60,456 nt of DNA from Octopus bimaculoides (lineage: Eukaryota), in contig NC_068981.1 of assembly GCF_001194135.2 (NCBI RefSeq), positions 9,754,600 through 9,815,055 of the forward strand. The letters run 5' to 3'. Position numbers and translations under genes: made by a program. The notes under the pieces are model-generated. The model worked only from the letters and a program-made list of their open reading frames with translations. It was not told the origin of the DNA and made no database searches. Of the stretch, positions 1-60,456 are shown piece by piece. The number at the start of each line of letters is the position of its first letter. Within the stretch, counting starts at the first letter, position 1.

Positions 1-12297: not shown

Positions 12298-13302
12298 TAA
12301 TACCAAAATTTGTAGAGAAGTTACAAAATATTTCGCGACATTTGTTTCCTCTTAAACATTTTAAACAATTCACAAAGAATACACGCGATTTCACCTATGA
12401 ACGAACTATCAGCTCATGATTACAATATGACCTTAATATAATCATCTGACTATATGAAGGAACACATTTTGGCGCAAACAATTTCAGCTGACCAAGTTGA
12501 TTCGAGAACAAAAATGCTGTGCTACTTAGCGCATTTCTAATTCTGTCACCAGTGCTGTTTAGATTCCTCGAGCAAGCAATATTTGCAACAACAACGGTTG
12601 AAAACTGATTGGCTTGCAGTTTGCAACTTACCCTGTATTTTACATCCATAGAAAAACTATTTCAAAACCGGAACATTTGATATTGACTTTATTATAAATA
12701 TCGATTGTTGGTCACATTGCTAAGAATGTCATATAAACTCACAAAAATCAAATCTTAATTTCTTGAAAATGGAAGGAATACGTTACTTAATATTGTTACC
12801 TTTCATCATGAATCTGCTCGTTCAGAAATGGTTTAAAGCCAAACATCAACAATCAGCGAAACCCCAATGAAAATATTCAGTCCTATTAATCAGTTAAAAT
12901 TAGCTTTTCCAATTATTAAAGAAACATGTGAAACAATGAAAAACCAATTTATAAAATAGTATTACTACCTTAACCTAACAATCTAGTCCCAACGGTAAAA
13001 TATCAATGTTAATTTATCATACATTTTTATCTAACGATAGTTAAATAAGGAATTACATTATTATACTGAGACGGAAAGTTTTCCACTCAACTTAGTTCTA
13101 TGTGTGAAGAAACACAGACTATAATTATTGTTTGATTATCTACAATCCAGAAATATAATAGATAATGCATCATGAATGATGCATGAGTTACATACATTAT
13201 TCATTCATAAAGTCGGTGAAAACATTGTCTGTCAACTACGACACGGGAATTAGGACCTCTTAGAATTACATTTGGCATAGGTATCAATGTCATATGTAGA
13301 AT

Positions 13303-13305
<3 letters not shown>

Positions 13306-13351
<46 letters not shown>
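13306..13351. repeat. (CA)n microsatellite
   Basis: Direct read. Confidence 0.95.
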
Positions 13352-13354
<3 letters not shown>

Positions 13355-13584
13355 ATATTAGTACTAACACACTCACGCACAAATTGTATATTTAATGTTG
13401 TATTGGGAATACTCTCTATTACTGCCAGAATTTGTTGAATGACTATCGCAGATCGTATGACTAAATTCTAATGTATAAGCATTAGATTCGTAGCAAACGT
13501 AAAATGCGTGGGCAATCAAAGAAAAGTGAAAAGAAGAAAAAAGATCTCAAGTATTATATGCTTAGAAAATTGTTTATGTAAATA

Positions 13585-13725
13585 TGGTAAGAAGCTTTAC
13601 TTCCCAATCACATGGTTTCAAGTTCAGTCCTACGGCTTGGCACCTTCGGCGAATATCTTCGACTATATCCTCGGGCCTTGTGAGTTTGTTGGACGGAAAC
13701 TGAAAGAAGCACGTCGTATATATAT
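13585..13725 (+). mobile_element. SINE family A, 5' part
   Basis: ggtaagaagc...gttcagtcc...ggcaccttcggc...gacggaaactgaaagaagcacgtcgtata. Confidence 0.8.
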
Positions 13726-13787
13726 ATAATAGAATATAATAATATATAATAGAGTATCTAGCTATATCTGTATGCATGTATAATCTT

Positions 13788-13818
<31 letters not shown>

Positions 13819-14049
13819 AATTTCTTTACTTGTATGTGTATAGTTCTACGTTCGGGTGAGTCTGTATGTTTGCCTCCAGTGCCAAAACGTACTATCACAA
13901 AACGGGTTTAATGATCAGTCAGCTGTACCAAGTTGTCCGCGGTCAAACAGCCGCTCCAAATCAACTCCTTAGGTGATCACTCATGCATATATTTCAGCAT
14001 GCCAATACACTCTTATTCCATACGTAGCATAGTTAAAAGTTTATGATGT

Positions 14050-14350
14050 TCACTTCGCAGTCACAAAATCCTGGGTTCGATTCCATTGCGTAATATCCTT
14101 AACAAATATCTTTTACCACAGCCTCGGATTGACCCTAGCTCTGCGAGTGAAAATGTGTAGAGACACTGGGTGGAAACAGGTCAAATGGATTATACAAGTC
14201 ATTCAAAGGCACAAACTTACCATACACTGTGCCTGTAAATTAACTTAAGGTCACACATGTCTGCGGAATATTCAGCCACTACATGCTAATTCAATAACTT
14301 TGGTACGCAGGTGATCTGACAACTGAACACTCGTCGTTCAACGTGACGAA
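14050..14350 (+). mobile_element. Old SINE with family A-like head and family C-like tail
   Basis: Head gggttcgattcc...agcctcggattgacc. Tail ttaaggtcacacatgtctgcggaatattcagccact matches the reverse complement of 50440-50490. Confidence 0.55.
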
Positions 14351-15200
14351 AGGTCATTTACATATGCAAATTAAATCACATATTTATATGTGTGTGTGTG
14401 TGTGTGTATGTGTGCGTGCGTGTGCGTGCGTGTGTGAGGACGTGCATTCAGAATATGGTTAATGTATGAACTATTCTTATATTAACTATCGAACTGTACA
14501 ATTATGTTGATCATATTTTTGAAACACTGAAAGTGAAATACAGAAAAATAACAGGAAGTAAATTTCCATGAGCTTCCTTTAACAAAACCAAGGCTTCGAA
14601 CTAGTTTTTAAAATTTTTCCCCTCTACATAGTTTCCTCCATAAAAACCTATCATTACATCAATAATTTTGTTTATTTCTTGCTGAATATTCAAAATATAT
14701 GTCTATTTTCTTGGAAAAATTGAAAATACATGTACGCCAATTCCGTTTGTCTACGTAACACGTTTCATTGTGTAAAATAATTTCAACTCTTTTTCTCTGT
14801 CTATCGGTTAATGAATGTGTATGTATTTATATTTTATGTCTAATGTGTATATATTTATATTTTGTGTGTTATGTATACCTACATATTACGTATATATATC
14901 TTGTGTACAAAACACACACACACACATATTCCATTTGAGTATGTGTATGCGTATATAAATGAAGAGAGAAAGTCAAACAAATTGTGTGTATTTTGTGTTC
15001 GCCATTCAGTATGGCAAATGGCCTGCTTGGCTAAGAAGATCCTAGATGAAGTACAATACTTTAGGCTCAATTTTACTTCGCAGTAAATGAGCGAAATAAT
15101 GACAAACACTACTATTAAGTAGGTTCATTAATTAAGTGACTGTCATACTCATCGTCCGAATCGACACAAAGTTCATTTACTTTATAATATTTCTATATTC

Positions 15201-15435
15201 CAAGGCGGCGAGCTGGCAGAAATGTTAGGATGCCGGGCGAAATGCTTAGCGGTATTTCGTCTGTTTTTACGTTCTGAGTTTTAATTCCGCCGAGGTCGAC
15301 TTTGCCTTTTATCCTTTCGGGGTCGATAAATTAAGTACGAGTTATGCACTGGGGTCGATGTAATCGACTTAATCCCTTTGTCTATCCTTGTTTGTCCCAT
15401 CTATGCTTAGCCCCCTGTGGGGGAATAAAGAAGTA
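15201..15435 (+). mobile_element. SINE family B (tRNA-like head; central motif resembling the Deu/Nin domain), full length
   Basis: AAGGCGGCGAGCTGGCAG head and ctttgccttttatcctttcggggtcgataaattaagtac core; 15-bp TSD AATATTTCTATATTC at 15186-15200 and 15436-15450. Confidence 0.9.
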
Positions 15436-16599
15436 AATATTTCTATATTCAAATGTACAAATATAAACGTATATAATTATATACAATAAATTAATTAAAT
15501 ATATTAATATACTCCTGCATGTATGTAAATGCAGAAGTCTATTTTTCTCTAGCTTCTGCCATTTTCCTAGCTATGTCTAATTATTCACATTTGCAGGTAG
15601 AATAATACAGTCACTTGGCACAGAACTACCCTGAATCGTTTATTTGTGGTTAATAGGAAGAAATGTGAAAAATATCTTGTGTCTTTAATTTAAGAGGTTA
15701 AGAAAAAAATATTCTGAGATCAGCATAATAGCGTGGACAGCCATTAATGGAAACCGGATTTTGATTTTAGTACTGTTCTGTCGTGGAAGATAATCACTAT
15801 GGATTTGTGTCTATTACAATTTAAACTTTAAAATATCAAGAAGATTCTTCGTTATTATCATTTACTTTCTTTGCGAAGTTCAGCCATAATTGTATTAGAT
15901 CGCCATTTGTTGTGAGTTATGTGGTTTCTGTAGGAAATAGATGTATAAAGAACTCCGAAAAGCTGATTTCCAGCATCTCATTCGAAGACATAGACTATAA
16001 TTAAAGCTAAGTTGATGCCATTTTTTATGACCCTCAAATGCTGAGAAAATAGCGTCGATATGAAAATTAGAAAATTTTAGTCTCATATTTCATCATTCCT
16101 TAAATGCATACTGTGTAAAGTAGCTCTAACATTATTCAAGCACTGAAGAGTTACAGAAAGCTTTTTCTTCTCTCGATTGAAATTGAACCTACAGCTACTT
16201 CATTATCAGAAATATAGCAACAGTTAACATTTTCACTGTGTATTCAGTCTTCAGTATCATCCAGAAATCAGCATTTTAACCACTTCAAATCGCGTCCATT
16301 CCTTAGTTGGAGGATTGTGACCACCTACAGCATGTGTCTTAACTATATAATGATGTCCTGTTTACTTAGATGAACACATCATCAACGTATGTAAGTTTTC
16401 AACATAGGATTAGTACTTTTCTAGACCAGAGTTCTCAGACATTCGAATGCGATTTAAAATGAGAAAAAACATGGCATCGGACGGAAGGGTGATGCATACC
16501 CTGCGCACACACAAGGATAAAATAAAAATTAATTTGATAAATATATTTTCAGACGAATTCATATTTCAACAAAATGACATCAAGAGTTATTTCCCCTGC

Positions 16600-16850
16600 T
16601 TATCGTTTGTGCATTTGTAACAAAGAATAAAACAAAACATTTTGATGCCCCCTTCCGCTAGTTTTGAAGATAATCAAACCAAAATTTAATGAGTTAGAAC
16701 CCCTTACCCATTGCGTATCTCTGCTAAATTTGGGGAAAATCCGTTCAGCCGTTTTCCAGTAATTTTGCAAACGCACAAACAAACTGACAAAGACAAGCGA
16801 CTACAATACTCTGCTTTCGCTTACGCGAGGAGGGTAAATATGAAAGCGAA
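16600..16850 (+). mobile_element. Possible non-autonomous DNA/Helitron-like repeat fragment
   Basis: aaatccgttcagccgtttt...acaaacaaactgaca motif is reminiscent of Helitron-derived elements; no termini resolved. Confidence 0.3.
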
Positions 16851-18145
16851 CTTGTTTGTAGTACTTCTACTTTACATAACATTTTATAAAGGGCGAGATT
16901 GTCCCGTTCTGCGTCGGTCAGTAAGAGTTTTATAATAACTATATTGTTTGTTTCATAACTGGTTTAAAAATGTGTAACTCATTTACAAAGATGGACGAAT
17001 GAACAGAAACATATAAATACTGAGGATAGTATTAATACACTTGCATCTTGACTTATTTGTATCAAGCACTCTACATTCTGTATAATTCTGTCAGGGAACA
17101 TGTAAATATTCTTTCATGGTTTTGCCAAAAGAGGAAGGGTAGTGACAATAGACCTTTTCCAGGGACTCCAAATATCACATTTAATGGATTGTTGGTGCAT
17201 AGCCTCAAGTCTGTTCCGATCGGGAAAACTTATGATTAAAGTCATTTATGCAATGACCATTACACCTTTTACCAGTCACGGTGAACTCTAAATCACATTC
17301 TCTAATGTGTTAGTCTTTAAAATTTTTTGAGTGTGATTTGAGAAGAATTGGCAGTTAGTTTTAGCAGGTTGAGTGATCATATAGAATCATTCTCAATGGA
17401 TCATGAAACGCATTAAAATGTCGACCTATGATAAAAAGGTTCAAATAGTGAACTTCTTTAAAAACACTCGGGAGCCTACATGCATGTAGACTATGAAATA
17501 TTTTGATTTTCTTTATGCTGAAATTAGGACAGATTGGAACATGGGTAGTGATGTTAATCGGATTATCTTAGCAGCTTAATGTATTACGAATGTGTTTTAC
17601 ATGTTAAATTTTGATTTTAAATGTTAAAAGTTGATTTTATTTCAGCATCAAATTTTATAGAGATTGAAATGTTTTTGGCCGTGAATATTTTCACTTCATA
17701 ATTTTCATTAGACGAGTTGATGTAAAGTGCTGCCAGATTTCATTATTTAAATCGATATTTTAACTGGCATAAAGATCAAGATAAGAGTTAACCTTTCCAA
17801 AAGCTGTTTCTATTTTCACCAACGAATACTTTACACTTGAATTATCAGTCATTTCTTAATCTAGATTTAATTACCATCAGTAAATTCACTGACGACTTTG
17901 GAATGACAAGGGATATCGAAGTATTTAACCATATTTAGTTAAATGAAAAAACTGTTTGGAACAGACAAGTAGAAACCTCAAAAAACCGCAACGTGTGATT
18001 TCAAACTAATATGTTTCAATACAGGGATTACAGAAAAACGAATCTACCGTATTAGGGACCTAACATGACAACTAGTATAAAATGACACGGACCAAGAGAA
18101 TTAATTACAACTTTGAGATTTTCTAGTCTCATGCTAATGAGTATA

Positions 18146-18653
18146 CAGTAGACCATCGTGAGAGTTACGTTCCAAAATATCTCGCGATTGGTGAAGATCT
18201 ACAAAGTAGATACAGGACTTTATCGTATATATTTTTATAATTTGTACATATTTATTTTATTATAAATGCAAAACAATACCACATACTCGCCTCCCGAGTT
18301 TCGTTTTCCATCCAGTATGTGCGATTCTTTATTTACTCATCTATGGTACGCTACGTATTTTCTTGTAATATATTTTAATTAATGTGTTATACAGTGTAGT
18401 ACTGTACTGCATTTTTATTTATTAATTTATCAGTTTTTAAGCGTGAAAATGCTTATTTTACCACAGAAATAATTAAAATCTAAGATAATATAAATACACA
18501 TCAGCTGCAGAAACCTGCGATATACCGAGGAGTCCGGGATATAAGTTTACATTTGTTAGCCAGAAAAATCGTCGATGTGCTGAGTGCGCGATAGGTGAAC
18601 CGCGATGTACTCAGTACGCGATAGATGAATCGCGATATGGCGAGGGGTTACTG
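18146..18653. mobile_element. pogo/Tigger-like MITE
   Basis: TA|CAGTAGACC... left end and ...GCGATATGGCGAGGGGTTACTG|TA right end; ~30-bp internal tandem duplication at about 18573-18632. Confidence 0.6.
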
Positions 18654-18771
18654 TATTTAGATTAGCTGTTTTCCTAATGAGGTTAACTGTAAATTGTATC
18701 TGATAAGACCTGCTTTAAATATTAGATAAATAAAAAGTAAATATTTACGAAATCATGAAATGCTTGTCTTT

Positions 18772-18815
18772 TACTGATTAAATTTTTTCTTTTTCTTTTG
18801 TCTTTTCAGGTGAGT
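18772..18815 (+). promoter_or_regulatory. Strong 3' splice site directly abutting a consensus 5' splice site (candidate recursive splice site)
   Basis: Branch-like TACTGAT (A18777), pyrimidine tract 18783-18807, AG 18808-18809, GTGAGT 18810-18815. Confidence 0.55.
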
Positions 18816-19255
18816 TATATTTTCTATCAGTTATGGACCAGAAGAATGCCTTTTAGTGCAGTGTGCAAAATATAAAACCAAGTATTGCGCCTAAGTATAT
18901 ACTGTGATTTCTAAATTAATTTGAAACATATGTGTCTTAAAAAACAAATAGTTGTTGATATTTTGATCATTGAAAAAAGAGACGTTGATCATAAATTTAC
19001 TATTGTATTTAAATAATAATGTATTTATGATTACAATTTCTTATTGTCTGACTGTATATTATTGAAAATGCTTTATATTCTCTGAATCTATGAACTGCCT
19101 ATACATTATTAGAACATAAAATATTTCAAAAGAATTGTTTGTTATGAACTAGAACCATTTTAATTAGTCATATTTAACACGTATATTAACGATCTTTATG
19201 ATAACTTCACACGGCTATCAGAACGATTACAAATCCTTTCAGAAAGCAAAATAAT

Positions 19256-19262
<7 letters not shown>

Positions 19263-19303
<41 letters not shown>
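19263..19303. repeat. (TA)n microsatellite
   Basis: Direct read. Confidence 0.95.
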
Positions 19304-19310
<7 letters not shown>

Positions 19311-19404
19311 CCCCAAAACATTTTGTGGTAAATCCGTCAAAGATTATACATACCAAATTAACTCAAATAATGTAAATATAATTATGTAAACATATACAAA
19401 TCAT

Positions 19405-19556
19405 TTTTTACATTATTTACATTTGACGGATATTTGTCCTCATCTTGTTTGTTGTTAACACAAACGTTTCGGCTGATATACTCTCCAAATATCCGTCAAA
19501 TGTAAATAATGTAAAAAATGTACATAATTCCTCATCTCTTAAATATAGAACTGTAC
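19405..19556. mobile_element. Truncated copy of the 7.6-7.9 kb element's tail, with inverted duplication
   Basis: Near-identical to 7654-7720 and 7883-7928. Perfect inverted repeat 19402-19436/19486-19520; 12-bp direct repeat TATACAAATCAT at 19393-19404 and 19557-19568. Confidence 0.8.
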
Positions 19557-21029
19557 TATACAAATCATACTATAAAAGTTTATTTGGTAAGTTCGTTCAT
19601 TTTTGAATAGTTAGTAAAAATTACTAGTCTCTATATACACCTGTTAATTAATATCGTTAAGAAGTACTGATATATACTGCTATAAACATCTGGTTGTATT
19701 AAGCACCATAAAATTGATTTTATAATTCAAATATTCAGTGTAAAAACTTCATTACCAGAGAAGTCCAGTTAATTCATTGAAATCAATTTCTTTATTTTCA
19801 ATAACATTCTTTTGATAACACTTTACGTGAGCCGAATCCAAAGGCCGGTTTCACTTCTCTATCAAAGTAGTAACACTTCAATAATTATGAAAGTTATATT
19901 CTTTCATTCTATAGTAGCTATAGTGTAAATATTAAATAAAGGTTCAGTTTTTAGTTGATTTTTTTCTCTACCAAACTATCTATTTTTCTTCTTATTGAAT
20001 TCATTGAGGGTAAGACTGAAAAGATTGTGTGAATGGAGATGCAATGGAAAGGTACCTCTTTTGTCTGTGATATGAAGATATAAACATTTTACAATTATCT
20101 GAAAATATATTCATATACCCAAATGTATTTCATGTATTTCATGTATTTCCAATATATTACATTTCTAAATATATCAGTTTATTTCACAAAATCTTTGAAG
20201 TTTTATTTAGAGATGTTCCTGATAATTGTACAAAATCAAGGTGAACTGATATGGTTGGAATTCTGCAGAAACAGTTTGTTTTCCAAGAGACTAAGCAATG
20301 ACAATAGATAAAGTATTTATTAAAATCACTATTTATTTATTCATAGATATTTTATGCAGTATAGCTTAGCAATTAGTTATTCGGTTTGAATAGGTTTTAC
20401 AGTTACAACTGTCTGCATTGTTGAGTTTATATTGTTCAATTGCTTCTATTCTCGTTATGTCTCTTCATTTTTATAAGTTCTCAGGGGAATAAGGAGAATG
20501 TTCATGAATTTTGCTGTTCATTCAAGGTTGGTTTGATTAACACAACACATACCCTGCCTGAACAACTTTAGCTCTTTAACTTCAGAAAAGCGCAGTATGT
20601 CTGATAACACAGGAACCATTTTCATAATGGAATTCGGGTTTCGACTTTTAACCATCATCTTCTGTAGTGTTATGACAATTTATAAGAAGAAATAATTCAA
20701 TCAACATAACTTCCATCTGAAATGTATTTGCCAGTAACAGAAAGACGAAATGCTAATGGGATAGTTAAAAAGAAAATTGGATTAAAAATTTTTAGGAAAC
20801 AAATATTAAAATACCGGTGGCATAAGTGTATCAATGTATGTGCTGCGTTTTGAGACGGTGATATTACATATGATCACCATGGTTAGCAACTGAATAATTA
20901 TGCACGAATGCTGTTTTAGAACAAACTGTCCGATGTATACTTTCATTGAATAGGATAGTTTCACTTCTGACTGATATCAAACAATTCTCCTCCAGATTTG
21001 TACATAGGCACATAAGTGGGTAAGTGATT

Positions 21030-21175
21030 ACGAAGATTGTTTGCAACTATGTGGTCCTAGGGTCCATACCACCAGGAATCACTTATGACAAATATATTGT
21101 ACCATAGCCCTGCGTCGAACTTGTGGATGAAATTTGGTTCACAGAAAATGTACTAAAGCCCGTTTTATGTACGTA
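21030..21175 (+). mobile_element. SINE family A, very old copy
   Basis: actatgtggtcctagggtccatacc...ccatagccctg...gtggatgaaatttggt resembles the family A head. Confidence 0.45.
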
Positions 21176-21289
21176 TACACATGTATGTATACACACGCAC
21201 ACACACTAAACCCACAGTTTAGCATATATATATCTGTGTGTGTGTGTCTGTGTGTGTGTGTATTTGTGTGTATTTGTATATGGTAGTTG

Positions 21290-23190
21290 GTGAAATTCTT
21301 GGTGGTGCCCATCTAGCTGAAGACAAATATGGTTCTTTCCTCACGGTGGAGAGAGCTACCAATAGAAAATAGTCAGACTATTGCAAAGAACTATGTTTCA
21401 TCGTAAACTCAGTCATCACACGAATATCCAACAAAATGCCGTCAATAACATCATAAAAATGAGGAATTTTGTAATATTCCAGTTGGAATTCGAAGGTGCA
21501 GTTCATGCCGAAAGGAAGAAAATCGCCGAAAGTGGCCAATTTTTCAGGAGCGTTGTTGAAACACGAGCAGCGAGAAATTCATGAAGTTATTGATATCCCT
21601 GAGAGAGAGGATGAAGGAAAGAAAAATAGTGGTCGGAAGAATTAACCCAATTTTTGAGGATAACACTTCCCTAGAAAAGCAACTTAGAAGTTTGTCAGAA
21701 GTACTATCAATTTCATCAATGATTCCAGTAAAATGTTGAGACGAAAAGGAATGCCTCAGAATAGATATTTAACGTCATAGTACTGATTAAGAAACATTTA
21801 CAGCGTCCATGAGAAATCTATCACAGTTTCACTGACTTTAAAATAGTATTTGATCGTATTTGGCATGATAGTTTAAAGCAATGCGATGAGGGATTTTTGA
21901 CTTTCAGGACAACGCCATCTATCTGATTCAAACACTGAACAAAGATTCAAATGGCAGTAACAATCTCGGAGATTTCTTCAGAAAAACAGTCAAAATCTAC
22001 TCAGAATGAGACGATTTGTCGTGGTTGTTTGGCGCTAAGGAATTGACACGTTTCATTGGACATTCATCCTGATTTGGTGGCTGTAGTTTTGGTACTGGAA
22101 GCAAATACACACACATACACACACATCGCACATACAAGCGCACGCAGACATATGCATATTATACATAAAGAGGATGAAAGAAAGAGATATTGCATGTACA
22201 TACAAACATAACTCATACATATAAAGAAAGAGAGACCGACAGAGGACGAAAGAACAAGGGAAACATCAAAATGTCTAATGTCAAACCAGCGGCGCCAAAT
22301 AGGTCGCGAGGAAACGGTAGTGCATAAACATCTCATACCTGAGTTTGTTTCGGCTGTCATTTATCCCCTCTACTTGCAACATCTTTCAAGAAACTATTAT
22401 ACAAATAATACAATGTGACTTTCACATTTCCATTTCCAGCAAATAACGGACCACTTGCAAACTGCCTTTTAATGACAACATCGACCTTATGAGAGGCAGC
22501 AAAGCAGAAATCCAGGAATTCTTTAGACGTAAGCAATGGTGGTCATTTCAGAAATTAGCAACCTTTTCTTGATAGCCAACGTGATGATGAAAGAACAAGC
22601 GTACTATGAAGTGGATAACTGGAATTGCCACGGATCTAATTTGAGCGAGAACGGCAACTCAATAAGTGAGATAAAAGCAGAACTAGATCTGGCCCCATCT
22701 TTATGACGAAGAGGAATGTCATATGGAAAAACAGCTCCATCAGTGTTCCTCTGAAGTGAAATCGTTCGAGTTCTTAGTGATTTTGATCTTTCTGTACGGG
22801 CGCGAAAGTGGGATACTTATAATCGCCACTGAAGGGTTTATGCATTCAAGCACAGCTATTTTGTATCTTGTGCACTGAACACAAGACAAAATCTTTATCC
22901 CGAATCAAATCACTAAATATTCTGGCACGCCGGGACCATTTATGGCTACAGTGAAACACCGAGAGCGCTCTTGGTAATGGCATGAATGCCGCGACGACTC
23001 TCTCTCCGAGATCATTTTCCAGGGCTCAGTTAACTGAGATCGAAGAACAGAAAGGGTAATAAATTCTGGGGCTGACTGCACGGAAGACTAGACAGTTAAG
23101 TATCGAGAACTTTTTGAGTATGACGAATAACAGCGACCAGAAACAATTGCCGTTTGTTAAGATGTTAAACGTAGCATCTCAACGACTATA
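21290..23190 (+). mobile_element. Degenerate RTE-clade LINE (RT region to 3' end), interrupted at about 22001-22350
   Basis: IFNVIVLIKKHLQ..EIYHSFTDFKIVFDRIWHD (about 21770-21870), GCHLSP (22352), FNDNIDLMRGS (FADD-like) and LYG.ESW-like motifs; many stops. Confidence 0.75.
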
Positions 23191-24194
23191 TATATCGCGC
23201 ACGCGTACGTGCGCACGTGTGTGTGAATCTATGTGAGTGATGGTAGAAAATTGGTCCATCGATCGAAGTACATCTTTATATTTCAATACGTGGCTGATCC
23301 TTCCAATTGACTTCACTTTTTATCTTTGAGATTAATGAAATAAGTTCCACTCACTGCTTAAATGTTAAGATATATGCGACTAAAATGTTTTCAATGGTAG
23401 AACTCCAGCGTGGCCTCAATCCAATAAATTAGACTAGCAAAGAGAACAACTCGTATTGATGTCAATAAAACAATACTAGTAATGTATTCAGGTTAATTTG
23501 ATCAATTATACTTACAACACCCTTGTAAATTTAACCTGGCGGCTTTTGTTATTTTTTTGTTATCTTAAGACGGCAAGTAAAACAATCGTTAGAATGTTGG
23601 AAAAACACCTTTAGGTATGTGTCAATTCTTTGTTATAAGTTCGAATCTCACCGATGTCAACTTTTTATTTTCATCCCCACTCGATTAAATAAAACTACCA
23701 ATCAAGAATTTAGGTCGATGATGTCGGCTAACGCCCGGCCCTCAGCATTGCTGCCCTTGTGCCTAAATGAAGAAAATTGTTTTATTATAATTTACAACAA
23801 TCGTTTTAGTATACCCATTCACTGGCTTATACTGATTTCAACCAATGTAGTGCGGACGTAATGGAGCATCACTTTCAAGGGTTTTATCGATCATAACCAT
23901 ACCACAATGCTTACTGCAGTCAGACATTTATTTTTATCGATTTCTATGATGTGATAATAAATATATACCAGAGATGATGTTGGCAGTGACATATTTCTGT
24001 TGTTGAAGTGAATGGCGGTAGAAGTTTCAATAAAAAATCGAATTTTTAACATTGGTAGGGTACCGGATGATAATGATGGTGATGATGATAAGATTGAGGA
24101 TTATTATTAATGGTGACTACGACCTGGTTAGTCGGACTATTGTTGATTCGGTTGGCATATTTACATCTGTTACCGAGGATACATATATGTTCTG

Positions 24195-24447
24195 AAGGCG
24201 GCGAGCTGGCAGAGAGGTAAAGCAGTGAGCTGGCAGAATCGTTAGCACGCCGGGCAAAATGCTTAGCGGGATTTCGTCTGCCGTTACGTTCTGAGTTCAA
24301 ATTCCGCCGAGGTCGACTTTGCCTATCATCCTTTCGCGGTAGATAAATTAAGTACCAGTTGCGCACTGGGGTCGATATAATCGACTTAGTCCCTTTGTCT
24401 GTCCTTGTTTGTCCTCTCTATGTTTAGCCTCTTGAGGGCAATAAAAA
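24195..24447 (+). mobile_element. SINE family B, full length, with duplicated head motif
   Basis: High similarity to 15201-15435; GAGCTGGCAGA occurs twice at the 5' end. Confidence 0.9.
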
Positions 24448-26344
24448 TTACATACAAGTGCTTAAAATGCACAAAAAAAATTATGTATTAATACTATATT
24501 GTAGTTCGTTTAGGATGTTATGTTTGATAAACCTACGAAAGAGGGCTCTATGCGGTCGCTTGACGTCTCAGAAAACGACAGCCAAATATTCCTTAAATCA
24601 CAAACTTTTATCTTTAGAAATATGTATCACGTATTTTTAAATATCGCTGAAAGCACAGGATTATCCCAGATGAGAAATGTTTGCTTGTTAGTCTACTTGA
24701 TCAGCGAGGGCTGGAAACGGAGATTAGACAGTAAGTCATGAGGATCTGTCCATGGATTTGCTTGAAATAGCTACCAAGTCTCTAAAATCAGTTGGCAACG
24801 TCTTAAAAGGAGAAGGATTAATCAGATTATGTAGTTTTAGATATTCCTAAATAGTTGGGACGGACACATCTGGAAAGAACTGCAATAAATTGTGGCTGTA
24901 TTAATCAAATATTTGGAAACAAACAAACTTTGAGAAAGATTATTACAAAGATAAGTCAATACTCGACTAATATATGTCTGTCTTTTGTTTTTACATTTTC
25001 TTTATAAAGTTTATCAAAGCATCATCAAAAACCCCTGCAAAAAGATTTCCCCTGAGATCGTCAGGCAGCATAAAATAAGAGAAATCATCCTTCCTCATAC
25101 TTGCATTGTTATCTTAAATCTGAAACCATATGTAGCATCTCACTCATCGATTATCCCGTCACTTATGGTTCATGGACATAATTCTCTTTTCACTTACAAA
25201 GAAATAACTTAAATGAATTAGTTCGTAGTGAGAACGTAGTTTTCGTTTTCAAGCTGATAAGGCAACACCTGTTCGTAATGATTACACTATTTCTACACAA
25301 ATACACATAAATAAACGGTGCAATACACAAATTAACACAAACAGATAAGGAAACGATATAACGTAATATCTAGCTAGCATCAGTATTAATAAAACAAAAA
25401 TTATATTAATTGATAGTTCGCAATATACAATAAAAAAAAGATGGAAAACAATTATTCTTTTTCTTTTAACAATTCTTTTACGCGTATACTGTTAATAGCT
25501 AAAACAAGCAAAAAGCTCTATTAAAAAGAAAAGAATAAGATAGTCGGCCGGTGAATATACATAGATCTTTACCGAATAATGAAAGAACTATTTAAAACAG
25601 GTCGGACAAGAAAGCAGTTCAAAGGAAAACAACAACTGCTTCAATGAAATGAGGTTAGCAACAAAGTAATATAGATGTAAGAAAGATTACAGTTAAAAGG
25701 AAGAGAGAAAAACAGAAGACTACTCTGCAATACTAATTGCAAATGTTTGGGATACTAAAAGATCAATACTTATATAATTAATTCTTACATAAGTATGAAG
25801 CTGGTAATAATAGGAAGGTGCGGCTATCATACATTTTCACAATGGCTAAAGAAAAACTAATACTTGCTACTTATTATGATAGCTTTATACAGAGAAATGA
25901 GTAGAGCGCTGCGTAAAATGTCATACTGCATTTAGTTAAATCCTTTTAGGTCTTGTATTCAAATATCACTAAGACCAGCTTTGAATTTCATCCTTATAGG
26001 TTCGATAGCATCTGACAACCTCTTGGGCCGATATGATAAAAAAATATTCATCGCGAAATTTTTTTTTAGTCCGGCGGGTCAAAATACTGAAAATTGTATT
26101 TGTATATACATGGATATTCTCTATCTAAATGCTTATAGGTAAACTTACTATTTTTCTAATATATGTAATAAAATATATGAAATTTGAACATAAGCATGTA
26201 AAACTAATAACATGACCTTCATTAAAAAGAAGTTACATCATATTTCATAAAATTTCGTTACTAGGTTCCAGAAAACAGTTTATGGGAAGGAAAAAGCGTT
26301 GCATGCAATGCGATACAATTCCTAACCAAATACCTTTGGTTTAA

Positions 26345-26530
26345 ATTTTGGCACTAGGCCAACAATTTCCGGGGAGAAGGTAAATCAAATACGGGGCTCT
26401 CAGTGCTCAGCTGGTATTTACTTTATCGACGCTGAAAGGATGAAAGGCAAAGTTGACTACATAGACGATAAAGTCGGAAGAGATGCTGCATAGCATCTTT
26501 TCCGGCGCGGTAACAATCCTGCCAGCTTCT
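26345..26530 (-). mobile_element. SINE family B, degenerate
   Basis: ctggtatttactttatcgacgctgaaaggatgaaaggcaaagttgac is the reverse complement of the family B core. Confidence 0.65.
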
Positions 26531-28385
26531 CGCCTTACATACTTATATATCGATGACAAAATTAAGAGCGCTTTGACGGAAATTTCAAGATCAGCAAAAT
26601 TTACAGAAATACAATTGTACACGCTGAGATCAAAGGCTGAACGGTTATTCAAGATTATTTGAACGGGCTCAAGTTCAATTTATTCTATGTCAGCTCGAAG
26701 TGTAATGAAATTCTGCATCCAAATAAGATTGAAGTGAAAGTCGTCTAACTGCGTTTCCACGTCTTTTAGATTCACCCACTTAAATCTAATTTCAGGTCCG
26801 CAGATCTGCATCATCGATATATTTTACAAGTTGTTATGCAGTTAAACGAAAGCCTTTCAGTCACAGCTTTCAGTCCTTCATTGTCTTATAAGAAGTTTTA
26901 CTTACAGTGGGATCTTTAAAGTAGGTTTGTTCAAAAGCATTCCACAACCCGCGAAAGTACACGGAACTCGTGATCGAGTCAAGCATCACATCAAAGAAGT
27001 TCTCGAAACAAGAACAACTTTGCTGAGTTAGGTAAAAACGTTTTAGCTAAGAAAAATGAAGCCTTATGCTTTCATGTATAAAAATAATGATTGGAGTTCA
27101 TTTGAAAGTAAATCATGTTCTTGTTTATGAAGCACCTTGGCAGATATCAAATTAATTCTTTAAGTGTTGTTTTTGCTGTACTTCTTTTTGTAAAATGCAA
27201 TAGAAAGAAACAAAAGAATGGCCTACAACTTTTGTACATTTCTGTTCGAAAACAATATTTTGGCTAACTAAATTAAATGCACCATCCATCGTAACTGAAA
27301 CTAATTTTGAGAAATCGTATTTCTCTCACGAAATATTTTAGCTACACTATCACATTTCTTTTCTTCGTGTGTTTTGAATTAACCAACTTTAACTTAAATC
27401 CCTATGGATTTCTGTGAAATCCACAGGGATTTAATTTGAATCTTTCTCATTCCCTCTTTCCCAATTGTGACATTTTGAATTCTGTCGAGAAGGAAATTGA
27501 GGTTGACATTTTTACGTATTCTGGATTGGACACGATCAAGTTGAGCAAAACGACTCATTTCTTAATTTTAGTTTCTACTGCAAGAGTAGGTACCTACGTT
27601 TATCTCTGTGTCTTGTGTCAATTACAAACGACGAACCGTAAATGATTCACTCGACTAGTGAATCATCTGTCAACTAAATCAATTCGGTACTCTTTATTAA
27701 TGGTTTTCTCAAACCAAAGTAAGGGGAAAATATCAAAACCACTGCGGTGTTTCTTCAGTTATTCTTCAAGGGCAAACTTTGGCTTGCAAAATGTAGCAGT
27801 GTTAATAAACGAAGCGTACCAATTCTCTAGTGGCATGTGCAGTGGGTAGTTCTGTCAAACAATTTGTTCGGTTTAGCAATAATGGGTCTGAGCGTTCCAA
27901 ACTCAAAATTTCATTATATATTGTTTCTTACACCTGCCTAACATTGGTGTCGATTTTCTAGTTATCGTTGGGAGTTCTGAGGCAGACTATATTTAAGGTA
28001 CATTTTCTAAAATCTCTCCAATGCAGGTAGCTGGACGAATCTAAAAATAACTGCTGAGACGTATCTGAGTTATCGAAAGACACCTCTGTCTCGATCCAAA
28101 ATGGTGGACCTCATACAAATACTGCGTTCTCGTTAGATTGTGACTAGAAGTTCCTAGATATCACACCCCTGTTCCCGTTTCTACCGAATGGTCGCTGGAC
28201 GACTGTATGGAATGAAGGAAAATTTTGTGAAACCTTGAAGCCTTTGGATTCATGTGGTCCACTTCAACCTCTATAACTATCGGATATCGGGCATCTCTGA
28301 AACATTCGTATAGGAGGCGGAAGGTAAAAGATATTGTTTATATTCGCCCAAGGTACCGGCCCGAGCCTCCCGAAGGGGTCATCTG

Positions 28386-28428
28386 CACACACACACACAC
28401 GCACGCACACACACACACACACACACAA

Positions 28429-28468
<40 letters not shown>
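28386..28468. repeat. (CA)n(TA)n microsatellite
   Basis: Direct read. Confidence 0.95.
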
Positions 28469-28471
<3 letters not shown>

Positions 28472-28499
28472 GAAATCGCACTGTTCGTAATATACTCTT

Positions 28500-29600
28500 T
28501 TTATCAGCTGTGGGATGAAAATCACAATTTCAGCAATTACCCAATATCATATCTTCCTGCAGTGGCGCCAAATCGTGTCTCCAATCTAAGAATCGCTGCT
28601 CTATTAACCTTCCTGAGTTCAGTGTCAGCCAAAGCGGACATTGTGAAGTGGGGGAGGGGCTACATTCTCACGATATCTCGCCTTCACTGGAAGCATATAC
28701 ACATATATCTCGTGTCTCATGCGATACCCTAATCCTTAATATTTAAGCCTCTTTTCATGTGCCCCGCATTAAATTGTCACCCTTCAGCGCACTGCTTCGT
28801 TATTTAAATATGGCTAAAGAATACAGGTATTTTCATCAAACCCACGGTACCATCCAGTCATTGGCACTATTTTGAAGACTAGATATCGGTCTCGCGTTGT
28901 TCTTTTTAATCATCCTTATGGAAAACAACAGAGTGCAACTTGGTGCTGATTCTCATTGCATTGACGCTGCTGCATTGTTGTTCCAGAGCATCAGCAATGA
29001 TACTCAGTACTTGGTTATACCTATAGGCACACTGTACAAAGAATTACTTGCCAGAACATTTCCATTGATGCATAACATCCACAGCAATAATAACGAGCAG
29101 TGACTATACAGGCCGACTCTCTAATGTTGGCCGCGTATAAATACATATCGTACACCAATTTCAAGAGGAATCTCAGCCTGGTTAGTTCTTTTTTTTTTTA
29201 CATGATCTCCTCTGCTATCTACCATACATTGAGTCTTCTAACCCTATTGCGTTTGTAGCCCGCTCCTTCTTTTAAATGTAATGAATGTCTTTGGTCAGAG
29301 TATTACACTTGCTTTTCTTAATCCAGCAGGATGACAATTTGTTCCATAACAGCCCCAGTACAATGTCCTTTTATGCCTCTTTGACTTTCAGGTGGTTTCA
29401 GCTCCCTCAACGGCTTTTCTCACGTATCATTTTCCTTCTGTCAACATAATTGTCTGGGTAGCACAAATATCGAGTTCCTCTGACTCCTTGGTCATTATGT
29501 AGCAGCAGGCTTTAAAAACCCCACGTTAACAGCAGCTGAAAGTTTGCATTAACACTGTCCAATCTTCCTTCTGTAAAACATGGTGGGGAAAACCAAGTTA
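28500..29600 (-). mobile_element. Heavily decayed restriction-like-endonuclease non-LTR element (NeSL/R2-like), C-terminal region
   Basis: Minus-strand peptides GRK*YVRKAVEGAE (about 29396-29438), EEERATNAIGL, RYNQVLSIIADALE (28981-29022) and ANDW; order and spacing match the NeSL-type motifs GRKW..AV..AE, RHNQVL..IA..LE and A.DW. Confidence 0.55.
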
Positions 29601-29789
29601 CTCTCGCAAGAATTTTGTAGGATGCTTTTTTATTCTCACCACTCTTGTTGGTTATGTATCATGCACTTGGAGCGATAATAGACTCGGCAATAAGCGTATG
29701 TTGATAAAACTACGCCTCAAACTTACCTGCTAGGTGATAGGTTTAAATGATAGTGTAGATGTATGCGTGTTCATTTTTCATATAGTCAA

Positions 29790-29939
29790 TATAAGCGTAA
29801 GTTTGCCTTCCAACTACATGATTCTGGATTGAGTCCCACTTCATGGCACCTTGGGCAACTGTCTTCTTCTATAGCATCCAGACCGACAATTCCTTGAGAG
29901 TGAATTTGGCTGACGGAAATTAAAAGAACCCGGCTTGAA

Positions 29940-29975
<36 letters not shown>
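29790..29975 (+). mobile_element. SINE family A, 5' part
   Basis: gagtcccacttcatggcaccttgggcaactgtcttc...gacggaaattaaaagaaccc followed by (GT)n. Confidence 0.8.
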
Positions 29976-29976
<1 letters not shown>

Positions 29977-30399
29977 TTTGTTTTTGTCTTTCTCCTCCAT
30001 AACCGCTTCTCAAGTGCAGCTGTATATATCTACGTAAATATAAAATACAAAAACGTACTTGAAATGTTGACATATGTTGGTTAAATGCGTGATTTGTATC
30101 CGGGTTCTGTGAATAGTCATAGCCCTAAGGTCGATAGCATTAAAAGCATATTTTTATTGATACCAGCGATGCCTCAAGTATCGCAGATCAGTATTGCATC
30201 ACCTGAAAATGCAGAATTTATTCTCAACAAGATGAAAAAATGAAAAAAGAAGAAAATATACAAACATAAGGTCTTGGTAACATGAAATAATGAAAAAATT
30301 AGAACTTGGATAAGTTAAGCCAAATACTTGATAATACTAAGTATACAAGATATTAAGTTTTTAAAGAGACAACAGATAACAGTTTATCATGTGAACATA

Positions 30400-30402
<3 letters not shown>

Positions 30403-30447
<45 letters not shown>
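30403..30447. repeat. (GT)n microsatellite
   Basis: Direct read. Confidence 0.95.
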
Positions 30448-30451
<4 letters not shown>

Positions 30452-30459
30452 TTAGCATA

Positions 30460-30745
30460 CATGGCTTCGAGGTTGGGAAATTGCACTCACAATCGCGTGA
30501 TCGTGGTTTCAATTTATGGAGCTGGTGGTCCGTTGTGTTCTTGAGCAAAACACTTCATCTCGCTTTGTTCTGCGATCACTTTGACACTTGACGTGTGGTA
30601 CACTGTGCACCTGTTCAGGTAACGTTGTTTTGATGGAAGGAGCGAGCCAATGAACAGCACATACATTTGATCATTAGAAACAAACCATTTGAGCAGGTCG
30701 TTCGGCAAAATAGCTGAACACTCTTACGCCGCCTTCGACGGGAAT
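30460..30745 (+). mobile_element. tRNA-headed SINE with CORE-like motif (distinct body)
   Basis: gatcgtggtttcaatt (B-box-like) then gtgttcttgagcaaaacacttcatct. Confidence 0.6.
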
Positions 30746-30766
30746 CATCATATACATATCTGCGTT

Positions 30767-30769
<3 letters not shown>

Positions 30770-30854
<85 letters not shown>

Positions 30855-31090
30855 TGTGTGTGTATGTATATATATTTATATATATATGAATGTGTGTGTA
30901 TGTATATATATTTATATATATATGAATGTGTGTGTATGTATATATATATATATATATGAGAATGTCTGTATGTATATATATGTATGTGTGTATGTATATA
31001 TGTTTGTATATACGCTGTATGTATATATAATATATACATATTTATATTCATATGTTTGTTTGTGTATATGCATATATGTACGTATATAGT
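30770..31090. repeat. (TA)n plus three ~36-bp tandem units and TA/TG low complexity
   Basis: ATATATATGAATGTGTGTGTATGTATATATATTTAT repeated about 3 times after (TA)n. Confidence 0.9.
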
Positions 31091-31939
31091 TTGAGGGTAC
31101 ACGCAAGAGCTTGTGTTCTCGTTATATCATGAAGTGGAGAATATTCAATCGTTTTTCAAGCTGCTTATAAATTCCAATGCTACACCGAGGTACTTATTGT
31201 GCTCGCTCCTTCGGAGAACAAGATATATGTATATGTGTGTGATTGCTTGCGATGCATCTGCCAATACGCAGGCATATTTGTATGCTTTGATATGCTGGAG
31301 GCAAGGTTGAGAGATCTGTACTTAGAACATATTTTGAGAATGGAACACACCGTCGCGTAATTTCGTACATTGGAACATACTCTTGTTGAAAGATTGAAAT
31401 ATTTGGTGTTGGTGTAAGTGCTATCCCTGGATAACAATGTCCGAGGATCGAGTTACACTGTTAACATCTGTCATATTGGCAGGCAGAAGTAATAGTAGAG
31501 GTCGTTTAGGCCTAAATTTGATCCTAGTTAAGATGTATCATAAAGAAATGGATTTCCAGCCATGAAAATCTCATTTTTTTTTTAGGCAATTTGTAATCTG
31601 GACGGCATTATTCAACATATCCTTCCTATATTTAAGCCTGCAGAGTGTGATTTGAGAGAGTTTTGAATGTTATTTCAGGCAGACCGGTCAAAACTGTAAA
31701 GGCGTTTGTTTTGTTGTATCTGTAGTGAAACATATTGAATTAAAAGAATATCTTTGTTGAGATCTTTTTCGTTTGCAATACGGATATGAAAAGAAAACGT
31801 GTAACTAATGCATTTTCTCGATCAGTAGTAGTATAGCTGAGGTGTCGTGTTCAGTAATGCTTCTGAAAATTTAGGAAATGCCCTCTTGGTAAGAAACCGG
31901 AAGCCTCGGATACAATGTAGTACCGTGTATCGACCAGGC

Positions 31940-32215
31940 TATCCGTTGTTGTTATACACGGCTAGTTACAATGCGCTTCCTCGCATTCTTGTAGCATTCG
32001 CGTGATGCTACCCCGCTGGCTAGACGGGCAGGTTAAAACCCCTCCCGCTGAACTGGATGCCAGTCCGCCGTAGGGTTACGTACTTATAGCTGAGTGGGCT
32101 GGAGCAACGTGAAATGAAGAGTTTTGCTCAAGAATACAATGCACTGCCGGTCTGGGAATCGAAACTACGATCTTACGGTCGTGACTGCAGCACACTAACC
32201 ACTAGGACACAGTAC
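31940..32215 (-). mobile_element. tRNA-headed SINE sharing its head with family C but with a different body
   Basis: ccggtctgggaatcgaaac...ctaaccactagg head as in 50683-50745; body ctggagcaacgtgaaatgaagagttttgctcaag (CORE-like, reversed). Confidence 0.7.
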
Positions 32216-33079
32216 AGTATGTAAGTATGTATCATAAGCCGTGTGGTGTACGAAAACGCATTACTTTTCTACAGAATGCAGTTATCACAGTAATCTGTAA
32301 AAAAACTGCCCGTTGGTGATAATCGGTGATTTTTCTCTATGTTATGAGCATTTTCTGGGTTTTTTTTTTAATAACTGCAGCGTAATTGCGAGTGGATTCT
32401 TTTCTGGAGTTCATCAATTTATGATGTGTGGAAAATGTGAAGGAAAATAGTTAGGACGATGGTATCAGTCATTTCGACGATTGTTTGGATGGGTCAGTAG
32501 TGAAGTCCACAGTGGTCTACACTGCATAGCAGAAATCAAACACATTTAAGTCTAAGAATAGGATTTTTTTCTGATATCATCCTTGTATTAGGATTTGTTT
32601 TTATACCTGTTAATGTTTTACCGCAGCCATTTTGTCGTTGCAGCGGCTGCTTTTACTGTGTTGTTTCTCGAATCAGACTTTAAGTGGACTTTTAAGTCAC
32701 AGATGAATTATAGCTATCATTTCTCTCCACCGATTCCCTGATATTTGACATCTCTTTAGCACTTATGCACTACGATTCTGATGTAATTTCATAGTGTTCT
32801 CAAAACATGGAACTCTAAGACCATTTCAGAACCACTCGGTAAACAACCGATAGCACTTTTCTTCTCTGTCACTACCATATAGAAGAATAGACATTTCAAA
32901 AACAATACTTTGAAAGTAATTTGTACATTTGGTTTTCAAGAAAATCATCTGCGTTTCAATTCATTCATGGAAGATTCTTTGGTCAAGTCGTGTGGAAGTA
33001 TCGCCGCTCTTTTCCTTCATAAAACTTCGTTGCTTCTAATCCATAACAATGACATCGGCTGTCATCCAATTCGTACGTG

Positions 33080-33360
33080 ACTAATCCAATGACGTTCGAT
33101 AAATTGCTGCTTTGTTTGAGCTGCTGCTGCTGCTGTTAGAGCTCGTAACAAACAGCTGTTTCTGTTGTTGCTGCTGTCCTTATTGTTATTGACGCCGCTG
33201 TTGTTGTTGTTGCTATTATTGGCGTTGCTGATGTTGATGTTTCTCCAGCTGATGACAGTGACTATCCAATCGCTGCTGGCAGCAGTTCTCACTAGTGCTA
33301 GCTTCTGGTACAAGAAGTGCTGCTGTTGACGACGATGTTATTTTTGCTGTTGCTGTCTGA
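33080..33360. repeat. Degenerate CTG/TTG trinucleotide-rich tract
   Basis: Runs of ctg, ttg, tta and ttg triplets; no frame stays open across it. Confidence 0.6.
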
Positions 33361-34544
33361 CCACAGAACAACTCTGATAGAGCTTGACATACGATAAAAA
33401 AGCATTACAGCCATGACTACCTCGCCTTTCAGTTTCATGTAGGACTACATTGAATAATATGCCCTTTCTTTTCTGAAGACAATGAGGTTTCATTTGTGGG
33501 AGATTTAGCTAGTATTTCTTGCAGGCTGAGTGACTATGCAAATGCTCTATTATTAATTCGAAAAAGTGATGCTAATAACATTTGTGTTGTTGTTATTGTT
33601 GTCTCCCGGTTACTACGGCTGCTATACATAATGTTACAGACATTGTCATTACTCTGGTGATTACTAGTATTTAAAAAAAAAAAACGCCCCAGTCCAAAGT
33701 CAAACTAGAGTGACAGTGATTGCTGTCAGCAATGCTGTAGAGTTTTCTGGTTTAGTCTATTTGTTAATATGGTTCTGTTAAAATACACTGCCTTTATTTC
33801 AATTAAATTTGAAATAACAAATAATTTAGTAAAATAATTTTGTCATTAAGCTGGTGTTTAAAACATGAAATTAACATGAAATATTGATTGAAAGTTTTAA
33901 TTTAGGTCACTCTAAAACAGGAACATTGTATCATAGAACTAGAGGCTGTCTCACGCGAATTGATATTAAAAGAGTTGAAGCGATGTCGGATATATTGTTC
34001 CTCTTTCAATGAGTAGGACTAAAATCGTTGATCTCCTCCCAGCCTGTCTTCATTAATCTTCCGTACAACAACGTTCTTTCTATATTTGATTTATTGACAG
34101 GGTTGTGACAAATTTGATATTTCTTTTAAATCATCTTCTTACGTATAAGAAATTACTTTAGATGAACTACCACTAATATTTTCCGTTCTATCATAGAATG
34201 ATACAAGGCTTTTTTTTCAATAAAAGGCCCTCATAAAAATAATGATTTCTAAGTCACAATTTTCCAGTTAATGTATATATGATTAAACCTGGACCAATAA
34301 TTGACCTCAGAAGGACGAAAGGAAAAGTTGATTTCAAAAAGATTTGAATGCAATAACATTAACAATGGTAGCAATAATATGTTAAAGAAATTACTAATTT
34401 CTATTTTAATTAGCTATAATGGTTAAAAATAAATAAGAGAAATATGTACAAAAGAGAAACAAAAGATATTAGAGCAAAAGAAAGTGGAGTGGAAGATAAT
34501 GTTTTTTTCGTAGGTGATAAAAACAAATGAAATATAATGGTTAC

Positions 34545-34710
34545 AGATTTTGACACAAGGCCAGTGTTCAACTGGTACTTATGTTATCAACCTCGAGAAG
34601 ATGAAAGCCAGAGCTCACCTCTGTAGAATTTGAACTCAGGACGTTAAGACGGACGAAATGCCGCGAGGCACTTTTCTGCTGTGCTACCGATTCTGCCAAC
34701 TCGCACACTT
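34545..34710 (-). mobile_element. SINE family B, degenerate
   Basis: gaatttgaactcaggacgttaagacggacgaaatgcc...gattctgccaactcgc. Confidence 0.7.
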
Positions 34711-36055
34711 AAACAAATGAGATATGTTAACGAGTCTGTGCCAGATGTTATGTATCACTGATTATTTGTTAGATTCTCATTCACACATCAAAAAAAAAAA
34801 AAAAAAATCAAAATACGCACAAATAAATGAGAACAGTATACCAAACAATGACTGAACCTCTTACATGGATGTTCGCCCAGCTAGAAATAGAAGCCAAATC
34901 TTCTTCAAATAATTTATCTCTTTAAAAAAGTTTAATGTGGTCCTGATTTACCTACAAATAGGAAAATCATGATCGTTGTTGGTGTAATACATTCCATCTT
35001 CGGTTTTTATTCAATCAGGGCTGAATTTGGACCAAACGGCAAAAACAGACAAACGTGTTAATTAGATTTTAGTTGTTCACATTAACTCCTGGTTTGTTGA
35101 ATTTATAATTGATTAAATCAATGACAACATCCAGAAATAAAGCAGAAAAAAGCATCCAATAAAATTTATGAAGAATACTGCACGTAATCGAATGTGCTAT
35201 TATGGTACAGTGTTACTGTAAGCTGTTGTTTTTCACAAGCAAATATAAAGTTATTGTCTTCTTTATTTTACCTTCTGTTTCATTTCTTTCGATATTCTTG
35301 AAAGTTGACAGATATATAAATAAAACAAAATGTTACATTGCTGATGGATGAATTTACTTACTCGTCTGTTGTACACACAGACACACATACTAACATACAC
35401 ACATGCGTGAGTTTTCCCATTATAGATTTAAATATATTCAGAAACAAACCCAACTTGTATATAGCATGCAATGTTGCATTTTTTCCCCGATATATAAAAA
35501 TAATTTTGCTAATAAACAGCTCCATTCTACCCAAAAATAGTTATAAATAGACATATATAAATATATCTCCAGTTATGCAATTGAATGTATTGGCGAACAA
35601 CGCAGTATATGCTAGTAAATATTAAGGTAAATATCTGATTAATTTTTTTGCATATATTAATTAATATTTCGTACGTGTATTGTACAACAAAAAACATTAA
35701 ACACGTGTCTTGGGCCGAGTAAAATCACTTTAGATCTGTGGTTCCCAAAGTGACCGGTATGTCTATATATATAGTCAATAGTTCACATATCCGAGAAAAA
35801 AAAGCATGCTCTAAATATGATATTGAACAGTATGGTTTGGCTTTAAATAGGATATCAAATCACTAAAAATGCTGACGAAGATAAATGTATAATAGAAATG
35901 GTAAACTATTACACAAAACAATCAGAAAAACGGTTCATGCTCCAAGTAAGCAGTCAGTAATAACAGATATCATGTTGACTCTACAATCAAAACTGAAATT
36001 TCATGCTGTACACGTTAAGTATACATGTGTATACAGCCTTGCAAAAGCAATTAGC

Positions 36056-36058
<3 letters not shown>

Positions 36059-36143
<85 letters not shown>
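36059..36143. repeat. (GT)n microsatellite
   Basis: Direct read. Confidence 0.95.
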
Positions 36144-36145
<2 letters not shown>

Positions 36146-36520
36146 GCGCGGGCGTGGCAGAGTGGTAAGAAGCTTACTTCCCAACAACATGATCCCGGGT
36201 GCAGTCCCACTACGTGTCACTTGCGCCAGTGTCTTCTCTATAGACTCGGGGCGACCAAAACTTGAGTGCATTCAGTAAAGAGAAATTGAGAGAAGCTCGT
36301 CGTATATATAGATGTATATATTTATTTATGTGTGTGTGTTTGTCACCCCGCCATCGCCTCACAACTGATGTTAGTGTCTTTGCGTCCTCGAAACTCTGGG
36401 TAATCGTTGATAGAATAAGTACTTGGTTTAGGAAGATTAAGTCCTGCGGTCGAATTCTTCGATTAAAGGCGGTGGTCCAACATGACCGCAGTCAAATGAA
36501 TGAAAGAAATAAAAGAATAG
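36144..36520 (+). mobile_element. SINE family A, full length, diverged
   Basis: Head ggcgtggcagagtggtaagaagc through tail ggcggtggtccaacatgaccgcagtcaaatgaatgaaag. Confidence 0.85.
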
Positions 36521-36922
36521 AAGAATATAAAGAAGTATTATTACCGTTATCAATAGTATTAATAAGGTAATAATAAGCTAGCTACGAAGTTCACACCGTT
36601 ATAGGCACAAAATAAGGTAAATTTAGATTCACTAAAAATGCTGACGAAGATGAAGGTAAAATAGAAATGGTAAACTAAAGTTAGAGCCAATGCTCCAAAC
36701 ACCACTATGAACTCACGATAAAGATACACACAAGCAATGCAATGAACATATGAGAAATGGGTTTACCTTTGCGTTGAATACATCAGTAAGTAATGCATAT
36801 TTCAATATCAATTGATTTCACGCTTTGAATGACAAACATACTCTGCGATCTTCAGTTGAAAATAAAATTTTAACATCTATTTCTAACATATTCACTACAT
36901 TAGCTCGTGTGCTGTGCCTTCC

Positions 36923-36955
<33 letters not shown>

Positions 36956-37676
36956 NNNNNNNNNNNNNNNNNNNNNNNNNNNNNNNNNNNNNNNNNNNNN
37001 NNNNNNNNNNNNNNNNNNNNNNNNNNNNNNNNNNNNNNNNNNNNNNNNNNNNNNNNNNNNNNNNNNNNNNNNNNNNNNNNNNNNNNNNNNNNNNNNNNNN
37101 NNNNNNNNNNNNNNNNNNNNNNNNNNNNNNNNNNNNNNNNNNNNNNNNNNNNNNNNNNNNNNNNNNNNNNNNNNNNNNNNNNNNNNNNNNNNNNNNNNNN
37201 NNNNNNNNNNNNNNNNNNNNNNNNNNNNNNNNNNNNNNNNNNNNNNNNNNNNNNNNNNNNNNNNNNNNNNNNNNNNNNNNNNNNNNNNNNNNNNNNNNNN
37301 NNNNNNNNNNNNNNNNNNNNNNNNNNNNNNNNNNNNNNNNNNNNNNNNNNNNNNNNNNNNNNNNNNNNNNNNNNNNNNNNNNNNNNNNNNNNNNNNNNNN
37401 NNNNNNNNNNNNNNNNNNNNNNNNNNNNNNNNNNNNNNNNNNNNNNNNNNNNNNNNNNNNNNNNNNNNNNNNNNNNNNNNNNNNNNNNNNNNNNNNNNNN
37501 NNNNNNNNNNNNNNNNNNNNNNNNNNNNNNNNNNNNNNNNNNNNNNNNNNNNNNNNNNNNNNNNNNNNNNNNNNNNNNNNNNNNNNNNNNNNNNNNNNNN
37601 NNNNNNNNNNNNNNNNNNNNNNNNNNNNNNNNNNNNNNNNNNNNNNTATATATATATATACATACGCACACCTATA

Positions 37677-37835
37677 GGCGTGGCTATGTGGTAAGTTTTC
37701 TTCTCAACCACACAGTTCCGGGTTCAGTCCCACTGCATGGCATCTTGGCCAAGTTTCTTCTGTTATAGCCTCGGGGTGACCAAAGCCTTGTGAGTGGATT
37801 TGATAGAAGAAAACTGAAAGAATCCTGTCGTATAT
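37677..37835 (+). mobile_element. SINE family A, 5' part
   Basis: ggcgtggctatgtggtaag...gggttcagtcccactgcatggc...caaagccttgtgagtggatttg. Confidence 0.85.
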
Positions 37836-37959
37836 AGTAGTAGACATTTGTTGGTCTCGAGAGGCCATAGATCTACGCCCAAATAAATCGTGTCAGCTGC
37901 TGCTGATGTTGTAGTGTCTGTTCTGTTGATACATTTAACAGTTTTTGAGAGGTAGACCG

Positions 37960-38310
37960 AAAACGAGTACCGACAATAAATCGCCTGACAATTCAGCGCC
38001 GACAATTCAGCGTTAGATATTTCAGCGCATAGTCATTTCAGCACATAGACAATTCAGTGCATGTAATATATATATAATTTATCATTACTTTATATTGGTG
38101 TTGACTGTATATCTAAAACACATGTGCATGCAACCTACAAAGACAGCAGTCATAGAATAGATTAACTATGTATGTATGTCTGTATGTATGTAATGTATGT
38201 ATGGGTATTTATATATGTATGTCTGTAAAATGTTGTTTCAAGAAACATTTCATAGAAACTCTGGGATGCCCTGCGCTGAATTATCGAGCGCTGAATTGTC
38301 GCGCTACGGA
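37960..38310. mobile_element. Foldback/MULE-like MITE with sub-terminal 14-bp tandem units in inverted orientation
   Basis: About six GACAATTCAGCGC-like units at 37971-38060 and two reverse-complement units at 38273-38301. Confidence 0.55.
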
Positions 38311-40730
38311 AAACTTAACTCTGTAAAGTATATCCAGCAATATTTCTATTGCTAGCCTTGTGACTGGCACGAACTGATTAGATTTTGGGATCGATTCGTT
38401 ACTGTACGAGGATTCTGGATTGTTTTTCCTGGATTTTTTTCTTTACTTAATTTTTAGTATTTTCATTTGTGAGGGCAGTCGAGTTTATTTCAGTTATTCT
38501 CATTTTAAAAATCATCTCCGGCTAATCATTGAGAGGACGCTGGTGTTGCTTTGGTGGAGGTTTGCGCTCTCTGAGCTCTCTTGTTTACATTCACTTTCTA
38601 AAAAACAAAATGCTACAAGCTGTCCTAATTTAGTAGTTACAAAACTTTTGTTTAATAGACTCATAAATTCAAAATGACCGTATGAGCCTCATGAAAATTT
38701 CACTGTTATATTAAAGAAAAATAGGTAATTAAATGTTAAAGTAACAGCTGTCACAACACCACAATGTTTAAAAAAATTAACTTGGTCACTGCTGCGCCAA
38801 TGCCGTTTCTGAGAGTAACCTGAAACTATTGATATTAAGGCGCTATTGAGGCTGTTCATAGCAGCAGGAGTTTTCCTGAAGTAAACACTGTATTTGCATT
38901 TAACAAAGAGATTTCTTGATAATTTTGCCTGAAGAAATAAGAAATACGATATTGGTTCTCCCATTTCTCGTAAACTATTGCATTATAGATGCAGGCATTC
39001 CTACCCCACACATTGTCACATGGACACACTAAGACACACACGTACACATACAACGCAAGCCCACATGTTCATATTTTCTTTCATTTAATTACATTTCACA
39101 CCATATATATATGTGCATGTGTGTATGTGTGTGTGTGTGTGTGTGCGCGCGCGCGCTTTATAGAAAGACTTAACAGTTATTTGGAGTTTCACGTAACCTA
39201 TCATCGGGTAGTCGTGAGTTTTAGAACAATGCAATGATTTATAACTATGAATAAATATTCCTTTAATGCATACATGCATAAAATTTGTCTGTAGGTTGCT
39301 TCTAATTTACTTCGTGGATAATTTAATTCAATATTGAACAGTATTCTTACTTTTAAAGGTTTCAATTTTAAAGTAGTAAATCTTTAAATCTATAAAATAA
39401 TGTTTACACTTGTGTGTGTTAAAATAGAAAATTGTATGAAAAATGAATTCAAACAGTCATATTTTTTATCAGTATTGATTTCACCCCTAATAAATTTTAT
39501 GTGCATGTGCTTAAAATAACAAGCGCTAAACGAAGTGGAAGAAGAGAAAAAACAAAGTAAAACTTTGTTTTGAGCAACTTACATTTAGATATAACATTTT
39601 AAAGGGTGTAAATCCTACTGAATGTCATAAGTTATGAAATAAGTAATTTAGAACCTTGTACATCTGTTTGTATGCAGCTACGTAAACATTAAAAAAACAT
39701 ATTTTGCTGAGGGTAAGCTAGACTTCGCCTCTCCAAAGCATATAATTACAGGTATGTATGATGTATGAATATATAATGATAGGACAAGCTTTGTATTTTT
39801 TTTATCCTTTCATATTATATATATTTGTCATATTGTCATCCAGAAAAGTATATTTTGCGATGGGCGAGTTTCTTTCTCAGAACGGTCCTTATGACAACTT
39901 GGATTAATAATTTGAAAGTCTTGGCCCATGTTCCCATGTAGATCATTAGCATATCGAGTAGAAAGCTTTTTACTTCTCTGAACGCGGCGCTCTACAATCA
40001 AATTTCGCCAACACCGACTTTGGGTGTCATTTCTTCGAGGTCGATAGAAAAGGCATTAGTCCAATCTAAAATGATTGGTAGAAATGTAAGCATATCAAAC
40101 ATGGTACCCTGTGGTATTTGTTGTTTTTGTGTGTTCTGAGTTCAAATCTTGCCGCAGCTGACTTAAATGGTAGACTTAATTCATTGCTCGGTTTAACATC
40201 ACACCACCAGACACCTTTCGCAGCATTAAAGATGACAATTCTGGTATAACCATCCGAACCAGGCCTTCGGTTTGAGAACACCTCCCTCTGTCTGCGCAGT
40301 CCACTAGTCTCGGAGGTCTAATGACGGATCCTGGGTACTCCCACCTTTAAGGAGAAATAGAAATGAAATCGAATATTATGAGCAAGTACAATTTCATTGC
40401 GAAAGTTCCAAATTTGTTCCAATTGTAGTTTGCTTGAAATATTCTTTTCAAACCCACTTCGTGACACCTTAGTGTTTAAAGTAGTAAATCTTTAAATCTA
40501 TAAAATAATGTTTACACTTGTGTGTGTTTTCCACTAAATCTCCGGACTGTCCAATGCTATGTAAGTGAATTTGGTACACAAGAACTGTGGTATACATACA
40601 CGCACACACTCACGCCTACATATATATGTGTGTGTGTGTGTGTGTTCACTCACACCGCATGACAACCGATGTTGGTTTCTTTACATCTCCGTAGCCTATC
40701 AGTTCGGAAAAAACGAGAGCAGTAGAATAA

Positions 40731-41136
40731 TTACTCTTTTACTCTTTTACAGGTTTCAGCCATTTGACTATGGCCATGCTGGAGCACCGCCTTTAGTCGA
40801 GCAAATCGACCCCAGGACTTATTCTTTGTAAGCCTAGTACTTATTCTATCGGTGTCTTTTGCCGAACCGCTACGTTATGGGGACGTAAACACACCTGCAT
40901 CGGTTGTCAAGTGATGTTGGGGGGGACAAACACAGACACACAAGCGTATACACACACACATACATACATATATATATATAACGGGCTTCTTTCAGTTTCC
41001 GTCTACCAAATCCACTCATAAGGCTTTGGTCGGCCCGAGGCTATAGTAGAAGACAGTTGCCCAAGGTGCCACGCAGTGGGACTGAACCCAGAACCATGTG
41101 GTTGGTAAGCAAGCTACTTACCACACAGCCACTCCT
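40731..41136 (-). mobile_element. SINE family A, full-length young copy
   Basis: Reverse complement runs GGAGTGGCTGTGTGGTAAGTAGC...GGGTTCAGTCCCAC...GGCACCTTGGGCAA...GGTGCTCCAGCATGGCC...(GAGTAAAA)n; very similar to 53533-53900. Confidence 0.95.
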
Positions 41137-41997
41137 ACTCCTTATCTAACTTTTTTAGAAAAATAAGTTGTGTTCATGATTTGTTCGACTGAACGCTTCA
41201 ACATCGTGCCCCAGCATGGTCACAGTCAAATGACTGAAACAACTAAGAAAAAAAAAAGAGATAAATATTATTCTGTCTGGAGTATTAAAAAACCCACGAC
41301 TTGATAATCCGATTGATACCGCATAAGCTGAACGTGATGTATTTATCAAAGTTCATTCTAACGATATTGTTCAAATTCTCATTCACTTGCAGTTTTGCGG
41401 GGAAGTGCACGCACTTGCATTGATTGCAGAAGGATGAAAGACAAAGTCGAGCCTATAAGCATTTGCACTCAGAACATAAAGGCAAACATCAAAATAACGA
41501 AAAAATATTTTGTCTCTCAATCTATCGGTCCACCTCTCTCTATTCCAACGATATTATTGAAATATATATCCAAGCATTAGTTTGAAGACGGGTACTCCAA
41601 AATATCCAGTGATATTTGTAGATTATTCTATAGCTACCTGAAGTTTAGTAAAAATAGTGAATTATGAGCAAAATAACTTGAATATTTCAAATCTTGTTTG
41701 TTTAAAATATTTTCAGAGCAGATATATAATTTCTGATTTTTTTTTCTTCAGTTTTTTTTTGTTTGTTTGTTTCATGTCATTTTGATATTTCCAGCGAAGG
41801 ATAATTTGAGTATTGTGACGATGGGAACTTTTCTAATGGCATTACAAAATGTCACACAGATGTTGAAGCGATTCCTCTGGGGAATTATAACACAACGAGC
41901 ATTACTATCCTATTTTCATTAGAAATAATCTAAGTACTACTTAGCAATGACATTATTCTTTAATGGATATAACCACGTGTGTATGTACGTATGTATC

Positions 41998-41998
<1 letters not shown>

Positions 41999-42071
<73 letters not shown>
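41999..42071. repeat. (TA)n(TG)n microsatellite
   Basis: Direct read. Confidence 0.95.
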
Positions 42072-42072
<1 letters not shown>

Positions 42073-42075
42073 ATA

Positions 42076-43085
42076 CAGACACGACAGCAGTAAATAGACA
42101 CACTTATAATCATTAAAATTTATTTAAATCTGAAATTATACATTCAAATTAATTGTTATAATGTGAATATTTAATATTTAGTAGACATGCCCTTTATATT
42201 TTTCAATGCAAGGACTCTATTAGGCATGTTACTAATTAGATGACGAATATCCTGTTGTGGAATTTCTAGTCAAGTGACTGACTTGGCCATGGAAGCTGTT
42301 TAATGCCATTCTCATCCAACAAATCTTCAGTCATTTTAGCCGTGTGACAAGGAGCCCTGTCTTCCATAAATAAAGAGTCATCTTTAATCATTTCACCGCT
42401 GGAGAAGATTGGAAGGAGTCCTTTCTGTAATATGGACACATATTTATTTGAGTTTGTTTCCCTCACACTCCACTTGCTCTGATCAACCATTGCTCCAAAT
42501 TGCTCTCCAGATCAACACAGAATAGCTGCCGTGTTTCATTGTTGGCTGCAATTTTTAAACATCAAATTCTTGATCACAGTGTCTCCAGACCCACACGCGA
42601 CCACTGTCAGAAAATACAGCAAATCTGGACTCATTGAAGAATATGACAGTGTGCCAAAATGCTAGTGACCTCTCCACCACCTTGCTGGCCCAATCTTTTC
42701 TCCGCTTGAAATTAACTGGTCGAAGATATGGCTTCTTTCTTGCTGCTCTGCATAGTAACCAAATTTGTGGAGATACTTAATAGCAGTTCTGGGACTGACA
42801 TCTACTTGTTCTGCTATGTGAGAGGCCTTGCAGCGAAGATTATCTTCCACATTTTCCTTAGCAAAGAGAAAGGTCCTGTCAGAGAGCCCTAGTTGATCTG
42901 GATGAGGTGATGTGGACTCCTTCCCCTCCCTGGTGAATTGCACAATCACTCTATTAACTGTAGAAAGCGGGATCCCAACGTTTTCTGCGATTTTACGCTG
43001 ACTATGTCCACCTTTAGAATGACGCACAATACGGCCTCTTTGAGATTCAGACAGTTCCAAGGCTTCTTTTGTACCTGATTAAACA
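42076..43085 (-). mobile_element. Tc1-like DNA transposon, one TIR retained, other end lost
   Basis: TA|CAGACACGACAGCAGTAAATAGACAC (42076-42101) resembles a Tc1 TIR; transposase motifs follow on the minus strand. Confidence 0.85.
42171..43060 (-). pseudogene. Tc1 transposase pseudogene
   Basis: [11 protein letters not shown]...[20 protein letters not shown] (HTH), WHTVIFFNESRF..FSDSGRVWVWR, LQPTMKHG, FMEDRAPCH, WPSQSLD, LISNMPNRVLAL..YKGMSTKY*; stops, frameshifts and an internal deletion. Confidence 0.88.
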
Positions 43086-43086
43086 G

Positions 43087-43660
43087 TCACATATAAAACC
43101 TAAGTGAAGGCTCGGAATTCACATTCCAGCAAGGACAAAAATTCTCAATCAAAACTAACTTCACATGTGCCTCCCACAACCTTATCTATGTCCTAACCTG
43201 CTCAAGTTGTGGCCATAATTATGTAGGCCAAACGAGCCCTTCTTTGAGACGCAGAGTCACGTTGCATAAGGAACAGTTTCACTTCCCCCAGTACAGGCAA
43301 ATTGCACTGAGCGGACATATTGACAGATGCGCAGGGGATAAAACGCCGAATTTCCTTATCTTCCCCCTGTACCAATGCAAAGATTCAATTTCAGTGCAAG
43401 AACGACTAAATAAAGAGAACTTATTCATTCAAAAATATAAACCACACCTCAATATTCAAATCTGACAACCTTAAAAACTATCCTAAGGAATTAGTTATCC
43501 CCCTTGACACCCATTACCTCCCTTGGTTCACTCTCTAAACCCTTTCTTATTTTTCAAACAGCCAAGATGGCGAAACTCCTTCATCATGCGAATTAATCAC
43601 TATACAATGCCCCTTGAAAAGCTAATTTGAATAGCGAAAACCGGTTGGATTTTACAAGAC
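43087..43660 (+). mobile_element. Penelope-like element 3' fragment (GIY-YIG endonuclease plus 3' region)
   Basis: FTCASHNLIYVLTCSSCGHNYVGQTSPSLRRRVTLHKEQ...H...RLNKENLFIQKYKPHLN* (to 43465); degenerate hammerhead-like fold at 43609-43648. Confidence 0.85.
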
Positions 43661-43917
43661 TCATATAATATGTATATATTTATATAAAAAATATTAAACT
43701 ATGTGAAACGAAGGCATTTTTNNNNNNNNNNNNNNNNNNNNNNNNNNNNNNNNNNNNNNNNNNNNNNNNNNNNNNNNNNNNNNNNNNNNNNNNNNNNNNN
43801 NNNNNNNNNNNNNNNNNNNNNNNNNNNNNNNNNNNNNNNNNNNNNNNNNNNNNNNNNNNNNNNNNNNNNNNNNNNNNNNNNNNNNNNNNNNNNNNNNNNN
43901 NNNNNNNNNNNNNNNNN

Positions 43918-43958
<41 letters not shown>

Positions 43959-43999
43959 ATGTATGTATGTATGTATGTATGTATCTATGTACACACACA

Positions 44000-44410
44000 C
44001 ACACAGACATACTTTCCAGCACCGCCAGCATTGCCCAAACGACTTTAACATTAGATTCAGAATTCGCCTAAGGCTCGGGTCACTTGCCATACGTCTCCAA
44101 CATAATTCAGGATCACAGCCTACAAATTCACTGCAAAACAATTTCTTTTCATCAACAAGCTTTGCTCTATTTAACATTGTCCTAAAACAAATCAAAGCAA
44201 AAAATCCCATCACCTTCAAACGAAACCTGAACAAGTTTCTTCAAGAGATATCAGATAAGCCAGCTATACCAGGATACACCTCAGTCAACAAAAACTCCCT
44301 ACTTGAATGGGCCATGATACCATAAAACTTGACATATAAATAATTTAGCAGATCTTACCAGGTGGTGCTATAAAGTAAGATATGACCTGGGCCATTCTGG
44401 CCGAAACATA
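44000..44410 (+). mobile_element. CR1/L2-type LINE 3' end
   Basis: NNFFSSTSFALFNIVLKQIK...TFKRNLNKFLQEISDKPAIPGYTSVNKNSLLEW*, followed by a short stem-loop GGCCattctGGCCGAAAC. Confidence 0.75.
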
Positions 44411-46254
44411 TCTAAGTGTACTTTCGCTTTGTATTTATAATTTTACCTTTTATGGTGCTTTATTCTTGCTAGATAGTAATATTATTTTTAATAATATTTA
44501 TATCTCCTGCATACCTTTTCTTTGATCTTGGTTCGAATATGTACTGAGGCTTTCAGCCGAGTCAAAAAGCGATGTAGTGATTATTTTAAAATTTCGGTCG
44601 TTAACGGTAGATTCAACTGAAGATGACCAATCGGATTCGCGCCTATGCACGTGATCCGAAAAGTCTAAAACTGCAGTATTGAATTATCCTTCATTCCTCT
44701 AACGGTTTCCGCAGAGGTAAGACAAAATTTTCCCATATTCAGCGCCCGCAAACATCTCTGTGAACTCTACATAGCGTCGATAACTTACGGGCTGTTCTAG
44801 CAATGATCGTATCCCGTGAACATTAGCTTTGTGTGTGCGTGTATATATATATATATATATATNNNNNNNNNNNNNNNNNNNNNNNNNNNNNNNNNNNNNN
44901 NNNNNNNNNNNNNNNNNNNNNNNNNNNNNNNNNNNNNNNNNNNNNNNNNNNNNNNNNNNNNNNNNNNNNNNNNNNNNNNNNNNNNNNNNNNNNNNNNNNN
45001 NNNNNNNNNNNNNNNNNNNNNNNNNNNNNNNNNNNNNNNNNNNNNNACACACACATGAAAGAATTTCTTTTGTAGCTGTTCTGCAGGTATCTTTTGACGT
45101 AATTAGCAGTTATATTTTGCGTCGTTGTAGATTTTTTCGGGTAAGTTGCTGATATTTAAAAGGAGAATGTTTGATTTGTATCAGGTTATTTACAATTTGT
45201 CTTCGTTGTTTACTGTTGCCATCTTGAAAAACACCGGCATTTCTAAACAGTATACACTCGTATCTTTCATCTGAAGCAAGAACAACAATACATGAAATAA
45301 TCCTTAATTGTACCGAAAATAAAAGAAAAAGAACTATTTCTGATTATAAACAAACTGGTTGCAATACTGCCTAACAGAAATACACTTCCGCAGCTGCCAA
45401 ACAAAGAAACGACAGCAAGAACTTAAGGTGATACTGGCAAGCTATTATCAAATACCTCACCGCCCCCCTCCCCCATAATGAGCTCCGTATTTACCAAATT
45501 TTTAGAATAATTAAAGAAAATTATTTAAATATTATTATAGATTAAAATTTTATTGACCATCGACTTTTTTAATACTTTTTAATTGCACTATAAAATTAAT
45601 TCCACCGAAATCTAAATTAATGAATAATAAATTATCTAAATCTACAGAAAGATAAAAGTAAATAATCTGCTTCCAGAAGATTAAAATAATTGACCAGTGA
45701 CTGTTTATTTTACAATAGCTATGGTAAACCTTATTGTAAAGCTAAAACCATGATAACGCCGGAGGACCTTCAGAATCGATAAATAGAACGTGAAAGTTTT
45801 TTTTTTTTTAATTTCCGATCGAATACCTCCGTTCGTTAATGCTTTCGTCATTGACTGCATTCGTTCTTTGTTGTCTGATAAAAGTAAACTCCTTAAGTTT
45901 TTAAATCATGCTTTCGAATTTCATGCTGATAATGAATAATATCAATGAAGATAATGCCACTGAATTTCCATTAAAAAGAAAGTGGCACTCGTGCTAGAAT
46001 GATGTGCTCCCACTTAGATGAATGCCTGTATAGAAACTAGTTTGACGTATCTGTAACACCATTACAGAACTTTGAGACCTTACTACTAAGTCGTATCAGT
46101 CAGCAATATCTTGCAAAGGAAAATATCAGTAAGTATTCAAGAAAATAAATATTGGATAATGAAAATATTATGACTTCATTTCTAAGTCATTTTGTAAAAT
46201 TTCAAGAATTGTGTTGTTTTGATTTTATAGAAAACACATACCTTATATATAGAA

Positions 46255-46291
<37 letters not shown>

Positions 46292-46775
46292 TACGTGTGT
46301 TTGCTAAAAAAAATGAAAGCAGATTCAATTTCAGTTTCTTTTTTCAACTAACACACATATATATAAGGTAAGAACTTACTAAAGAAAAATTATTCATGTG
46401 AATCCCCTAAAGTGATGAAAGTGCGAAACAAATAGTTCATATCGAAATCCTGACTGCCTCCTTTTTCTTTATATATATATANNNNNNNNNNNNNNNNNNN
46501 NNNNNNNNNNNNNNNNTATGTAGGTGTTTCTAACATCCTTGGTCATATTTAATAACAATTTTAGTTTTCCAATTTGGTAAAACATTGCACACTGCTGCCT
46601 ATATTGATTATATATATACGTTTATATATACACACACACACATGCACTTACTAAACATAAACACACATAGAGAGATACGCATGCGCAAATAAAGACGCAT
46701 ACAATAGGAATACAAAATACAAAATGGTTGATCGTTATTAAGGAGGGACACACAAATAAAAAAGAAGAAAGCAAA

Positions 46776-46820
46776 GGACCACTGATGAGGTCACAGAAGT
46801 GTGACGAAAGAACGCTGGCC
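46776..46820 (+). ncRNA. Candidate degenerate minimal hammerhead ribozyme
   Basis: GGACCA-CUGAUGA-G-GUCACA(GAAG)UGUGAC-GAAA-GAACGC-UGGCC: perfect 6-bp stem II and partial stem I, but stem III and the cleavage triplet are damaged. Confidence 0.45.
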
Positions 46821-46964
46821 GAAGTATGATGAATGTAATATAAAGCTGAAGCAAATTAACGCCAAATATATAGTGCGCGTGTTTTTATTGGCTAAACTGG
46901 CAACATGACCATCCCCAAATACAACAATATATATATATATATATATAGATATAGATAGATAATT

Positions 46965-47340
46965 TGACATATGGAGTTATGCCTTCTCTTAATTAGTAAG
47001 TAGCCAATGTGTTTATCGTGTGACAAAACTTCAAATGGAAAATGAAACCTCCAAGAAGGCTTACTTAATCATTTCCAACAAAGGTCTCAGATAAAATAAA
47101 CATATGTAGGCCGCTTTCAGGAGTTAAAAGTAAATATGAAAACCTATCCACAAACAATAAGCTGATTCTGAAACAAGTTAACCAACTCGAGAAACGATTC
47201 TTCGTCTCTTTCACAATTTCAAAATTAATCGTCAACTGTGAAAAACCAAATACTCTTCGTGAGGCTATAGTCTTATCAGCCGTAAATAAATTTAAAATAG
47301 TAAAAGGAACCGTGGTAAATATAATGTAACAGTATTAAAT
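46965..47340 (+). pseudogene. Relic of a Buster/SPIN-type hAT transposase N-terminus
   Basis: Frameshifted peptides PMCLSCDK.SN..MKP, then FTISKLIVNCEKPNTLREAIVLSAV, resembling the family motifs P.C..C...LSN..MKPS and IS.LIAK..KPHTIGE.LILPA. Confidence 0.5.
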
Positions 47341-48544
47341 CCTTTTGGTTATAGTTCATTATGATCAAGAATTCACAAAATATTATATGACATTGAACAA
47401 AAAAATGTTATATGAAAACTGGAGATTTTCGTTTCAAGTCATCAAGTGATAATGAACCTCTGTTAATGACATACGTAAGTCAGTCACGCGGGGCCCATCC
47501 CCATATTTGTTTTTTTTTGCAGTATGACTAGAACTCTATCATTAAATGAGTAATACGTTTTATTAGACCGAGGTGTATGATACAAGATTTGGTTGCTAAT
47601 GTTTTCTTTTCCCTCTGTTCCTTTCCAATAAGTTAATTATTAAGCGCTTTAGATTTACACCTTAAGAGATTGAATCAACAAACAGTTTTAACCAAAATAT
47701 TTCACTGTCTTATATTGCTCTTATCTACTACCGTTGCATCGATTACTTTATCTTTTTGTTATTGTCTTATACATATTATAATTCTGTTAATGTCTTGTGA
47801 AAAATATTGCCGTCTTCAGGCACAGCAATACATCAATCAGAAATTGTGTTTTGTTTGCTTCCGACAAACAGCAAATCAAAAACAAAAAAATACAACGCGT
47901 TTGTTTTTCGAACTTTCTGGAAGCTATTGACAAGGCGGAGAACAGAAGCAAAAGCCTAAGACGCATAACAGTTTCTCTGTATTTGTTTGTGTATATATAT
48001 ACACACGCATTCATATCTGTATTATATTTATGTCTGTATATATATATGGTATATATTTATGATATATATTTACATACATACTTACATATATAAATGTATA
48101 TATATACATATATTTATACANNNNNNNNNNNNNNNNNNNNNNNNNNNNNNNNNNNNNNNNNNNNNNNNNNNNNNNNNNNNNNNNNNNNNNNNNNNNNNNN
48201 NNNNNNNNNNNNNNNNNNNNNNNNNNNNNNNNNNNNNNNNNNNNNNNNNNNNNNNNNNNNNNNNNNNNNNNNNNNNNNNNNNNNNNNNNNNNNNNNNNNN
48301 NNNNNNNNNNNNNNNNNNNNNNNNNNNNNNNNNNNNNNNNNNNNNNNNNNNNNNNNNNNNNNNNNNNNNNNNNNNNNNNNNNNNNNNNNNNNNNNNNNNN
48401 NNNNNNNNNNNNNNNNNNNNNNNNNNNNNNNNNNNNNNNNNNNNNNNNNNNNNNNNNNNNNNNNNNNNNNNNNNNNNNNNNNNNNNNNNNNNNNNNNNNN
48501 NNNNNNNNNNNNNNNNNNNNNNNNNNNNNNNNNNNNNNNNNNNN

Positions 48545-49140
48545 GCATATGTCCAAATGTGGGCGTACGACTACTGCTCCAAACCATGGTCACCACAACA
48601 TATTAAATTGACGCCGGAACTCGAAGCTACACACAGAAAATCTTCTCGATGCAACGTATCAGCTTCTGGGAAAGTCAGAAAGAACTAAAACTCTTCTGAG
48701 AACGAAGTCTGGTAGGCTTTGCAACGAAATAGATCTGGAAAATCTTGGAAGGACTTGTAACAAACTATGGCATTGAAAGTTATACAAACAGCAGAACGGG
48801 GCGCCACTGCACAATGCCAAATATTCCAGCATCTCCATCAAAATACAGGACTAGATACTGCAATAGCTTGGGTTTCAAGGAACCACAGCTCTTCAGTATC
48901 CTTCCAAAATACATGAAAGGTGTGGATGTGGGTGCCTTTAAAACACAACTGGACTTTCCCCTGTCAAGGGTTCCCGATGAGGGCAGGAAATACATGGCAA
49001 GAAATACAATCAGGGCAGCGGCATCAAACTCCCTCGTTCACCAAATGCCATATATCAGAGGAAGTTTCAAATAATGGTGTAACACAGTCAACGATGGTGC
49101 CCCAGCATGACCGCAGCTTTGAAGCTGAACAATTTAGAGA
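48545..49140 (+). mobile_element. CR1-type LINE 3' fragment
   Basis: DYCSKPWSP..IKL..ELEA, then EGLVTNYGIESYTNSRTGRHC...FKEPQLFSILPK...DVGAFKTQLD..LSRVPDE...SNSLVHQ*; 3' UTR with GGTGCCCCAGCATGACCGCAG. Confidence 0.85.
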
Positions 49141-49145
49141 TTCAT

Positions 49146-49149
<4 letters not shown>

Positions 49150-49181
<32 letters not shown>
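49150..49181. repeat. (TA)n microsatellite
   Basis: Direct read. Confidence 0.95.

Positions 49182-49184
<3 letters not shown>

Positions 49185-60456: not shown

What the first reader, a model, noticed from the sequence alone, without database searches (positions are those of the whole stretch)
18772..18815. Near-perfect recursive-splicing (ratchet) motif: long pyrimidine tract then CAG|GTGAGT
Seen: branch-like TACTGAT 32 nt upstream of the junction, a 25-nt U/C tract, AG, then immediately a consensus donor GTGAGT. It sits in apparently unique sequence, in 60 kb with no recognisable host exon. Established: AG|GTRAGT junctions mark zero-length recursive exons in very long Drosophila and vertebrate introns. 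Inference: the window lies in a giant plus-strand intron removed stepwise. I am not aware of this being characterised in cephalopods. Alternative: an ordinary acceptor for a short or terminal exon (one frame reads VSYIFYQLWTRRMPFSAVCKI*).
Basis: partly seen in the sequence, partly recalled or inferred. Interest (0 to 1): 0.7.

Follow-up and report, generated by a model that had tools for sequence, protein, structure and literature searches.

The report
Candidate recursive splice site, unverified
A textbook back-to-back splice acceptor/donor signal really is present in repeat-rich non-coding DNA of a probable cephalopod genome, but nothing I could reach shows that this strand is transcribed or the site used, so it is a motif-only candidate.

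Summary
The motif is at the stated coordinates. It has a branch-like TACTGAT (A at 18777, 32 nt from the junction), a 25-nt tract that is 24/25 pyrimidine, then CAG|GTGAGT at 18809|18810. It is the best composite acceptor|donor site of 325 AGGT sites in the window, scoring 22.9 of 28.3 bits against 15.8 for the runner-up. None of 300 simulated windows reached it. About 0.002-0.003 such sites are expected by chance per window, which scales to roughly 100-250 per multi-gigabase genome.

Every other defining feature of a ratchet point is untested or unsupported:
- No host exon, gene or strand could be established.
- The two strands show no compositional or signal asymmetry.
- No usable donor lies 30-150 nt downstream to define the cryptic recursive exon.
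- No orthologous sequence or RNA data could be reached.

The "ordinary coding exon" alternative is disfavoured. All frames close within 44-82 nt, and no protein among 5.8 billion contains the downstream peptides.

My estimates are about 0.5 for an unselected, unused coincidence, about 0.3 for a recursive site that is really used, and about 0.12 for the acceptor of a non-coding or cryptic exon. Cephalopod origin is plausible but unproven. Interest is modest until RNA data exist.

The parts
18772..18778 (+). Branch-point-like TACTGAT. The core CTGAT matches yUnAy, with the candidate branch A at 18777.
   Evidence: the A is 32 nt upstream of the last base of the acceptor, and no AG lies between it and 18808.
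18783..18807 (+). Polypyrimidine tract of 25 nt, 24 pyrimidines and one G at 18800.
   Evidence: it is one of 26 tracts with at least 22/24 pyrimidines in the window (10 on +, 16 on -).
18807..18809 (+). CAG acceptor trinucleotide. The putative junction lies after 18809.
   Evidence: the acceptor half scores 13.8 bits, and only 4 of about 6,000 AG sites on both strands score as well.
18810..18815 (+). GTGAGT consensus donor immediately after the acceptor.
   Evidence: CAG|GTGAGT takes the maximum of the 9-nt donor matrix (13.3 bits).
18810..18904 (+). Sequence that would form the cryptic recursive exon if there is one. All three frames stop within 44-82 nt. Only weak donors are present: GCA|GTGTGC at 18861, CAA|GTATTG at 18882 and ACT|GTGATT at 18904.
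   Evidence: the donor scores are 3.3, 1.3 and 2.4 bits, while 10% of all GT in the window score at least 4 bits.

Best explanation
The most likely reading is an unselected coincidence. One of the window's 26 T-rich pyrimidine tracts happens to end in CAG and to be followed by GTGAGT, in AT-rich, transposon- and microsatellite-rich non-coding DNA.

The sequence is splice-competent on paper. If the + strand were part of a pre-mRNA, U2AF and U2 would bind the tract and branch point. An upstream exon would then be joined to 18810, and the regenerated GTGAGT would serve as the next donor. Nothing shows that this happens.

Shown: the motif, its rarity within one window, and the absence of detectable coding sequence around it. 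Inferred: that it is not under selection and not used.
For: A composite site this good is expected about 0.002-0.003 times per 58 kb. That is roughly 40 per Gb, or about 100-250 in a 2.7-5 Gb genome, so motif-only sites of this quality must exist without any function.

In human, 10.57 million intronic AGGT sites yield 1.67 million that pass a splice-site predictor. Only 3,022 of those have RNA support (bioRxiv 10.64898/2026.09.10.750672).

The two strands do not differ in base skew, donor-like hexamers or poly(A) signals. No second strong site lies on the + strand in 60 kb; the next best scores 15.8 bits, within the simulated range. No convincing donor lies 30-150 nt downstream to define a recursive exon. 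No exon, gene or homologue was found anywhere near the site.
Against: For a single window the motif is a roughly 1-in-400 event. Every element sits in the right place and at the right spacing: branch point at 32 nt, an AG-free zone, a T-rich tract, C at -3, and a full consensus donor.

On a Pai-style normalised scale it scores 0.92. Fly recursive sites generally score above 0.85 (PMC6110457). In Drosophila, motifs of this strength in long introns are mostly genuine. The exon-free 60 kb is what a giant intron would look like.
Confidence: 0.5

Rival explanations
1. It is a genuine recursive splice site (ratchet point) in a very long + strand intron. The upstream exon is first spliced to 18810, which removes the upstream part of the intron as a lariat branched at about A18777. 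The regenerated donor GTGAGT is then used to remove the downstream part, and nothing from this site remains in the mRNA.
For: The composite site scores 22.9 of 28.3 bits. It is the only one of 325 AGGT sites with a normalised score of at least 0.8, and no simulated window matches it. The branch point and the AG-exclusion zone are correct. No exon was detected in 60 kb. Flies have more than 500 such sites, with strong and conserved motifs (PMC8605326, PMC6110457).
Against: There is no evidence that the + strand is transcribed or that a host gene exists. Strand asymmetry is absent. The downstream donor needed for exon definition is weak, at 3.3 bits or less. No further strong sites lie on + in 60 kb, although fly long introns often carry several. 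Conservation is untested. In vertebrates only a small minority of good AGGT motifs are used. Recursive splicing has not been described in any cephalopod in the searched literature.
Confidence: 0.3
2. It is an ordinary 3' splice site of a non-coding, UTR, alternative or cryptic 'poison' exon that merely begins with GTGAGT. The acceptor is used, and the exon runs on to a weak downstream donor or to a distant poly(A) site.
For: The acceptor half alone is among the 4 best of about 6,000 AG sites in the window. Weak donors lie at +51, +72 and +94. Premature stops in all frames fit a non-coding or poison exon.
Against: No protein among 5.8 billion contains any of the six-frame peptides of 18383-19148, including VSYIFYQLWTRRMPFSAVCKI, at E<=0.1. 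No Pfam domain was found in any ORF between 13 and 25.5 kb. There is no AATAAA or ATTAAA until 19931, 1.1 kb downstream. An exon that starts by chance with a full consensus donor is itself about a 1-in-1,000 event. A donor that strong would out-compete the weak downstream ones, which turns this reading back into recursive splicing.
Confidence: 0.12
3. It is an ordinary 5' splice site, and the T-rich stretch is the 3' end of an exon that ends ...TTTTCAG|GTGAGT.
For: The donor is a perfect consensus. The frame that ends at 18809 is open back to 18759.
Against: The would-be exon is a 25-nt pyrimidine tract preceded by stops. No acceptor scoring at least 12 bits lies in the few hundred nt upstream. 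No protein match was found.
Confidence: 0.03
4. The pyrimidine tract is the complement of the A-rich 3' tail of an old minus-strand retroposon (GAAAAGACAAAAGAAAAAGAAAAAA). It lies beside CAGGTGAGT by accident. This is a specific origin for the coincidence reading.
For: The window holds many SINE/LINE remnants and 26 such tracts. The tail-like composition can be seen directly in the sequence.
Against: No target-site duplication was found, and the presumed body at 18816-19260 has no second copy in the window. No repeat library was available to test it.
Confidence: 0.05

Closest known systems
Drosophila intronic ratchet points (Ubx, kuzbanian, Beadex; more than 500 sites)
   Same: A strong polypyrimidine tract plus CAG is juxtaposed directly with a consensus donor around AG|GT. 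The branch point is suitably placed, and the downstream sequence is out of frame and full of stops. The normalised motif score is 0.92, against a typical value above 0.85 (PMC6110457, PMC8605326).
   Different: Fly sites are defined by RNA intermediates, by lying in sense-strand introns longer than about 10-20 kb, by ultraconservation, and by a cryptic exon of about 50 nt with its own donor. None of the first three could be tested here, and the fourth is weak. The donor is GTGAGT rather than the GTAAGT that I recall (from memory) as prevailing in flies.
Vertebrate recursive sites and RS-exons in long neuronal genes (Sibley et al. 2015 and later catalogues)
   Same: An AGGT core lies behind a pyrimidine tract, deep in exon-free sequence. 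The phylogenetic distance from flies is comparable, so the same spliceosomal logic would apply.
   Different: Vertebrate sites work through an exon-defined RS-exon with a real downstream donor, which is not evident here. Only about 9 fully suppressed sites were called definitively (PMC8605326), and 3,022 of 1.67 million predictor-passing AGGT sites have RNA support. In that regime the motif alone predicts poorly.
Unused splice-like AGGT sites in non-coding DNA
   Same: The motif occurs at about the frequency composition predicts for a whole genome. It sits in unique AT-rich DNA between transposon remnants, with no sign of transcription, conservation or partner sites.
   Different: It lies at the extreme top of the score distribution, 7 bits above anything else in 60 kb and above all 300 simulated windows.

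Membership tests
Drosophila-type intronic ratchet point (zero-nucleotide recursive exon) | Strong 3' splice site (pyrimidine tract, YAG) directly abutting a strong 5' splice site (GTRAGT) at AG|GT | tested here: met
   24/25 pyrimidines, CAG|GTGAGT, 22.9 of 28.3 bits, normalised score 0.92, the best of 325 AGGT sites.
Drosophila-type intronic ratchet point (zero-nucleotide recursive exon) | Usable branch point 18-40 nt upstream, with no intervening AG | tested here: met
   CTGAT (yUnAy) with its A at 18777, 32 nt upstream. There is no other AG within 60 nt upstream.
Drosophila-type intronic ratchet point (zero-nucleotide recursive exon) | Lies inside a very long intron, on the sense strand of an expressed gene | not testable with these tools
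   No annotation or RNA data were available. No exon was found on either strand. No strand asymmetry was seen. Exact look-ups of window ORFs found no record.
Drosophila-type intronic ratchet point (zero-nucleotide recursive exon) | Short cryptic RS-exon (about 50 nt) closed by a downstream donor | tested here: inconclusive
   donors at +51, +72 and +94 score 3.3, 1.3 and 2.4 bits of 13.3. None is in the top 10% of GT sites in the window. Stops in all frames fit a skipped exon.
Drosophila-type intronic ratchet point (zero-nucleotide recursive exon) | Strong conservation of the SA|SD block in related species | not testable with these tools
   No cephalopod genome could be searched as DNA. The junction 22-mer is absent from metagenome contigs. 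No ORF near the site gave a handle on orthologous contigs.
Drosophila-type intronic ratchet point (zero-nucleotide recursive exon) | RNA intermediates: exon-to-site junction reads, saw-tooth intronic coverage, lariats | not testable with these tools
Vertebrate-type recursive site with RS-exon | RS-exon defined by a competent downstream 5' splice site | tested here: inconclusive
   only weak donors lie within 150 nt. The first donor of at least 5 bits is 518 nt downstream, at 19328.
Ordinary acceptor of a coding exon (internal or terminal) | An open reading frame continues from the acceptor and matches a known or predicted protein | tested here: not met
   the frames close after 44-82 nt; no hit at E<=0.1 among 5.8 billion proteins for any frame of 18383-19148; no Pfam domain.
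Ordinary acceptor of a terminal exon | Polyadenylation signal within a plausible distance downstream | tested here: inconclusive
   the first AATAAA or ATTAAA on + after the site is at 19931, 1.1 kb away. This is possible for a long 3' UTR, but nothing else supports it.
A-rich tail of a minus-strand retroposon | Target-site duplication and a repeated element body adjoining the tail | tested here: not met
   no flanking direct repeat, and 18816-19260 has no second copy in the window. No repeat library was available, so old or low-copy elements are not excluded.

The most novel reading that the evidence does not exclude
This is a fly-style, zero-length recursive splice site operating in a giant intron of a cephalopod. 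That would be the first such site outside arthropods and vertebrates, and it would imply that stepwise removal of very long introns at strong AG|GTRAGT sites is ancestral to bilaterians or evolved again in large-genomed molluscs.
Probability: 0.3. Interest if true: 0.55.

Novelty: not a real feature. Interest (0 to 1): 0.3.

Why it matters
If the site were used, it would extend recursive splicing to lophotrochozoans. The searched literature holds no paper linking recursive splicing to octopus, and the only paper containing both 'recursive splicing' and 'cephalopod' is a fly-mammal microexon study. It would also give a concrete locus for asking how cephalopods, with their very long neuronal genes, process giant introns.

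As it stands it is one motif hit. A single hit cannot separate a selected site from the 100 or more equally good coincidences that a genome of this size should contain. Its practical value is as one entry in a list to be checked against total-RNA data.

Tried and rejected
1. Host exon hunt.
- Pfam scan of all stop-to-stop ORFs of at least 72 aa in the window: only mariner, RT, Tc1 HTH and GIY-YIG transposon domains.
- Pfam scan of all ORFs of 35-71 aa between 13 and 25.5 kb: nothing.
- A crude acceptor+donor+composition exon finder: only transposon pieces ranked high.

2. Protein searches.
- Transposon composite: best named hit Argonauta hians at 64%, and no protein flagged as encoded by the window.
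- Six-frame peptides of 18383-19148 plus 14 exon candidates: 0 hits.
- Mariner: best hits are unnamed Logan contigs at 87% and 75%. Their run accessions could not be tied to an organism.

3. The most protein-like nearby ORF, on the minus strand at 21381-21578: 0 hits in a full HMMER search of 1.84 billion representatives. My guess that it was hAT-like is unsupported.

5. Exact look-ups of four window ORFs, tried in order to fetch annotated or orthologous contigs: none on record.

6. Metagenome scans. The junction 22-mer gave 0 hits. The CpG-rich 20-mer upstream gave 4 hits, all chance matches in GC-rich bacterial contigs.

7. Rfam and tRNA scans found nothing at or near the site.

8. The retroposon-tail origin of the tract: no target-site duplication and no second copy.

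9. Strand-asymmetry tests (base skew, GTRAGT, poly(A) signals, composite AGGT sites scoring at least 10 bits: 11 on + against 5 on -): none significant.

10. The first simulation script was killed for running too long and was rerun in a faster form.

The phage, plasmid, E. coli, viral and prokaryotic collections were not searched, because they are irrelevant to a metazoan intron.

Full report
**What is there.** TACTGAT lies at 18772-18778. A 25-nt tract, TTTTTTCTTTTTCTTTTGTCTTTTC, runs from 18783 to 18807 and has one G at 18800. CAG ends at 18809, and GTGAGT occupies 18810-18815. The core CTGAT fits the metazoan branch consensus yUnAy, with its A 32 nt from the junction. No other AG occurs in the 60 nt upstream, so the AG-exclusion zone is intact. 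Within its genomic context, CAG|GTGAGT takes the maximum possible score of a 9-nt donor matrix. The other two frames also stop, so all three close 44-82 nt after the junction.

**Is it more than chance?**
- The octamer AGGTRAGT is not unusual. It occurs 2 times on + and 1 time on -, and composition predicts about 1.7 per strand.
- What is unusual is its position directly behind a pyrimidine tract. 23 of the 24 upstream bases are pyrimidines, which is true of 7e-4 of all 24-mers in the window.
- With an approximate acceptor+donor weight matrix (written from memory, so the absolute values are rough) the site scores 22.9 of a possible 28.3 bits. The next best of 325 AGGT sites on both strands scores 15.8.
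- In 300 windows simulated from order-1 and order-4 Markov models of this sequence the maximum was 20.6. Sites within 5 bits of the observed score occurred 0.05-0.09 times per window.
- Treating the halves as independent gives 4 acceptors as good as this one, times a GTRAGT frequency of 5.2e-4, or about 0.002 expected per window. Counting the window's 26 pyrimidine tracts gives the same figure.
- On a normalised scale built like that of Pai et al. the site scores 0.92, and it is the only AGGT in the window above 0.8. Fly recursive sites generally score above 0.85 (PMC6110457).

Scaled up, 0.0025 per 58 kb is about 40 per Gb. That means roughly 100-250 equally good sites are expected from composition alone in a 2.7-5 Gb genome.

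**Surroundings.** The window is AT-rich, with about 33% G+C and 28% in the 2 kb around the site. It has 12 runs of N and dozens of microsatellites. It carries these transposon remnants:
- a frameshifted mariner at 11127-12219 on +;
- a reverse-transcriptase fragment at 4437-5692 on +;
- a Tc1-like element at 42269-43078 on -;
- a Penelope-like GIY-YIG piece at 43097-43462 on +;
- two LINE ORF2 tails;
- two SINE-like families.

The 1 kb around the motif has no second copy in the window. I found no host exon anywhere:
- Pfam on every ORF of at least 72 aa gave only transposon domains.
- Pfam on every ORF of 35-71 aa between 13 and 25.5 kb gave nothing.
- A simple exon finder ranked only transposon pieces.
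- The most protein-like neighbouring ORF, on the minus strand at 21381-21578, has no relative among 1.84 billion representative proteins.

It fits a giant intron, intergenic DNA or a minus-strand gene equally well.

**Gene, strand and organism.** I could not establish any of them.
- No protein in the 5.8-billion-protein collection is flagged as encoded by the window.
- Exact look-ups of four window ORFs found nothing.
- The best named transposon hit is from the octopod Argonauta hians at 64%. The closest mariner, at 87%, is an unnamed contig from run SRR20902413. I could not trace that run, or the assembly GCA_024449705.1 that holds the best reverse-transcriptase hit, to an organism.
- A cephalopod origin is therefore plausible but not shown.
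- Signals that might betray the transcribed strand are flat. A and T, and G and C, are balanced. GTRAGT occurs 29 times on + against 31 on -. AATAAA plus ATTAAA occurs 138 times on + against 112 on -. Composite AGGT sites of at least 10 bits number 11 on + against 5 on -, which is not significant.

**Tests of the recursive-site reading.** According to Joseph and Lai (PMC8605326), fly ratchet points are juxtaposed acceptor|donor pairs in long introns. They are ultraconserved, and they depend on a short cryptic exon of about 50 nt closed by its own donor, which the ratchet-point donor out-competes. Results here:
- The first feature, the juxtaposed pair, is met.
- The stops in all frames fit a cryptic exon that is always skipped.
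- The downstream donor is unconvincing. The candidates at +51, +72 and +94 score 3.3, 1.3 and 2.4 of 13.3 bits. One GT in ten anywhere in the window scores at least 4 bits.
- No other strong composite site lies on the + strand in 60 kb.
- Location in a sense intron, conservation and RNA intermediates could not be tested. The junction 22-mer is absent from metagenome contigs, and no ORF near the site gave access to orthologous contigs.

**Tests of the alternatives.**
- A coding exon starting at 18810 is disfavoured. The frames close quickly. None of the six-frame peptides of 18383-19148 matches any predicted protein at E<=0.1. The first poly(A) signal is 1.1 kb away.
- A non-coding, UTR or poison exon cannot be excluded. 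However, a consensus donor at its first base would out-compete the weak downstream donors, which would make it behave as a recursive site anyway.
- An exon ending at 18809 is unlikely. It would consist of a pyrimidine tract with no good acceptor upstream.
- The tract could be the complement of a retroposon's A-rich tail. I found no target-site duplication and no second copy, and no repeat library was available.

**How predictive is the motif alone?** In flies it predicts well: there are more than 500 sites, with strong and conserved motifs (PMC8605326, PMC6110457). In human it predicts poorly. Of 10.57 million intronic AGGT sites, 1.67 million pass a splice-site predictor and 3,022 have RNA support (bioRxiv 10.64898/2026.09.10.750672). 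Only about nine fully suppressed sites were called definitively (PMC8605326). In lungfish, giant introns did not bring more recursive splicing at fixed sites (bioRxiv 10.1101/2024.12.11.627982). Which regime applies to cephalopods is unknown. No paper in the searched library links recursive splicing with octopus, and the only paper containing both 'recursive splicing' and 'cephalopod' is a fly-mammal microexon study.

**Weighing.**
- I set about 100-250 chance sites per genome against an unknown number of selected sites, from tens to hundreds.
- I allowed that only about a fifth of chance sites would lie in sense-strand introns.
- I discounted for the weak downstream donor and for the lack of any corroborating signal.

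This gives about 0.5 for an unselected, unused coincidence, about 0.3 for a site that is really used recursively, and about 0.12 for the acceptor of a non-coding or cryptic exon. The remainder goes to an ordinary donor and other readings. These are judgements, not computed posteriors.

**Verdict.** The interpretation can neither be supported nor refuted with what is available. The finding is a reasonable candidate for a list to be checked against total-RNA data and annotation, not a discovery. If it were confirmed, it would be a new member of a known kind, a recursive splice site in a new phylum. Interest is 0.3.

Noticed in passing
window 3829-4204 and 4215-4590: Two 376-nt copies that are 100% identical lie on either side of a 10-N gap. 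This is most likely an assembly or gap-closing artefact rather than a real tandem duplication.
   Followed up: partly
window 19393-19568 (second copy about 7644-7928): A MITE-like element with perfect 35-nt inverted arms (19402-19436 and 19486-19520), flanked by the 12-nt direct repeat TATACAAATCAT. A related copy, 92% identical over 79 nt, lies at 7644-7721.
   Followed up: partly
window 18518-18660: A CpG-rich patch sits in otherwise AT-rich DNA, 170 nt upstream of the motif. It includes a 30-nt unit, CGATGTACTCAGTACGCGATAGATGAACCG, repeated 2.1 times at 18573-18636. Its origin is unknown. The metagenome matches to its core 20-mer were chance hits in bacterial contigs.
   Followed up: partly
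window 488-606, 13582-13728, 29800-29988, 36144-36527, 37675-37837, 40732-41142, 53528-53902; and 15202-15439, 24219-24454, 26324-26455, 34561-34704, 57382-57544, 59504-59694: Two interspersed SINE-like repeat families, with 7 and 6 copies at 70-87% identity in both orientations. No tRNA-like head was detected by ARAGORN.
   Followed up: partly
window 11127-12219 (+), 4437-5692 (+), 42269-43078 (-), 43097-43462 (+), 43918-44322 (+), 48733-49071 (+): Degraded transposon coding remnants: a frameshifted mariner (HTH_48 and Transposase_1), a reverse-transcriptase fragment interrupted by an N gap, a Tc1-like transposase, a GIY-YIG (Penelope-like) endonuclease piece, and two LINE ORF2 C-terminal tails.
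   Followed up: partly
window 21381-21578 (-), with a strong acceptor-like site at 21599 (-): A 66-aa ORF with protein-like composition lies just downstream of a 14.4-bit acceptor-like site on the minus strand, though the two are not in the same frame. It has no homologue among 1.84 billion representative proteins and no Pfam domain, so it is probably not an exon.
   Followed up: yes
window 9995-10033 (-): A near-miss of the same kind: a 27-nt pyrimidine tract followed directly by GTGAGA with no AG. It shows that partial versions of the motif arise by chance in this sequence.
   Followed up: no
window 50490-50756 and 51164-51420: A direct repeat of about 267 nt at 89% identity, 670 nt apart, in one of the most G+C-rich parts of the window. 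It was not characterised.
   Followed up: no
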